From: Candidatus Bathyarchaeota archaeon
Lineage (GTDB): Archaea; Thermoproteota; Bathyarchaeia; Bathyarchaeales; Bathycorpusculaceae
Assembly (NCBI GenBank): GCA_963815095.1
Contig: CAWFFH010000003.1
Span: 1,344,001-1,408,000, forward strand
Direction of reading: 5' to 3'
Length of the DNA: 64,000 nucleotides
Shown here: in pieces, positions 1 through 64,000 of the stretch
Position numbering within the stretch: the stretch's first letter is position 1
Layout: each line of letters begins with the position of its first letter
Notes under the pieces: generated by a model
Databases searched by the model: none
What the model was told of the DNA's origin: nothing
What the model saw: the letters and a program-made list of their open reading frames with translations, nothing else
Translations under genes and position numbers: made by a program

Positions 1-338
1 ATTCGCTTCGCCTGCTCAACCGGACTCAACCCCTCAAGCTGCCTCATCAACTGCAACCGCTCCTCCTCAGAAGCAGCACGGGCACAACGCTCAAACCTAC
101 GCTTAATCGTCTCCCCCAGCTTCACCAAATCACGCTCCACCGTGCGAGTGCTAACCCCCAACTCCGATGCAATCCTACCAGTACCCCAATCCTTCAACCA
201 CAAATCCAAAACCCTCATTCGACGGGTCTTCTCACGCTTCGTCTGCGACGGACTTTTTATGTACTCGTTTATGCGTCGGTACTCTGCTCTGCGTTTGATG
301 TTACTGTGTTTATTTGTATCAAAAACTCTCCCAGACAC
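1..338 (-). CDS. Helix-turn-helix protein, partial (runs off the left edge; absent from the ORF track)
   Basis: Manual translation from GTG 338 gives MSGRVFDTNKHSNIKRRAEY...WGTGRIASELGVSTRTVERDLVKLG..., open to base 1; GGAGGTG RBS at 346-352. Confidence 0.7.
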   Translation of the reverse strand, partial: MSGRVFDTNKHSNIKRRAEYRRINEYIKSPSQTKREKTRRMRVLDLWLKDWGTGRIASELGVSTRTVERDLVKLGETIKRRFERCARAASEEERLQLMRQLEGLSPVEQAKR

Positions 339-671
339 GACAAAACACCTCCAAAACAGGCCAAAACACGCCAAAAAACGACAAAATATGCAACCGAAAA
401 AACCCCAAAAACAACCTCTTCACCAAAAACCACCCCAAACCAGCCATATCACCCACACCTAAACCCCATTTGCAACGTGCATATTCATCTTAAATTGGAA
501 CAATCCGCCATATTTCACCAAACAAAATATAACACTTCACATATCAAAACACAACTTTTTGTCGCACACAAAAAACCCAAAAAAAAACACATTTACCCAA
601 CCAAAATCGCCAAAATGGCAATCAGGCCCTTTGTTTCATCACCAATAAGTGCTGTTTGTATTGGAAACTGG

Positions 672-1010
672 CTATTCCTCTTCTAATAGCTTCTGAAGCA
701 GTACCTTGATAGGTGGTAACTCAAAATTTGCAGTATCCCACATTTCCTTGAATTCTACCTTGGGATATTCGTGTGCAATAAAATTACGTGCCAGCTTCAT
801 TCTTGCCCATGGAATTTGTCGATATTTTAGTTTAATTTCCAATGGAACCAATTTTACGTTTTCCCCTATAAGAATTAGATTCATTGATACGGCTTTTACC
901 GCCATTTTATTTTCCAAAAAACCCTCATAAGTTAAGCCTTTCGTAAATTCCTCAATTTCACAAATACACTCAAGGATCTGATTCACATAGACCCGAAAGT
1001 CCTTTTTCAT
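672..1010 (-). CDS. HEPN (DUF86) RNase toxin of an MNT-HEPN pair
   Basis: Rx4H motif RNFIAHEY and IPW motif; overlaps the upstream MNT gene. Confidence 0.85.
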   Translation of the reverse strand: MKKDFRVYVNQILECICEIEEFTKGLTYEGFLENKMAVKAVSMNLILIGENVKLVPLEIKLKYRQIPWARMKLARNFIAHEYPKVEFKEMWDTANFELPPIKVLLQKLLEEE

Positions 1011-1300
1011 ACCTGCACAGTCTCACTCAATATTTGCTCTTTTATCATAGGAAGCAGAGCGCCTTTTTGAACCAAATCTACTTTCACACCTAACTTTTTC
1101 TTTATGAAACCCTCAACCTCAATAAATCGATAAATACCAATTGGCTCTGAAAACGTGACCAAAAGGTCTAAGTCGCTTTTTTCCGTTTGTTCCCCGCGAG
1201 AATAGGATCCGAATATGCCGATGGTTTCAACCTTGTAACAGGCCTCAAGCATCGGTTTGATGGCTTCAAGTTTAGATTTGATCTCTTCAAGAGTCTTCAT
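1007..1300 (-). CDS. Minimal nucleotidyltransferase (MNT) antitoxin
   Basis: FGSYSRGEQTEKSDLDLLV (GSx10DxD) and KVDLV; probable start ATG 1300 (MKTLEEIK). Confidence 0.85.
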   Translation of the reverse strand: MKTLEEIKSKLEAIKPMLEACYKVETIGIFGSYSRGEQTEKSDLDLLVTFSEPIGIYRFIEVEGFIKKKLGVKVDLVQKGALLPMIKEQILSETVQV

Positions 1301-1728
1301 TCTCTTCGTTCCTGTTACATAAGTAAAACCAATATCGAATATTTGTTTTTCTTCTTTTTTTCTCAGATTGATACCTTTATGTTGGTCATTTTGTACTGCG
1401 TTGCTTCGCAAAATCCTACCTCAAATCTTATGCGTGCGTTAGCACAATGCGGATTCTTTTGTTAGGCACACCGAGTAAAACAAAGAGAAAGCTTAGGAAT
1501 TTCTAAGTTCATGCTGGCTTGTTGCCGAGAAAACCAATAAATAAAACCACAGAAACATAAAAGCTGCATTGCAATAACAACAGACGCCCAAATGCAATAG
1601 AAAACTCTTAGCAATCAATGACGCTACAATTAAGGAATATAGTATTTTGCGAGAGCTACAAGTTCAGAGAATATTTATATTAGGCTTCATTGTTTAACTG
1701 CAAGGAAAAACCAAAGGATTAGAGCAAC

Positions 1729-2193
1729 TTGACGACTCCTCATGACGTTCCAGCTTCAAAATTTATCGCTCGTTTAGCAAAGTACCTTAGGGAAAACGTT
1801 GACGAAGTTCAACCTCTCCCATGGTCAGCCTTCGCCAAAACAGGCAACCACGTACAAAATCAGCCACAAGACCCCAACTGGTGGTATACAAGAAGCGCAT
1901 CCATTCTACGCAAAGTATACATTCACGGCCCAATCGGGCTAGAAAAGCTGCGTGCTGATTACGGCGGAAGAAAAAATAGAGGCAGCAAACCTAACCGAGT
2001 CGTGAAAGCAGGCGGAAGCGACATCCGCAAAGTTTTACAGCAACTTGAAACTGCAGGTTTAATTCAGATTTCAAAACCTAAAGGAAGAGTAATGAGTCCA
2101 AAAGGACGCAAACTACTCCAAGAAGTAGCGGGAGACTTATCAAAAGAAATAGTTAAAACTCTCCCTGAGCTCAAGAAATATCAAGGCGAATAG
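1729..2193 (+). CDS. rps19e: 30S ribosomal protein S19e
   Basis: WWYTRSASILRKVY and YGGRKNRG motifs; conserved archaeal gene order. Confidence 0.95.
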   Translation: MTTPHDVPASKFIARLAKYLRENVDEVQPLPWSAFAKTGNHVQNQPQDPNWWYTRSASILRKVYIHGPIGLEKLRADYGGRKNRGSKPNRVVKAGGSDIRKVLQQLETAGLIQISKPKGRVMSPKGRKLLQEVAGDLSKEIVKTLPELKKYQGE

Positions 2194-2531
2194 TGACAAT
2201 GTCAGATGACGAGCTTGACCAAATTCGCAAACGAAAACTTTTGTCGATGCAGAACCGTCGCATGAGTGACGAGCAAAGGCAAGCTCAAGCAGAACAACAG
2301 ATGGAAGAACAAAAACAGGCGTTAATGGCAAAGATATTGTCGCCTGAAGCTCGGCAAAGGCTAAATAACCTGAAAATGGTTAAAAAAGAATTCGCCGAGA
2401 ACATTGAGATGCAACTCATTGAGATGGCGCAAACAGGAAAGTTGCCCATACCACTCTCAGATGCACAACTCAAACAGATCCTAGTTCAGCTTCAATCAAG
2501 GAAGCGAGAGACACAAATCAGAAGGATATAG
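2193..2531 (+). CDS. PDCD5-like DNA-binding protein
   Basis: DDELDQIRKRKL and ILSPEARQRLNNLKMVK; directly follows S19e. Confidence 0.9.
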   Translation: MTMSDDELDQIRKRKLLSMQNRRMSDEQRQAQAEQQMEEQKQALMAKILSPEARQRLNNLKMVKKEFAENIEMQLIEMAQTGKLPIPLSDAQLKQILVQLQSRKRETQIRRI

Positions 2532-2534
2532 AAG

Positions 2535-2693
2535 ATGGCAAGAGTTAAACCAATAGGAAAAAAACTCAGATTAGCCAAAGCTGGCAAAGAATCACAGTCA
2601 GTTCCAACATGGGTAATTGCCAGAACTGACGGAAAAGTTAGAAATAACCCTAAGCAGAGACGCAACTGGAGAACTAGAAAGATAAAGGCATAG
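2535..2693 (+). CDS. rpl39e: 50S ribosomal protein L39e (52 aa; below the ORF-track cutoff)
   Basis: Manual translation MARVKPIGKKLRLAKAGKESQSVPTWVIARTDGKVRNNPKQRRNWRTRKIKA; lies just before L31e. Confidence 0.92.
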   Translation: MARVKPIGKKLRLAKAGKESQSVPTWVIARTDGKVRNNPKQRRNWRTRKIKA

Positions 2694-2707
2694 GAGAATA
2701 GGAAGCC

Positions 2708-3187
2708 ATGGCAAAAGAAACCAAAGTTAACCAAGCAACAAAACAAGAAGAAGTAGAAGAATTAGCTGTTTTGCCAGAAGAAGAAGCTGGAACAGAGATG
2801 GCTGCAGAGCAAGCTCCGGTTGAAGAAAAAGCGCCCGAAGAAGAAGCTGTTGCAGAAGCTAAGCCTAAGAAAAAGAAGAAAGAAGAAGAAATTGTTGAAG
2901 AAAGATTCTATACAATTCCCCTGTCAAGAGCTCTGGTTCGTCCACCAAAGAAACGTGCTCCCCGTGCTATGCAACTTGTCAAAATCTTTGTCACCAAGCA
3001 CATGAAGCTTGCCATGAAGGTTTCTGAAGAAGAGGAAGAAGAAGAATTACCTCAGCTCATCATTAGCAAAGAAGTTAATGAAAAAATTTGGGACCGAGGA
3101 ATCGAGAAGCCTCCACGCAAGATCAAAACGCGCGTGACCAAAGACAGAGACGGTAATGTTACTGTCTACTTAGCAGAAACACAATAA
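2708..3187 (+). CDS. rpl31e: 50S ribosomal protein L31e with a long acidic N-terminal extension
   Basis: ERFYTIPL...KRAPRAM...VNEKIWDRGIEKPPRKIKTRV. Confidence 0.9.
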   Translation: MAKETKVNQATKQEEVEELAVLPEEEAGTEMAAEQAPVEEKAPEEEAVAEAKPKKKKKEEEIVEERFYTIPLSRALVRPPKKRAPRAMQLVKIFVTKHMKLAMKVSEEEEEEELPQLIISKEVNEKIWDRGIEKPPRKIKTRVTKDRDGNVTVYLAETQ

Positions 3188-3240
3188 CTGTTTCTTTTAA
3201 TTTTTTGTTTTATTTTAGTTTGCTTATCTTTTTAGGCTTT
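3188..3240 (+). terminator. T-rich archaeal terminator-like tract after rpl31e
   Basis: Multiple oligo-T runs directly after the stop codon. Confidence 0.45.
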
Positions 3241-3432
3241 CTCTATTATTGAGCAATTATTTTTAGCTGCTCATGTGATGAAAAGCGCCAATTCGATTTA
3301 CCCTCTTAGGATTTCAAGAAGGTTTTCGACTTGGTTTTCTAAATATTTTTGATGCTATATTAACCGCAATCTAAAAAAAGGAGTATCGCATGAAACTTTC
3401 GCTAATAGAACATTCATCAGGAGATTTAATTC

Positions 3433-4116
3433 TTGACCGTTTACTTATCAAGCATCGTTGGAAGCGCAAGTATTGGTGTATACGCGTTGGCAACTGAGAA
3501 CATAGTTTTGATTCCGAGGATGGTGCCTCGGGAAAAAGCCCAAGAGTTCGCGGATTGGCTAAAAGTGAAGCTTGCCTACACATCCATTTCTGGTTCAGTT
3601 TTGGCTGGTTCATTGGTTTGTGCAAACTCTGGCGGTATGTTGGTTTCACATGCTATTCGAGAAGAAGAGTTAGCCGCGTTAAAATCGGTTTTCGAGGGGA
3701 ACATTACTGTTATGGATTCTAAGAAAACTGCTTATGGCAACCTAATTTTAACTAACGATAAAGGCGCAATCGTCGATCCAAGGTTTAAAGAAACTGAAAT
3801 TAAAAAAATCTCTCAAGCCCTAGGCGTGGAAGTTGTATCCACAGAAATCGCTGGTTTACCATACGTCGGTTCTTTAGCAGTAGCTACCAACAAAGGTGTA
3901 CTTGCGCATCCTCTCTTGAAAGATGAGGAGAAGAAAATTTTGGAAAATATCTTCAAAGTTCCCGTTGACGTTGGCACAGTAAACTGTGGAGTCCCATATG
4001 TTGGCACAGGTTTGTTGGCGAATAGTCACGCCGCTGTTGCTGGTTCTATGACAACTGGACCCGAGATGTTTATAATTGGGAACGCACTGGATGTTGTGCA
4101 GGAAGAAGAAAAATGA
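3433..4116 (+). CDS. eif6: Translation initiation factor 6 (aIF6)
   Basis: GNLILTNDKGA, GTVNCG and TTGPE motifs; synteny. Confidence 0.93.
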   Translation: MTVYLSSIVGSASIGVYALATENIVLIPRMVPREKAQEFADWLKVKLAYTSISGSVLAGSLVCANSGGMLVSHAIREEELAALKSVFEGNITVMDSKKTAYGNLILTNDKGAIVDPRFKETEIKKISQALGVEVVSTEIAGLPYVGSLAVATNKGVLAHPLLKDEEKKILENIFKVPVDVGTVNCGVPYVGTGLLANSHAAVAGSMTTGPEMFIIGNALDVVQEEEK

Positions 4117-4340
4117 AAGCTTACAAAGTAACAGGCCAAATCAACAAGCCCAGACTAAAGACTCCATTTGTTAGAGAACTCTTAGCCGACAAAACCGAAC
4201 ACGCCGTTGAGAGAGTTTACGCTGAAATCGGCAGCCGTCACCGCGTAAAACGCCACCACATCAAAATCACAAGCTCCGAAGAGATTACGGTAGACCAAAT
4301 TGAGAATCCTATCTTGAAAAAGATTGTAAGTGGGGCATAG
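4113..4340 (+). CDS. rplX: 50S ribosomal protein LX (L18Ae/eL20)
   Basis: AVERVYAEIGSRHRVKR; lies between aIF6 and prefoldin. Confidence 0.88.
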   Translation: MKAYKVTGQINKPRLKTPFVRELLADKTEHAVERVYAEIGSRHRVKRHHIKITSSEEITVDQIENPILKKIVSGA

Positions 4341-4343
4341 TTC

Positions 4344-4784
4344 TTGGCGCAGAGAGCTCAAGCTGAAGAGGAACTTCGTAGACTCAGCATGGAAATGCGT
4401 TACCTAGAACAAACTGCAGATGCTCTGCAGCAACGCATAAGCATGGTAAATGCAGCACTCACCGACATAAACTACGCAAACATGACCTTAGACGGCATGG
4501 AAAAAGAAAAAGAAAACTCAGAGTTACTGATTCCAATCGGCGGAAGCTCTTACGTTAAAGTGAAACTTGCTGACCCAAACAAAGTAATTGTGGGCATGGG
4601 TTCAGGCGTTTCAGTCGAGAAAACCCTACCTGAAGCTAAAGCAGCTCTTAAAGAACGGTTGGATGAGTTGGAGAAAACCATGCATGCATCTCAACAACAG
4701 TTCAGTCAAGTTGCTGAGCGAATAAACTCGGGCAGAGGAAGACTTGAAAACCTGCTTGCCAGCGCGCGACAAGGGACACAGTAG
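4344..4784 (+). CDS. pfdA: Prefoldin alpha subunit
   Basis: Coiled coils flanking ELLIPIGGSSYVK...VIVGMGSGVSVEK. Confidence 0.92.
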   Translation: MAQRAQAEEELRRLSMEMRYLEQTADALQQRISMVNAALTDINYANMTLDGMEKEKENSELLIPIGGSSYVKVKLADPNKVIVGMGSGVSVEKTLPEAKAALKERLDELEKTMHASQQQFSQVAERINSGRGRLENLLASARQGTQ

Positions 4785-4788
4785 TTCA

Positions 4789-5694
4789 ATGTTTGAGAAA
4801 CTCAAGTCTGGTTTTAAAGGCTTAGTAAATAAGGTAACCACAACTGAGCTTAAATCAGAAAATCTAACTCCTATTTTATCGGATTTTAAAATGAGTTTAG
4901 CAGAGAACGATGTTGCTTTTCCAGTGGCAGACAAAATCTGTGATGAACTGGAAAAACGTTTGGCAGGGGTTCAGGTTAAACGTTTAGACGATCGCAAAAA
5001 AATCGTTGAAGACAACCTTCGACAAGTCCTTTTAGATGTCATGTTAACTAACGTACGAATTGATCTTCTAAATTTAGCAGAGGAGAAACGTAAGAAAAAG
5101 GAACCGTTTGTTTTGATGTTTGTTGGCATCAATGGCACAGGAAAAACCACAACCATCGCTAAGGTTGCCCAGTTTATGCGAGACAAAAGCTATTCAGTTT
5201 TGCTTGCTGCTGCTGACACTTATCGAGCCGGCTCCATCGAGCAGTTAGAGGAACACGGTAAACGTTTAGGTATGCGTGTTGTTAAAAGCATCTACGGCGG
5301 CGATCCAGCAGCAGTCGCCTTTGATGCTGTAAGTCACGCAAAAGCACATGGCATAAACATTGTTTTGATTGACACCGCAGGTAGAATGCAGACCAACCAG
5401 AACTTGATGAATGAACTTGTTAAAATTAAACGCGTTGTGCATCCTGACTTGACAGTTTTCGTGGTTGATTCGCTAATTGGAAACGATGCAGTTATGCAGG
5501 CGGAAGAATTCAACAAAGCAATTGGTGTTGATGCAACCATTCTCACTAAAGTGGATGCTGACGTAAAAGGCGGCTCAGCATTAAGTGTAACTTTTGTGAC
5601 CCAAAAACCGATTCTGTTTATAGGCGTGGGGCAAACCTACAAGGATCTGGAACTGTTTAACCCAGAAAAATTCGTCAATATGGTTCTACGATAG
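4789..5694 (+). CDS. ftsY: Signal recognition particle receptor FtsY (NG domain only)
   Basis: GINGTGKTTT, DTYRAG, DTAGR and TKVDAD; probable start ATG 4789 (MFEKLK). Confidence 0.95.
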   Translation: MFEKLKSGFKGLVNKVTTTELKSENLTPILSDFKMSLAENDVAFPVADKICDELEKRLAGVQVKRLDDRKKIVEDNLRQVLLDVMLTNVRIDLLNLAEEKRKKKEPFVLMFVGINGTGKTTTIAKVAQFMRDKSYSVLLAAADTYRAGSIEQLEEHGKRLGMRVVKSIYGGDPAAVAFDAVSHAKAHGINIVLIDTAGRMQTNQNLMNELVKIKRVVHPDLTVFVVDSLIGNDAVMQAEEFNKAIGVDATILTKVDADVKGGSALSVTFVTQKPILFIGVGQTYKDLELFNPEKFVNMVLR

Positions 5695-5695
5695 C

Positions 5696-6055
5696 TCAAG
5701 GTTCTTCAATAGCATCTAAATCAAAGCGTATTTTGCTTGGGTAAACCCAGTAGGCTTTGATGAAATCTTCCATGGCTTGGTCGACGTCTAAACTGTCAAA
5801 GAAATTAAAGAATTCCTTATCAATTCCCTCGAGACTCTTGGAAGTATAAACTTTCAGGTATGCCAAATATTCCTTTCCAAGATTCAATTCTTGCATAGGA
5901 ATGCTTTCTTGAACATTTACTGCAAAGGTCAAATTAGTTAAAACATCAAGTACGGCTGCTTTGCGGACGGTTTCATTTTTTGTTTTTACCACAATTAGCC
6001 GTTGTTCGTTTTTCCTATAGTTCCAATCGGGTTCCTGATTTAATGAAGCTGACAA
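5696..6055 (-). CDS. Hypothetical protein
   Basis: 119-aa ORF filling the intergenic space; no recognised motif. Confidence 0.6.
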   Translation of the reverse strand: MSASLNQEPDWNYRKNEQRLIVVKTKNETVRKAAVLDVLTNLTFAVNVQESIPMQELNLGKEYLAYLKVYTSKSLEGIDKEFFNFFDSLDVDQAMEDFIKAYWVYPSKIRFDLDAIEEP

Positions 6056-6096
6056 ATAAAATCCTCAAAAAATAAAGTGCAGCGAACTATTTTATG

Positions 6097-6402
6097 TTAC
6101 TTCTTGAGTTCCACAACTAAAAGTTCAATCGTGGACTTACCTATGTTTTCTGCTTCATGTGACTGAGCCTTGAGGAAGATTGCGTCTTTTTCCTTTAGGT
6201 CTAAAACATCGGTTTTGCCCTCGGAGGTCAACTTCATTTTGCCACCTTCAAGCACGTAAACTACGTGGTCGGGGTGATGATGCATAACCGCTTTCTCGCC
6301 AACCTTAAAAGTAACATCGAATACTCGAACGCGGTCATTTTCCATCTTTAACTTGTAAACGTTACCTGCAACGTCTAAAGGATCGGGCATGTTTTTGGAC
6401 AT
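6097..6402 (-). CDS. Cupin-domain protein
   Basis: ENDRVRV...MHHHPDHVVYV...HEAENIG; probable start ATG 6402. Confidence 0.8.
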   Translation of the reverse strand: MSKNMPDPLDVAGNVYKLKMENDRVRVFDVTFKVGEKAVMHHHPDHVVYVLEGGKMKLTSEGKTDVLDLKEKDAIFLKAQSHEAENIGKSTIELLVVELKK

Positions 6403-6570
6403 AAAATAATTCACCAAAATCAACTCAGCTTCTAAAGCAATTAAGTCTATGTGGTAACGAACAGACAATCACAAAACAAGAATCACAGATAATTGAAGGT
6501 TGAAAAACCAAAATCGCCTACCTCTATTGGTCTAGGCGAAAATATTCTGTAGGATCTTCGTTGGTTGGCG

Positions 6571-6789
6571 TTAAGGTTTGGATTCGTCTTTTTTCCATTT
6601 TGCAGTATCGCGCAAATTTTGGATTGGCGAATCTTCTGTGAAACCTTGAGTAGCTTGGGTTTTTTGCTTGTACTTTTGTTCTGCCAGCTTCGCTTGGCCT
6701 TCTTTGCTGCTTAACTCAACGCTGTTTCCAAGTTTGTAGATTGTTCTACCAATCCTGCGTTCTCCTCTTGTAGCGGTGCATCTTCCCAT
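6571..6789 (-). CDS. Small hypothetical protein
   Basis: 72-aa ORF with a GGTGA-like RBS upstream. Confidence 0.45.
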   Translation of the reverse strand: MGRCTATRGERRIGRTIYKLGNSVELSSKEGQAKLAEQKYKQKTQATQGFTEDSPIQNLRDTAKWKKDESKP

Positions 6790-6803
6790 TTTAGCTCACC
6801 AAA

Positions 6804-7280
6804 ATGATAAACATTAAAGTTAAAAAACCCTTCCAACCTAATACTCTAGTGGTCATGATATTTTTGAACAAGTTAGAAGTAACGACAATAACCCAAAAAG
6901 TCATAATCCCAAAAGCCTCCCCAAAACAAGTCTACGAAGCCTTCGTTGATCCCAAAATACACAGCGAATTCACAGACAGCAAAGCCACCGGCAAACCAGT
7001 CGTTGGCGGCAAATTCACCGCATGGGACGGATACATATCAGGAAAGTTTCTTGAGCTTGAAGAAGGAAAAAAAGTGGTTCAAGAGTGGTCTTCAACAGAT
7101 TTTCCAGAAGGTGCTTCTCCTTCAAGGTTGGAGTTGACTTTTTGTGCGGTGCCCAAGGGAACGGAAATCGTGATGGTGCACTCGAATGTTCCTAAGGACC
7201 AAGAAGCTGAGACTGCTGAGGGATGGACAGAATTCTACTGGGAACCGTTGAAGGAATACTTCAAGAGAACTCAGAAGTAA
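6804..7280 (+). CDS. SRPBCC/AHSA1-like ligand-binding domain protein
   Basis: GGKFTAWDG...VVQEW...GWTEFYWEPLKEYF. Confidence 0.8.
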   Translation: MINIKVKKPFQPNTLVVMIFLNKLEVTTITQKVIIPKASPKQVYEAFVDPKIHSEFTDSKATGKPVVGGKFTAWDGYISGKFLELEEGKKVVQEWSSTDFPEGASPSRLELTFCAVPKGTEIVMVHSNVPKDQEAETAEGWTEFYWEPLKEYFKRTQK

Positions 7281-7287
7281 CATTGAT

Positions 7288-8781
7288 TTATTCTGCGGTG
7301 CTCGTTGTAAATTTCTTTTCATCTTTTTTGCAAAGATCCCTAACGAGATTACGCCCCATCAAACATACCGTGTTCAATCCGATTGTACCTCCAGCCCACT
7401 GTCCAACCATGTAGAAATTCTGCAGCCCCGGCAACGTTTTACTCACGCCGTTTTTGGTTACATCTTTTTGGTATTCCTTCGGTGCACCATAGGCTTGGCA
7501 ACCGCGGTACGCGGCGGTCCAATGCTCAGCAGAGATTGGCGTAACTACATCTGTGGCTTCTATTTTACTGTGGAATCCAGAAAACCGCTCTTCCAGTCGT
7601 TCCGCAATTTGGTCGGCAACTTTCTGTTTTTCAACACGGTATTTTTCCGCATCAAGAGATAACGGTTTCCAATAATCATAGTTTGAATCCAATACAACTT
7701 TTATGACGGTTTTGCCTTCAGGCGCAAGCGATTGGTCAAAGTTGAAGACTTCTATATCAAGCCTGTCCCGTTCAGTTCCTTCTATGGATACGGGTTTATC
7801 GAGGAAACGCACTATTGAATGAGGTTCCCCCGAGAATTTCATGTTAACTCCGTACCAGACTTCAAGTCCGAAAGGTTGAGTTTTTGGGTAAGCTTTGTAG
7901 TACGCATTGATTTTATCACTTACGTATTTTCCTTCCAGCATGCCAAAAATCGTGGAATACCCATCAGCTGCAGAAACAACAACATCCCCAAAATGCTCAC
8001 TGCCATCCCCAAGAACAACCCCAACAGCAGCACCATCTTTAACAATTATCTTCTCAACTTTAGAACGATAAGCAAACTCTCCTCCAAGACCTAAATAACG
8101 CTGCTCAATATTTCTAGAGAGAGCCATAGAGCCTCCGATTGGCCATCCACCATCTCCATTGTTTAGGGTAGCTAAGAAAATCAGAGCGATTACAGTAGGT
8201 GCCTCCGGGATATCGTATTGGATTGTTGCGAAAGCCCTTCGCAGGAAGGGGTCAGCGAATTGTTCTGCATAGTCTCTTAGGGTTACTTTGCTGTACTTTA
8301 TCAAAGCCCCCATTAGAGGGAGCATTTTTAGTTTCGTTCCAATGCCACCTGACATAGCCGCAAATAAATCGTAACCGCTAAACCTTTTCGCCGCTTTGAT
8401 GAATTCATCCACGCGTTTCTCGTCTGCTGGCGAGAAAGATTTTAGATGTTGCCTAAGTTTTTCGAGGTCCGTGTGGACAGTTAAAACTTTGCCAGTTGGG
8501 TCCTCCACTTGAACGAACTCTTTGAAACTATGGATTCTTAAACCTTTAAGTGCGCCAAGTTCCCGCCACATATGATTATTTACTGAATTCGGGGTGACTC
8601 CGAAAACATTGTGGACGGCATAGTCAAAAGTGTAGCCTTTGCGTTTCCATGAAACACAAACTCCACCCGGTTTTTCTTGCATCTCAAAAATCTTGGTTTT
8701 GTAACCGTTCATTTGAGCATAGCAGCCTGTCGCTAAACCTGCCAGCCCTGCCCCGATTATTACTATGGATTTGCTAGACAT
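7288..8781 (-). CDS. FAD-dependent oxidoreductase, phytoene-dehydrogenase-like family
   Basis: IIGAGLAGL Rossmann motif, EKPGG, and C-terminal LQNFYMVGQW. Confidence 0.8.
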   Translation of the reverse strand: MSSKSIVIIGAGLAGLATGCYAQMNGYKTKIFEMQEKPGGVCVSWKRKGYTFDYAVHNVFGVTPNSVNNHMWRELGALKGLRIHSFKEFVQVEDPTGKVLTVHTDLEKLRQHLKSFSPADEKRVDEFIKAAKRFSGYDLFAAMSGGIGTKLKMLPLMGALIKYSKVTLRDYAEQFADPFLRRAFATIQYDIPEAPTVIALIFLATLNNGDGGWPIGGSMALSRNIEQRYLGLGGEFAYRSKVEKIIVKDGAAVGVVLGDGSEHFGDVVVSAADGYSTIFGMLEGKYVSDKINAYYKAYPKTQPFGLEVWYGVNMKFSGEPHSIVRFLDKPVSIEGTERDRLDIEVFNFDQSLAPEGKTVIKVVLDSNYDYWKPLSLDAEKYRVEKQKVADQIAERLEERFSGFHSKIEATDVVTPISAEHWTAAYRGCQAYGAPKEYQKDVTKNGVSKTLPGLQNFYMVGQWAGGTIGLNTVCLMGRNLVRDLCKKDEKKFTTSTAE

Positions 8782-8866
8782 CTTAAATCCTTGCCAATCT
8801 AAAATTCAGCAATTAGCGTTAAATATTTTCCCAAAGTCAAGTCGACACAGAGTTATTTCCATAGAA

Positions 8867-9079
8867 TTATTTTTTTATGGACGATTCTCTGATGGTTCCA
8901 ACTATAGTTTGCACCGTTTCTTCACAAACCTCAGGTTTCCAAGTGCAAATGCCCTCAATAATCTCATCAAGATAATGTGCCAACTCTTCACTTTTCACTT
9001 CTTTAGCACAATCAACCTTGTAGACGATTTCATCTTTTTTTCGGCTCACAACTATATTAACCAAAACGTTTTCATCCAT
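8867..9079 (-). CDS. Small acidic hypothetical protein
   Basis: 70-aa ORF with ATG start, co-oriented with its neighbours. Confidence 0.5.
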   Translation of the reverse strand: MDENVLVNIVVSRKKDEIVYKVDCAKEVKSEELAHYLDEIIEGICTWKPEVCEETVQTIVGTIRESSIKK

Positions 9080-9146
9080 ACCTATTCAGCCTTAATGCTA
9101 CTTAATGCACTTTAAATTTAAGCTTTCTTTTACCCCCAACAGACTA

Positions 9147-9371
9147 CTATATCCTGTTGAAGTATTCAAGCGGGGCATACCAAAGAATCGTAATTCGTTT
9201 TTTGCACTCGGGATTCTGGCAATTGTACCTTTTTTTCAAAATATTTTCATGATAACTTTTCGGTATCGGTTTAGTAAGGGAAAATGCAGAGTGAAGCGGG
9301 TCAGGTGGCTCAACTTCGAGGATTTCATAACAGTAGGGGCATTCAAGAGTTGCCATTGCGACATCCTCCAA
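9147..9371 (-). CDS. Small zinc-ribbon protein
   Basis: CPYC ... CQNPEC cysteine pairs. Confidence 0.6.
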   Translation of the reverse strand: MEDVAMATLECPYCYEILEVEPPDPLHSAFSLTKPIPKSYHENILKKRYNCQNPECKKRITILWYAPLEYFNRI

Positions 9372-9472
9372 TTAACAATAGGCGCTCTAAACTAAAAAAA
9401 CTTGCCATCCTATCCCAAAAAACTAAAAGCTTTAAATTATCTATTAATTCAAAAACTTGTGGTAACAGTAAG

Positions 9473-10681
9473 ATGAGCCTGATTGTTCAGGGAATATCAC
9501 GAGTTTACTGCAAAGTAGCGTCTTTGAGAACTCGATGGAAACTCGTATTAATTGCACTCGTTGCCCTGCTTGTTTTTTTGCTCTCAAAAGGTCCTCCACC
9601 TGGGCAAAACCACTTTGTGTATTTGGCGGACGCTTTTCTCCATGGCAGATTAGGCGTGACCGGTGGAGGGACAGCGCTTGCTGAAATCGTGTCCTTTCAC
9701 GGTAACTTTTATGTTGTTTATCCACCGATGCCCGCGGTTCTTCTCTTGCCTTTCGTGGCACTTTTCGGCATATCCGTTGATCAAGGTTTAATGTCTATAT
9801 TTTTGGCATGCTTGTGTGTTGCAGCAACTTGGTTTATGCTTAAGAAAACAGGAGTAAAGGGAAACAAAGCGTTGTGGTTAACGGCATTGTTTGGTTTTGG
9901 AACGTGCTTCTGGTTCACCGCTGCTGTTGGCTCCTCATGGTACATTGAGCATGTCGTTGCTGTTCTTTTTCTCACTTTAGCCATAATTCTTGCGCTCTAC
10001 AAGAAAAGTCCGTTCCTCATTGGTTTGCTGTTAGGTTTTGCATTCTTTGCACGTCTGCCAGTTATCCTCTCCTTCCCATTTTTCCTACTGCTTTTTTATG
10101 AACAAAACAGCGTATGGAAGCCAAGGTTAAATCAAGCGGCCTATTTTCTGATCGGTTTAGGAATAATTGTGGGTGTGTATGAGTTGTATAATTTTGGGCG
10201 TTGGGGCGTCTTTTCCGACATCGGTTACAACATCATACCGGGTATTCAGCAGGATCCGTACTTCCAACAGGGCATCTTCAATATCGCCTATATTCCACGG
10301 CACATCTACGCAATCCTATTCCAAGGCCCCATACTTCTAAACCGCTTCCCCTACTTCGAACCAAACTGGATAGGCTTGGGATTGTTCTTTACTACTCCAG
10401 CATTCATCTACATCTTCAAAGGACCCTGGAACAGGCTCAGCAAATACGCAGCCTTAGCGGTAGCCTGCATCTTGCCCATCTTAATTACTCATGGTACAGT
10501 TGGTTTCACACAGTTCGGCTACCGCTTCAGCCTCGATTTTACCCCTTTCCTCATGTTGCTTGCGGCTAAAGGTATGAGGGAAAACTTGGGTTGGGAAGAA
10601 AAAACCCTGATAATGCTAAGCATTCTGGTAAACCTTTGGGGTGTTGTTTCGATAATTAAGTTTAATTTTGTAAGTTTCTAA
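9473..10681 (+). CDS. Polytopic membrane protein, probable GT-C-fold glycosyltransferase
   Basis: About 10 hydrophobic segments; YVVYPPMPAVLLLP and QFGYRFSLD motifs; probable start ATG 9473. Confidence 0.6.
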   Translation: MSLIVQGISRVYCKVASLRTRWKLVLIALVALLVFLLSKGPPPGQNHFVYLADAFLHGRLGVTGGGTALAEIVSFHGNFYVVYPPMPAVLLLPFVALFGISVDQGLMSIFLACLCVAATWFMLKKTGVKGNKALWLTALFGFGTCFWFTAAVGSSWYIEHVVAVLFLTLAIILALYKKSPFLIGLLLGFAFFARLPVILSFPFFLLLFYEQNSVWKPRLNQAAYFLIGLGIIVGVYELYNFGRWGVFSDIGYNIIPGIQQDPYFQQGIFNIAYIPRHIYAILFQGPILLNRFPYFEPNWIGLGLFFTTPAFIYIFKGPWNRLSKYAALAVACILPILITHGTVGFTQFGYRFSLDFTPFLMLLAAKGMRENLGWEEKTLIMLSILVNLWGVVSIIKFNFVSF

Positions 10682-10850
10682 TTTTTTTAGAGGCATTTTG
10701 TTCCTATTTGAAAGAAATATTTTTTCTTTTCACGCTTTATAATTTACAAAAGGTATTTAAATCTATAAATGACTAGAATAACACTGTTATTTAGTGGATT
10801 GTTTTGTGTTTTTCTACTAAATAACATATCAATAGGAGAAGAAAAATTAA

Positions 10851-13481
10851 ATGAAAACTCTAAAGAATAAATCATTAGCAATTTTGATTGCTATAATTTT
10901 AGTATCATCTAGCGCTTTTACACTTGTTTCTCTACCAACTGCCAAGGCACATACACCGCCCTGGTCAATTCAAACAACTGCTTACCTATCTGCTGAACCT
11001 AACCCCGTTGGTGTTGGTCAACAAATGGAAATTGTGATGGCACTCAACTGGGTATGGCCAGGAGCCCTCATACAAAACGACATCAGACCCCACAACTTCA
11101 CATTGACAATTACGAAACCTGACGGAAACACAGAAGTAAGCTCGTACGATCCTTATGACTCTGGATCTTCAAGATTTATTCTCTACACACCCAACCAAGT
11201 TGGCAACTACACCTTGAAGTTCGATTACCCAGGCGAAGTATACCATTATGCAAACTATGCAACAACACACCCCGGCATACCAACCAGCAGTTATTATGCA
11301 AATGATGCTTACGAAAACGACACTTTCCTAGGCTCCTCCGCATCTGCACAATTTACAGTGCAACAAGAACCCGTAGCGAAACTCCCATCTACTCCGCTTC
11401 CAACCGAATACTGGACACGCCCTGTATTTGGTGAAAACACTGCATGGCAACCCATTTTATCAAACTGGGTAGGTGGAGCACAAGTTGCAGATCGATGGCA
11501 AAAAGATGGCTCAGCACCTACAAGTGCACACATAATGTGGACACAACCAGCCAGACTCGGCGGAATACTCACAGGAACCTCTGACCCACAAGGGCAAGCC
11601 TACCTCGGGTTCTCATATGAAGATGCCTTCGGAAGCCCACTAATTATCGGCGGAATATTATTCTTTAAAGCACCATTGAACCATGCAGGAACTCAGGGAG
11701 ACTTTAAAGCATTAGATCTACGCACAGGCCAAACGCTCTGGACAAATCCAGCCTTAAACGGCATTAGCGCTACGCAACCTGTTAAAGGTCAACTCTTGGA
11801 TTTCCAGCAAGCTGATCAACATGGAATCACAGGCGGTTTACTATGGCAGGTCATTGGCTCTACATGGGTTGGCTATGACGTCTTCACCGGAAACTGGGTA
11901 TGTAACTTAACTGGTGTACCTTCAGGTACCGAAGTTTATACTCCAACTGGCGACATACTACGCTACACGCTAAGCTACAATGCAACCAAAGGTTCAGGTT
12001 ACTTAGCTTTATGGAATAATACACAAGCAATGACAAACGCACCTGCTAGCGCCGCAAGTTATGGAATCGGCCAACAAATCAGAATTAACGGACAAGTTAT
12101 TGATGCAAGCCAAAGCACAGGCGACCGCAACAGTTACACATGGAACGTTTCAATACCGACTTTACCAACAGGTACCCTGTCTAATCCTTCCATAGTTGGC
12201 ATCATCCCAGGCGACATGATATTAGCCACTACAAGCTCTATTGCGCTATCTGCAATTCCAGTAGTTCCAACAAATTCTTGGAACATGTTCGCCATAAGCG
12301 ATAAGCCAGACACAAGAGGCCAAATTCTATGGTCTAAAACCTATGATCCAGCTCCAAACAACTATACCATTATGTTAGCATGGTATCCAATCGATCCAAT
12401 CAACAAAGTTTGGACAATGACATATGCTGACTCAGGACAACGACTAGGCTTTAGCATGCTCGATGGGTCTCAACTTTGGGGTCCAGTAGGTATTCCAGAC
12501 AGCGACATTAATGGAGCCGGTTTACAATACTACAGCTCAAGAGAAGGCTCAGCAGCTTACGGCAACCTCTATGTCAGTGGTTATGGTGGACAAGTCATTG
12601 CCTACTCGATGCTAAACGGAACAACATTGTGGACATTCGACAGCATTAACAGCGGAACAGAAACGCCTTGGGGCAAATATCCAATCCACGTAGGCGCTTT
12701 TGCCGATGGAATGGTCTTTGCTTTCTCCGGCGAACATTCACCGAACACCCCGATCTACAAAGGATACAGAGTCTACGCACTTAATGCCACCACAGGCGAA
12801 CAAATATGGAATTTGCTTGACTGGTCAGCTTCAGGTCTAGGAACCTCACTTGCAAACACTGCAATCGCAGACGGTTACATGGCATTCCTAAACGGATACG
12901 ATGAACAAGTATACGTTGTAGGCAAAGGCCCAAGCGCAATGACAGTTTCAGCACCCGACATTGTTCCACAATTAGGTGCATCTATCACCATAAGAGGCAC
13001 AATCACAGACATTTCTGCAGGCACAAAACAAGAAGAGCAAGCAGCACGCTTCCCCAACGGAGTTCCAGTAGTCTCTGACGAAAGCCAAACTGACTGGATG
13101 CAATACGTCTACGAACAACAACCCTTGCCAATGACAACAGTCGGTGTTCCAATCACTTTGAGTGTTGTTGACGCAAACGGCAACTATAGAACAATTGGCT
13201 CCACCACAAGCAGCAACGGATTCTTCAGCTTTAACTGGAAACCAGACATAGTCGGCCCATACACAGTTTACGCATCATTCGCTGGTTCAGAATCTTACTA
13301 TTCATCAAGCGCAATGACTTCATTTAGCGTTGACCAAGCAGCAACACCAGCCCCAACAGCAGCACCTTTATCGGACGTTGCAACTAATGCGAACTTAATG
13401 ACCTTCATGGTAATTGGAGTAATCGCAATAATCATTGCAATCGCCATAGTCGGATTTTTAGTTCTCAGAAAAAGGGCCTAA
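10851..13481 (+). CDS. Large secreted surface protein with PQQ-like beta-propeller repeats and a C-terminal membrane anchor
   Basis: Signal peptide; ALDLRTGQTLW and ALNATTGEQIW repeats; C-terminal TM segment plus RKRA. Confidence 0.8.
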   Translation: MKTLKNKSLAILIAIILVSSSAFTLVSLPTAKAHTPPWSIQTTAYLSAEPNPVGVGQQMEIVMALNWVWPGALIQNDIRPHNFTLTITKPDGNTEVSSYDPYDSGSSRFILYTPNQVGNYTLKFDYPGEVYHYANYATTHPGIPTSSYYANDAYENDTFLGSSASAQFTVQQEPVAKLPSTPLPTEYWTRPVFGENTAWQPILSNWVGGAQVADRWQKDGSAPTSAHIMWTQPARLGGILTGTSDPQGQAYLGFSYEDAFGSPLIIGGILFFKAPLNHAGTQGDFKALDLRTGQTLWTNPALNGISATQPVKGQLLDFQQADQHGITGGLLWQVIGSTWVGYDVFTGNWVCNLTGVPSGTEVYTPTGDILRYTLSYNATKGSGYLALWNNTQAMTNAPASAASYGIGQQIRINGQVIDASQSTGDRNSYTWNVSIPTLPTGTLSNPSIVGIIPGDMILATTSSIALSAIPVVPTNSWNMFAISDKPDTRGQILWSKTYDPAPNNYTIMLAWYPIDPINKVWTMTYADSGQRLGFSMLDGSQLWGPVGIPDSDINGAGLQYYSSREGSAAYGNLYVSGYGGQVIAYSMLNGTTLWTFDSINSGTETPWGKYPIHVGAFADGMVFAFSGEHSPNTPIYKGYRVYALNATTGEQIWNLLDWSASGLGTSLANTAIADGYMAFLNGYDEQVYVVGKGPSAMTVSAPDIVPQLGASITIRGTITDISAGTKQEEQAARFPNGVPVVSDESQTDWMQYVYEQQPLPMTTVGVPITLSVVDANGNYRTIGSTTSSNGFFSFNWKPDIVGPYTVYASFAGSESYYSSSAMTSFSVDQAATPAPTAAPLSDVATNANLMTFMVIGVIAIIIAIAIVGFLVLRKRA

Positions 13482-13571
13482 ACTGACTACCAAAAACTAA
13501 ACCTCTTCCTTTTCTTTTTTTAATTTTTTAAAATTTTAAACATGAAATTACTTTTGGTTAATTAGTGGTGA

Positions 13572-13830
13572 TTGTTGTTGCAACCGTTGTGCAAAATTTA
13601 GTTGCAACAACAACAACTTCTATTACCAACGTTGATTTTCTTCCTTTTAACTTTGAAGTTGGAAGGTTAGGTTTTGTTAATTTAGTAGATGTAACTGTTG
13701 ATTTGCAGAATCGGGTTGCAGCAGCATCAGCAGCAACTTCTCTGGCTCCAAATGGCTCAGGTTAAGATTGTGATTTGGGTTAGTTTTTGATAGATGACAC
13801 TGCTGCTGTGCAAAATGGTTGTTGTATCAT
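13572..13830. repeat. Three degenerate ~45-bp units, the first containing a perfect 13-bp inverted repeat
   Basis: TTGTTGTTGCAAC (13572-13584) / GTTGCAACAACAA (13601-13613); related TGCAnAAT..GTTG cores near 13590, 13704 and 13809. Confidence 0.55.
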
Positions 13831-13977
13831 CATCACCTCATCATCTTCTCCTGGGTCATAATATCAATCTTGGATCTTTTGTCTTATTTATAGAAATCTT
13901 TGAAAGAAGAAGGAAATTTTCCTGTAGGGAAAGCCGTTTTTCTTCTTCTACAATCTGCAAAAAGTGATAAGACGAGC

Positions 13978-14034
13978 CACATTGCCTATAGGCGCCTGAA
14001 TTGTTGGGAAATCGTCTGGAACAACAATTGTTTT
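13978..14034 (-). pseudogene. Relic of a beta-helix (NosD-like) surface-protein gene
   Basis: Minus strand reads KTIVVPDDFPTIQAPIGNV, matching KAIIVPDDYPTISDAL of ORF 52106; no intact ORF around it. Confidence 0.55.
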
Positions 14035-14226
14035 GGTATGAGTATAATTATGGAGATGGGGATGGGTTTTGTTGAGTTACAATTTTTCTCTTCTTTAGAC
14101 TAAGAAAGTAATATTCGTAAGAAAGAGAGCGTGTTCCAACACGAGCTTAACGAGAAAATAGCGCTTGCTTCTTTGGCAAGTTTTAAAAGCTGATAACCAT
14201 AAAAATAGCAAGAAAGGTAATTCCGA

Positions 14227-15075
14227 ATGCAAAAACTAGAACTACAGGATCTTAGTGCAGGGTATGGTCTGGAAGAGGTAATTCACAAAATCAATCTTAA
14301 GCTGACTGTACCCTCGATCTACGTAGTGTTGGGGCCAAATGGCGCGGGAAAAACCACTCTTTTTAGGGCTATTTGTGGCATCTTGAAACCTTTTTCCGGT
14401 AATATCAAGCTAGACGAGGAGGATTTATTCAATTCAAAAGAAGCTAGGCGAAAGGTTGCCTACCTTTCTCACTTAAATGCCCTTCCAGAGGAAATGACAG
14501 TCTTCGATTGCTTGAAGTATTACGCTGATATCGAATCTGGAGATGTTGAGCGGGTCATTAATCTTTTAGACCTCGAAAATCTCCGAAATAAAAAATTTAT
14601 TTCTCTCTCACAGGGACAAAAAAAGAGAGTGTCCATTGGAAAAATCTTTCTTAGGGAAAGAGACCTGTACCTTCTAGACGAGCCTACCTCTAATGTGGAC
14701 CCAAAAATCTCCAAAGAAATAAGACAAATACTAACTGAGCTCAGCAAAGACAAGTTTGTTCTTTACTCATCCCATAATCTGTTTGAAGCAAGAGAAATAG
14801 GCACTTATCTAATTGTGATAAAGAATGGAACGTTATCCTATTTTGACAAAATAGAAAACGTAAAGACAAGACAGTACCGGGTAGGTTTCAAGTCACTAAA
14901 TGATATTTCAAAATTGCTTCCAAAATCCAAGCTTGAGAATGGATACTTTGTAATTACTGTGCAAAGCCCAGAGGAGGTAGCTGAGATTGTTAATAGAATT
15001 GTTGCAGAGGGCGCCAAAATCGTTGAACTGCGCGAACTAGACAATCCTTTGCAGGAGTTCTTTGAGGAGGGGTAA
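14227..15075 (+). CDS. ABC transporter ATP-binding protein (export type)
   Basis: GPNGAGKTT, LSQGQ signature, LLDEP. Confidence 0.92.
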   Translation: MQKLELQDLSAGYGLEEVIHKINLKLTVPSIYVVLGPNGAGKTTLFRAICGILKPFSGNIKLDEEDLFNSKEARRKVAYLSHLNALPEEMTVFDCLKYYADIESGDVERVINLLDLENLRNKKFISLSQGQKKRVSIGKIFLRERDLYLLDEPTSNVDPKISKEIRQILTELSKDKFVLYSSHNLFEAREIGTYLIVIKNGTLSYFDKIENVKTRQYRVGFKSLNDISKLLPKSKLENGYFVITVQSPEEVAEIVNRIVAEGAKIVELRELDNPLQEFFEEG

Positions 15076-15077
15076 AT

Positions 15078-15788
15078 GTGAGTTTTTGGAAAGTTACCAT
15101 GAAGAGAAGCACCCGCCTGAGTAGGAGTTATGCTATCATTGGTGCAATCACAACGATATACGGGGTGGTTCTCTCTAACCTCATGACGGTAATTCCATCA
15201 ATAATTCCTTCTGATATGAGCACCCCCATACCAATTGACTTGACAAGCAGTTTTCCGCTCCTTTCAGTTGCCTTGCTGTCTATGTCAGCTGTACTTTTTG
15301 CTTTGCCTGTAATTATGCTCTATGTGTATGACAAAAACAACGGCGTTTTGGAATATCTCCTTTCAACTGGTCTTGACCAGCTAGACATCTTCAAAGGGTA
15401 TGTAAAAGCCTCTTTAGTCCTAGCAACCTGCTTGTTGGTCTTTGCTATAACATTAAACACGGTTATCGGTATTTTGCTAGGAACCAGTTTTGTTATGCTG
15501 ACTACTATTGCAATTCTTACATTTGCAATCGGTATCTCAGAAGTATTTCTTGTGAGCGTGTGCATGGTAGCTTTTAGCTCTCTGCAGAGAACACCTATGG
15601 GAGCAAACCAGCCGTTAGGTGTTGTCATTGGCATTGTTCCAATGTTTCCCGCTTTGATATTGCCAGTTCTTTTTCCCCCTTATGCTGTAATAGTTGATTT
15701 AACGATTGCTGGAATTACCTTGCTTGCTTCGTCAGCACTATTACTCTCTACAAGTCGCCTAATTCGTAGGGAAAAACTACTGCCTTAA
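15078..15788 (+). CDS. ABC-2-type permease
   Basis: Six TM segments; DKNNGVLEYLLST motif; follows the ATPase. Confidence 0.75.
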   Translation: MSFWKVTMKRSTRLSRSYAIIGAITTIYGVVLSNLMTVIPSIIPSDMSTPIPIDLTSSFPLLSVALLSMSAVLFALPVIMLYVYDKNNGVLEYLLSTGLDQLDIFKGYVKASLVLATCLLVFAITLNTVIGILLGTSFVMLTTIAILTFAIGISEVFLVSVCMVAFSSLQRTPMGANQPLGVVIGIVPMFPALILPVLFPPYAVIVDLTIAGITLLASSALLLSTSRLIRREKLLP

Positions 15789-16292
15789 TTACAAACAAAG
15801 AATAATTCCCTATATTTTTTGGGAACTAAACGAGTCTTAGTTCAAGATATTTTGTACGTCTACAGAAGTTGTATAGCTTCTTGTCTTGGAATAGCGACCA
15901 TAGTCTCTGTTGCCACGATGTCCGCAAAGCCTAGATATTTTTCAAAAATGACTTTATGGGTAGAATGTTCACGTGACCCAGTTAACGTACGCTGTATTTT
16001 GGGAATTCCTGAGGTCTTCTCGGGATTGTTGTTGCAAGGTAACACCCACAAAATTATAATAATGAAAATCATCGATAACTTTTTGATGCGCAATGTGTAA
16101 CCTCCCAAATATGCAAGCCTCGGATCTCAAAGAACTCTCGCGACCGAATGAGGGTCATCCTGAGGTTGAATTTTTGATGCTTGCTTGTGAGTTGCTGGCA
16201 GAAGCCTGAAGCGAACTCCAAAGGGCTTCAGAATTTGTCTCATAGCGGACAGGTTAAATGAGCATAAAGGCCTTCCAAAAACTGTGGGATAA

Positions 16293-16396
16293 AGAGGAAG
16301 AAATGTTTTACGCGTTTAAGCTTTTCATCACAACAACTGAAAAACAAAATAATAAAATCAAATCTGATATGGTGCGGACAAAGAACTGGGGATGGG
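16293..16396. repeat. Degenerate direct repeat of the tRNA-Cys 3' end plus downstream flank (att-like); partner at 25171-25274
   Basis: Identical blocks TCATCACAACAA, CAAAATAATAAAATCAAATCT (21 bp) and CTGGGGATGGG at an almost constant offset of ~8878 bp. Confidence 0.75.
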
Positions 16397-16690
16397 CTTT
16401 TGATTGAAGTACGATTCCCTACCCCGCTTAGGCTTCAAAGGAAATGTTTGCATACATATTACCGATCCTCAAGCAGTTGGAGTGGCTTATAAAATTGGGC
16501 ATCATCCGCAAGTGAGTTGGATTTGAACCCGTCAGCCAGTGGAGAAATCACCTGCATCACCTCATTTTTTCTCAATTTTTCGTCAAGATAGTGTGAAACT
16601 TTCCATACAATTTCTCCCACAGGTTACACCCTAAATAACATATATAATTAGGAAGATTGTAAGGTGATTTTACGATATGGAGGATAGGGT

Positions 16691-17956
16691 TTGGCTTTAG
16701 ACCCAGTGCTGAGAGCAATAGTAACCATCTGTATTTTGGTTTTCTCAGCCAAGGTGCTGGGCGAAATTTTCTCATGGAGAAAAATCCCCTCAGTTCTGGG
16801 TGAATTGCTTGCGGGAATTCTACTTGGACCCTTCGCATTTGGCTCCATAATAGCAATAAACGGAACATCTCTAATTCAGATAAATGATGTTGTAAAAGCA
16901 TTCGGCGAAATAGGGGGCATACTCATCCTTTTCGTTGCAGGTTTAGAGATGACTTTTAGAGATTTCCGAAAAGTCGGCACGGCAGGTTTTACAATAGGAG
17001 CAATAGGTGTTATCGTTCCGTTCATAATGGGTTACGGACTTTCATTTGCCCTTGGATTAGACATTATAACAGGTTTGGTAGTTGGTTCAGCACTTGTTGC
17101 TACAAGCATCTCCATTACAGCTTTGGTTTTACAAGAAATAAATCAAAGCAGAAAAGCGGAATCAAGAATGATGATTAGCGCTGCTGTTGTAGATGATGTA
17201 TTGGGACTTGCAATTTTAGGTGTCATCGTTTCATTCATATCTACATCGGCTCCTATCACTCCAATAAGCGTGATTACCATAATTTTCACCTCTCTTGCCC
17301 TTTGGCTTACCCTGACAGTTTTCGCTGCTTTTATCCTTCCAAAAATTATTAATTTTTTCTCCAAAGGGACGGAAGCAACAACAGAGGCTGCAGCCACGGC
17401 ATCATGTTTTGGTGCATCAGCATTAGCGGCTGTTTTAGGATTATCGCCTATTGTGGGTGCATTTGCTGCAGGTATGGCTATAGCGAGCTCTCATGCAATT
17501 GAGAAAATACGTGATTACACCAAAAAGATAAGTATTATTTTTTCTCCAGTTTTCTTTGGATTAGCAGGTGCACAATTTGATATTAGAAGCTTTTTTACTT
17601 TAGATTGGTTCTTCTACGTTTTCTTTATCGCACTTGTTATTGTAGCCATAGTTAGCAAAATGGTGGGATGCGGGTTGCCAGCTATTTTCTTTTTGAAAGA
17701 CCGTTCTAAGGGAATCAAAGTTGGTTATGGGATGATTTCAAGAGGAGAGGTGGGACTTATTGTGGCTGGTGTTGCAATTTCAGCGGGTGCTATTTCTCAA
17801 AGCATTTATGCAGCAATCTTGGGGATGATTATGATTACGACTGTTTTGGCACCGCTACTTCTGAGGAGAGCCTACGATAAAGATCCTCCTGAAGAAGTAT
17901 TAACAGAAGACAAGACAAATGCCCCCGACTACATACCGACTTATCCACTTGACTAA
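16691..17956 (+). CDS. Cation:proton antiporter (CPA2, NapA/KefB-like)
   Basis: LFVAGLE, ATSISIT, AAVVDDVLG and GMISRGEVG. Confidence 0.9.
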   Translation: MALDPVLRAIVTICILVFSAKVLGEIFSWRKIPSVLGELLAGILLGPFAFGSIIAINGTSLIQINDVVKAFGEIGGILILFVAGLEMTFRDFRKVGTAGFTIGAIGVIVPFIMGYGLSFALGLDIITGLVVGSALVATSISITALVLQEINQSRKAESRMMISAAVVDDVLGLAILGVIVSFISTSAPITPISVITIIFTSLALWLTLTVFAAFILPKIINFFSKGTEATTEAAATASCFGASALAAVLGLSPIVGAFAAGMAIASSHAIEKIRDYTKKISIIFSPVFFGLAGAQFDIRSFFTLDWFFYVFFIALVIVAIVSKMVGCGLPAIFFLKDRSKGIKVGYGMISRGEVGLIVAGVAISAGAISQSIYAAILGMIMITTVLAPLLLRRAYDKDPPEEVLTEDKTNAPDYIPTYPLD

Positions 17957-18170
17957 AACTTCAAAAGTATAGTAGATCTACTAAAAGTACCTAACTTAAA
18001 CTTGGCTTAATAATTATAGAATGGTTTTTCTTCACAGAAATTGGAGGAACCGAACTCGAATTATGGATTGGGGGAAGGGCTTTTGAGTTGAAGTACGATT
18101 CCCGACCCCGTTTGGATTTCAAGGGAGTGGTTTAAGACTGGTCCAAAAAAGTACATATTCGCACAGCGTG

Positions 18171-18198
18171 TGGCGGGCCCGCTGGGTCTCAGACCCAA
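18171..18198 (-). pseudogene. tRNA 3'-half relic including CCA
   Basis: Reverse complement TTGGG-TCTGAGA-CCCAG-CGGGCCC-G-CCA corresponds to T-arm, acceptor strand, discriminator and CCA; no 5' half. Confidence 0.55.
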
Positions 18199-18493
18199 AT
18201 AGGTTCGGAACCCTCATGCTTGCAGCTTCTAATCGGTCGTTTATTGTTGATGTAACGTAGTCAGCTCAGTCTAGTTTATCTTTTAGCCGACCAAAATTTA
18301 GGCTGCTAAAGATTTCTATCGCTATTTGGTTTCTTTCTTTATCGTTTGCCATTTTTATTCACTTTCCTTTCTTGTGACAAACGAAAAAACGAGAAAAAGC
18401 TACCTGCTCCAATAGTTGCCTGAAGAAATATTTCGATTGCTTAAAAATTCTTTAGGTTGCTAAATTGAAGCCTTGGATAGCTGGTTTGTTGTA

Positions 18494-18658
18494 CTAGAGT
18501 TTTCTTTTGGCTTTGCCGATATCTTCTTGGATTTTTCCTTTAACTTTTTCGGCTTCGCCTTTAATTATTTGACCAGTGTTGCCAGTAACCTTGCCAGCTG
18601 CTACGCGGGTTTTGCCTTCTTCTTTTTTGAGCTTACCTTTAATTTCATCTTTACTCAT
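18494..18658 (-). CDS. CsbD-like general stress protein (54 aa; not in the ORF track)
   Basis: MSKDEIKGKLKKEEGKTRVAAGKVTGNTGQIIKGEAEKVKGKIQEDIGKAKRKL. Confidence 0.8.
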   Translation of the reverse strand: MSKDEIKGKLKKEEGKTRVAAGKVTGNTGQIIKGEAEKVKGKIQEDIGKAKRKL

Positions 18659-18878
18659 AAAATTCCACTAAAGACTGGTGACTCCGCGATTTTATTAAAC
18701 CTATGTGACTGCTATTAAGCACCAACAGGCAACAACCATTGCTTTAAGGGCATTATGTTACATTAAATGAAGCATTTGTTTTGTCAAGAACTATTATTAT
18801 TTTTGTAACTGTCGAGCCCCAACAACAAACTAATATACGGCAGTCTGGCGAAGGTTTAATGTACTAAGGCGACTATAA

Positions 18879-19268
18879 TTGAGTAAACCTCTTACAAATC
18901 AAGATGCTTCAAATATTTTGTCCAATGTTCCCGAGGAGAAGGCTTTCTATTTTTTTACCTCAGAGGGAGTTTACACAAAAGTTTCGGCAATTAGCCTCCC
19001 AGATTTTGCAGCCAAATTGGAAAGCGTAGACTCTGGTTCTATTTTGTTTCATTATCCACGGGGTGATTTCCAAGCTTGGATAAGAGATGTAGTAAAAGAC
19101 AATGTGTTGGCCGGGAGAATGTGTTTTATAGAGCGAGATCTTTCGGGAGAGAAGCTAAGGCAAGAATTGTTAAAAATAGTGCAAAAAAGAATAAATGAAC
19201 TCAAAGATACAAAACAAGAAGTATTCCCCCCCAGCCTTTGTAATAAGGATGGCTTGTGCCTGTCTTAA
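18879..19268 (+). CDS. Conserved archaeal protein (DUF5752-like)
   Basis: VPEEKAFYF...SILFHYPRGDFQAWIRDVVKD pattern. Confidence 0.65.
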   Translation: MSKPLTNQDASNILSNVPEEKAFYFFTSEGVYTKVSAISLPDFAAKLESVDSGSILFHYPRGDFQAWIRDVVKDNVLAGRMCFIERDLSGEKLRQELLKIVQKRINELKDTKQEVFPPSLCNKDGLCLS

Positions 19269-19395
19269 TACAAACAATCATTCAACAGGCACTTAGAAAA
19301 AGCTCACGCTAACAAATCTGTTAATTTGACAGATGTGATAAAAATTCGTAGCGACGCGACTCCTTAACAATTAAATTATCAATATATCGGTAACA

Positions 19396-20178
19396 TTAGA
19401 TCTTGGTTCTTTCTGTTATTTCGCTTCCCTCAAAGACAGACAATTTCGGTTTTCCACCGCTTATTTCTACCATCGTGTTATGGAGAGATGAATCAGTCAC
19501 CCAACAGCCAGTGTTCACAACGTTCTCAGCATCGTTTATGAAAGGGTGATGCGTGTGTCCAAAAACCAATATTTCATCCTCCTTGATTTTGGACGATGCA
19601 ATATGCTCTATATCTTTCAGAATATCGGATAATCGTTTTTCCGGGGGCTTCGTTACTCCGCCGAAGAGGTCTTCAAAGTTCTCTATCGGGTCGTACATAA
19701 CATGGCATAGGGCTTCCATTATTGCAGTTTTCTGGTGGGGATCAAACTCGAGACCGTGGCATATCACGTAGGTGTATTTTCCATCTGTGAATTTCAAGTC
19801 TTTCGCAAAACTGAAAGGGTAAGAATGATTCCGCATTTGGAGGACATGGTAGTCATGGTTTCCCGCGACGTAATGTACCCTCATTTTCTACTTCAAATTG
19901 ATAATCTTCTGTACGATGTCCCAGTTTTCCAGAAACACTCCAGCGGCGTCACGTCTCCACATATCTACGATATCTCCAAGCAGCACTAAGTCGGTGGTCT
20001 CCGTATCATCCTGCAGGCTGTCGAGAAAACGGTTAAACGCGTCTTTATCCGCGTTTTTGTAGCCAAGATGGATGTCTGATACTATTTTTAGTTTCAGATG
20101 CTGCCCATTATTGGCTGAAATTGTGTTGCCCTGTTTTTCACTCGTTTTACCGATATTAAACATTGGTGAAATCGTCAT
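19396..20178 (-). pseudogene. Calcineurin-like metallophosphoesterase interrupted by an in-frame TAG (pseudogene or readthrough)
   Basis: SDIHLG and LGDIVD lie upstream, GNHD/HG/GHTH downstream; both halves share one frame: IINLK-TAG(19888-19890)-KMRVHYVAGNHD. Confidence 0.8.
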
Positions 20179-20354
20179 TAACTTTACCTCAAAAATGAAA
20201 CTGCATAAAAACTTTGTCGGAAGGTCTATTTTAGGCTACTTGTCGATACTTAAAATGATATCCTTAATCCTTGCCATCTCGCAAACGTTATTTTGGTGTT
20301 CATTAAAAAAGTTGGGAGGCAGCTTTTTGCGCTGCTTATGTTTCTTTGTTGATG

Positions 20355-20513
20355 TTATATTCTGCGTCCTGTTAGTAGTCTGTAAAGTATTATGAGGATG
20401 GCAATGACAAGGAGTACCCATACGATGGTGCCGAGGTTGAAGATGAAAAAGCCCAGAAGCCATAGCAAAACAAGGATCAAAGCTACTGCGAAAAGAAAAT
20501 CAAGTGCTCGCAT
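20355..20513 (-). CDS. Small membrane protein, lmo0937-like (52 aa; not in the ORF track)
   Basis: MRALDFLFAVALILVLLWLLGFFIFNLGTIVWVLLVIAILIILYRLLTGRRI. Confidence 0.7.
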   Translation of the reverse strand: MRALDFLFAVALILVLLWLLGFFIFNLGTIVWVLLVIAILIILYRLLTGRRI

Positions 20514-20920
20514 TTTCAAAAACTCTATTTACCCTTAACTCGCTAGCCTATTTTAAGCTGTGTGACTGTCAATTAACAGTAACAGCTTGATTGCGTCTTT
20601 AATTTAACTTCTTTTTTTCTTAGCAATGTTTTGTCAATCAAATTTTGAGTAATGATTAGCTTTACATTTGTACTCCGATGTTTCCAGAGGAAATGAAATT
20701 AATAACTTGGTCTATAGCGCCCAAAAATCAGCAGCTCCAAACAAGTAAGGGGTGGCTACAGAGACTATTAAATGCCCGTTGTTTCAGTTAAACAGTCATA
20801 ATCTTAAAATAGATTCCAACGTAAACTAAGTATGAAAATTTTGATACGCCCTAACTCTGCTATCTGACTACACATCGCGGTTTTGAGGGCAATCTAATTT
20901 TTGAAAGAGGTTATTACTAT

Positions 20921-21280
20921 ATGTCGGAAAAGATTTCATTAAGGGAAATAATTGGTGCAATTCTAGGTGAGATAAAAGTCATCCTCAAAGAATATATGAA
21001 TGAAGCGGAAGCTTCTGTTAAGAAACGCCTCAAAAGACTCGTAATCATAAGCGTAATTGGCAGTGTTTTGATGGCTCTGGGAATTTCATTTATCGGTTCA
21101 GCTTCCCTTTTCATACTTATTGGATCGTTCAAGTACCTAAGTCTCTCTATGCCAGCCTGGGAAGCCTTATACATCATGGGAATCACCTCAGGCATTATAG
21201 CAGGTGTGCTCTTTTTTGCGCTTTTCATCATTATACGAAATCAATTGAGATCGCCCGAAAAACCTGATGAGAAAAATTAA
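20921..21280 (+). CDS. Two-TM protein resembling the YqjE/holin-superfamily-III type
   Basis: Amphipathic N-terminal helix followed by two TM segments. Confidence 0.5.
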   Translation: MSEKISLREIIGAILGEIKVILKEYMNEAEASVKKRLKRLVIISVIGSVLMALGISFIGSASLFILIGSFKYLSLSMPAWEALYIMGITSGIIAGVLFFALFIIIRNQLRSPEKPDEKN

Positions 21281-21616
21281 GTCAACGAACATTTTAGCTC
21301 GGAAAGTATGCAATCGGGACGTTGAGTTCAACGAAAACGCAGATGTATAAATAAAGTATACTATAGAAGAGCGGTTTGAATCTCTTTGGTCTTGAACCCT
21401 GAAGGGTTCGGAATAATTAATGAGGCCGCTGGGACTCAAACCCAAAACTTATTCTTTACCAGACCTAGCGAACCAACTTTTAATGTTCAAGTCGTTGGGG
21501 AACCGAACCCTCTACATTCATGTCAGTTTTTGTATTATGGTTGGGCTTTTGAGTTGAGGTTCAATTCCCTTAATAGCGATAAAAAAAGAGAGATTAGGCG
21601 ATTAAGCTCCAACTTT

Positions 21617-22150
21617 TTAGCTGGTTTGGAAGGTTAAATTGGGTATGGTTGGATTTATGTGGATGTCAAATATTTTGATAGAGTCCCCGTTTAATGCCGT
21701 ATATGAATAAGTTGCAGTGCTATTCCAAGCGTCAAGTTTTGATACATAGTCTGACCACATGTTGCCCCAAAGAGGCCACGCGCTATTGAAATTATCTGTC
21801 ATCCAGGCTGCGTCACTGGTTTTGTTCCAAGCACCTTGTGTACCAGCATTTAAAACATAAGTGTAGTTAGCGCCGCCTGGGTTGCAGCTTGGTAAGTCAA
21901 CTCGTATGGTCAAGTTGGCTGTTCCTATATTGATTCCTGAAAATTGATATGGTGTTGTTGTGCCTTGACTTGTGTCATTGACGGTGAACTGTAAGCTGGT
22001 TGCATCTGCGATATTAACTGATGTAGTTTGTTTGTTTGAGTTATTTGCGTTGTTGTTTAGTAAGAGTGCTACTGCACTAGCTGCTATAATGACAACTAAT
22101 AAAACCGCAATAACAATAAAAATTGTTTTTTTATTCATGTTAAAAAACAC
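21617..22150 (-). CDS. Membrane-anchored extracellular hypothetical protein
   Basis: N-terminal TM segment; N/T/S-rich remainder with Trp motifs. Confidence 0.65.
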   Translation of the reverse strand: MFFNMNKKTIFIVIAVLLVVIIAASAVALLLNNNANNSNKQTTSVNIADATSLQFTVNDTSQGTTTPYQFSGINIGTANLTIRVDLPSCNPGGANYTYVLNAGTQGAWNKTSDAAWMTDNFNSAWPLWGNMWSDYVSKLDAWNSTATYSYTALNGDSIKIFDIHINPTIPNLTFQTS

Positions 22151-22267
22151 TGATTCAAATCATTTCCTAACTTTTAATTGGATATATAGTTTTTCCTAAT
22201 ACTTGCAAATCAATTTTTTGTTCAAGTCAAGCAGATAATGCTCCGCCTCGTTCTTTTGCTGTATTGG

Positions 22268-24130
22268 TTAAGTATTTTTGTTTGTTGTTGTTCCGTTCCA
22301 AAAAACAAATTCACTATAGACTGATGAGTTGAAGTCTATTCCGTCGTTGTAAATTATGTCAAGGTTAGATCCATATTGATTCATAAGATTATTTAGTTTC
22401 AAGCTAAGCTGGGTTGAAGAGGCATTTGAACCCCAAAATCCCCAAAAATTGTCATTTGGACCCCGAAAACCATACCCGTCATCTTTAGGAAGAACAAACG
22501 CAACCCTCCCAACCGAAGAATTACTGGATGGAGGAGTAGAATTTGGACGATTCCAAAAATTTTTTAGCGCATCTAAATGTTCTTGTTTTAAAATCCCATA
22601 CGTGGAGTTTGAATCATAGGGGTAGTTGAAGACTAAAACGTATTTTGCTCCATAATTATAAGCTAACACCATATCGTTGTAGAGGTCCTCTCCAGACTCG
22701 ATGTATGGAGCAGAATTATTTGTCCATGTAATAATGGCGCCCCAATCTTTGTTTTGAACTGTCGCTGCACCCCGAACAAATTCCGCAGTCATTTGTCTTA
22801 ATTGTGTATTATTGCTTAAACTATTCAAACCAAGCTCTGCAAAGACTACATCATATCCTGCTTTGTAGTCGTACCAGTAAAGTGCATAGTCTGAAGTAAA
22901 AGTTTCAATGTTTCTAATCTTTAGCATTTGCATGTCAGACTTTCCTCGGTTAGCAGTTAGGAAAGATCGCAAATACCTGCTTGCAGCTTGGTCTTGGGTA
23001 GTGGGCGTGGGTCCTACTCGTCCATATTTGATTCCGTTGCTGTCAAGTTGAACTCCTCCTGGTTCGTCATACAGGTATATTCCTAGAAATTTTTCTCCCC
23101 ATCTTAGTTTAGCAGTGTCAAGAAAATTAGCTTGCCAATATTGGCTAAACCAAGCAAAATAAACAATTATGTGGAGTCCGTTCTGAACAGCATAATCGCA
23201 AATCTCGTTCATTTCTAATTCGTTTTGGCTAATGGGCAAAGAATCAACCACAAAAACATTGGTGTAATTTTTCACTTCGTTAATGAGTACTTTTGCTTCT
23301 TCTATCGTGTTGCCGCCAAATGTGACTCCGACATAGAAATTTTTCGTCGGGCTTCCGGTGCTTAGGTTATAATTGGTTGGTTGAACAAACGATATTGATT
23401 CCAAAATTAATATGGATAGTAAAATTAATGCGAGAATTTTGATAGAGAAAAACTGTTTATAACCTTGAATAAATCTTTGGCGAGAAATGCTATTTTTCTT
23501 TATTGTATTTTGATTAATATGGTGTAAAGAATAGATTGCTAAACTGCTATTGATTGTTGCAATCAGCATCAAAGTAGGAAATGACGATGTAAATAGGAAA
23601 AAAAATCTCAACATTACAATGAGCAAAATAAAGTTAAAAACTAAAGATACCCCGGAAAAAAGGTATCCAAGTCTTTGAGTCCAACGATTTTTAATTAGTA
23701 GAAGTAACGAAGTGCATAGTAGAATTATGGTCATGGCGAAGAGAATTTGCAAGGTGATGCTTTCAGGTATCCAAACGTCGTAGGGTGTCCATTGGAGACT
23801 AAGTCCTGCAGACGCCTCTAAAACAAATGCAAGCCAAGCACAATTAACTGCTGTAATCTCTTTTGAATATTTTTTGTTCTTTATAGCAATGAGCAAAATA
23901 AGTATTAGAAAAAGTCCAAATCCTAAAGTGCCAACGTAAGTGATATCGCGTAATTGCGAAAACGCAGCTGATATTATGGAAATGTTAAAGGGAAGCAAGG
24001 ATTGCCTGAAAAAAGACCTGTAACCAAAATATGGATATGCGAAAAAAACTGTTAGTGCAAAAAAAATTATGGTTTCAATTCTAAATGTCCATTTGTTAGT
24101 AAAGGCATTATAGAAAAAATCAGTATTCAA
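22268..24130 (-). CDS. Multi-TM protein fused to a putative glycoside-hydrolase-like domain
   Basis: About 7 TM segments, then a soluble domain with GIYLYDEPGG and FTSDYALYWYDYKAGYD. Confidence 0.55.
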   Translation of the reverse strand: MNTDFFYNAFTNKWTFRIETIIFFALTVFFAYPYFGYRSFFRQSLLPFNISIISAAFSQLRDITYVGTLGFGLFLILILLIAIKNKKYSKEITAVNCAWLAFVLEASAGLSLQWTPYDVWIPESITLQILFAMTIILLCTSLLLLIKNRWTQRLGYLFSGVSLVFNFILLIVMLRFFFLFTSSFPTLMLIATINSSLAIYSLHHINQNTIKKNSISRQRFIQGYKQFFSIKILALILLSILILESISFVQPTNYNLSTGSPTKNFYVGVTFGGNTIEEAKVLINEVKNYTNVFVVDSLPISQNELEMNEICDYAVQNGLHIIVYFAWFSQYWQANFLDTAKLRWGEKFLGIYLYDEPGGVQLDSNGIKYGRVGPTPTTQDQAASRYLRSFLTANRGKSDMQMLKIRNIETFTSDYALYWYDYKAGYDVVFAELGLNSLSNNTQLRQMTAEFVRGAATVQNKDWGAIITWTNNSAPYIESGEDLYNDMVLAYNYGAKYVLVFNYPYDSNSTYGILKQEHLDALKNFWNRPNSTPPSSNSSVGRVAFVLPKDDGYGFRGPNDNFWGFWGSNASSTQLSLKLNNLMNQYGSNLDIIYNDGIDFNSSVYSEFVFWNGTTTNKNT

Positions 24131-24724
24131 ATCAATTTTCCTGTGTAAGAGTAAACATGTGTAAATAAATGCTTTCTGAAAAATTAATCGCAGAGTCTAA
24201 TTGTGGATGAGATAGGAAAAATCGAACCCTCTTGATAGTTGATTGATCAGAACAAGGGTCGACAAATTGTTGTATTTTTGTTTTATGTTCTTTTCTCTAT
24301 CGGTTGATATTTTTTGATCAAAATAAAACCATACTTATTTGATTTGCCTAATCAATGTTTATTGCGAGCTTGTCGGAAATCTTTCTCTAAAATTTTCGAG
24401 ATGTGCCAACATAGATGCGCCTTGGAACCTCTGCGATTCAAACTGAATCAAGGCAACGGGCATATGAATTCCGGATACATAAAGTTTAAAAAAAAAAATA
24501 GATCCCTAGCGCTGGTTGGGCAGGTTCAGAGGGAACTGCTGGATGGTTCGCCATCTTCACGCACTTCCACAAACTCTCAACCTACCCCTTCTTTAAGCTC
24601 TTTCAAAATCTGGGAGTATAGTCGAGTAGCTTGCCGAGTTTCACCTTATCATCAAAACATAAAAAACCACAAAATAAATACAGAAATCATTTACTCTATG
24701 AGCTCCCGTCCGTGGAAGGCCTTA

Positions 24725-25108
24725 TTAGGTGAAGCTGTCGGGTTGAGCGTCTTCTTCAAGCAAGCTTGTATACAAGCGAAATTTTTCATCGTAAATGTCG
24801 GCCAAATGTGCATCGTTCCAGACTTTTGATTTGCTCCTGATGGCTGCGTGCCAAAACTTCTGGTCTTCTTCATGTCCGGCAACGTAAACTTCAAGAAAAT
24901 AGGTGACTTCGCATTTTTGATTTTCTATCTCGGGAATGAAGGCATAAGTGACAATGCCTTGTTCGTTGTCCGAAGTGAATTTCATGGCGTTTTGGATGCT
25001 GGCTGACATTGTTTTTAGTGTTTCTTTGATTGCCGTTTTGTGGCTTTTTGGAATCTTGTTTTTCTTGTTCCAGAGGATTTCGCACTCTAAGACAGAGAAC
25101 TCTTCCAT
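24725..25108 (-). CDS. Hypothetical protein
   Basis: 127-aa ORF with ATG start just downstream of tRNA-Cys. Confidence 0.5.
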   Translation of the reverse strand: MEEFSVLECEILWNKKNKIPKSHKTAIKETLKTMSASIQNAMKFTSDNEQGIVTYAFIPEIENQKCEVTYFLEVYVAGHEEDQKFWHAAIRSKSKVWNDAHLADIYDEKFRLYTSLLEEDAQPDSFT

Positions 25109-25261
25109 GGGGCATCCTAAATCTTAGTGGTTCCTCGGGATATAAGCTATTCCACTGATTGGGAGGTATAGAGGGAAGAAGGTCTTACGGGCTTAAGCGT
25201 ATCATCACAACAATTAAGAATCAAAATAATAAAATCAAATCTACTATTGGTTAGGATAAAG

Positions 25262-25334
25262 AGCTGGGGATGGGAATTGAACCCATATAGAGCAGCTCTG
25301 CAGGCTACCGCCTCAGCGATTCGGCCACCCCAGC
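25262..25334 (-). tRNA. tRNA-Cys(GCA), no intron, CCA not encoded
   Basis: GCTGGGG/CCCCAGC acceptor; GTAGC-CTGCAGA-GCTGC anticodon arm; ATGGG-TTCAATT-CCCAT T-arm. Confidence 0.9.
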
Positions 25335-25421
25335 ATCATAACCCTAGGTCGAAGTCTACAATAAAAATATTGTTGGCTTCATTCCTTTTTCTATTACATC
25401 TATAGCGTTTGGTTGGTGGAG

Positions 25422-25784
25422 TTATTTTTTGAAGGCTAACCCCGTGAATAAGGCTATGAGTTTGTCTTCCTTGCGAACCATAACTTGGTATAGCCCCGTG
25501 GTTTTGCCGTCGGAAACCCGCGTTGCCTCAGCAGTTAGCTGATCGCCTTCAGCAGAGGGTCTAAGAAAATTTATGCTAACCTGAATAGCCACCGCGACGT
25601 TGTCGCCAAAATTAGCGGCTTGCGCAAACGCGTAATCCGCCAACGAAAAGATTGCGCCCCCATGTGTGAAGCCCAGAGCATTCGTATGGGTCTTTTCAAC
25701 TTTCATCGATACTTTTGAGTAGCCGTCTTTTGCTTCCAGAACTTGGATTCCTAAGGTTTCTGCAAAATAGTCGGTGCTTTTCAT
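25422..25784 (-). CDS. paaI: PaaI-family hotdog thioesterase
   Basis: HTNALGFTHGGAIFSLADYAF. Confidence 0.85.
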   Translation of the reverse strand: MKSTDYFAETLGIQVLEAKDGYSKVSMKVEKTHTNALGFTHGGAIFSLADYAFAQAANFGDNVAVAIQVSINFLRPSAEGDQLTAEATRVSDGKTTGLYQVMVRKEDKLIALFTGLAFKK

Positions 25785-26875
25785 TTGGTCTTCACTTTTT
25801 TTGGTTTTTCTTCACTCATCAAATAGTTGTAGAATTTACGGAATAAGGCGGTTAACCCCTGTGGGAAGAATATGACTATAATCAGCAGAATTATGCCAAT
25901 TATCAGATAGACTACTGGGGGTCCAGCATAGCTAACATTTGGGAAAATTGGACCAAATGCCGAGCTTAATGACTGGGTTACAGATGGGATTGTTAGGATT
26001 TGGGTTACAGAAGTCAAGAAGATTGCTCCAATGATGGGTCCACTTACACTTCCTAAGCCGCCAATAACCGTCATGATAAGCGGCAAAAAGGAGTTTGTAG
26101 GCGAAAAAATCGAGTTATCGACAAAACGGATAAAGTAAACATATAATCCTCCTGCCATACCTGCAAAAAAAGTACTGATGACGAAAGCCATAAGCTTGTA
26201 TTTTGCCGTGTTTATCCCTATCATTCTGGCTTCGGATTCATTGCCGTGTATGGCTTTAAAGGCAAACCCAATACGTGTTTTCATAATCAGATACATGATG
26301 CCTATAGATGTGACAGCGAAAACTATGACTAAGATGTAGAAGGGGTATCCTCCGGGCACAAGTTGGGAAGGTGCAAAACCGCTTATTCCGTTAGTTATCG
26401 AGTCAAACTGGCTGGATAAAGTGAAGGCTATTACTGAGAAGCCAAAGGTCACCATAGCCAAGTACCAAGCCTTGAGCCGTACACAAGCCAACCCAATCAA
26501 CAAGCCGATTCCAGCAGAAATCAACCCTCCAATCAAAATGACACTAACTTGGATTGCCACAGATAAGGCGCCTATAGGAACTGCGTAGCCACCCCACATC
26601 TGGATGAGGGCATTTGCGATTCTGGTGCCAATTATTGCTGAGGCAAAGCCGCCAATGCCGAGGAAGGCTGCGTGTCCCAGTGAGCCTTGGCCAGAGTTTG
26701 CCAGAAAATTCCAGCTTGCTGCGTAAATGGAAAAGATAAAGATTAACGTGAAAACGTACAGAAAGAAGGTATCCGTTACTACGAGTGGGATTACTGCCAA
26801 AATCGCGAAGCAGGCAATTAACAGTAAAAAGCCCTTAGAACGTAATAACACTAAGAGTTTTTGTTGAAGTTGCAT
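25781..26875 (-). CDS. livM: HAAT-family ABC permease (LivM-like)
   Basis: GSLGHAAFLGIG, YLAMVTFGF, KLMAFVIS; probable start 26875. Confidence 0.88.
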   Translation of the reverse strand: MQLQQKLLVLLRSKGFLLLIACFAILAVIPLVVTDTFFLYVFTLIFIFSIYAASWNFLANSGQGSLGHAAFLGIGGFASAIIGTRIANALIQMWGGYAVPIGALSVAIQVSVILIGGLISAGIGLLIGLACVRLKAWYLAMVTFGFSVIAFTLSSQFDSITNGISGFAPSQLVPGGYPFYILVIVFAVTSIGIMYLIMKTRIGFAFKAIHGNESEARMIGINTAKYKLMAFVISTFFAGMAGGLYVYFIRFVDNSIFSPTNSFLPLIMTVIGGLGSVSGPIIGAIFLTSVTQILTIPSVTQSLSSAFGPIFPNVSYAGPPVVYLIIGIILLIIVIFFPQGLTALFRKFYNYLMSEEKPKKVKTK

Positions 26876-26876
26876 G

Positions 26877-27755
26877 TTATTCTCCCTTCTCTCCAAATAA
26901 ACCGTTGGGACGGATGATTAAAACAATTATGAGTAAGGCAAATGCAACAGCGCTTGACCATGTTCCACCTAGAAACAGTGTCGCCAACTGTTCGGTAATG
27001 CCATAAAGGAGTCCGCCTATGATAGCGCCTCGAATGCTTCCTAAACCACCCAAAATGATTATGGCAAAGGCGATTATGGTTGGCATTGCGCCGACTTGTG
27101 AATCAAAAGAGAAAATTATTCCATATAAGCCTCCAGCCACAGCAGCTAAGGCGGAGCCTAAAGCAAAGGTTATCATGTAAATCCGCTCCACGTTAATCCC
27201 CATCAGCATTGCGGTTCGATTTATTTGACTAGTAGCCCGCATGGCTAAACCAATCTTCGTTTTCCACAACAGTAAACCAAAACCAACCAGAACAGCAACT
27301 ACTACACCGACAGCGACAATGCGGTCATAGGTTATAGAGATGCCTGTCAATTGTAAACTCATGCCATAAAAAGGACTTTTAATTTGTTGAGCTTGGTCTC
27401 CCCAAATGAGCAAAGCAGCGTTTTCAAAAATGTAAATCAAGCCAAGACTTATGAAAATCTCGTTAAGTTTATCGGTTCCTAAAACCCTTCGGAACGTGAA
27501 CCGCTCAATCACTACCCCTAAGACTGCAACTATAACCATTGAGACCAGAATTGCAACATAGGCGTTTAAACCTGCAGAGACAGAGATAGTCCAAGTCAAG
27601 TATGCGCCTATCATGAGAAACTGTCCATGAGCGAAGTTGACCATTTTCATAACGCCAAAAATAACGTTTAATCCTGTGGCCAGCAACATATAGATGCATC
27701 CGATTGCGACGCCCCAGATTAAAGTTAAAGCAAGTGTTCCAGCAGTTATGTCCAT
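26877..27755 (-). CDS. livH: HAAT-family ABC permease (LivH-like)
   Basis: GVMKMVNFAHG, ILGGLGSI, IRPNGLFG. Confidence 0.9.
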   Translation of the reverse strand: MDITAGTLALTLIWGVAIGCIYMLLATGLNVIFGVMKMVNFAHGQFLMIGAYLTWTISVSAGLNAYVAILVSMVIVAVLGVVIERFTFRRVLGTDKLNEIFISLGLIYIFENAALLIWGDQAQQIKSPFYGMSLQLTGISITYDRIVAVGVVVAVLVGFGLLLWKTKIGLAMRATSQINRTAMLMGINVERIYMITFALGSALAAVAGGLYGIIFSFDSQVGAMPTIIAFAIIILGGLGSIRGAIIGGLLYGITEQLATLFLGGTWSSAVAFALLIIVLIIRPNGLFGEKGE

Positions 27756-27877
27756 AATGCAGTTTTTCCCTCAACCAATGGTCTGTAAACTCTTGTTTTA
27801 TTCATTGCTTAACTATTTAAAATGTGTTTATTTCAAGAAAAAATAAAGAAAGAAAAATTGGTAAGAAGCTAACTTGT

Positions 27878-29287
27878 TTAGCTTCCAGGTTCATAGCCTG
27901 TGGGCAGTTTAAAATCTGCTTGTTTGAAGTTGCTGATGCCTGGCATAGATGCTGGCCAAACTATCTGTGATTCCAGCGTGTTCGTTTGGCTGTTCCATTT
28001 TAGTTGTTCCATGAAGGTTACTGGGCCAATTTCGTGGTAGTTGACGTCTTTGCTGAACTGTATTTTGCCTGATTGCGTCAAGATGAGCATTTGGTTAAGG
28101 TCAATGTTTTCAATTGCGGTTCGTACAGAAGCTTTGTCTATTGTTCCTGCGTTTTGAATTGCACTCTTTGCTATGTAAAATGAATCATAGGTGTCTGCTC
28201 CCATCATTCCGGGCATTACACCGTAGGTTTGGTTGAATTTTTGGGAGTAGGTTTGTACTGCTGTAGAGTAGGATGGTACTTGGAACGGGTCCATCTTTGA
28301 CTCCATAAGTTGTCCATCACCGGTAGCTCCTAACAAATTGTAGAAGACTGGGTCTTGATTGTTTTCGACTGCAATGTAAACGGTCTTTAATCCTACGTCG
28401 TTCCATCCTTGCGTTATCACTAATGGAGTTTTGTCGGGGTTGTCAGCGACAAACACGGCATCTGGATTAGCCTGTTTAATGACTGTTAAATCAGTTTGGA
28501 AGCTGCTTGAGCTGGTTGGGTGTTTTCTGTCTGCAACGATGTTGATTGGCAGGCTTTCATTTTGGATCCAGTATTTGGCTGCTTGTTCAACTGCGTTTCC
28601 AAAAGAGTCATCGCGGTAATATAGTGCAAGGTTGAAGTCGCGGTCTGGTGCTACCATTGGCTTCATTTGGGCTGCTAAAAAGTCAACAACGGTTTTTGCA
28701 TAGTCATAGGTTGTTGTGCAATAGTGGAACATGTAACTCACTCCATCTTCGTCGGAGATACTGTAGGTTCCTGTTGGACCTGCGCCGCCAAAGTCGCCTT
28801 GTGGTCCTCTTCGGGTGACAAGTTGATTTGAGGCTCCAGTGATTATGAAGGGAACTTTGTTATCGATTGCTACCACTTCGTCTGCGAGAGTTGCTGCGCT
28901 GCCATATCCTCCAATGAGCATGTCAACCTTTTCAGATTGCACGGCTCGTGTTACTGCTGTCACTGCGACGGTTGGGTCAGCGTCTGTTCCTGTATCTACA
29001 GTTACTAAAGTTATGTTTACCTTGGTGTTCCAACCTGAAATTTCGATACCGCCTGCATCGTTGATTTCGTTAACTGCCATCAATGCTGCATTATGCATGT
29101 CCTGTCCAATTGACGTTGACATCGGCGCAACTAAGCCTATCACTATGTTTCTTGCATCTGGAGAAGCTGGTTTAGATGATAATTGTATTGCTGCAACAGC
29201 TGCTACAACAATAATCACAACAATTAATACTGCGAGTAATTTCTTTTGCAAATTGATTTCCTCTTGTTTTTTCTTTGCTATATCCAA
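27878..29287 (-). CDS. HAAT-family ABC substrate-binding protein (LivK-like), membrane anchored
   Basis: N-terminal TM segment; IVIGLVAPMS...AVNEINDAGGI. Confidence 0.85.
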   Translation of the reverse strand: MDIAKKKQEEINLQKKLLAVLIVVIIVVAAVAAIQLSSKPASPDARNIVIGLVAPMSTSIGQDMHNAALMAVNEINDAGGIEISGWNTKVNITLVTVDTGTDADPTVAVTAVTRAVQSEKVDMLIGGYGSAATLADEVVAIDNKVPFIITGASNQLVTRRGPQGDFGGAGPTGTYSISDEDGVSYMFHYCTTTYDYAKTVVDFLAAQMKPMVAPDRDFNLALYYRDDSFGNAVEQAAKYWIQNESLPINIVADRKHPTSSSSFQTDLTVIKQANPDAVFVADNPDKTPLVITQGWNDVGLKTVYIAVENNQDPVFYNLLGATGDGQLMESKMDPFQVPSYSTAVQTYSQKFNQTYGVMPGMMGADTYDSFYIAKSAIQNAGTIDKASVRTAIENIDLNQMLILTQSGKIQFSKDVNYHEIGPVTFMEQLKWNSQTNTLESQIVWPASMPGISNFKQADFKLPTGYEPGS

Positions 29288-29309
29288 GCAAACTGTTAAT
29301 AAAAGTAAC

Positions 29310-29891
29310 TCATAAAACGCTTTCTCTACCTAACTGAAACGCTTTTAGATTCAAATTTATGTATTTTTCTTTAAGCTTGCCTGCTATAGCTTGCTGGAAT
29401 GACTCGACTTTTACTGGAATATCTGGAAGAGCCGATAAAGCTCCGAGAAGAATTGTGTTGACAACCAGCATGTTGCCTAATTTTTCCGCTATGCCAACGC
29501 CATCCACTTCATGAACCAAAGCCTTTGCCCTCAAAAGCGACATAAAATCTTCGGTTTTTTTGGGTTTAGCGCCTGCAACCATGCAGTTAGGCGGAATGTA
29601 CTTCATGTTCACGATTATATCACCATTTTTCTTAAGCATTGGCAGGGCCCTTGCAGTTTCCAAAATCTCAAAACCCACAATCGCGTCAGCTTTTCCGGTT
29701 TCAATCAGGGGCGAATCAACTTTGGTGCCGATTCGTGCATAAGCAACTATTGAACCTCCCCGCTGCGCCATTCCATGAATCTCAGCCTTCGCAACATCAA
29801 AGCCATCCAGCATTGCAGCTTCGCAGAAAATGTCGCTTAAAACTACAACTCCTTGCCCACCCACACCGCTAAAGACTATGTCTAAGTTCAC
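29310..29891 (-). CDS. iorB: Indolepyruvate:ferredoxin oxidoreductase beta subunit
   Basis: SGVGGQG, EIHGMAQRGGS, NLKAFQLG. Confidence 0.92.
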   Translation of the reverse strand: MNLDIVFSGVGGQGVVVLSDIFCEAAMLDGFDVAKAEIHGMAQRGGSIVAYARIGTKVDSPLIETGKADAIVGFEILETARALPMLKKNGDIIVNMKYIPPNCMVAGAKPKKTEDFMSLLRAKALVHEVDGVGIAEKLGNMLVVNTILLGALSALPDIPVKVESFQQAIAGKLKEKYINLNLKAFQLGRESVL

Positions 29892-32080
29892 TTTTCCTTC
29901 CTCCCGATTGCTTCAAAAGGGCAGACGGTTTCGCAAACTCCGCAACCATAACAAAGTGAGGCGTCTATTTCGGCATGTTCCCTTTTTAGGCTGATGGCTG
30001 GGCAACCGAAAGCTTTTACGCATACTCCGCAGGCGTTGCATTCATCTTTTACTTCTCGGGGCTGGCCTCGTTCGATTAGAAGTGGGCAGGGTCGCTGGGA
30101 GATGATGACTGATGGACCTTGGTAATCTAATGTTTCTCTGATTTTAGCTGTTGCAACTTTGATGTCGTAGGGATCGATTACATCCACTTTTTCGATGCCT
30201 ACTGCTTTTGCGATGTCTTGAATTTTTATTATTTTAGCCTCTGTTCCCATGGCGGTTTTTCCTGAACCCGGCGTCGGTTGATGCCCCGTCATAGCAACTA
30301 CACTGTTATCCATTATGATTACGCAAACGTTAGCTCTATTATATACAATGTTAAGTAACCCAGGCATACCTGCGTGGAAAAAGGTTGAATCACCGATGAC
30401 TGCAAATACTTTTTCTTTTACGCCCGCATGAATCATTCCTGCAGCTTGAGAAATTCCGCCGCCCATGCAAAGACATGATTGTACCGCATTCACAGGAGGC
30501 AAAACACCCAGAGTATAACAGCCGATGTCGCCTGTTACGATTTTATCGTCGTTTTTGCCCGTTAGGCTCAGGGCGCTTTCTGGACATGCTGGGATGCATT
30601 TTGGGTCGCCACCGCATGTGTCGCATACGATTGCTTTGTGACTGGTGGGGTTGAGTGTTATGGCGCCGAATTTACAAGCATCAATGCACCAATCGCAACC
30701 CTTGCATTTGGATTCATCGAAAACTATTGCCCCAGTTTTCTTTGACCGCGTGATTGCCTTTTCGGGGCAGGCAAGGATGCATGGTACGTTGATGCAGCCT
30801 TTGCAGGTTACTGCAGTGTTAAAAGTTTGGCCAATCCTTATCGAGCGTATGCGTGATTTGAGTGGGTTGAAGACTTTTTCTTTCTCAAACGAGCAGGCAT
30901 ACTCGCATATATCGCAGCCAACGCATTTTTCATTATCACACTCAACATGCTGGTTAACACTGTTTAAGGCATAATAGAACGCTCGGTGGGGACATCCGGG
31001 ACAGAGAGCTGGTGGTCTTGGGGGCAAATCTACAAGTTCTGGTTTTTCAGCTTGAACCGTCAATCCCAGTTTAGCAAACGCCTGACGAACGTTATCAGGA
31101 GTGAATTCACCAATTTCTTCCAAACCCAACTGACTTTTTCCAGAAACCTCAAGATTTAATCGCTGAAGGTTCTCCTCTAAGTAAGGCCTTAATTCTTCAA
31201 TAACTATGAGCTTCTTAACTTTGGAAGCAAACTTCTTTACCATTTCCGCGGGGAAAGGATGAACAAACCCCAACTTTAACCAAGAAAACTTTTTGGAATC
31301 CAAAACCGAGCGGGCATAATAATATCCAACGCCGCTTCCCACAATACCGATTTCACAGCCGTTATCCTCAACAACATTAAAATTTGAATCGTTAGCGAGA
31401 TGTTTTGCCTCCGCCAGCTTTCCCTCTAAAATACGATGTTGCCTAATAGCGTTAGAAGGGACCATGACCCATTTGGAGCCATTCTTGTCAAACTCAGCTC
31501 GGCGGCCAATTTTCTGGAAGCTGCCTAATTTTACTCTTGCTTTTCCATGTGCCACCCTTGTTGTTAATCGCAAAATAACTGGCAGTCGAAGTTTTTCGCT
31601 GATTTCAAAAGCTTCCCTTGCCATATCGAGTGCTTCCTGAGGGTTGCCAGCGTCCAGCAACGGCAACTTTGAGTGAACAGCGAAGAACCGGGTGTCCTGC
31701 TCGTTTTGGCTACTGTGCAACGCTGGGTCGTCACAGACAGCAATTACCATGCCTCCTTCTACTCCAGTGTACGCCAACGTCATAGCAGCGTCTGCCGCAA
31801 CGTTCAAGCCAACATGTTTCATAGAAACAATCGAGCGCACCCCAGTCATAGAAGCGCCAGCAGCGACTTCGGCGGCTACAATTTCGTTTATGCTCCATTC
31901 AGCGTAAATGCCCACTTCTTTGGCGACTTCAGCTATGCTTTCCAAAATTTCGGTGGCAGGCGTTCCAGGATATGAAGTTGCAACTTTAACAGTGGCTTCC
32001 ACTGCCCCACGTGCAACCGCCTCGTCACCGTTAAGCAAGGCAAAATTGCCCGGCTTACCTGATGCAATCTTAGAAGTCAT
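29888..32080 (-). CDS. iorA: Indolepyruvate:ferredoxin oxidoreductase alpha subunit with an inserted multi-[4Fe-4S] domain
   Basis: YPGTP, KHVGLNVAAD, SSQNEQD, CPGCPH, GDIGC, GDSTFFH, C-terminal ferredoxin; ~135-aa Cys-rich insert. Confidence 0.92.
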   Translation of the reverse strand: MTSKIASGKPGNFALLNGDEAVARGAVEATVKVATSYPGTPATEILESIAEVAKEVGIYAEWSINEIVAAEVAAGASMTGVRSIVSMKHVGLNVAADAAMTLAYTGVEGGMVIAVCDDPALHSSQNEQDTRFFAVHSKLPLLDAGNPQEALDMAREAFEISEKLRLPVILRLTTRVAHGKARVKLGSFQKIGRRAEFDKNGSKWVMVPSNAIRQHRILEGKLAEAKHLANDSNFNVVEDNGCEIGIVGSGVGYYYARSVLDSKKFSWLKLGFVHPFPAEMVKKFASKVKKLIVIEELRPYLEENLQRLNLEVSGKSQLGLEEIGEFTPDNVRQAFAKLGLTVQAEKPELVDLPPRPPALCPGCPHRAFYYALNSVNQHVECDNEKCVGCDICEYACSFEKEKVFNPLKSRIRSIRIGQTFNTAVTCKGCINVPCILACPEKAITRSKKTGAIVFDESKCKGCDWCIDACKFGAITLNPTSHKAIVCDTCGGDPKCIPACPESALSLTGKNDDKIVTGDIGCYTLGVLPPVNAVQSCLCMGGGISQAAGMIHAGVKEKVFAVIGDSTFFHAGMPGLLNIVYNRANVCVIIMDNSVVAMTGHQPTPGSGKTAMGTEAKIIKIQDIAKAVGIEKVDVIDPYDIKVATAKIRETLDYQGPSVIISQRPCPLLIERGQPREVKDECNACGVCVKAFGCPAISLKREHAEIDASLCYGCGVCETVCPFEAIGRKEK

Positions 32081-32091
32081 AAGTTTGTCCT

Positions 32092-33411
32092 TTACATTTT
32101 GCCCTTGCGCAAATCCAATACCCTTTTTGCTTTGCCTTCAGTTCTTGGAAGTTCGCCTGGCTTCACAATTTGGACGTCAGCAGATATACCTGTCACAATG
32201 TGGATTCTCTTTTGAATTTCACTTATTAAGGCGGCCTTATCGAGCTGTGGATTTTTGTTGGCTTGCTCACACAACTCAACCTTAACCACAAAAGTATCCA
32301 ATGCTCCTGGTCTATCGAGAACGATGAGGTACTGAGTTGCTAATTCTGAAAAGCACATTACGGCATATTCGATTTGAGATGGAAACACGTTTACTCCACG
32401 GATAATCAGCATGTCATCTGATCTTCCGGTAATTCTCTCCATTCTTGCATGGGTTCTTCCGCATGCACATTTCTCCGTGTTGATTTTGGAGATGTCTCTT
32501 GTTCGGTAACGCAACATGGGTAAACCTGTTTTGGAGAGTGCTGTGAAAACTAATTCGCCTTCTTCTCCTGCAGGCAACACTTCGCCTGTGTCAGGGTCGA
32601 TTGTCTCCACAATAAAATGGTCTTCCCACACGTGCAATCCCTTGTGCTCGGGACATTCGATTGAGACACCAGGACCACATAGTTCAGTTAACCCGTAAAC
32701 GTCGAAGGCTTCTATTCCCATTTCTTTTTCGATTCGCTCTCGGATTTTATGGGACCATGGTTCAGCGCCGAACATGCCGAGTCTAAGTTTAAGGTCCTTT
32801 TGTGGAATTACGCCTTCTTGAACCATTGTTTCAGCAAGATAAACTGCGAAACTTGGCGTGCAAGCTAAAATCGTGACATCCAAGTCTTTCATAAGTTTGA
32901 TTTGGCGCTGGGTCATTCCGCCGCTAGCTGGAACGATTTTTGTTCCGAGTTTTTGGGCGCCGTAGTGGAAGCCTAAGCCTCCTGTGAATAAGCCATAACC
33001 GTAGGCGATGTGGATGACGTCTTGGCGTCTTCCTCCCGTAGTGTAGATGGAGCGGGCCATGAGTTCTTGCCACATTTCCATGTCGCCTTTGGTGTAGGCA
33101 CCAATAATTGGGTTTCCGGTGGTTCCGCTGGAAGCATGAATCTCCACAATATCTTCTGATTTAGCGGCTACCATGCCGAATGGGTAATTGTCCCTCAAAT
33201 CGCTTTTTATGGTAAAAGGAATCTTTTGCAAGTCGTCAAGGGACTGTATATCTTGGGGTTTGAGGTTAACGCTGTCAAATTTTTTGCGGTAAAAGCTGCT
33301 GTGTTCGTAGCAGTGTTTGACTTGTTCTTTGAGCTTTTGGAGCTGAATTTTTTTTATTTCCTGTGAAGGCATTGTTTCTATTTTTTCGTTCCAGTATTTG
33401 CCATCCGCCAA
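32092..33411 (-). CDS. paaK: Phenylacetate-CoA ligase
   Basis: HASSGTTG, YGLFTGGLG, YGLTE, RYRTRD, GRSDDMLIIRGVNVFPSQIE. Confidence 0.93.
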   Translation of the reverse strand: MADGKYWNEKIETMPSQEIKKIQLQKLKEQVKHCYEHSSFYRKKFDSVNLKPQDIQSLDDLQKIPFTIKSDLRDNYPFGMVAAKSEDIVEIHASSGTTGNPIIGAYTKGDMEMWQELMARSIYTTGGRRQDVIHIAYGYGLFTGGLGFHYGAQKLGTKIVPASGGMTQRQIKLMKDLDVTILACTPSFAVYLAETMVQEGVIPQKDLKLRLGMFGAEPWSHKIRERIEKEMGIEAFDVYGLTELCGPGVSIECPEHKGLHVWEDHFIVETIDPDTGEVLPAGEEGELVFTALSKTGLPMLRYRTRDISKINTEKCACGRTHARMERITGRSDDMLIIRGVNVFPSQIEYAVMCFSELATQYLIVLDRPGALDTFVVKVELCEQANKNPQLDKAALISEIQKRIHIVTGISADVQIVKPGELPRTEGKAKRVLDLRKGKM

Positions 33412-33429
33412 GTTTCTTGTCCCCTTTGG

Positions 33430-34134
33430 TTAAAGGCCTAGATACACTTCTTTTATGTGACTATTAGATAAAAGTTCCCTACTCTTTCCTTCCAAGATTA
33501 TCTTCCCTTCCTCAAGAACGTAGCCTCGGTCTGCGACGTTCAGGCTGTCGTGGATATTCTGTTCTACTAAAAGCACGGTTACGCCTTCTTCGTTGATAGT
33601 GCGTACAGTATCGAGAACCTTCTCAACTATAATTGGCGCTAAACCCAATGAAGGTTCATCTAAGATTAGCAATTGCGGATTAGACATTAAGCTTCGGCAG
33701 ATAACAAGCATCTGCTGCTCGCCGCCGCTGAGAGTTTGAGCTAACACCTTGTCTTTCTTTTTCAGAACGGGAAAAATATCAAAAACTTTCTCTTTAGTTT
33801 CCTTAATTTTCGCCTTGTCTTTTATGCTGAAAGCGCCAAGTTGAAGGTTTTCTTCGACAGTCATGCGTGGAAAGATTTCTCTTCCCTCAGGAATCATGGT
33901 TAATCCTTTTTTGACTATCTCGTAGGTAGGCAGTTTCTCGATGTTTTCGCCATTAAACTTAATTGAACCAGTTTTCGGATGCAAAAACCCCATGATGGTT
34001 TTTACAAGCGTGGTTTTTCCTGCGCCGTTGGGTCCAATAATACTGACGATTTCACCCTGTTCAACCTTGAAGTTAACGTCGCGAAGTATTTGCACCATGC
34101 CATAAGCAGCAGATAAGTTCTCAATTTCCAGCAT
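33430..34134 (-). CDS. livF: HAAT ABC ATPase (LivF-like)
   Basis: GPNGAGKTT, LSGGEQQM, DEPSLGLAP. Confidence 0.92.
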   Translation of the reverse strand: MLEIENLSAAYGMVQILRDVNFKVEQGEIVSIIGPNGAGKTTLVKTIMGFLHPKTGSIKFNGENIEKLPTYEIVKKGLTMIPEGREIFPRMTVEENLQLGAFSIKDKAKIKETKEKVFDIFPVLKKKDKVLAQTLSGGEQQMLVICRSLMSNPQLLILDEPSLGLAPIIVEKVLDTVRTINEEGVTVLLVEQNIHDSLNVADRGYVLEEGKIILEGKSRELLSNSHIKEVYLGL

Positions 34135-34874
34135 TACTCTTCCTCACCAAAGTTGAACCGCTTACCCAAGTAAACCTTCACAACGTTCTCGTCGCAAACC
34201 ACTGTTTTTGGATCTCCTTCACAGATTTTTTCGCCATGATTCAACACAATAACATGGCTACATAATCCCATAATTACCCGCATGACGTGCTCAACGATGA
34301 GCACTGTTACTCCTTGCTTGTTGATTTGCTTGATTATTTCAATAGCTTCGTCAGATTCCTTGGGTGTAAGACCAGTAAGCAACTCATCAAGCAGAAGCAT
34401 TTTAGGATTCGTAGCCAACGCTTTCGCAAGCTGAATACGACGCAATTCAACAACGTTTAATTTTTTTGCAGGCAAATCAAACTTTTCTTTACCCAAACCA
34501 ACAAAACCCAAAAGCTCCTGCGCCCTAGGTAACGCCTCAGTTTTGCCAGTATATTTTTTCTCGTTGAACAGCACACTTGTTAATACGTTTTCCGTCGCGG
34601 TCATTTCGGGAAAAGACTGAACGGTTTGGGCAGTTTTGGTGATGCCCTTGGCGCAGATTTTGTAGGGCGGAAGTTTTGCAATGTTTTCTTCATTGAAGAG
34701 AATTTGTCCAGAATCGGGCTTATACACGCCACTGATGAGGTTTAACAGTGTAGATTTTCCTGAGCCGTTGGGTCCAACAAGCCCAGCTATCTCACCGTCG
34801 GCTATTGAGAAGTCAACGTTTTTTAATGCTTGAAGTCCGCCAAACCGTTTGGAAACCTCGATGCACTTTAGCAA
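34134..34874 (-). CDS. livG: HAAT ABC ATPase (LivG-like)
   Basis: KRFGGLQAL, GPNGSGKST, VVKVYLG. Confidence 0.9.
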   Translation of the reverse strand: MLKCIEVSKRFGGLQALKNVDFSIADGEIAGLVGPNGSGKSTLLNLISGVYKPDSGQILFNEENIAKLPPYKICAKGITKTAQTVQSFPEMTATENVLTSVLFNEKKYTGKTEALPRAQELLGFVGLGKEKFDLPAKKLNVVELRRIQLAKALATNPKMLLLDELLTGLTPKESDEAIEIIKQINKQGVTVLIVEHVMRVIMGLCSHVIVLNHGEKICEGDPKTVVCDENVVKVYLGKRFNFGEEE

Positions 34875-34981
34875 ACTTGCGCACTCCGAATAGCAAGCAA
34901 TTATTCAAGTGCAAATATAAAGGTTGGTGGAAATGACATTTTCCTGAAATTTTGGTTAAAGTTAAATATTAACGGAAACTA

Positions 34982-35449
34982 TTGGACTGTTGGTGTAATT
35001 GTTTGCCTATAACGCAAGTAAGCGTGTTTCTTGATAATCATCCAGGTTCTCTTTTTGAAACCATGTCGCAGCTGGACAAGAACAAAATCAAAGTCTTCGC
35101 CTTATCCATCGCAGACGCCGGCGAGTTTGGCTTGGTTAGATTGATAACTGAAGACCCAGAGAAAGCCAAACGTCTCTTGGAGGATGCAGAGTTTAACCTT
35201 GCAAAATCAAAAAAGAACACCGAAGTCACAGCTATTTTCATATCTGAACAAAATACGATTTCGAATATAACCAAGATTTTGGGTGACGGCGGCATAAACA
35301 TTGAGTATGCTTATTCTTCAGCGGTGCACGTTGAAGGGAAGGTTGCTTTGATTCTGCGTCCTAGTAATGTTGAGCAGGCAGAGCAAATGTTAGCTGCAAA
35401 CGGCGTTGCTGTTCTCTCGCTTGGGGAAATCAAAAAATACTTCCAATAA
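34982..35449 (+). CDS. Tandem ACT-domain protein
   Basis: QVSVFLDNHPG...ALSIADAGEFGLVRL...INIEYAYS; typical paaK/ior neighbour. Confidence 0.85.
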   Translation: MDCWCNCLPITQVSVFLDNHPGSLFETMSQLDKNKIKVFALSIADAGEFGLVRLITEDPEKAKRLLEDAEFNLAKSKKNTEVTAIFISEQNTISNITKILGDGGINIEYAYSSAVHVEGKVALILRPSNVEQAEQMLAANGVAVLSLGEIKKYFQ

Positions 35450-35602
35450 CTACCTTTTTGTAATATATTTTTGTTCATACCCTATAATTCAGTAACGACA
35501 GTTTTTTTCGCTTAGTATGGGCATATATTCACAGAATAATGATTCTGAGACAATAAGCTTTAATTTGTGGCGTTTGCACGACCCTAAGCAGAGGTCAAAT
35601 TA

Positions 35603-38425
35603 ATGGTTACCACAAACCTTGACAAAATTTTCAATCCTCAAAGCGTAGCCATCATCGGAGCCAGTGATGTTGAAGGCTCAGTTGGATATGCTATAGTAAA
35701 AAATTTTACTCAGATGGGCTACACCGGCAAAGTTTATTTTGTTAACTTTCGAAAACCAGAGATTTTAGGTGTAAAAACTTACCCGACAGTTGACCAGATT
35801 CCTGAACCTGTTGACTTAGTAATCATTGCTACCCCCGCCAAAACCGTCCCAGACGTCATGGAGGAATGTGGCAAAGCACAGGTGAAAGGCGCAATAATTG
35901 TTTCTGCAGGCTTCAAAGAAACAGGTCCAGCAGGCAAAGCTTTAGAAGAAAAAATTCTTGAAGCATCCAAAAAATACGGAATCAGAATTATCGGTCCAAA
36001 CTGCATTGGAATTATCCGACCCCGAAATAACCTTAACGCAACCTTCCTTGATAAGATGCCTAAGGCTGGCAACGTAGCTTTCCTCTCCCAAAGCGGCGCC
36101 TTAGGTTCCGCAATCCTTGACTGGGCACTCCACGAAAACATCGGCTTTAGCAACTTCGTCTCAGTCGGATCCATGCTTGACGTGGACTTTGGCGATTTAA
36201 TTGATTATTTTGGTTCTGACCCAAAAACAAAAAGCATCCTCATGTACGTTGAAGGCATAACTGAAGCCCGCAAATTCATGAGCGCCGCAAGACACTTTGC
36301 ACGAACCAAACCAATCATAGTTGTTAAGTCAGGCAAATTTTCCGAAAGCGCAAAAGCTGCTGCTTCTCACACAGGTTCCCTTTCAGGGGAAGACAGCATT
36401 TATGATGCAGCATTCAAACGCGCCGGCATTGTACGCGTTAGCGAAATAGCTGACCTGTTTAATTCAGCTGAAGTTTTAGGCACACAACCGTTGCCTAAAG
36501 GTCCAAGACTTGCCATAATAACTAATGCAGGCGGACCTGGCGTAATGGCAACTGACTCACTTATTGGACAAGGCGGCAAACTGGCAAAACTAAGCCAAAA
36601 AACACTAGACTCTCTCAACGCTGTTTTGCCTCCATTCTGGAGCCACGGCAACCCCATCGACGTTTTAGGAGACGCCAAATCTGAACGGTATAAAGCAGCC
36701 GTTGAAGCATGCCTAAACGACGACAACATCGATGGCATCATGATTATTTTCACTCAACAAGCCGTTTCAGAATCAGTAGAAATAGCAAAGAACATCGTTG
36801 AATTAGTACGCAGCAAATCCTACCAAAACAAAACAATACTTACATCATTTATGGGATTTGGCGCAGTCCAAGAAGCCAATAACATTCTAAACGCAAACAA
36901 CATCCCCACTTACACAACACCCGAACAAGCCATTCGAACCTACATGTACATGTACAATTACAACCGCAACATAGACCTCCTCTACGAAACCCCCGAAGAA
37001 CTCCCAGTAGATGCAGCACCACCAAAACGCCCCATAATGGCAATTCTAAGAAACGCAGCATTTGAAGACCGCGAAATCTTAACCGAGGACGAAGCCAAAA
37101 AAATACTCAAATACTATAATTTCCCAGTCGTCAAAACCGAAGTTGCCAACACCGTTGACGAAGCAATAGCGTACTCTCAGGAAATGGGGTTCCCAGTTGT
37201 CCTAAAGATCTTGTCACCTCAAATCATCCATAAAAGCGATGCAGGCGGAGTAATCTTAAACGTTAATTCACCCACCGAAGTCCGCGAAGCCTTCGATCTT
37301 CTAATTCAAAGAGCAAACGCATACAACCCCAGCGCACAAATAATCGGCGTAACTGTTCAACCCATGATTGAAAAGAAAGGTCACGAACTCATCATCGGAG
37401 GAAAAACCGACCCCGTCTTTGGTCCAGTAATTCTCTTCGGTATGGGTGGAGTCGGCGTGGAACTCTTCAAAGACTACTCAATTGGACTTCCACCACTAAA
37501 CACAACCCTCATCCACCGCATGATGGACGAAACCAAAGTTTACCGCTTACTCAAAGGATGGCGTAACGCACCCGCGGTGAACCTCAAAAAACTCGATGAA
37601 ACAGTGCTCATGTTTTCTCAGCTGCTAGTTGATTTCCCCCAGATAAAAGAAATTGACATAAACCCATTGCTAATTAACGAAAAAGACGCTACCGTCCTTG
37701 ATGCTCGAATAGTCGTTGATAAGGATAAAGTTTGCAGGAAATTTGAGCCCCACGAACACATGGTTATCAGCCCGTACCCCAAAAAATACGAGGTACTGTG
37801 GTTACTCAAGAACGGTCAAGAAGTTCTCTTGCGCCCCATAAAACCTGAAGATGAACCCATGTGGCTTGAGATGTTCCAGAGCTTCTCAGAAGAAGCAATT
37901 CGCTACCGTTTCTTCCAAATGCTAAAAGATACACCGCATGAAGTCCGCGTCCGCTACTGCAACATTGACTACGACCGAGAAATCGCTATCGTCGCAGAAA
38001 TGGTGGATAATGGTAAAAGAAAAATCCTCGGTGTTACCCGACTCAGTCTTGAATCCGACGAAAAGAGTAGCGAAATGGCTTTCATTGTAAGCGACTATTG
38101 GCAGGGTTTAGGTTTAGGCACCAAAATGGTTGATTACGTGCTTGACATCGCCAAAGAGAAAGGCATGGAAAAGGTTCACGCAATCATATTACAAGACAAC
38201 TACCGCGCATTGAGCTTGACAAAGAAGATGGGCTTCAAAATCGAATACCTAACAGACGGCACCGTCAAAGCAACACTTGACCTAAAAGATGAAGACCTAG
38301 ACTTTCGATGTGCACAACTAAAACTGCCCGAGCCACCTCAAACAAAACAAGAAAAGAAACCGGAAGTAAAAGTTTCTGAAAGCAAAAAAGCAATCCGCGA
38401 GCCGCCAGAAGCGGCACCCGCTTAA
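35603..38425 (+). CDS. NDP-forming acyl-CoA synthetase (alpha+beta) fused to a C-terminal GNAT acetyltransferase
   Basis: IIGPNC, SQSGA, AASHTGSL, NPIDVLGDA, HKSDAGGV, DINPL; GNAT motif WQGLGLGT. Confidence 0.9.
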   Translation: MVTTNLDKIFNPQSVAIIGASDVEGSVGYAIVKNFTQMGYTGKVYFVNFRKPEILGVKTYPTVDQIPEPVDLVIIATPAKTVPDVMEECGKAQVKGAIIVSAGFKETGPAGKALEEKILEASKKYGIRIIGPNCIGIIRPRNNLNATFLDKMPKAGNVAFLSQSGALGSAILDWALHENIGFSNFVSVGSMLDVDFGDLIDYFGSDPKTKSILMYVEGITEARKFMSAARHFARTKPIIVVKSGKFSESAKAAASHTGSLSGEDSIYDAAFKRAGIVRVSEIADLFNSAEVLGTQPLPKGPRLAIITNAGGPGVMATDSLIGQGGKLAKLSQKTLDSLNAVLPPFWSHGNPIDVLGDAKSERYKAAVEACLNDDNIDGIMIIFTQQAVSESVEIAKNIVELVRSKSYQNKTILTSFMGFGAVQEANNILNANNIPTYTTPEQAIRTYMYMYNYNRNIDLLYETPEELPVDAAPPKRPIMAILRNAAFEDREILTEDEAKKILKYYNFPVVKTEVANTVDEAIAYSQEMGFPVVLKILSPQIIHKSDAGGVILNVNSPTEVREAFDLLIQRANAYNPSAQIIGVTVQPMIEKKGHELIIGGKTDPVFGPVILFGMGGVGVELFKDYSIGLPPLNTTLIHRMMDETKVYRLLKGWRNAPAVNLKKLDETVLMFSQLLVDFPQIKEIDINPLLINEKDATVLDARIVVDKDKVCRKFEPHEHMVISPYPKKYEVLWLLKNGQEVLLRPIKPEDEPMWLEMFQSFSEEAIRYRFFQMLKDTPHEVRVRYCNIDYDREIAIVAEMVDNGKRKILGVTRLSLESDEKSSEMAFIVSDYWQGLGLGTKMVDYVLDIAKEKGMEKVHAIILQDNYRALSLTKKMGFKIEYLTDGTVKATLDLKDEDLDFRCAQLKLPEPPQTKQEKKPEVKVSESKKAIREPPEAAPA

Positions 38426-38513
38426 TTTCTTTCTTTTGTATTCTGGATAGTTTTAAATTTTCAAGCATCCACCTATTAGTGGTGGAACCATAAGAAAACT
38501 CATCTGCATACTC

Positions 38514-39959
38514 TTGCTCATCGTTGTTTTGATATGCAGCATGCTCCTTGTTACCAACGTAAAGGCTACCACCAATGTCAGTGGACTAATCTCTTCGGAT
38601 ACAACTTGGACACAGGCTAACAGCCCCTACTTACTAACTGGAACCTTAACAGTGAACAGTGGCGTCACCCTAACCATTCAGCCAGGCGTAACCGTAGACC
38701 TTGCTTCATATTCCTTTCTGGTCGGAGGCACATTAAACGCTACAGGCACAAGCGACAACAACATAATCTTTCAAACCTCATATTCTTACAGTTCAATTCG
38801 AATCCAGTTCTTATCCACGAGCGAGAATTGGACTGCCACGACAAATTCTGGCTGCACAGTTACCAATTCCCTCTTTAACTCAGTCGGAATAATAGTTACG
38901 AACTGTTCACCCAAAATAAGTAACAATTACTTTACCAACAACAGATTTACTCCAATTTCAGTAAATGGTGGCTCAGTTTTGATTGTAAGCAACACGTTCG
39001 ATTGCCAAGCAACAGCCATCACTGTCAGTGGTGTATCTGCTTCGCCTACAATTTCCAGTAACTTCATCAAATCCAACAGCTATGGCATTTACGTTACAGG
39101 TAACAACGCCTACATCTCAGACAACAACATAACCCGTTGCCCGACAGGCGTTTTTGTCACAGGCAACTCAACTATCACAAGAAACCTAATCACCAATAAC
39201 ACCAATGGAATTTACTCTCTAACCAATTTACCATGGATCGCGAATAACATAGTTGCCAATAACGGCATTGGCGTCATGGGTGGCGGAACCATACAAAATA
39301 ACACCATTGGAAACAACACAATAGGTGTCGGCGTATCTATTACTCCCAGCAACATAAACCAAAATAATTTTTTTAACAACACACAATTTAACCTTGGTTT
39401 AGCGATGTCAAATGCGACCGATGCAACCAATAACTGGTGGGGAACCACTGATATCTCGGCTATTAATCAGACAATTTATGACTCTAAAAATTCTACAAGT
39501 TTAGGCACTGTCAACTTTAATCCATTTTTGACTGAGCCAAACCCCAACGCACCTGCAATTGAGAGCATAAATTATGTTCCCGTGCCAACTCCTACACCTT
39601 ACCCAAGCTTAATTCCAGCTCCAACAATGACACCGTATCCAACAATTCATTCAACCCCACCACCATACCTAAACATTACAACGCCAACTCCGACGCCTAC
39701 ACCAACAGATACCCCAACACCCATACCAACACCATCCCCCCAACCAACCCCAAGCCCAATCCCCAAAAAAATGCCCGGCACACCGCTGAATCTGGCAGAC
39801 GCATCATTTATTGAAGGTATCTCGCAATTCGACATAACAAACGTAGCTAAACTCGTGCTCATTGCCTTAGGGATCATGTGGTTAATCATAATCTTGGTTT
39901 ATATTGACCGCGATTTCGGCAAAAAGACCACAAGAAAAGTAAGAAATAATGTCTGTTAG
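38514..39959 (+). CDS. Right-handed beta-helix surface protein with a Pro/Thr linker and C-terminal TM
   Basis: Signal peptide, N-rich beta-helix repeats, DATNNWWGT, (PT)n stalk. Confidence 0.8.
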   Translation: MLIVVLICSMLLVTNVKATTNVSGLISSDTTWTQANSPYLLTGTLTVNSGVTLTIQPGVTVDLASYSFLVGGTLNATGTSDNNIIFQTSYSYSSIRIQFLSTSENWTATTNSGCTVTNSLFNSVGIIVTNCSPKISNNYFTNNRFTPISVNGGSVLIVSNTFDCQATAITVSGVSASPTISSNFIKSNSYGIYVTGNNAYISDNNITRCPTGVFVTGNSTITRNLITNNTNGIYSLTNLPWIANNIVANNGIGVMGGGTIQNNTIGNNTIGVGVSITPSNINQNNFFNNTQFNLGLAMSNATDATNNWWGTTDISAINQTIYDSKNSTSLGTVNFNPFLTEPNPNAPAIESINYVPVPTPTPYPSLIPAPTMTPYPTIHSTPPPYLNITTPTPTPTPTDTPTPIPTPSPQPTPSPIPKKMPGTPLNLADASFIEGISQFDITNVAKLVLIALGIMWLIIILVYIDRDFGKKTTRKVRNNVC

Positions 39960-39973
39960 GAGCAAAGACGAAG

Positions 39974-40528
39974 ATGGTTGAGACGTTTTATCTGCACTTA
40001 GAATTCGCAGCCAAAAATGGCGGATGGTCCATTAATTTGCCTTTTTTGTGCAATAAATGCGGGGTCTGCTGCACCTTAGATGATTTCTTGACTGCAGGAG
40101 AAATCAACGCCAAACCCAAAGAGCAACCCGACGTCTTTGCCAAAATGAAGATCGTTACCGAAGAACTTGGTAAGATGTGGGGAGCTGACGAAGAAAAATA
40201 CGACCAATACATCCAACGCAAACCCTGTCCCTTTTTAGTAGAGAATGCCTGCTCTATCTATGAGATTCGACCTGAAGGGTGCCGCCGATTTCCCAACACC
40301 AAATTTGGCATGCTCACACAAGACTGCGAACCGTTGAATCGATTCAAAAAGCAACGCACAGCCTTAAAGAAAGCAAGAGCCACCAAAGAAACCTACCACT
40401 CAACAGAGGCAAACATTAAGCCGGTAAAATATGCAGAAAACCAGTTCCAAGCGTGCCTCACAAAACTACGTCAAGCTGGCATAACAGACGACGAATTAGC
40501 CCTTTTCAACGCCTTCAACGGAAGATAA
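39974..40528 (+). CDS. YkgJ-family CxxCxxCC cluster protein
   Basis: CNKCGVCC...CPFL...CSIYEIRPEGCRRFP. Confidence 0.85.
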   Translation: MVETFYLHLEFAAKNGGWSINLPFLCNKCGVCCTLDDFLTAGEINAKPKEQPDVFAKMKIVTEELGKMWGADEEKYDQYIQRKPCPFLVENACSIYEIRPEGCRRFPNTKFGMLTQDCEPLNRFKKQRTALKKARATKETYHSTEANIKPVKYAENQFQACLTKLRQAGITDDELALFNAFNGR

Positions 40529-40537
40529 ATTGCCAAT

Positions 40538-41110
40538 CTAATATTTCAGTTGGGCATACCTGAAGCAGCAGACTAAGTGGTCGTTTACTAACCCAGCAGC
40601 TTGCATGAAAGCGTAGCATATGGTGGGACCAACAAATTTGAAGCCCCTCATTTTCAGTTCGCAACTCATCGCTCTGGATAGCTCTGTCTCGGCTGGCACT
40701 TCAGAAAAATCGTTGAAGACATTCTGAACGGTTTTTCCATCTACGAACTTCCAGATGAACTTATCAAAGGAGCCGAATTCTTTTTGGATCTTAAGAACCT
40801 GCTGCGCATTAGTTATGGTCGCCAAGATTTTGGAACGGTTCTTAACTACACCAGGCGCTACCATTAAACGCTCAACATTGTGGTCACTGTACTCTGCAAT
40901 TTTTTTTGGTTCAAAGCCGTCAAATGCCTTCCTGAACATTTCTCGCCGGTCCAAAATCAGCCACCAAGACAATCCCGCCTGAAACGCATCCAAAACCAAA
41001 AACTCAAACAACTTCACATCATCGTGGACAGGAACGCCCCATTCTTCATCGTGGTACCTCAGATAGAGGGGCTTGTCAACGTTCCAACATCTCTTTAGCG
41101 GCGCAGTCAT
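40538..41110 (-). CDS. tag: DNA-3-methyladenine glycosylase I
   Basis: YHDEEWG, FQAGLSW, FKFVGPTICYAFMQAAGLVNDH. Confidence 0.92.
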   Translation of the reverse strand: MTAPLKRCWNVDKPLYLRYHDEEWGVPVHDDVKLFEFLVLDAFQAGLSWWLILDRREMFRKAFDGFEPKKIAEYSDHNVERLMVAPGVVKNRSKILATITNAQQVLKIQKEFGSFDKFIWKFVDGKTVQNVFNDFSEVPAETELSRAMSCELKMRGFKFVGPTICYAFMQAAGLVNDHLVCCFRYAQLKY

Positions 41111-41141
41111 GGTTTGTTCACCCTTAAAGCAGAGTTAAAAG

Positions 41142-41693
41142 CTACTTGAGTTCTTTTCCTATACTCCAAGCTTTGGCGAATTTTTTGCCCAACCCATAGT
41201 AGCTCTGGTCATTCATAACAAACAAAATAGGCTGCACCTTCTCAAAATCTACCTCACCGTCAGTTAGGACTGATTCGTCGCAGAAGGTGTTTACAATTTT
41301 GCCAATGAATATATCGTGGCTTGGGAAATCAACAGTTTTTACAAGTTCGCATTCCATGTTGATGCTGCATTGTTCAATCATGGGGGCAGTTTTGAGTTTT
41401 CCATAGAACGTTTTGAAAATGGCTGCTTTGTTCTCGGTTTTTCCTGAAACTAAGCCACAGTGGTCGGTTTCTTTAACCATCGCTGTGGATGGTATGTTGA
41501 TGCTGAAGGTTTTGGATGCTTTAATGCCTCCGTTTGTGTAGTGGCGTTTGTTCATGCCAAGCGAAACCGACTCAAGTTCCATAATGCCCATATGCGCTAT
41601 GGTGACGTAATTGGGTTTTCCACCAACCAAAGCTCCAATAAGAGTGGTCGGCATTGGATAAAGACAGTTTTTTGCACCAAGTTCAATCTTCAT
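41142..41693 (-). CDS. Flavin reductase family protein (flavoredoxin-like)
   Basis: LYPMP, CGLVSG, APMIEQC, HDIFIG. Confidence 0.85.
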   Translation of the reverse strand: MKIELGAKNCLYPMPTTLIGALVGGKPNYVTIAHMGIMELESVSLGMNKRHYTNGGIKASKTFSINIPSTAMVKETDHCGLVSGKTENKAAIFKTFYGKLKTAPMIEQCSINMECELVKTVDFPSHDIFIGKIVNTFCDESVLTDGEVDFEKVQPILFVMNDQSYYGLGKKFAKAWSIGKELK

Positions 41694-41897
41694 TATTTAA
41701 ACCTCAAAAAATTCTTGCCTATTGAAAAGTGTTTTTCTTAGTATTTTAAGTAAGCGACGAATAACGCCAATTGCTTGTTCATCTATTAATGTTAAGACTG
41801 TGTTTACAGGATTTTCTCAACTATAACTAATAAAGAACTAGCGGCTTTTTTTTGAAACTCTTATATACGCCATTTGATAATTTCTCTGTTGAGTGTC

Positions 41898-42206
41898 ATG
41901 GCTGAAGTTTGTTCAACGTGTGGACTACCTAAAGACCTTTGCGTTTGTGGAGAAATAGAGAAAGAGCAACAGCGCATTCGTATACGTCTTGAAACCCGAA
42001 AATTCGGCAAAGCAACTACCATTATCGATGGCATGGATGATAAGAATTCGAATTTGACAAGCATTGCTCAAAAACTCAAAACATACTGTGCATGCGGCGG
42101 AACCCACAAAAACGGGCAAATCATGCTCCAAGGCGACCACCGCGACCGCGTACGCGATTTCCTTGTTAAGATGGGTTATCCACAAGAAAACATCGAACTA
42201 CAATAA
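41898..42206 (+). CDS. sui1: Translation initiation factor SUI1 (aIF1)
   Basis: MAEVCSTCGLP...LKTYCACGGT...LQGDHR; probable start ATG 41898. Confidence 0.93.
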   Translation: MAEVCSTCGLPKDLCVCGEIEKEQQRIRIRLETRKFGKATTIIDGMDDKNSNLTSIAQKLKTYCACGGTHKNGQIMLQGDHRDRVRDFLVKMGYPQENIELQ

Positions 42207-42241
42207 TCGCGTAGTCCCCAAAGCAAGGTGAATGGTTCTTA

Positions 42242-42469
42242 ATGAAAAAGTCAGATGGCATCCGCGATATTCTTAAAAACACCAAACATCGAAAACCCAC
42301 CCAAATTTACTGTCCTCGATGTGCTAGCCCAAAAATCAAGTTGTCTAGTAGTTTAGATATTTGGTTAACTCCAAGGCAATACTACTGTGAAAACTGTGGT
42401 TACCTTGGCATAATTGTTATGGAACTCGAAGAAAAAAACGAAGATGAAAAAGAAAAAGAAGAAACTTAG
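42242..42469 (+). CDS. Small zinc-ribbon protein
   Basis: CPRC...CENCGY. Confidence 0.75.
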   Translation: MKKSDGIRDILKNTKHRKPTQIYCPRCASPKIKLSSSLDIWLTPRQYYCENCGYLGIIVMELEEKNEDEKEKEET

Positions 42470-42494
42470 ATTTGCTCAAATTAAGAAATATGCC

Positions 42495-43439
42495 CTAATC
42501 GGGCAATTCAAGATTTAATTGTTTTTTGAGTGTCTTGTAGCGGTTGCGCACTGTTACTTCGGTAACGCCGGCGGCTTCAGCGATGTCTTTTTGAGTTTTC
42601 TTCTCGTTGTTTTGCAGGCATGCAATGTATAGGGCAGCAGCAGCTAAACCCATCGGGTCTTTTCCTGCCGCAGCACGCTTTCGCCTTGCTTCACGAAGAA
42701 TTTGGATAGCTGCACCTTGAGTTTTGCCTGAGATGCCTGTTTTTTCAGCAATCTTTGACACGTATGTTAGTGGGTCAGCGATGGGCATATGAACGTCGAG
42801 TTCTCGCAATAGGAGTCTGTAGCATCTTGCAACATCTTTCTTGTCAACTAGGCTGGCTTCTGCGATTTCTCGGAGGGTTCTTGGGGTTCCGCTTCCACGG
42901 CACGCAGCATACAACGCGGCTGCGGCTATTGCTGCAATTGAGCGACCGCGAACTAAGCCTTTGTCGAGTGCTTTGCGGTAAACGACAGCGGCTTTTTCTT
43001 TAATTGGTGGAGGTATGTAGACTTTATCTGATAAGCGGTCAAGTTCAGCCATGGCTTGGGCAAGGTTGCGGTCAATGGATGAGTGAACTCTACTTCGAAT
43101 TTGCCATTTGCGAAGACGCCACATCTGCAGCCTAGTTGAAAGGGGCAGTTTTCTTCCAAACGCATCACGGTCCACTTGGCTGATGGCTGTGGATAAGCCT
43201 TTGTCATGAACGGAATAAGAAGTGGGAACTCCAACTCGGCTTCTGGAAGCTTTTTCTTCTTGGGTAAATGCGCGCCATTCAGGTCCTTTATCCATCATCT
43301 GCTCGTAGACGACCAGTCCGCAGTCGCCACATACGGTTTCTCCTGTATCGTAATCGTGAACTAAATTCTCGCTACCGCACTCTGGGCACTTGTCTTGCAA
43401 GCGCTGTGCTGTTTTGGGTGGTGTTTCTTTTTTGCTCAA
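42495..43439 (-). CDS. tfb: Transcription initiation factor IIB
   Basis: Zn ribbon CPECG...CGDCG, GPEWRAF, cyclin repeats, TEVTVRNRYK. Confidence 0.97.
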   Translation of the reverse strand: MSKKETPPKTAQRLQDKCPECGSENLVHDYDTGETVCGDCGLVVYEQMMDKGPEWRAFTQEEKASRSRVGVPTSYSVHDKGLSTAISQVDRDAFGRKLPLSTRLQMWRLRKWQIRSRVHSSIDRNLAQAMAELDRLSDKVYIPPPIKEKAAVVYRKALDKGLVRGRSIAAIAAAALYAACRGSGTPRTLREIAEASLVDKKDVARCYRLLLRELDVHMPIADPLTYVSKIAEKTGISGKTQGAAIQILREARRKRAAAGKDPMGLAAAALYIACLQNNEKKTQKDIAEAAGVTEVTVRNRYKTLKKQLNLELPD

Positions 43440-43811
43440 TCTCTCTACCTCGATTTTGCTATGCGTAGAACCGTCACCAAGGCCATTTGGCTAGAAAGTA
43501 GTATATTCGGCCCGCGCAAACTATGCAAAGGAACGGACCTAATATTTAAGATTTGTGGTTTATTAAACTTATTGCACATAATGGTTTCGAATTGCCCAAA
43601 ATATCAAAATTCGCATATGGAAAATAACATAAAAAAGTGTAAAAAAGATCATAACTGCGTGAGGAAAAACGTCACTTTATATCATAAATCTCAATCAATA
43701 ATCAAAGAAAACCTAATCAACTTCCACCGCCAACCGTCAGAACGCTTATTAACAAAAAAGCCACCCATAAACCTCTAACAATAAATAAAACAGTGCTAAT
43801 TGAAACCGTGC

Positions 43812-43884
43812 AGCCCGGTGGTGTAGTGGTCAAGCATAGAGGGCTTTGGACCCTTTGACGAGAGTTCGAATCTCTCCCGGGCTA
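43812..43884 (+). tRNA. tRNA-Gln(TTG), no intron, CCA not encoded
   Basis: AGCCCGG/CCGGGCT acceptor; GAGGG-CTTTGGA-CCCTT anticodon arm; GAGAG-TTCGAAT-CTCTC T-arm. Confidence 0.93.
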
Positions 43885-44092
43885 CTTTTCGCGCATCTTG
43901 AGTTGGAGTTTTTATTCAAACCATTAAGCGAGATTAAGATAATATTAGATCGAACATCAAAGGTCAAACCACCCCAAAGATAAGGCAGGTTTTAGATAAA
44001 CGGACCCGAGAGTTCGGGCGCGGACTTAGTATTAACTTCGAAAATTCGTCAATTAGATAGAATAAGATTCACGTTAACTTTACGATAACAGT

Positions 44093-45196
44093 TTAGATTT
44101 TCACTTTGCAAATTTCGTATACAATCAAATGCGGATATTTCAAGTAAAACCTGTATAAATGAGGATTTTCTTTTTCCAATTCAACACTTGGATTGGGCTC
44201 ATAAATCCTAAAAATAGCCAAGGAATTCTCGCTAAGAGCGCTCGTCATTTCATCAAGGGTAAACCAATGGTGCGGATTGTCTTTAGCATTGTACTCTATT
44301 TTGTAATTAGGCAAACGTCCATGAAAGCGTCCTTTGCTTGAGGAAGTTATGCCTTTCGCAAGTTGACCAAAAAACGGATGCGCCTCAATAATAAAAAATC
44401 GACCCTCATCTTTCATAACTCTTCTAATTTCGCTTAAAGCCTGAGTGAAATCCTTATGATTATGCATTTGTCTACAATAGTCAAAACTCACAATCGTATC
44501 TATCGCGACAATATAGTCAAACTTTTCAGACGGCACATTTTTTGCAAAATCAAGAAAATCCCCCTGCAAAAACTCTACATTTTCAAGTCCTAGTCTTTGC
44601 TTAAGTTCATTTGCTTTCGAAATCAGAAATGCACTTCTGTCAATTCCAGTTACGTGTGCTCCATGTTTGGCTAAAATCTTGGAAAAGTAACCTGGTCCAC
44701 ATCCAAAATCGAGGATTGTCTTTCCAGATATTTTTTCTTTTGTAAAAAATTGGGTAACGAAATTTTCTACACAATATTTGTAGTATACTCGGCTTTCAGG
44801 TCGTATGTCTGAAACGTCATCGTAAAATTTCATTTTAAACCATTTTTCCATAGTCCCTTGCTGCTCATCATATTCCTTCAAAGTCTCACCCATTGCAGTT
44901 GTTATTGAATTGTTGACAGCCGACGCCACCAGCTTATTGATGTTTTGCAGGGACATATTTGAACCATAATTGTCTATGATTTTTTCGCCAAATGCAGAAT
45001 TTAGCCATTCTTTGTACTCGGGCAACATTTTTTCGATGACTTCACGGACGGTTGATTGCAGTTTTGCATAAATTTCTGGATCTAACTTTTCAAAATATGG
45101 AAGTTTTTCCGAAGGTGCGTTCAGGCGTTGATTTTGTTTTTTGGTTTTTGTATGTCTTTTAGAGAGGGTTTTGGTTGTTGGTTTATTTTTAGGCAA
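44093..45196 (-). CDS. Class I SAM-dependent methyltransferase with an N-terminal precursor-like domain
   Basis: ILDFGCGPG, VTGIDRS, FLQGDF; residues ~31-108 are homologous to ORF 45376-45834. Confidence 0.88.
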   Translation of the reverse strand: MPKNKPTTKTLSKRHTKTKKQNQRLNAPSEKLPYFEKLDPEIYAKLQSTVREVIEKMLPEYKEWLNSAFGEKIIDNYGSNMSLQNINKLVASAVNNSITTAMGETLKEYDEQQGTMEKWFKMKFYDDVSDIRPESRVYYKYCVENFVTQFFTKEKISGKTILDFGCGPGYFSKILAKHGAHVTGIDRSAFLISKANELKQRLGLENVEFLQGDFLDFAKNVPSEKFDYIVAIDTIVSFDYCRQMHNHKDFTQALSEIRRVMKDEGRFFIIEAHPFFGQLAKGITSSSKGRFHGRLPNYKIEYNAKDNPHHWFTLDEMTSALSENSLAIFRIYEPNPSVELEKENPHLYRFYLKYPHLIVYEICKVKI

Positions 45197-45375
45197 AAAT
45201 AATCGCTGCTCTCTTTATGATCTCTCAAGATAATATTTATGTTTTTTTGCAGGATATGGAATCAAAAAGGAAACTGGCGGAATGCAAAGAAAAATGGTAG
45301 CCACTACACCTTTACTGCGTAAATGGTCGAGCGATTTTCAGTTAATGGCGTTCGGTTTCTGAACTGCGAAGCTTC

Positions 45376-45834
45376 TTATTTGAACTGCTCTTTCAAAGCT
45401 TGACGAATTGCTCCCATCATAGCCTCGTTGACAGCATTAACAACCTTGTCATCAATGTTTTTAGCTGGCGTGGGACATTGGTTGCTGCATGCACTGCACA
45501 ATTGTGTTGGGCAGTCATTTCCACATGAACTACACAGCTCTACTGGACAATCGTTTCCACATGAACTACAGATTTCTACCGGGCAATCGTCGGCTGCTAT
45601 CAATGAAGAATTTACCCATCGCTGATATTCCGGCAAAGTTTTTGCTACAGCATCACGTATTGTTGATTGCAGCTTTGCATACATTTTAGGATCCAGTCTT
45701 TCAATAGTTGGCATTTTTGCCAAAGTTTTCTGTAAACGCTTCTTTTGGGCTGGAGTCAATTTTTTTTCCAATGGAACAGCTTTTGATTTTTTTAAGGAAG
45801 AGTTGAGTATACGTTTATTTTTTGCCAAAAACAA
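45376..45834 (-). CDS. Putative RiPP precursor with a Cys-rich tandem-repeat core
   Basis: DCPVEICSSCGN-DCPVELCSSCGN-DCPTQLCSACSN-QCP (10 Cys) between helical segments; lies between the rSAM and MTase genes; start may be TTG 45828. Confidence 0.75.
   Translation of the reverse strand: MFLAKNKRILNSSLKKSKAVPLEKKLTPAQKKRLQKTLAKMPTIERLDPKMYAKLQSTIRDAVAKTLPEYQRWVNSSLIAADDCPVEICSSCGNDCPVELCSSCGNDCPTQLCSACSNQCPTPAKNIDDKVVNAVNEAMMGAIRQALKEQFK
45472..45588 (-). repeat. 36-bp tandem coding repeat (about 3.3 units)
   Basis: TTTCCACATGAACTACA recurs at 36-bp spacing; encodes the 12-aa Cys repeat. Confidence 0.85.
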
Positions 45835-45916
45835 TCACTACATTGAGGTATTAACTCGCTTTATTTAATGTTTATTGTGAAGTAAAGTTGGGGGCTGGAT
45901 TATTGGACAGAATTCT

Positions 45917-47332
45917 TCAACCGTTGGCTTCTGAACATTGGTTTTTTTGAGATTCCAGCAAGAAATTGTATGAAATTAGGAGCTTTAGTATTTCATTTTG
46001 AAAAGCACAGAAGTAGTCTTCTTTTATGCCAAGTTGGCCAGTTTTAACATAGATATCGTAGGCGCATCCTCCGCCGCAAATTCCAATCGCCGCACATCGC
46101 ATGCAATCTTTATTTTTTAGAGTGCCTATTTCCAGCCATTTGTGAAATAATGGTTCTTCTTGAATTTTCAAATCATCTTTAATTGGAATTTGACATTTAC
46201 CCGACGGATAGAACGCATGACATGGTCCGACTGTTCCGGTTGGCGAAAAAAATAGTAGCTGACCAAAGGCTGGGCAATCATATATGTGAAATATTTCTTT
46301 GAAAAAATAATTTGCTCGCCGATTATCAATGCGATCTTCAAACATGTGTAATTCTTTTGCTCTCAAGTAGGCCGCAAAAAGATGATGCGCAAGCTTTTTG
46401 GGATCTGGCACCTCAAATTCGGTTGGCTCTTTAAGTCTGGTTAACAAGTTGAAGCCTATGGTTCTGATTCCCAGTTTTTGGATAAACTCTATTATTTCTT
46501 CTGCGTGCTCATAGTTCTGTTTTGTGATTGTGCATGATATTCCTATATTTAAGCCTGCTTCTTTCAGAAGAGCCAACGCTTTAAGTGCTGAATAGAAGGT
46601 TTCTTTTCCATCGGTGAAAACGCGGTTTCTATCAATGTTGGCCCATCCGTCAAGCGACAATCCAACGGCAACGTCGTGTTTTTTAAGTTTTTTAGCTATC
46701 TCTTCGGTTATTAGGCTCCCATTTGTTACGCAGGAAAACAGGAATTTCTTAGATGCCTGCTCGAGCTTCTCAATAATGTAGAAAACAATTTCGCTGTTGC
46801 TAAACGGCTCTCCCCCATAAAATGTAACCCTGAATTCTGGAACTTGCTTTGCCTCGTTGATTAGAACATTTATGACTTTATCCGCTAAATCCTTGGACAT
46901 CACTGTACTTGGTCTTTTCAGATTGTTTTCTATAAAACAGTAACCGCACCTGAAATTGCAGAAGTCAGTCACCAAAATATAGCCAAGGCTAGGTTGGGGG
47001 CTTTTCCTAAGCAAGCTGGCAGCAACGGCATCAAACACTTTTTTCGCATCAAAACCCCGAGGGACAACAAATTTTAGTTCAATTAACTCCTTGATGTCGC
47101 TACTGCGGATTCCGCTGCTTAGATCTGCCAAAATCTTTTCGTACTTTTTGTTGGTTAAATATATTTTTTTGAGAGTTAAAGAATTGAAAAGGCACTTCGT
47201 TGATTCATCAATATCGAACAGGTGGACAAACGGCGAAAGAATTAACTGGGCAGACTCTTCTCGGAGCATTTGCTTAGAAGGCTGGTTCTTATTTATAATC
47301 TCATTAACATCTTTAGACTGTTTTTTGCTCAT
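45917..47332 (-). CDS. Radical SAM/SPASM peptide-maturase-like enzyme
   Basis: CNFRCGYC, FYGGEP, VTNGS, SLDG; SPASM cysteines CPAF...GPC...CMRCAAIGICGGGC...C; ~100-aa N-terminal extension (possible RRE). Confidence 0.9.
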   Translation of the reverse strand: MSKKQSKDVNEIINKNQPSKQMLREESAQLILSPFVHLFDIDESTKCLFNSLTLKKIYLTNKKYEKILADLSSGIRSSDIKELIELKFVVPRGFDAKKVFDAVAASLLRKSPQPSLGYILVTDFCNFRCGYCFIENNLKRPSTVMSKDLADKVINVLINEAKQVPEFRVTFYGGEPFSNSEIVFYIIEKLEQASKKFLFSCVTNGSLITEEIAKKLKKHDVAVGLSLDGWANIDRNRVFTDGKETFYSALKALALLKEAGLNIGISCTITKQNYEHAEEIIEFIQKLGIRTIGFNLLTRLKEPTEFEVPDPKKLAHHLFAAYLRAKELHMFEDRIDNRRANYFFKEIFHIYDCPAFGQLLFFSPTGTVGPCHAFYPSGKCQIPIKDDLKIQEEPLFHKWLEIGTLKNKDCMRCAAIGICGGGCAYDIYVKTGQLGIKEDYFCAFQNEILKLLISYNFLLESQKNQCSEANG

Positions 47333-47520
47333 TTACCCACCTAAAAACAATGCCATCTTAAATGTCCCTAAACTAACAAATTATTAAAATCTTTCCTAAA
47401 ATCTCAATGGCGGCACTTTTAATCCATATTCAGATCAGCTTTAAAACTCTAGAATCCAAAAAACACGACAAGTTATGAAGCGACAAGACATAAAAGCAAC
47501 TAAAGGACCTGTCTAGAAAC

Positions 47521-47988
47521 ATGAAGAATATAGACCAACCCAAGGGTGAGTCTCCATCCCAGCTTATAGACGCAAGAATCCAGCAGCTAGGCGACTGGCG
47601 CGGAGAAATGCTTTCCCGCATCCGCGCTTTGATCAAGCAAGCCGACCCTGATGTCGTGGAGGAAGTAAAGTGGATAAAACCCACCAATCCATTGGGAGTT
47701 GCGGTTTGGTCTCACAAAGGGTTGATTTGCACCGGTGAAGTCTACAAAAATGCCGTAAAGATGACCTTCCCCAGCGGTGCTTCTTTGAGCGACCCTTCGG
47801 GTCTTTTCAGCTCCTGTCTCGAGGGTAGCGCGAGGCGTGCAATTGATTTCCACAAGGGTGAAAAAGTCAATGAGGAGGCCCTGAAGGCTCTTATTCGTGC
47901 AGCGTGGCGCACAACATCTCCTCTAACTGAGCCAGATAAAGAGAAAGGTGTATGTAAATTCCCTGCTCATTTAAGATTGTTGTCTTAG
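47521..47988 (+). CDS. DUF1801 (YdhG-like) protein with a frameshifted C-terminus
   Basis: DWRGEML...ADPDVVEEVKW...RRAIDF...ALIRAA; a shifted frame continues VAHNISSN-stop at 47928-47930. Confidence 0.8.
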   Translation: MKNIDQPKGESPSQLIDARIQQLGDWRGEMLSRIRALIKQADPDVVEEVKWIKPTNPLGVAVWSHKGLICTGEVYKNAVKMTFPSGASLSDPSGLFSSCLEGSARRAIDFHKGEKVNEEALKALIRAAWRTTSPLTEPDKEKGVCKFPAHLRLLS

Positions 47989-48303
47989 CCCAACCACGTT
48001 TCCGTCAACGTCCTTGACCTGAGCTATCAATAAACGGCCACCTACGTCCTTAACATCTTGTACAACAACAGCACCGACCTTAACCATTGCTTGGAGACTG
48101 CTTTTGATATCCTTTACATCAGTGTAAGCAATGGGTCCCATCTTAGAGTTAGGGTCTAAGCCGACTTCCATGTTGCCAACCTTATAGCCTACATAGTAGG
48201 GGCTTGCGACATACGGTTCGGCGTCTAAAAACTTGCTATAAAATGCTTTAGCTTTTTCTACATCTTTAACCGGATAGACAATAAGTTTAATGTTTTGTGA
48301 CAT
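47971..48303 (-). CDS. VOC/glyoxalase family protein
   Basis: YPVKDVEKAKAFY...DVDGNVVGL. Confidence 0.85.
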   Translation of the reverse strand: MSQNIKLIVYPVKDVEKAKAFYSKFLDAEPYVASPYYVGYKVGNMEVGLDPNSKMGPIAYTDVKDIKSSLQAMVKVGAVVVQDVKDVGGRLLIAQVKDVDGNVVGLRQQS

Positions 48304-48804
48304 ATTATATCTCCACTAAAATTAATGACTAATAACTGTACAATCAATTTGCTTGATAAAGTTATTGTTAATGAGACAAACCATTCCCGCAGCAAACCTG
48401 GAAATAGTTAACATTTAGAAGGAGAAAAACGGGTTAATTTCTGCTGAATCTGCTGTTTTTCTTCTTTCAATTTAATGTCACCGGTTTACAAAAACAACAA
48501 TGCATGCCATCCTAATTTGTCCACAGATCTTCCCAAAATCAAAAACTGAATGTTAGAAGTAGTCGTCTAGGAGATTTGCTTAGACAACTACTACCAGATA
48601 CAGAAATTAAATTAGAAGCAGCTCGTTAACTGTTAGACGAAGTGCAATTTTTTCAACTTCCTTCTTCTTTTTAAGATATTTCTCCTTTTCTCAAATTTCG
48701 AGGATGTCGATCAGCTCTGTATCTTTTTTTTAAATTTTTCCAGCAAAATAGTTGGAAATAAGCAGAAGGTAGAAAAACAATCTCCCACATACTCTTAGTC
48801 TTAG

Positions 48805-49365
48805 GTGTTCAAGTTGGCGTTGGATTGTTTTCTGCCTGACAAAACGATTCTTATAGACGCTTCAGGATGGAGCGACCTCTTACTAGGCGTTGTGGTAGGT
48901 GCACTAAAACCCCCCCACCCAATGCTCATGGAGCGACGAATTCCTACCGCGTCCTTTCAGCCTCCTAACTTTAAAAACAAAAAATACTTAGAAGACGCCA
49001 TAAAAATCGCCAACGAAATCATCACCGTAATGCAGCCGGACGCTGAAACATGCTTCAAAGTTTGCACAGAATACGTCTTATCCAGCGTGGCCTTGTACTT
49101 AGAAAGTCAAGGGTTCAAAGTTACAAGAGTTGAATCCACCGGCGAGCTCAAACCGTTGGTTGACCAAGCCTACATAAGATGGTGTGTAGAAAAAGGCGTG
49201 CCCGAGGAGATCCTGAAGGATAAACGGCGTTTTTGGGTATTTCTGGATTGGGTTGCTGAAAATCCTCATCTAAGGGAGGGGCTTGTGAAGACTGGGTGGG
49301 CAAGCTGGGAACAAAAATGGCGCGAAGAAATATACAAAAACCCTAAACTAACTCGACCAAAATAA
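48805..49365 (+). CDS. Conserved hypothetical protein, possible RNase-H-like fold
   Basis: ILIDASGWSDLLLGVVVG resembles the first strands of RNase HII-type proteins. Confidence 0.55.
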   Translation: MFKLALDCFLPDKTILIDASGWSDLLLGVVVGALKPPHPMLMERRIPTASFQPPNFKNKKYLEDAIKIANEIITVMQPDAETCFKVCTEYVLSSVALYLESQGFKVTRVESTGELKPLVDQAYIRWCVEKGVPEEILKDKRRFWVFLDWVAENPHLREGLVKTGWASWEQKWREEIYKNPKLTRPK

Positions 49366-49366
49366 T

Positions 49367-49987
49367 TTGATTCAGAAACCTTTCGTGACAGCCATGGCTA
49401 AAACAAAGAAAATAATAGGGCACAATCAAACATCCAAACAATTAACCCTCGACCATCTGCCTAATACACCAAAGCATGAATCCACCGAAACCACAGCGCA
49501 AGTTCAAGAGAAAAGAATAATCATTACTGAAGTTGGTACCGTAACTAAAGAGGATGAGTTAGCCGTAAAAATAAGCTTCAAACTCTTTCCCTCAAAAACT
49601 GCATTTTCAAGAGTGCAGTCAGATTTATCGTTTGATAACCCAAAAATCAGTTCCGTTCCGGTTAGGATTCCTCAGGGGCCTTTATCGGCAGACGAGTTTG
49701 AACTAACGCCCGTGCTGGATATGAAAGGAGTACCTGCAGGAGTTCATAACATAAGAGTAGAAATGTATGAGTTGTGGTCTTCAGGTGAGAGGCTTTCCGA
49801 AGCCGCCAAGGAAGTGAATGAGGATTATGTGCCTCAAACCCGCGAATCCAAGTTCGTTAAAGTTCCAATTGTTAAAAGTGTTGCAGGGGCTGATTTAGCG
49901 GTGGTCTCTGAATCCGAGAGGGAAGTTTATCGAGAAATTGAAAAAACAATGAAAAAGGAGCAATTAAGCCAACGGGACGACTGGTAG
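49367..49987 (+). CDS. Hypothetical protein
   Basis: 206-aa ORF directly downstream of the previous gene. Confidence 0.6.
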   Translation: MIQKPFVTAMAKTKKIIGHNQTSKQLTLDHLPNTPKHESTETTAQVQEKRIIITEVGTVTKEDELAVKISFKLFPSKTAFSRVQSDLSFDNPKISSVPVRIPQGPLSADEFELTPVLDMKGVPAGVHNIRVEMYELWSSGERLSEAAKEVNEDYVPQTRESKFVKVPIVKSVAGADLAVVSESEREVYREIEKTMKKEQLSQRDDW

Positions 49988-50290
49988 TTTTTCCAGTTGA
50001 ACCTTAAGAGGTTATTTCTTTTTTCCTTTTGGAGGAAGTTGACTTAACATAGCTTTCTTTTTTGCTTCTTTTTCTCTTTCAAGTTTCTTTCTTTGTTCAA
50101 GCTGTGTATTTTTATTTTTTCTACTCATAACGCTCATATTTCGACACTACAACAAATAAGTAACAATTCTCACACTAAAACGTTATCTTTTTAAATTAGA
50201 CCTTTTCATTTGTCAAAAAAAAAACTTATCATCGATTTATTCATTTTTATCGAAATCGTTATGAGATAAGAAGATAATATTTACTTTGGT

Positions 50291-50473
50291 TTGCTCGTTT
50301 GGAGTTCAAGGATTTTGACGACTAAGACTTTGCTTTGCGGTTGCGTTTACGAAGAGAACGAGTGGATGCTTGTTCGAATCAAAGAGTGTGAAAAGCATCA
50401 TAAGGAACGGCATAAGAAAGTAGAGTATCGTCCAAAAGCAGAATGCAATCGTAATGATACGAGAGGCGAATAA
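50291..50473 (+). CDS. Small putative metal-binding protein
   Basis: LCGC...CEKHH. Confidence 0.35.
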   Translation: MLVWSSRILTTKTLLCGCVYEENEWMLVRIKECEKHHKERHKKVEYRPKAECNRNDTRGE

Positions 50474-50606
50474 GACTAATTAACTCCATCTGTGAGTTTA
50501 TAGTTTCTAATTAAGTCGCTATTATTTTGACTTAACCGTTATTATTTTAACTATGATACTGGTAGTGTTATATAGTGAGATTACCGCATATATAGTGTGA
50601 AACAGA

Positions 50607-50909
50607 TTGTCTAAACAAGAGAAAATTAAAAGCAAGCATGTAGTCGCAAAAGTAACTCCGGTCAAAGAAATCCCAGAAGGAAGAAAAATCGCCAAAATAC
50701 CCGAATATGATGTGGTCTTCAAACAAATAGTTGAAAGCTCTGAAAAAATGTTCAAAATTGAAGTCGAAGGCAAAACCGTACGGTCAATGTACGCTCCATT
50801 TACATTCAGAGTAAAAAAATTCAACCGAACACCAGACAGAAAATTCAACCTAGCACTCAGGGTACGCAACAAAGAAATTTACATTGTGAAGTTAGAAAAG
50901 AAGGACTAA
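50607..50909 (+). CDS. Basic hypothetical protein
   Basis: 100-aa Lys-rich ORF followed by a T-rich tract. Confidence 0.55.
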   Translation: MSKQEKIKSKHVVAKVTPVKEIPEGRKIAKIPEYDVVFKQIVESSEKMFKIEVEGKTVRSMYAPFTFRVKKFNRTPDRKFNLALRVRNKEIYIVKLEKKD

Positions 50910-51270
50910 AATTTTTATCTTTTTCCCCAACCTTTTAACTATTACATCAGGATTGTCTTTATCAAATTTTATGATGCATCTTAAGAAAGAAAATCCACTT
51001 GACATACGAAACCGACAGTTTAGTGAATATTTGAACGCTTTCTTTGACCGCATGGTTAAACGTTGAAAGAATCAAAGTTGGAAAAAGAAAAACGATTGAT
51101 ACGTATTAGTGAAGAAGCTTTGTTGTTTGCCAAGTATTTGAGAAACGAAAAGAAAGACTGGAATCCAAGAATAGCTAATTGGAAGCTTGCGTGACAAGTT
51201 GAGTTAGTAAAGAAACCTTAGCTGTTCTTTTACGGAACAGGCTGTTCTCTGGGGAGAGTTATGAGTAACA

Positions 51271-52112
51271 GTGATTATTTCTAAGTTAGAGAATATGAAA
51301 CCAAAGATAACACTACTCAGCTCAGTGCTTATTTTATTTTTATTAGTTCCCTCAATATCTGCAACACAAATTACTAATGTTGCACCTACACCATATACAA
51401 CTTACCACAAAGGTGACCTATACACTACTGTTTATTTTCCAAGTGAAATAACTCCACCAAATGGAACAAAACCACCAAAAATAGAAATCACATCTATGTT
51501 TAACTGTTCTGTAATAGCTTCAAATAATCTACCTTAACTTTTAATTTGACTTTGGTTTCACCAACCGCTTTTTATTCTATTATTCTTCAAGGGGTCTGTT
51601 ACAAACCAAGTTGGCAATCAGGTAATACTACTATTGACTTTGGTTCAAATAACAAGTTTTACAATAAGACGTTAGCCTTCTCAATCTCTTCTACCAATAT
51701 GACGGATGGAACAAAATCAGTTACAGTTTATGCAAGCACAATGTATGAGTTTAAAACAAGCAGAGAGAATGTTGCAGAACCAGTTAGTGGGATTAAGGGG
51801 ATTCCTCCTTATGGAAACTATCTCCATTATTCTAATTATTACTTTATAGAAGGCTCTTCCTCTGTTAACTTTATGATTGATACTTCCCCAACAGCTACAC
51901 CAAGCGTAAACAATGATTCAGGTTCAGGTTATAAAACCAACATTCTCCTGTATACAATTGGAATAATTACTCTTCTGATTGTGGCTGCTGCTTTGTTGGT
52001 TTATCACAAACGCAGAACCAAACAATTTAGTCCAGAAACCTTTACTGGACTTAGTCAAGGAAGCTGTACAAGAAGTCTTATAACGAAAACTCTTCCAACA
52101 ATAAAGTGGTAG
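51271..52112 (+). pseudogene. Surface protein split by a 1-nt frameshift near 51530
   Basis: The signal-peptide half ends SNNLP-stop; the shifted frame reads TLTFNLTLVS into ORF 51546, which carries the C-terminal TM. Confidence 0.75.
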
Positions 52113-53614
52113 CTATGAGTAAAACTATAGCTTTAGCAATTGTTTTGGTCTTTCTAACAGCATCAAGCATAATTACCTTTTTGCCGGCCAAAGCTGAAAC
52201 TAAAGCCATCATTGTTCCAGATGATTACCCAACTATATCTGATGCATTGATTGCTGCTGCCGACGGTGACACCATATGTGTGAAGAAAGGAACCTACAAG
52301 GAGGGTACATTGGTGATAAACAAAACAGTGACCCTTATAGGCGAAGACCCAAAAACAACCATAATACAAGACCCCTGGTTAACTCCTCATTGGGACCCCT
52401 CTTCATCACCTTTTCCTCCACCAAAACCCACCACCATACAAGTTAAAGCAGACGATACGACGATTTCAGGATTTACTATCACAGGCAACGCTATTCCTCT
52501 AAGCATTCTTGCTAACAGAGTTCAAGTCATTGCCAGCATCATGGATAGTATTGAAGTGTATGGCAACAATAATACCATCAGCCAAAACAGCATAAAAACA
52601 TACGTCAAATGCGATGGTTCGTACAACAACTTTCTAAGTAATCCAATGATTGGCGGAGGGTACGACGGCTTTTTAGTTAATGGAGATTTTAACGTAATTT
52701 ACAACAATAGACTTTCGGGTTGTTCCATTGAAGTGAGGGCAAAAAATAATACCATAGCAAAGAACAGCGGTTATTTCTCTCTAAGCTTAACCAAGAGTTC
52801 TTCAAATAACGTAGTTTTAGGCAACCGAATAAGTGGAGACTTACTTCTGATGGGGTTCAACAATACTTTCTATGCAAACGAGATTACTTATGTGGGAATA
52901 GGTGGATTTCACGGTGGCACCACGGATGCGGCATATAATAGTTTTTTCCAAAATAACTTTGTTGGCAAAGCACCTGAATTTTCAGTTAGCACTAAAAATC
53001 CTGGTACTCTCTTTTGGAATAACGGTGGAAAAGGGAACTATTGGCGTAGTTTCAATGGCACCGACTCAGATACCGACGGGGTAGGAGACACAACCTACCA
53101 AGTATATGCCGAGTACCACTATTTTGATGGCGCCATTCGTGAAGATACAACCGTTTCTTTGGGTCAGGACAAATATCCACTCTTGTTAGCTTTTGAAATT
53201 GATAGCGTAAAATTTGATAAGTCCAAAATTACAATCCCTGTAGTTGTGTCAGAGTCGTTGTTAACTGTTCTTTCGCCTCAAAATAATAAAACCTACAATG
53301 TGAAAGATGTATCGCTTAATTTTTCAATATCTCAACTGGCTAAATTGGTAAGGTATAGTTTGGATGAACAAGATAATGTTACGGTCGCTGGTAACTTTAC
53401 GCTTACCGATTTAGCTAATGGTGTACATAATATAACATTTTATGCCGATGACCCGTTTGGGAATACCCAAGCATCAGGAATAATTGTTTTCAATGTAGAA
53501 GTTCAAGCGTCTTTTCCTGTTGTTCTTAGGTTCGCTGTTTCTGTTGGAGTAGTCGCCTTGGCGGTTGCTGGTTTGTTGGTATACTACAAAAAACACAAGA
53601 CGAAAACAGCTTGA
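52106..53614 (+). CDS. NosD-like beta-helix surface protein with an Ig-like domain and C-terminal TM
   Basis: IIVPDDYPTI, GNYW...DGVGD...DKYPL, YSLD...GVHNIT, TM plus YYKKHK. Confidence 0.8.
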   Translation: MVAMSKTIALAIVLVFLTASSIITFLPAKAETKAIIVPDDYPTISDALIAAADGDTICVKKGTYKEGTLVINKTVTLIGEDPKTTIIQDPWLTPHWDPSSSPFPPPKPTTIQVKADDTTISGFTITGNAIPLSILANRVQVIASIMDSIEVYGNNNTISQNSIKTYVKCDGSYNNFLSNPMIGGGYDGFLVNGDFNVIYNNRLSGCSIEVRAKNNTIAKNSGYFSLSLTKSSSNNVVLGNRISGDLLLMGFNNTFYANEITYVGIGGFHGGTTDAAYNSFFQNNFVGKAPEFSVSTKNPGTLFWNNGGKGNYWRSFNGTDSDTDGVGDTTYQVYAEYHYFDGAIREDTTVSLGQDKYPLLLAFEIDSVKFDKSKITIPVVVSESLLTVLSPQNNKTYNVKDVSLNFSISQLAKLVRYSLDEQDNVTVAGNFTLTDLANGVHNITFYADDPFGNTQASGIIVFNVEVQASFPVVLRFAVSVGVVALAVAGLLVYYKKHKTKTA

Positions 53615-53705
53615 TACTTATTGGGTGGCTGTTCTTTTTGGGGAACACTGTGTTCCTCTGGGAGAGCTAAAAGTCAGATTGTTGCATACACAATTAGGGT
53701 TAATC

Positions 53706-54605
53706 ATGAATCGTCAGTCAAGCAGGGTAACCGTGTTTGCGGTGGTTCTTTTGGGTTTACTGTTGATTGGGCTCCAACCTGTTTTAGGTAGCACTGTGGG
53801 TCCAGTTTACCTCTCTGACTACATCACCGTCTACAGCCCCGTCAACACAACCTACAACACCAAAAACATCCTCTTCAACTACACTGTTGGCGTCGGCATA
53901 GGCATGCACATTTCCCTAAATTACACCCTGGACGGAACCCTAGCAGACGCCATGCCCTTCACAGTCATAAACCCAAACGAGCTGCACGTGATGTATTTAG
54001 CGCGTGGTCAAGTACAGTTGCCCGAGTTATCAGAGGGACAACATACTTTGACAATTGCATACTATACAGACTTTAACTTCTACAAAGATGCACATTCTTA
54101 CGTGGACACAATTCATTTTACCGTCGACTCAGCGGCACCCGACGTTGTTTTAGATGCAACCCCACCCAACATAACCATACTAACACCTAAAACAAACCAA
54201 ACCTATGCAGGCGCAGTCCTGTTAAATGTGCTCCTAAGCGAACTAACCACACCATTTACAGTAAACATAGACGGAAACAGAACCATAACTCTGCCAGCGC
54301 AAAACACCACTCTAACCGACTTAACTGTAGGCAAACATAGCCTCTCCATTAAAGCAAACGACCTTGTAGGAAACCGAGGGTACTCAAACAGAGTCAGTTT
54401 TTACGTGACTCAACCCACGTCAACACATACGCCAACCCCAACGCTTACACCAACTCCAATGCATACACCAACCCCAACGCCTATAATCCCAACAAGTAGC
54501 TTCAATTCGCAATTAATGCTTCCAATAATTGCGGTTGTAGTTTTAGCCGTTGTAATTATCTCTTTGTTGCTTTTTAGACTATATGAAAGACGAGTGAGAA
54601 AGTAA
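53706..54605 (+). CDS. Ig-like-repeat surface protein whose C-terminus was replaced by an IS110 insertion
   Basis: Signal peptide from ATG 53706, two Ig-like repeats, PT linker, TM; the original tail RHRKTISQNQPNV is found at 55853-55894. Confidence 0.8.
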   Translation: MNRQSSRVTVFAVVLLGLLLIGLQPVLGSTVGPVYLSDYITVYSPVNTTYNTKNILFNYTVGVGIGMHISLNYTLDGTLADAMPFTVINPNELHVMYLARGQVQLPELSEGQHTLTIAYYTDFNFYKDAHSYVDTIHFTVDSAAPDVVLDATPPNITILTPKTNQTYAGAVLLNVLLSELTTPFTVNIDGNRTITLPAQNTTLTDLTVGKHSLSIKANDLVGNRGYSNRVSFYVTQPTSTHTPTPTLTPTPMHTPTPTPIIPTSSFNSQLMLPIIAVVVLAVVIISLLLFRLYERRVRK

Positions 54606-54731
54606 CTCTTGCTGGCTAGTCCGGTGCCTTCTTGGCCCTTGCGGCCGATTTTTAGACTGGGCTTGACCTGAGCTGCTATAGAACTGGGCATTCGCCCGTA
54701 TGAGAGATTGCAGCCTGAAAGCCAGCAGGAG
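54606..54731 (+). ncRNA. Putative IS110 bridge RNA
   Basis: 12-bp closing stem; two stem-internal loop-hairpin modules whose loops match the target and donor junction sequences. Confidence 0.75.
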
Positions 54732-54742
54732 AAAGAAAAAAA

Positions 54743-55789
54743 ATGGTGAGATATGTAGGAGTAGATGTTGGCAAAGCCAAATGCAGAGCAGCAATAATGA
54801 ATCAAACCGGCGCCATCGAGAGCGAATTCTTCTTTGAAAACAACACTAAAGGAATAGAGTCTTTGACGTCTATGCTAACTGTTGAGGATCAGGTTGTTAT
54901 GGAATCTACAGGGAATTTGTGGCTAAGCATATACGATGCATTGGATAATAGAAGCATTAAGGTAGTGCTGGCTAATCCATTGAAGACTAAAGTGATAGCT
55001 TCAGCGAAAATAAAAACTGATAAGGTGGATGCTAGGATTTTGGCGCATTTGCTGAGAGCTGATCTTGTTGCTGAAAGCTATGTTCCGCAAGGAAGCATAC
55101 GTGAAATGCGAGGTTTAGTTAGGCATAGGCTGAGCTTGGTTAGAATGCGCACGGCTATAAAGAACAAGGCACATGCAATCGTTGACAAGTATAGTTATCG
55201 TTGTGAATTCTCAGATATGTTCGGTAAAGGTGGAATTGCTTGGATGAGGTCACTGATACTTAATGAGCTTGATAGACTGATTTTGGAAAACCATCTTTCG
55301 CTGATTGAATCTATTAACTTGCAGGTCGGGATGGTGGATAAAGCTATTCGAAAAATCGCTTGTGAGGATGAGGATGTTCGGTTGCTACTTAGCTTGACTG
55401 GTGTTGATGTTTATGGTGCATTGTTGATTCATAGTGAAATTGGTCCGATAACGCGGTTTAGTAGTTATAAGAAGTTGATTTCTTGGGCTGGTTTGGCTCC
55501 GTCGGTGCATCAATCTGGGAATGTTGAGTATACTGGTAGGATTACTAAGCGTGGTTCTAGCTTGTTGAGGTGGGTTATGGTTGAGGCTGCGAGGACTGCT
55601 GTGCAGTATGATGAGAAATTGGCTGGGTTTTATGAGCGTGTGAGGGCTAGGCGTGGTGATCAGAAGGCTGCTGTTGCTGTTGCTTGTAAGATGCTTAAGA
55701 TTGTTTGGTTCATGCTAAGTAGGCGTGAGGTCTATAGCTGTGCTAATACGAGGCGTTATGGAGAAAAGCTAAAAAAGATTGGTGCGTAG
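54743..55789 (+). CDS. IS110-family DEDD recombinase/transposase
   Basis: YVGVDVGK, VMEST, KIKTDKVDA, GLAPSVHQSG, ITKRGSSLLRW, AVACK. Confidence 0.95.
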   Translation: MVRYVGVDVGKAKCRAAIMNQTGAIESEFFFENNTKGIESLTSMLTVEDQVVMESTGNLWLSIYDALDNRSIKVVLANPLKTKVIASAKIKTDKVDARILAHLLRADLVAESYVPQGSIREMRGLVRHRLSLVRMRTAIKNKAHAIVDKYSYRCEFSDMFGKGGIAWMRSLILNELDRLILENHLSLIESINLQVGMVDKAIRKIACEDEDVRLLLSLTGVDVYGALLIHSEIGPITRFSSYKKLISWAGLAPSVHQSGNVEYTGRITKRGSSLLRWVMVEAARTAVQYDEKLAGFYERVRARRGDQKAAVAVACKMLKIVWFMLSRREVYSCANTRRYGEKLKKIGA

Positions 55790-56209
55790 TTTGGTTTACT
55801 GGCTTTCAGGATAAGTTGGTCGCTGGCTTAGAGAACCGTCTTTCATGAGAGAAGGCATCGAAAAACAATCTCTCAAAACCAACCCAACGTTTAAAAAAAA
55901 GCATAAACTAAATTTTAAAGGAAAAGTTTGATAAACTCAACTTTCTTTGTATTGAAAAAACATCTAAGGATATTTTTAATTAAAAACTTTAGTTCTTTCT
56001 TTCTGTGTTTGTCTGTCTTGTGTGTGCTAAAGGAGAGAGAGAGAGTAGTAGTAAAAGTAGTTAGATGAAAGAAGTAGTCAATAGTAGTTAGTTAGAAGCA
56101 TAGGGGAAAAAGACTAAAATTTTATCCTTCAATAGTCTTTTGTTTTATTAAGAAGAAAATAAACATTATTAGATTTTTTCAATTAAACTGCTTTTAAAAT
56201 TCGACCTGG

Positions 56210-57205
56210 TTATTTTGCTTTGGAAGGTTGTTTGGGCGATTTGTAGAAGAGCAAAGGCAAAGCAACCAGAGGCAGCGCCAGCATCCATAAGTCCATGTTG
56301 TGCCCAAGGAACCACGCATACCAATCATTCCATACATTGCCCGCAAAGAAGACCCAACTGAAATAGTTCCATAAAAAATACAATCCAAGCGCAAGCAATA
56401 TGACGCCGATTGCTTGGTGTTTGAGGTCTTCCAAGTTTTCCACGTGGACAGATTTCTTGGTGATGTAGCCAGAGTATATTGCCAACGCTAGTAAGCCGAA
56501 CGCTGTTGTGATAAAACTTACCAAGTGTTCCGGGTGGGGAATTAGTTGTTCTACTCCGTTGACTTGCATGGGTACAACCCAAAGATATTCGATTCCTTTG
56601 GTTCTAATGATACCTACCCATATGCTTGTATTAATCAACCAGAAAACAACAATGTAGAGTGTACTAGTGATAAGTCCCCACTTCACAGGCGCCTTTAGAG
56701 ATTTGTTGGGGTTTAACTTGAAAGCAAAGACGAACAGGATGATTGGGAGAACTATTGCTTCCATTACACTTGGAATAACGCCCAAAAACAACGAATTTAA
56801 CAAGTTAATTAACGATCGGCCATGAGCAAGCGTCTGATCAAAGCTTTGAACAGTATAGCCTGTGGTTGCGCTAAGACCCAACCAATAAATTCCCTCAAAA
56901 ACCAAAACAACTCGCAGAACTGTGTACATTGTGGGTTTTGAAAGCTTCTTTTGAGAAAAGTAAGCGATGATAGCTGCGAGAGCTATAATGCTGGCTGCAA
57001 ACCTGAAAACCAGGCCGACGGTTGCAAAGATATCTTCCGTTAAAATCATGGTTCCAAAGGAGCCACCTCCAAGGCGGTTCCATTCACCAATCCATGAGAG
57101 CGTAAACATTGCGTGCAAAGTGAATAAGAAATATGCAACAATAACTGTTAGTAATCCTAATTTTATTGGCGTGACGAATTTCTGCTCTGCCATAGAATCA
57201 ACCAA
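56210..57205 (-). CDS. Polytopic membrane protein
   Basis: About 8 hydrophobic segments. Confidence 0.7.
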   Translation of the reverse strand: MVDSMAEQKFVTPIKLGLLTVIVAYFLFTLHAMFTLSWIGEWNRLGGGSFGTMILTEDIFATVGLVFRFAASIIALAAIIAYFSQKKLSKPTMYTVLRVVLVFEGIYWLGLSATTGYTVQSFDQTLAHGRSLINLLNSLFLGVIPSVMEAIVLPIILFVFAFKLNPNKSLKAPVKWGLITSTLYIVVFWLINTSIWVGIIRTKGIEYLWVVPMQVNGVEQLIPHPEHLVSFITTAFGLLALAIYSGYITKKSVHVENLEDLKHQAIGVILLALGLYFLWNYFSWVFFAGNVWNDWYAWFLGHNMDLWMLALPLVALPLLFYKSPKQPSKAK

Positions 57206-57312
57206 ACTTGGTTAAGATTAACTCGTTTAGTTGCGTATATTATATTTGTGGTAGCTGTAGGGACGGTTAGTGTTAAATACAAAATTCACTTTAGTATTAA
57301 TGGAGATACCTT

Positions 57313-57537
57313 GTGTTAAGCGAAAAACGAATGCACAATTTCTTGTTTGCCGTTCAAGGAGTCGGTATCGTATTTGTGGCTATTTTCCTATTGGCTTACT
57401 TAGGTGGTCTGCCCACAACCAATGTTCTCCATAATCAACTTGTGTTCAGAATTCCGTTAGCTATTCTTGGTGTTGTGTTTTTGGTAATTACATTTGCAAT
57501 GGTAGTTTTGGCGGTTTTTTCAAGAAAAGAACGTTGA
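57313..57537 (+). CDS. Small two-TM membrane protein
   Basis: Two hydrophobic segments and a basic tail. Confidence 0.6.
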   Translation: MLSEKRMHNFLFAVQGVGIVFVAIFLLAYLGGLPTTNVLHNQLVFRIPLAILGVVFLVITFAMVVLAVFSRKER

Positions 57538-57555
57538 TTTAAGATAATTCATTGT

Positions 57556-58188
57556 TTAACTCAAGGTTTCCCGTTTGCCATTATTAAATAAATAAACCTT
57601 ATTGATGAAAGACAATTTTCCCTTATCGCAAACAATAGCTGAACTTTTAGGAACAGCAAAAATGTCCTCCTCCTTCGACAACTCTATCAATTCTTTATCA
57701 TTGCCTAATCGGTAATGCGCCTTCAAGGCTATGTCTACTAGATCTAACCCATCAATAATCTTGACTTCCGAGGTACTTCGATAGGTAATTACACATTTCC
57801 TGCAAAGCGCCAAAGCTCCTGCACTTCGCCCAACAATAACTCCTTCAAAGTCGTTTAGTAAGCTTTGAATGCCTGATTTTTTTAAGCGTTCCACCAAAAC
57901 GGTGGGTACACCACCAGTTAAATAAATAAGGTCTGATTCAGAGATTTTTTCCTTAATTTCTGAAAATGAACACGAGTAATCGACGTTATTTACTGTGCTT
58001 GCACCTAAGCTTCTAAAATAATCGAACATGAGTTTGCTTTTAGGGTATGCTTTATCGAAAGATGCTCTTGCCCACGAAAACACAAGAATTCTCGGTGCCT
58101 CACCAGCATCCTGGAAGGCTCGTTGGTTTATTTCCTTCGCATCTCTTTTGTGGGTGTTTTCTCCACCTAAAAGATAGATCCTGGGCAT
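57556..58188 (-). CDS. Peptidase E (S51)/class I glutamine-amidotransferase-like protein
   Basis: IYLLGG, DLIYLTGG, GRSAGA nucleophile elbow, AHY. Confidence 0.8.
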   Translation of the reverse strand: MPRIYLLGGENTHKRDAKEINQRAFQDAGEAPRILVFSWARASFDKAYPKSKLMFDYFRSLGASTVNNVDYSCSFSEIKEKISESDLIYLTGGVPTVLVERLKKSGIQSLLNDFEGVIVGRSAGALALCRKCVITYRSTSEVKIIDGLDLVDIALKAHYRLGNDKELIELSKEEDIFAVPKSSAIVCDKGKLSFINKVYLFNNGKRETLS

Positions 58189-58235
58189 AACAATTCTGAC
58201 ATGCTTGGAAGTTTAAAAGATTACCGTCAAGTTCT

Positions 58236-58254
58236 CAACCCATTCAATGGGTTG
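58236..58254. promoter_or_regulatory. Perfect palindrome, candidate operator between divergent genes
   Basis: CAACCCATT-C-AATGGGTTG. Confidence 0.45.
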
Positions 58255-58317
58255 TATAATTGGGTCATTTACTGATAATGCTTATTAGGTTTAAATTAAA
58301 AGTTAGCTCGATGCAAG

Positions 58318-58539
58318 ATGGTTCCTGAAGGCTACATTGAGTATAAGCGCCGAGAATTCTGCAAAGATGTTAAATGCTCCGTGCAAATCGAGTTAAACCA
58401 GCAAACTGATGGTTCGCCAGCTTACGAGCAGGCACGCCAAAAATGCAGCACCGCATGTCTATACACGACATGGCAGTTTCATCATTGGCTCATAGAAAAA
58501 GGTTATTTAATTCTAAAACCAAAAGCTTCCTCGGAGTAA
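58318..58539 (+). CDS. Small Cys/His-containing protein
   Basis: EFCKDVKC...KCSTAC...FHHWLIEKGY; 6 bp upstream of the aldolase. Confidence 0.65.
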   Translation: MVPEGYIEYKRREFCKDVKCSVQIELNQQTDGSPAYEQARQKCSTACLYTTWQFHHWLIEKGYLILKPKASSE

Positions 58540-58545
58540 TGAATT

Positions 58546-59343
58546 ATGGATTGGGGAATGAAGAACCGCTTAAGTAGACTCATCCAGAAAGACGGAAAAG
58601 CCCTCTTTTTACCAATTGATCACGGATACTTCCAGGGACCAACACATGGCCTGGAACATCCCGAAGAAACAATTAAACCAATCATCCAATACGCCGACGG
58701 CCTAATGTGCACCCGCGGCGTTCTGCGCAACTGTATCGACCCCGCGATCGAAAAACCCATCATCATGCGAGTTTCGGGCGCAGTTTCGGTGGTTGGGGAA
58801 GACTTAGCTAACGAAAGCGTAGTTACCTCCATAGAAGAAATCCTCAGATTAAACGCCTCAGCAGTTTCCATGTCAGTATTCGTTGGAACCAAATACGAAA
58901 ACAAAAGCCTAAGCAACCTCTCCAAACTCGTCGACGAATGCGAAGAATACGGCGTACCCGTAATGGCAGTTTGTGCAGTCGGAAAGGAACTTGAAAAACG
59001 AGAAGCCCGATATTTAGCCTTAGCCGCCCGTATAACAGCGGAAATTGGTGCACGAGTTGTTAAAACTTACTATTGTAAAGAGAACTTTGAGAAAGTAGTT
59101 GATGGCTGTCCAGTTCCAATCGTGATTGCGGGAGGACCAAAAACTGAAACGCAACGAGAAGTCTTTGACTTCGTTTACGACGGCATACATAAAGGAGCAA
59201 TAGGCGTCAATTTGGGCCGCAACATCTGGCAAACTCAGCATCCAGTAGCTTCCATCAAAGCTATTCGGGCCATAATTCATGAAGGGTACACCGCTCAAGA
59301 AGCCGAAGACTTCTACAACCAAATCATAGCAGGCAAAGCCTAA
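58546..59343 (+). CDS. lsrF: LsrF-like class I aldolase/thiolase
   Basis: MDWGMKNRL, DHGYFQGPT, VKTYY, IAGGPK, GRNIWQ. Confidence 0.85.
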   Translation: MDWGMKNRLSRLIQKDGKALFLPIDHGYFQGPTHGLEHPEETIKPIIQYADGLMCTRGVLRNCIDPAIEKPIIMRVSGAVSVVGEDLANESVVTSIEEILRLNASAVSMSVFVGTKYENKSLSNLSKLVDECEEYGVPVMAVCAVGKELEKREARYLALAARITAEIGARVVKTYYCKENFEKVVDGCPVPIVIAGGPKTETQREVFDFVYDGIHKGAIGVNLGRNIWQTQHPVASIKAIRAIIHEGYTAQEAEDFYNQIIAGKA

Positions 59344-59353
59344 CCTTTCTTTT

Positions 59354-60394
59354 TTGGTGATTATTTTGCTTGCTGCCTTTTACTATAACAATCATGACAT
59401 TCGCGTTGAACAAATCCCTCTTCCGAGCATTGGTGAAGATGAAGCGTTGCTTAAGGTGATAGCTAGCGGTATCTGCGGTAGCGATGTTTTGGAGTGGTAC
59501 CGTATTCCTAAGGCACCCCGTGTGTTGGGTCATGAAGCTACAGGCATTATTAGTAAAGTTGGCAGCAAAGTTAACAGCATCAAAGTTGGCGACCGGGTGT
59601 TTGTTTCTCACCATGTTCCATGCAATACATGTAGGCACTGCCAACGCGGAAACCACACCGCCTGTCACACACTTCACACAACCAACTATTACCCCGGCGG
59701 CTTTGCACAATACGTTCAAGTTCCCAAGATCAACGTCCAAATCGGTACCTACAAACTGCCTGATGCTATGAGTTTTGAAGAAGGCACATTCATTGAGCCA
59801 CTTGCATGTGTCTCACGGGGGCAACGCCTCGCCAACCTGCAAAAGGAAGACTCGCTTCTAATCATTGGCAGCGGCATCTCAGGCATCCTCCACGCACAAC
59901 TTGCCAAATTCAAAGGCATAGAGAACATCATTGTAGCGGACATCAACCCGTACAGGTTGGAGCTTGCTAAAAAATTCGGCGCAAACCACGCTCTCAACGC
60001 CAAAGATAACCTGCCTGAAAAACTCAAAGAAGTAAACGATGGGCACTTAGCCGATCAAGTTGTCGTTTGCACAGGTGCAACTTCTGCGGCAATGTCTGCC
60101 ATGGACTGCGTTGAAAATGGCGGAACTATACTGTTCTTTGCCGTGCCCGACCCAACTGTGAAGCTGCAAGTGCCCATTAACCAGTTTTGGCGAAACGAAA
60201 TTTCCATGCGCACGAGCTATGGGGCAGCCCCAAATGACCTTGAAGATTCGCTTAGGTACTTGGCTACTGGAAAATTAAACGTTAAAGACATGATTACTCA
60301 CAGGTTTAGCTTGCGCGAAGCTCAAGAGGGGTTCCGTTTGATGGCTGAAGCAGGGCAATCGCTCAAAGTAATTTTAGAGCCAAACAGCGAGTAA
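59354..60394 (+). CDS. Zn-dependent alcohol (polyol) dehydrogenase
   Basis: GICGSD, GHE, CNTCRHC...C, EPLAC. Confidence 0.9.
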   Translation: MVIILLAAFYYNNHDIRVEQIPLPSIGEDEALLKVIASGICGSDVLEWYRIPKAPRVLGHEATGIISKVGSKVNSIKVGDRVFVSHHVPCNTCRHCQRGNHTACHTLHTTNYYPGGFAQYVQVPKINVQIGTYKLPDAMSFEEGTFIEPLACVSRGQRLANLQKEDSLLIIGSGISGILHAQLAKFKGIENIIVADINPYRLELAKKFGANHALNAKDNLPEKLKEVNDGHLADQVVVCTGATSAAMSAMDCVENGGTILFFAVPDPTVKLQVPINQFWRNEISMRTSYGAAPNDLEDSLRYLATGKLNVKDMITHRFSLREAQEGFRLMAEAGQSLKVILEPNSE

Positions 60395-60429
60395 AAGAGA
60401 TAAAAACACATTTCAATATACACTCTGCT

Positions 60430-61047
60430 ATGCCAGACTTATTTGACATGATTCGCTCGAGGCGAAGCATTAGAAAATTCCTTCCCCGCCAAGTTCCCAA
60501 AGAGCTTGTCTTGGAGGTTTTGGCGAATGCTGGTTGGGCACCCTCCGCCCACAACGCTCAACCATATGGATTCATCGTTTTAGAAGATGCCCAAATTAAA
60601 CAAGAGTTGGCGGATGCGATGGCTCAAGTTTGGGTTGCAGACCTAGCAAAAGACGGCCAAACCATAGACGCTGATAAACTTCAGGAAAGAGTTGAACGGT
60701 TTGCAAAAGCACCAGTCCTTATCTTGGCATGTATAACAGGAATTGAAGGGCTGCCAAACTATTCTGATGAGCGACGGCGGTCATGCCTTCATGACTTGGC
60801 GGTTCAGAGTTTGGGTGCTGCGATTGAAAACTTGCTTTTGGCAGCGCACGCCAAGAATTTGGGAGCATGTTGGTATTCGTCACCATGCTTCTGTAAAGAG
60901 ACAGTTAGGGAAACATTGGAAATTTCTAATGTGGTGGAGCCGCAGGCGTTTGTCGTTTTGGGTTATCCTGATGAAACTCCAACGGTGCCCAAGAAAAAAT
61001 CGCTTTCTGAATTTTGCTTTGTGGATGCGTGGGGTAGAACGGTTTAG
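60430..61047 (+). CDS. Nitroreductase family protein
   Basis: RRSIRKF, APSAHNAQP, LGACW, LGYP. Confidence 0.9.
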   Translation: MPDLFDMIRSRRSIRKFLPRQVPKELVLEVLANAGWAPSAHNAQPYGFIVLEDAQIKQELADAMAQVWVADLAKDGQTIDADKLQERVERFAKAPVLILACITGIEGLPNYSDERRRSCLHDLAVQSLGAAIENLLLAAHAKNLGACWYSSPCFCKETVRETLEISNVVEPQAFVVLGYPDETPTVPKKKSLSEFCFVDAWGRTV

Positions 61048-61385
61048 GATTTTATCATAGTTAGGAGCATTTTGAACCTTGTTTTAGCCGATAGGGCATG
61101 CGGTTGGTTTGCTGGCAGGATGGTCATTTCGCCCTGCTTGAGACTAACTGGTTTGCCTGATATGGTGACTTGCACTTCACCTTCAAGCACATATACCATT
61201 GCGTCGTAGGGTGCCGTGTGTTCGCTTAAGCCTTGATTATCATCAAACGCAAACAATGTCACGGTTCCAGTTTTCTTGTCAATTAGGGTTCGACTAACCA
61301 CTGAGCCTTTCTGATAATCAATTAAGGCCAACAGGTTAGATGATTTAGCTTGAAGCTCATGATTTTTGTTTGACATAATAACCAC
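61044..61385 (-). CDS. Cupin-domain protein
   Basis: TLFAFD...LSEHTAP...PANQPHAL. Confidence 0.85.
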   Translation of the reverse strand: MVIMSNKNHELQAKSSNLLALIDYQKGSVVSRTLIDKKTGTVTLFAFDDNQGLSEHTAPYDAMVYVLEGEVQVTISGKPVSLKQGEMTILPANQPHALSAKTRFKMLLTMIKS

Positions 61386-61409
61386 TTTATTGTTTGAAGA
61401 CTGAACGAG

Positions 61410-62210
61410 TTATTTCTTTTGTTTTTCTTTTTCCTTATCCCAACTTTTGAGCATTTCACTAATTATTTTGGGTCTTAGCGTGAAAATTTCTTGGGGCTTA
61501 TCAACATAAATGTAAACACTGAAAACTTTGGTAACGCCTGTTGACCCCGTCAACAAGTACTCAGGTTTTCTATGTAAAATGTTTGAATAGGTCTCGAAGA
61601 CTTCATCGAATAGTGTGTTTAATCGCTCTGTTGAGATGCTGTGGTCAAAGCCCATTTCGAAAGTGTAGCAGTAAAGGCTGCCGTTTCTTGTGCTTTCGTA
61701 GACATAGTTGGTGATGTCGCGATCCAAAATTTGAAGGTTGCTTATTGAAATGACGTTGTTGTCTGAGGTCAAAATTTTTGTGTAATTCATGGTTATTTCT
61801 TGGACTAAACCTTCATCCGTGCCAATTTTGACGTACTCACCTACTTTAAAGGGTCTAGCGGCTAAAAGGAAAAGGCCAGCGATGAAGTTACCGATAGTTT
61901 TTTGTGAAGCAAAACCTATGGCGGCGCCGCCTACAGCGGAAACTGACAACAGCCATTCAGCTTGGACTCCGCCCACACTGCTTATGGCTAATACGGCAAA
62001 GATTAGAATTAGAATTCGGAAAGTTAAGACAAGGTTGTTGCGTGCACTTGGTTCGAGTCTAATGCGTTTGGCAAAACCTGTTAGGTAACGGCTAAGTAAT
62101 CTTTCCAAGGTAACTGCTACTATGGCAATAACAATGATGTCGAATATAGTGGAAAGGGGAATTTGGACTCCGAAGATGTCAGCCAAGCCAAACCGCTCGT
62201 TTACTGCCAA
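61410..62210 (-). CDS. MscS-family mechanosensitive channel
   Basis: Three TM segments; IGFASQKTIGNFIAG...RPFKVGEYV. Confidence 0.85.
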   Translation of the reverse strand: MAVNERFGLADIFGVQIPLSTIFDIIVIAIVAVTLERLLSRYLTGFAKRIRLEPSARNNLVLTFRILILIFAVLAISSVGGVQAEWLLSVSAVGGAAIGFASQKTIGNFIAGLFLLAARPFKVGEYVKIGTDEGLVQEITMNYTKILTSDNNVISISNLQILDRDITNYVYESTRNGSLYCYTFEMGFDHSISTERLNTLFDEVFETYSNILHRKPEYLLTGSTGVTKVFSVYIYVDKPQEIFTLRPKIISEMLKSWDKEKEKQKK

Positions 62211-62259
62211 CTTGCAATAAGTCGTCTATAACTCTTTCGCGAAGAAACCCAGCAGGCGA

Positions 62260-62664
62260 CTATTCCTCTTTTTTGTCAGGAATAAAATCCATCGACATCG
62301 AATTAACACAATGCCGCGTATCTTTTTCCGTCAAGTGCTCGCCAGTAAAGACGTGGCCGAGGTGGGCACCACAGTTAACGCACTGGATTTCTGTTCGCCT
62401 ACCATCAGGGTCTGGCAAACGTTTTACAGCTCCTGGGATTTCATCATCAAAGCTTGGCCAACCACAATCTGATTCAAACTTATTTTCTGAACGGTAAAGT
62501 TTTGCGCCGCAGCGTTTGCAGACATAAGTGCCTTTATCCCAAAAAGCGTAGTATTTGCCTGTGAAGGGCATTTCTGTTCCTTTGTTTACGATGACTTGTT
62601 CTTCTTCAGGGTTAAGTTTCTTAAAATTGGTTTGGGGTTGAGAAGCAGACAATAAAAACACCAT
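62260..62664 (-). CDS. msrB: Methionine-R-sulfoxide reductase
   Basis: GTE.PF, GWPSF, AHLGHVF, RHCVNS, two CxxC motifs. Confidence 0.93.
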   Translation of the reverse strand: MVFLLSASQPQTNFKKLNPEEEQVIVNKGTEMPFTGKYYAFWDKGTYVCKRCGAKLYRSENKFESDCGWPSFDDEIPGAVKRLPDPDGRRTEIQCVNCGAHLGHVFTGEHLTEKDTRHCVNSMSMDFIPDKKEE

Positions 62665-62788
62665 TATAGACTATGATTTGGAAAGTAAAAAACCATTCTG
62701 CTTTCACTGAGGCACTATTATGTTGAGAGCTCGGAGGGCAAGCAAACAGGAATAAATATATTTAAAACGATTCATTTGTGACGTTCAG

Positions 62789-63799
62789 TTGGTTACATTG
62801 GATAGAATTGCAAAGGCGGCTTTAGTGGCAGTGGTGTTTGTGGTTATCTTGGCTTTAGCTTTGGCTGCAACGATTATTTCTTTACCAGAGCAATCCTATC
62901 GACATGGCGAAGGTTATGTAGACCCAGCAAGCGGAATTCACATAACCCCTAACGGATACATTACGGGTTCCTCAGACTCTTCAAGCACAATTATTCGACA
63001 TGATGGAAACGTCTACACGCTTACAGGCAACACGACAAACATGGTTACAATCGAAAAAAGCAACATAGTATTCGATGGCAGGGGCTTCTCGTTTATTGGA
63101 CCGCAGGGTTTAAGGCTAGCAGAAGTTTCCAATGTTACCGTAAAAGATCTAAACATTGAAACACATTATCTTCGCATCATATTGGATAAAACAAAAAACA
63201 GCTTAGTGCAAAACGTTTCCTCTAACTATGAGTTTATCCTTTCCCAGTCAGAAAACAATTTAATTTTTAATTGTTCGGGCGTTGTAAGGCTGGAGAACTC
63301 CAACTTCAACACAATCAAAAACTGTGCAACTGGAGAAATATCGCTCAAACAATCAAACGGCAACTCTCTTCTCTATAATACACTTTGGACTCGGGGTCCA
63401 AGCTTAGGATTCTGGCAATCCTCTAATAACTTGGTTTTCGGCAACACCTTTGAGAAGTTCTGGTCATGGATAGGCATGGGTGGCGGTTCCACTAACAACA
63501 AGATTGTTGCAAACAACGTTTGGGCAGGGCAAATCTACCTTGTAGACAAGTTAGAAGGAACTAACTATATCTATCATAACAACTTCTGGAATTTCCATTG
63601 GAACCAATCCGCTACTACTAACTCAGCCAACGTATGGAGCGATAACATGCAGGGTAACTACTGGGGGAGCCCCTGGGGTTCAGACGCTAACCATGACGGC
63701 ATCGGTGACTCACCCTACATCATCGACAGAACAAACAGAGACAACTACCCTTTGATGGCTCCAGTGAACATCGCCGATGAGCCAATTCCTTCCCTCTAA
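62789..63799 (+). CDS. NosD-like beta-helix surface protein, N-terminally anchored
   Basis: TM segment; IYHNNF...GNYW...DGIGDSPY...DNYPLM. Confidence 0.8.
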   Translation: MVTLDRIAKAALVAVVFVVILALALAATIISLPEQSYRHGEGYVDPASGIHITPNGYITGSSDSSSTIIRHDGNVYTLTGNTTNMVTIEKSNIVFDGRGFSFIGPQGLRLAEVSNVTVKDLNIETHYLRIILDKTKNSLVQNVSSNYEFILSQSENNLIFNCSGVVRLENSNFNTIKNCATGEISLKQSNGNSLLYNTLWTRGPSLGFWQSSNNLVFGNTFEKFWSWIGMGGGSTNNKIVANNVWAGQIYLVDKLEGTNYIYHNNFWNFHWNQSATTNSANVWSDNMQGNYWGSPWGSDANHDGIGDSPYIIDRTNRDNYPLMAPVNIADEPIPSL

Positions 63800-64000
63800 A
63801 AAACAGATATAAAGAAGCGCTTGGTATTTACTACCTGAAGGTTTTTGTATGGTTGAAATTACAAAGTTATTTTGGAAACCAGCTTTGACTTCCGACGGTT
63901 TTATGCTAGGTGAAGTGCAGAGCGCCGAACTGGACATGAGCAATTGGCAAATAATCAATTTATTTGTCTCTTTAAGTGAGGAAGCATCCCAAAAAATGGG

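What the first reader, a model, noticed from the sequence alone, without database searches (positions are those of the whole stretch)
54606..54731. Archaeal bridge RNA with readable target and donor guides
Seen: closing stem CTCTTGCTGGCT/AGCCAGCAGGAG. Loop 1: stem CTAGTC/GACTGG, guide TGCCTTCT (54625-54632, reverse complement of the right target flank AGAAGGCA), hairpin TGGCC-CTTGC-GGCCG, then guide TTTTTAGA (54649-54656, identical to the left target flank). Loop 2: stem GCTGC/GCAGC, TATAGAACT (partial match to the reverse complement of the left end, TATAGTCT), hairpin GGGC-ATTC-GCCC, then ATGAGAGA (54700-54707, identical to the right end 55845-55852). Known: IS110 recombinases use a bispecific non-coding RNA with target- and donor-binding loops around a short core. 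Inference: a compact, probably programmable archaeal bridge recombinase; read on the bottom strand the core is (T)CT.
Basis: partly seen in the sequence, partly recalled or inferred. Interest (0 to 1): 0.8.

Follow-up and report, generated by a model that had tools for sequence, protein, structure and literature searches.

The report
Archaeal insertion sequence with bridge RNA
A small jumping gene in an uncultured archaeon carries, just ahead of its recombinase gene, a folded RNA whose loops spell out both its insertion site and its own ends; this is a genuine but expected member of the known bridge-RNA (IS110/IS1111) family.

Summary
It lies in the left end of a 1.27-kb insertion sequence whose ORF 54743-55789 is an IS110-family DEDD recombinase.

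The genome holds 4 near-identical copies, all at TTTTT-AG-AAGGC(A/G). A covariance model found the RNA upstream of the recombinase in 83 of 100 related sources searched. 17 of 27 pairs show compensatory changes.

In 43 distinct element/site pairs the loop-1 guides track the flanks. Cognate matches total 439 of 559 positions against a permuted mean of 243; 0 of 5000 permutations reach the observed sum. The 2-nt core (AG or TG; CT or CA on the bottom strand) changes together in the target, loop 1 and loop 2.

The ends (a 10-bp subterminal inverted repeat with 7-bp and 3-bp extensions) and the guide order are IS1111-type, but the RNA lies upstream as in IS110/IS621.

Verdict: a real bridge/seek RNA and a new member of a known kind. 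Activity and programmability are inferred, not tested.

The parts
54571..54577 (+). Left target flank TTTTT plus the 2-nt core AG. It lies inside the 3' end of host ORF 53565-54605.
   Evidence: Identical in all 4 copies and identical to the loop-1 3'-side guide.
54578..55849 (+). Body of the insertion sequence, 1272 bp. It is flanked by the core AG on both sides (54576-77 and 55850-51).
   Evidence: 4 copies at 99-100% identity share these ends. The 2-nt core is set by relatives.
54583..54592 (+). Left subterminal inverted repeat ATGAAAGACG. It is preceded by a 7-bp extension (core AG + ACTAT).
   Evidence: Reverse complement of 55837-55846. Perfect repeats of 7-14 bp, with matching changes on both arms, occur in relatives.
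54606..54731 (+). Bridge RNA: closing stem P1, target-binding arm and donor-binding arm. The covariance-model hit spans 54604-54734.
   Evidence: Fold; model hit of 121 bits; covariation. G-U pairs at three positions in 59-64 of 75 distinct rows show that + is the RNA strand.
54625..54632 (+). Loop 1, 5' side: UGCCUU-CU. It is complementary to the + strand core plus right flank, AG-AAGGCA (55850-55857).
   Evidence: 8 of 8 in 3 copies and 7 of 8 in the fourth. In relatives: cognate 5.42 of 7 against non-cognate 2.87.
54649..54657 (+). Loop 1, 3' side: UUUUU-AG identical to the left flank plus core (it pairs with the bottom strand). Two further nt, AC, match the first two bases of the element and look like a handshake guide.
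   Evidence: In relatives: cognate 4.79 of 6 against 2.55. The last 2 nt equal the first 2 bases of the left end in 33 of 43 pairs and the first 2 bases of the right flank in 2 of 43.
54677..54685 (+). Loop 2, 5' side: UAUAG-AA-CU. UAUAG is complementary to the left-end pentamer CTATA (54579-83). CU can pair with the core across a 1-nt bulge.
   Evidence: The same pattern holds in L029 (TTTTA/UAAAA) and L031 (CCTTA/UAAGG). Discrimination is weak overall: 3.98 against 3.45 of 5.
54700..54707 (+). Loop 2, 3' side: AUGAG-AG-A. It is identical to the right end plus core plus the first base of the left end, which is the predicted circle junction.
   Evidence: Identical to 55845-55852. The core in this guide equals the core at the right junction in 43 of 43 pairs, 21 with AG and 22 with TG.
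54743..55789 (+). IS110-family DEDD/Ser recombinase, 348 aa.
   Evidence: Pfam PF01548 4.8e-28 and PF02371 7.4e-22. NCBIfam NF033542 243.8 bits. The alignment to IS621 keeps GvDvgk, mEstG, ktDkvDa and qSGn.
55837..55846 (+). Right subterminal inverted repeat CGTCTTTCAT. It is followed by the 3-bp extension GAG (55847-49).
   Evidence: The right end ..TTTCATGAG is present in all 43 pairs used.
55850..55857 (+). Core AG plus the right target flank AAGGCA.

Best explanation
This is an active IS110/IS1111-family insertion sequence of a Bathyarchaeia archaeon. Its left non-coding end encodes a bridge (seek) RNA of about 126 nt.

Shown here:
- The RNA structure is conserved with compensatory changes.
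- Loop 1 carries one guide complementary to the + strand (core plus right flank) and one identical to the + strand (left flank plus core).
- Loop 2 carries the analogous guides for the element's own right end plus core and its left-end pentamer.
- Target guides, core and flanks change together across relatives.
- 4 near-identical copies sit at the same 13-bp site.

Inferred from the IS621, ISEc11 and ISEc21 work:
- The element excises as a circle joining ..CATGAG-AG-ACTATATG...
- Recombinase subunits bound to loop 2 hold this junction, and subunits bound to loop 1 hold TTTTT-AG-AAGGCA.
- The strand reading CT (the bottom strand here) is cut next to the core and exchanged.
- The 2 extra nt of the loop-1 3'-side guide (AC) then pair with the incoming donor strand as a handshake.
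- The Holliday junction is resolved, leaving the element flanked by the 2-nt core.

In architecture it is an IS1111-type element (subterminal inverted repeat, 7/3 extensions, top-strand complement first) that carries its RNA upstream of the recombinase gene.
For: - Protein family.
- Fold.
- Copies: 4 copies with the same flanks, and exactly 4 RNA copies, each next to a recombinase gene.
- Distribution: model R1 hits 83 of 100 sources, always on the recombinase strand; where I compared coordinates the hit ends just upstream of the recombinase match.
- Structure covariation: 17 of 27 pairs changed on both sides, 165 such cells against 41.4 in shuffles, and 96.4% paired against 24.6-43.7% when partners are slid.
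- Target guides against flanks: 439 of 559 against a permuted 243 +/- 11, 0 of 5000. With one row per guide pair (n = 36): 367 of 468 against 201.8 +/- 10.2, 0 of 5000.
- Core AG/TG: matched by the loop-1 3' side in 43 of 43 and by the loop-2 3' side in 43 of 43.
- Handshake: 33 of 43 against 2 of 43.
- More distant relatives (22-51 bits) show the same right-flank complementarity in 9 of the 12 rows where a right end could be found, judged by eye.
- Literature passages read: Durrant 2024 PMC11208160, Hiraizumi 2024 PMC11208158, Siddiquee 2024 PMC11187229.
Against: - There is no direct evidence that the RNA is made or bound by the protein. The only RNA-library hit is one 151-nt contig, which could be DNA carry-over.
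- No circle junction was observed.
- The loop-2 5' side discriminates cognate from non-cognate left ends only weakly (3.98 against 3.45 of 5), because the left-end pentamer varies little.
- The loop-1 5' side matches the first core base in only 28 of 43.
- Alignment A2 was fitted to the model's structure, which favours it, and the sequences are related, which inflates shuffle tests.
- 17 of 100 sources, all with recombinase identity of 42% or less, had no model hit.
- Rfam 15 has no matching family.
Confidence: 0.9

Rival explanations
1. The RNA is a target-only seeker RNA. Only loop 1 guides DNA recognition. The element's ends are recognised by the protein through the subterminal inverted repeats, and loop 2 is a structural or protein-binding arm whose likeness to the ends is partly inherited.
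For: Loop-2 5'-side complementarity to the left end barely beats non-cognate pairings (3.98 against 3.45 of 5). The 10-bp subterminal inverted repeats are conserved with matching changes, so something reads them. Siddiquee 2024 states that end recognition may differ in the IS1111 family, and the seekRNAs it describes are 70-100 nt.
Against: The loop-2 3' side equals right end plus core in all 43 pairs and switches AG/TG with the core. Where the left-end pentamer does vary (CTATA, TTTTA, CCTTA), the 5' side follows it. The loop has the same geometry as loop 1.
Confidence: 0.07
2. The structure is a 5'-UTR element that controls translation of the recombinase, and the matches to the flanks are by-products of site-specific insertion.
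For: The 3' strand of the closing stem contains GGAG 11 nt before the ATG. No terminator-like T run separates the RNA from the CDS. The one RNA-library contig spans the RNA-CDS boundary.
Against: A by-product cannot explain why guides inside the element change together with flanks outside it across 36 guide classes. GGAG lies outside the stem in the TG-core relatives. A regulatory role could coexist with guiding.
Confidence: 0.02
3. The fold and the 8-mer matches arose by chance.
For: The fold z-score in the window alone is modest (-2.93).
Confidence: 0.01

Closest known systems
IS621 bridge RNA and recombinase (IS110 group; Durrant 2024, Hiraizumi 2024)
   Same: - DEDD RuvC-like plus Tnp(Ser) recombinase.
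- RNA in the long left end, upstream of the gene.
- Two internal loops, each with a 5' and a 3' guide overlapping a 2-nt core that reads CT.
- 2-nt handshake extension on the target loop's 3' guide that matches the donor, not the target.
- One donor guide pairs discontiguously.
   Different: - Relative to the gene strand the guides are swapped. [quoted passage not shown] The IS621 passages say that the 5' side pairs with the bottom strand.
- The subterminal repeat is 10 bp instead of 2-3 bp.
- A closing stem encloses both arms; the IS621 passages mention a 5' stem-loop and a linker.
- The RNA is 126-131 nt against 177 nt.
- The proteins are only distantly alike (E 6e-15).
- I had no IS621 DNA to compare directly.
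IS1111-family seekRNA elements (ISEc11, ISKpn4, ISPa11; IS4321/IS5075; Siddiquee 2024)
   Same: - Subterminal inverted repeats with 7-bp left and 3-bp right extensions.
[quoted passage not shown]
- One IS5075 copy read here (L192) has a 12-bp repeat, 7/3 extensions, a 9-nt complement of its right flank and, 3' of that, an 8-nt stretch identical to its right end plus flank.
   Different: - The RNA lies upstream of the recombinase gene, not downstream.
- The donor guides sit in a simple internal loop.
- Model R1 was not run on L192.
- The IS4321/IS5075 transposases align only over residues 118-331 at about 27% (E 2e-7).
IS1111 relatives with an upstream non-coding region (ISMtsp17; ISHvo10 and ISAcp5 with both), named as exceptions by Siddiquee 2024
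   Same: IS1111-type ends are reported together with an upstream long non-coding region.
   Different: The passages I read describe no RNA or guides for them, and I had no sequences, so I do not know whether they belong to the same lineage.
Archaeal C/D-box sRNAs with Nop5 (Vaysset 2024 preprint)
   Same: A structured RNA with two bulged guide regions, bound by a protein proposed to be related to the IS110 recombinase.
   Different: They guide RNA methylation, not DNA recombination. No C/D boxes occur here. The only Rfam hit, sR28, lies inside the CDS at E 0.22 and is chance.

Membership tests
IS110-family bridge recombinase system (broad sense, IS110 + IS1111) | DEDD RuvC-like domain plus Tnp domain with a catalytic Ser | tested here: met
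   PF01548 and PF02371. NF033542 above its cut-off. D, E, D, D and S motifs align with IS621.
IS110-family bridge recombinase system (broad sense, IS110 + IS1111) | Conserved structured ncRNA in the long non-coding end next to the recombinase | tested here: met
   83 of 100 sources, and 17 of 27 pairs with compensatory change.
IS110-family bridge recombinase system (broad sense, IS110 + IS1111) | One loop with guides to both strands of the target overlapping a short core, co-varying with the insertion site | tested here: met
   (0 of 5000 permutations).
IS110-family bridge recombinase system (broad sense, IS110 + IS1111) | A second loop with guides to the right-end/left-end donor junction | tested here: inconclusive
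   The 3' side is met in 43 of 43, including the core switch. The 5' side is only 3.98 against 3.45 of 5.
IS110-family bridge recombinase system (broad sense, IS110 + IS1111) | The RNA is expressed and binds the recombinase, and a circular intermediate forms | not testable with these tools
   Only one 151-nt contig from an RNA library was found.
IS1111 group | Subterminal inverted repeats (7-17 bp; usually 11-13 bp) | tested here: met
   10 bp in the window. 7-14 bp in relatives, with matching changes on both arms.
IS1111 group | Terminal extensions of 7 bp on the left and 3 bp on the right | tested here: met
   AG+ACTAT and GAG.
IS1111 group | [quoted passage not shown] | tested here: met
   54625-32 is complementary to the + strand. 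54649-55 is identical to the + strand.
IS1111 group | The long non-coding region lies downstream of the transposase gene | tested here: not met
   The left end is 165 nt and holds the RNA; the right end is 60 nt. The same holds in all 83 hits.
IS1111 group | Transposase related over its full length to that of IS1111 | not tested
   The only data are the partial 27% matches to IS4321/IS5075. No tree with reference sequences was built.
IS110 group (strict sense, IS621-like) | [quoted passage not shown] | tested here: not met
   The repeat is 10 bp and the 5' sides pair with the + (coding) strand. The convention is taken from passages.
Any Rfam 15 family | A match to a curated covariance model | tested here: not met
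   No relevant hit at E up to 1 in 54300-56100.

The most novel reading that the evidence does not exclude
These elements could form a distinct lineage, centred on archaea (Bathyarchaeia, Halobacteria) with some bacterial members, of IS1111-type elements. In this reading the lineage moved the bridge RNA upstream and closed both guide arms into one compact three-way junction of about 126-131 nt. In this genome the element would be specialised on the coding sequence of the basic cytoplasmic tail (..LLLFR|RHRK..) of membrane-anchored surface-protein paralogues. It enters co-directionally and supplies a substitute basic tail plus a stop codon (LYERRVRK*). Insertion would then be nearly neutral, and read-through from the host gene could feed RNA and recombinase expression.
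Probability: 0.3. Interest if true: 0.55.

Novelty: new member of a known kind. Interest (0 to 1): 0.4.

Why it matters
The case confirms that guide-to-flank reading of a bridge RNA can be done from raw sequence. It adds a well-documented archaeal example: 4 copies, about 36 naturally reprogrammed guide classes, a natural core switch between CT and CA, and a conserved handshake dinucleotide.

The mixed architecture, with IS1111-type ends and guide order but an upstream RNA in simple internal loops, is useful for working out how the IS110 and IS1111 groups are related. A 348-aa protein with an RNA of about 126 nt is a small candidate for engineering. The mechanism is already known, and large surveys of IS110-adjacent RNAs already cover archaeal genomes. 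The specialist surprise is therefore modest.

Tried and rejected
- Rfam search of 54300-56100 at E up to 1: only a chance sR28 hit inside the CDS.
- Expression: the run search gave one metatranscriptome run with a 0.06 share of words. Laying it gave one 151-nt contig over 54627-54776 with 2 other letters and 1 gap. A contig shows no strand and could be DNA carry-over, so I do not use it as evidence.
- Direct comparison with IS621 DNA: the family search in 'own' reported control genomes with matches, E. coli among them, but gave no loci for them. I had no permitted way to fetch IS621, so the comparison rests on passages of the papers.
- Placing the recombinase in the IS1111 or IS110 branch: tblastn on plasmids gave haloarchaeal 'IS110 family transposase' hits as best (46.8%). 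IS4321/IS5075 aligned only partially, at about 27%. No tree was built for lack of named IS110-group references.
- IS5075 comparator (L192): the right-flank complement and the right-end match were found, but no match to this copy's left flank. That flank may not be its natural target. Only one copy was examined.
- Loop-2 5' side against the left-end pentamer: weak discrimination.
- The first attempt at locating right ends with a loose pattern picked wrong sites, for the window among others. It was redone with a stricter anchor.
- RNAalifold on the MAFFT alignment A1 missed the closing stem because of a 1-column offset, so I gave the structure by hand.
- Rows dropped: of the 83 model hits I used the 64 rows with at least 77 bits. 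17 of these lacked one flank or an anchor, leaving 47. Four duplicates were removed, leaving 43. The 19 weaker rows were looked at separately, with anchors derived from the guides themselves and judged by eye.
- Only 100 of the roughly 190 sources held at that point were given.
- Supplementary files of the papers were not seen. The covariation data and ISfinder tables of Durrant 2024 and Siddiquee 2024, and the cluster lists of preprint 10.64898/2026.10.21.760802, may already contain this RNA family.
- Papers: I read only listings and found passages, not whole texts. Whether an archaeal bridge RNA is described in print was checked only by the search (22 papers hold the terms) and the passages. 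None of those passages describes one individually.

Full report
**What is there.** Folded as RNA, the + strand gives a 12-bp closing stem and two arms. Each arm is an outer stem, an internal loop and a terminal hairpin (-53.2 kcal/mol, z -2.93; 1 of 200 shuffles folds as well).

Eleven bases downstream starts ORF 54743-55789 (348 aa). It carries Pfam DEDD_Tnp_IS110 (4.8e-28) and Transposase_20 (7.4e-22). It passes NCBIfam NF033542, 'IS110 family RNA-guided transposase', with 243.8 bits against a cut-off of 140. It is distantly similar to the two bridge recombinases with solved structures, IS621 (E 6.1e-15) and ISCro4 (2.5e-14). The D, E, D..D and S motifs are aligned. Rfam 15 has no family for the RNA.

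**The element and its target.**
- The window's genome (2.69 Mb, 9 contigs) holds 4 copies at 99-100% identity. It holds exactly 4 DEDD transposase genes and 4 RNA copies.
- All four copies share the ends CTATATGAAAG... and ...CTTTCATGAGAGA. All four lie between ..CTTTTTAGA and AGGC(A/G)...
- Relatives show that the shared core is 2 nt (AG). The element body is 54578-55849, with a left end of 165 nt and a right end of 60 nt.
- A 10-bp subterminal inverted repeat (54583-92 and 55837-46) leaves a 7-bp extension on the left, counting the core, and a 3-bp extension on the right.
- No unoccupied perfect 13-bp target remains in the genome.
- Three of the 4 copies interrupt long ORFs at the same codon, ..[membrane helix]LLLFR|RHRK... 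The fourth sits in a 22-aa remnant with the same motif.
- The element's first 27 bases complete the host frame with LYERRVRK and a stop.

**Host.** Same-family genomes and record titles of the closest relatives place the host in Bathyarchaeia. L008 is the same 2485-base contig as L029. The recombinase was found in 12 of 100 other genomes of the same family at E up to 1e-20.

**Is the RNA real?**
- I aligned 10 upstream regions (A1), gave the five helices by hand and searched 100 of the roughly 190 sources held with the model.
- There were 83 hits, all on the recombinase strand. Where I compared coordinates, the hit ends just upstream of the recombinase match.
- The 17 sources without a hit all have recombinase identity of 42% or less.
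- On the resulting alignment (75 distinct rows), 96.4% of cells pair, against 87.2% in column shuffles and 24.6-43.7% when partners are slid.
- 17 of 27 pairs have changes on both sides, with 165 such cells against 41.4 in shuffles. All five measures were reached by 0 of 500 shuffles.
- The alignment was fitted to the model and the rows are related, so these figures are generous. The slid controls and the number of compensatory pair types are still convincing.
- G-U pairs at three positions, in 59-64 of 75 rows, would be A-C on the other strand. The + strand is therefore the RNA.

**Do the guides track the DNA?**
- I used anchors that do not depend on the guides: TATGAAAG for the left end and TTTCATGAG for the right end. 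Flanks could be extracted for 47 of the 64 close rows, giving 43 distinct element/site pairs with 34 distinct 5'-side and 26 distinct 3'-side loop-1 guides.
- The 3' side equals the left flank at 4.79 of 6 positions, against 2.55 for non-cognate pairs.
- The reverse complement of the 5' side equals the right flank at 5.42 of 7, against 2.87.
- The summed score is 439 of 559, against 243 +/- 11 for permuted pairings (maximum 285; 0 of 5000).
- With one row per guide pair (n = 36) it is 367 of 468, against 201.8 +/- 10.2 (0 of 5000).
- The core is AG in 21 pairs and TG in 22. It is matched by the loop-1 3' side in 43 of 43, by the loop-2 3' side in 43 of 43 and by the loop-1 5' side in 28 of 43.
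- The two bases after the core in the loop-1 3' guide equal the first two bases of the element in 33 of 43, but the first two bases of the right flank in only 2 of 43. This is the behaviour described for the handshake guides of IS621, which pair with the non-cognate DNA after strand exchange (Hiraizumi 2024, passages).
- The loop-2 5' side follows the left-end pentamer where the pentamer varies: CTATA/UAUAG, TTTTA/UAAAA and CCTTA/UAAGG. Overall it beats non-cognate pairings only slightly (3.98 against 3.45 of 5), because most elements share CTTTA.
- Weaker model hits (22-51 bits; archaeal and a few bacterial) show the same right-flank complementarity in 9 of the 12 rows where a right end was found. 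This was judged by eye with guide-derived anchors, and some guides are low-complexity CGCGCG.

**How it most likely works.** By analogy with IS621 and ISEc11/ISEc21, the element excises as a circle whose junction ..CATGAG-AG-ACTATATG.. is held by loop 2. Loop 1 holds TTTTT-AG-AAGGCA. The DEDD/Ser recombinase cuts and exchanges the strands next to the core, the handshake pairs stabilise the exchanged strand, and the junction is resolved.

The sequence relations are shown here. Expression, circle formation and chemistry are inferred. The only RNA-library trace is one 151-nt contig across 54627-54776, which I do not count as evidence.

One further inference, untested: the left terminus (..TTTATGAAAG.., CTATATGAAAG in the window) lies at a fixed distance of about 23-27 nt upstream of the closing stem in the relatives I looked at. 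It could serve as an archaeal TATA-like element.

**Comparison with what is known.**
[quoted passage not shown] The donor is written RE-LE.
- Siddiquee 2024 (passages) reports exactly this reversal as the difference between the families. In IS1111-family seekRNAs the top-strand complement comes first. That paper also gives subterminal inverted repeats with 7-bp and 3-bp extensions as the family's hallmark, with the non-coding region usually downstream. It names a few exceptions (ISMtsp17; ISHvo10 and ISAcp5 with both).
- One IS5075 copy that I read (L192) has a 12-bp repeat, 7/3 extensions and, in its downstream non-coding region, a 9-nt complement of its right flank. An 8-nt stretch identical to its right end plus flank lies 3' of that.
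- The window's element is thus IS1111-type in three features and IS110-type in one, the upstream RNA. Its donor guides sit in a simple internal loop, whereas many IS1111 members were said to use a multi-loop. I did not place the recombinase on a tree.

**Novelty.** Archaeal IS110 recombinases are known: 662 in Vaysset 2024. The genome sets of Durrant 2024 and of the 2026 preprint that clustered 181,180 IS110-adjacent intergenic sequences include archaea. I found no passage that describes an archaeal bridge RNA individually, but I saw only passages and no supplements. I rate it a new member of a known kind, with a mixed architecture worth noting. Interest 0.4.

**Limits.** Supplements were not available. 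There are no experiments.

Noticed in passing
window 53565-54605 and 54579-54605; G000 C3:1060826, C4:83627, C4:293125(-): The element sits in frame at ..LLLFR|RHRK.. just after the C-terminal membrane helix of surface-protein ORFs (3 of 4 copies; the fourth is in a short remnant). Its first 27 bases supply a substitute basic tail, LYERRVRK, and a stop. The host protein may therefore stay functional, and its transcript would read into the bridge RNA.
   Followed up: partly
G000 C4:290317(-), C6:94835, C6:95306, C3:1529398(-), C2:4238(-), C4:85772: Other paralogous C-terminal tails (..RRHRKTANL....LRHRKTANLNK..TMHRKTSN) carry near-targets with 1-5 mismatches and are unoccupied. One has IPEFS before the helix, which from recall resembles a PEF-CTERM-type sorting signal. 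No perfect 13-bp site is left free.
   Followed up: partly
window 52106-53614 and 53565-54605: Two overlapping ORFs for probable secreted, membrane-anchored proteins with PT-rich linkers. They have no Pfam hit. Their only NCBIfam hits are below the cut-offs: NosD-like beta-helix at 60 bits against 300, and OmpL47-type barrel.
   Followed up: partly
window 54728-54731: GGAG lies 11 nt before the recombinase ATG, inside the 3' strand of the RNA's closing stem. Folding of the bridge RNA could therefore mask the ribosome-binding site in this subgroup. In the TG-core relatives GGAG lies outside the stem.
   Followed up: no
L108 (metagenome contig; recombinase 98% identical): A near-identical element sits at a different, imperfect site (left ..CATTTT-AG, right AG-CAAGGT; right-flank score 4 of 7). 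This is a possible natural off-target insertion.
   Followed up: no
window 55256-55306: A weak match to the C/D-box family sR28 lies inside the recombinase CDS (16.4 bits against a gathering score of 39, E 0.22). I take it as chance.
   Followed up: no
window 56020-56100: A low-complexity stretch downstream of the element: a (GA)n run followed by repeated TAGT/AGTAG words. Not examined.
   Followed up: no
L038, L185, L183 (Halobacteria and others), L061, L067 (bacteria): The same upstream two-arm RNA is detectable at 21-25 bits next to recombinases only 36-41% identical. The best plasmid matches of the protein are haloarchaeal (46.8%). The lineage therefore spans several archaeal phyla and some bacteria.
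   Followed up: partly
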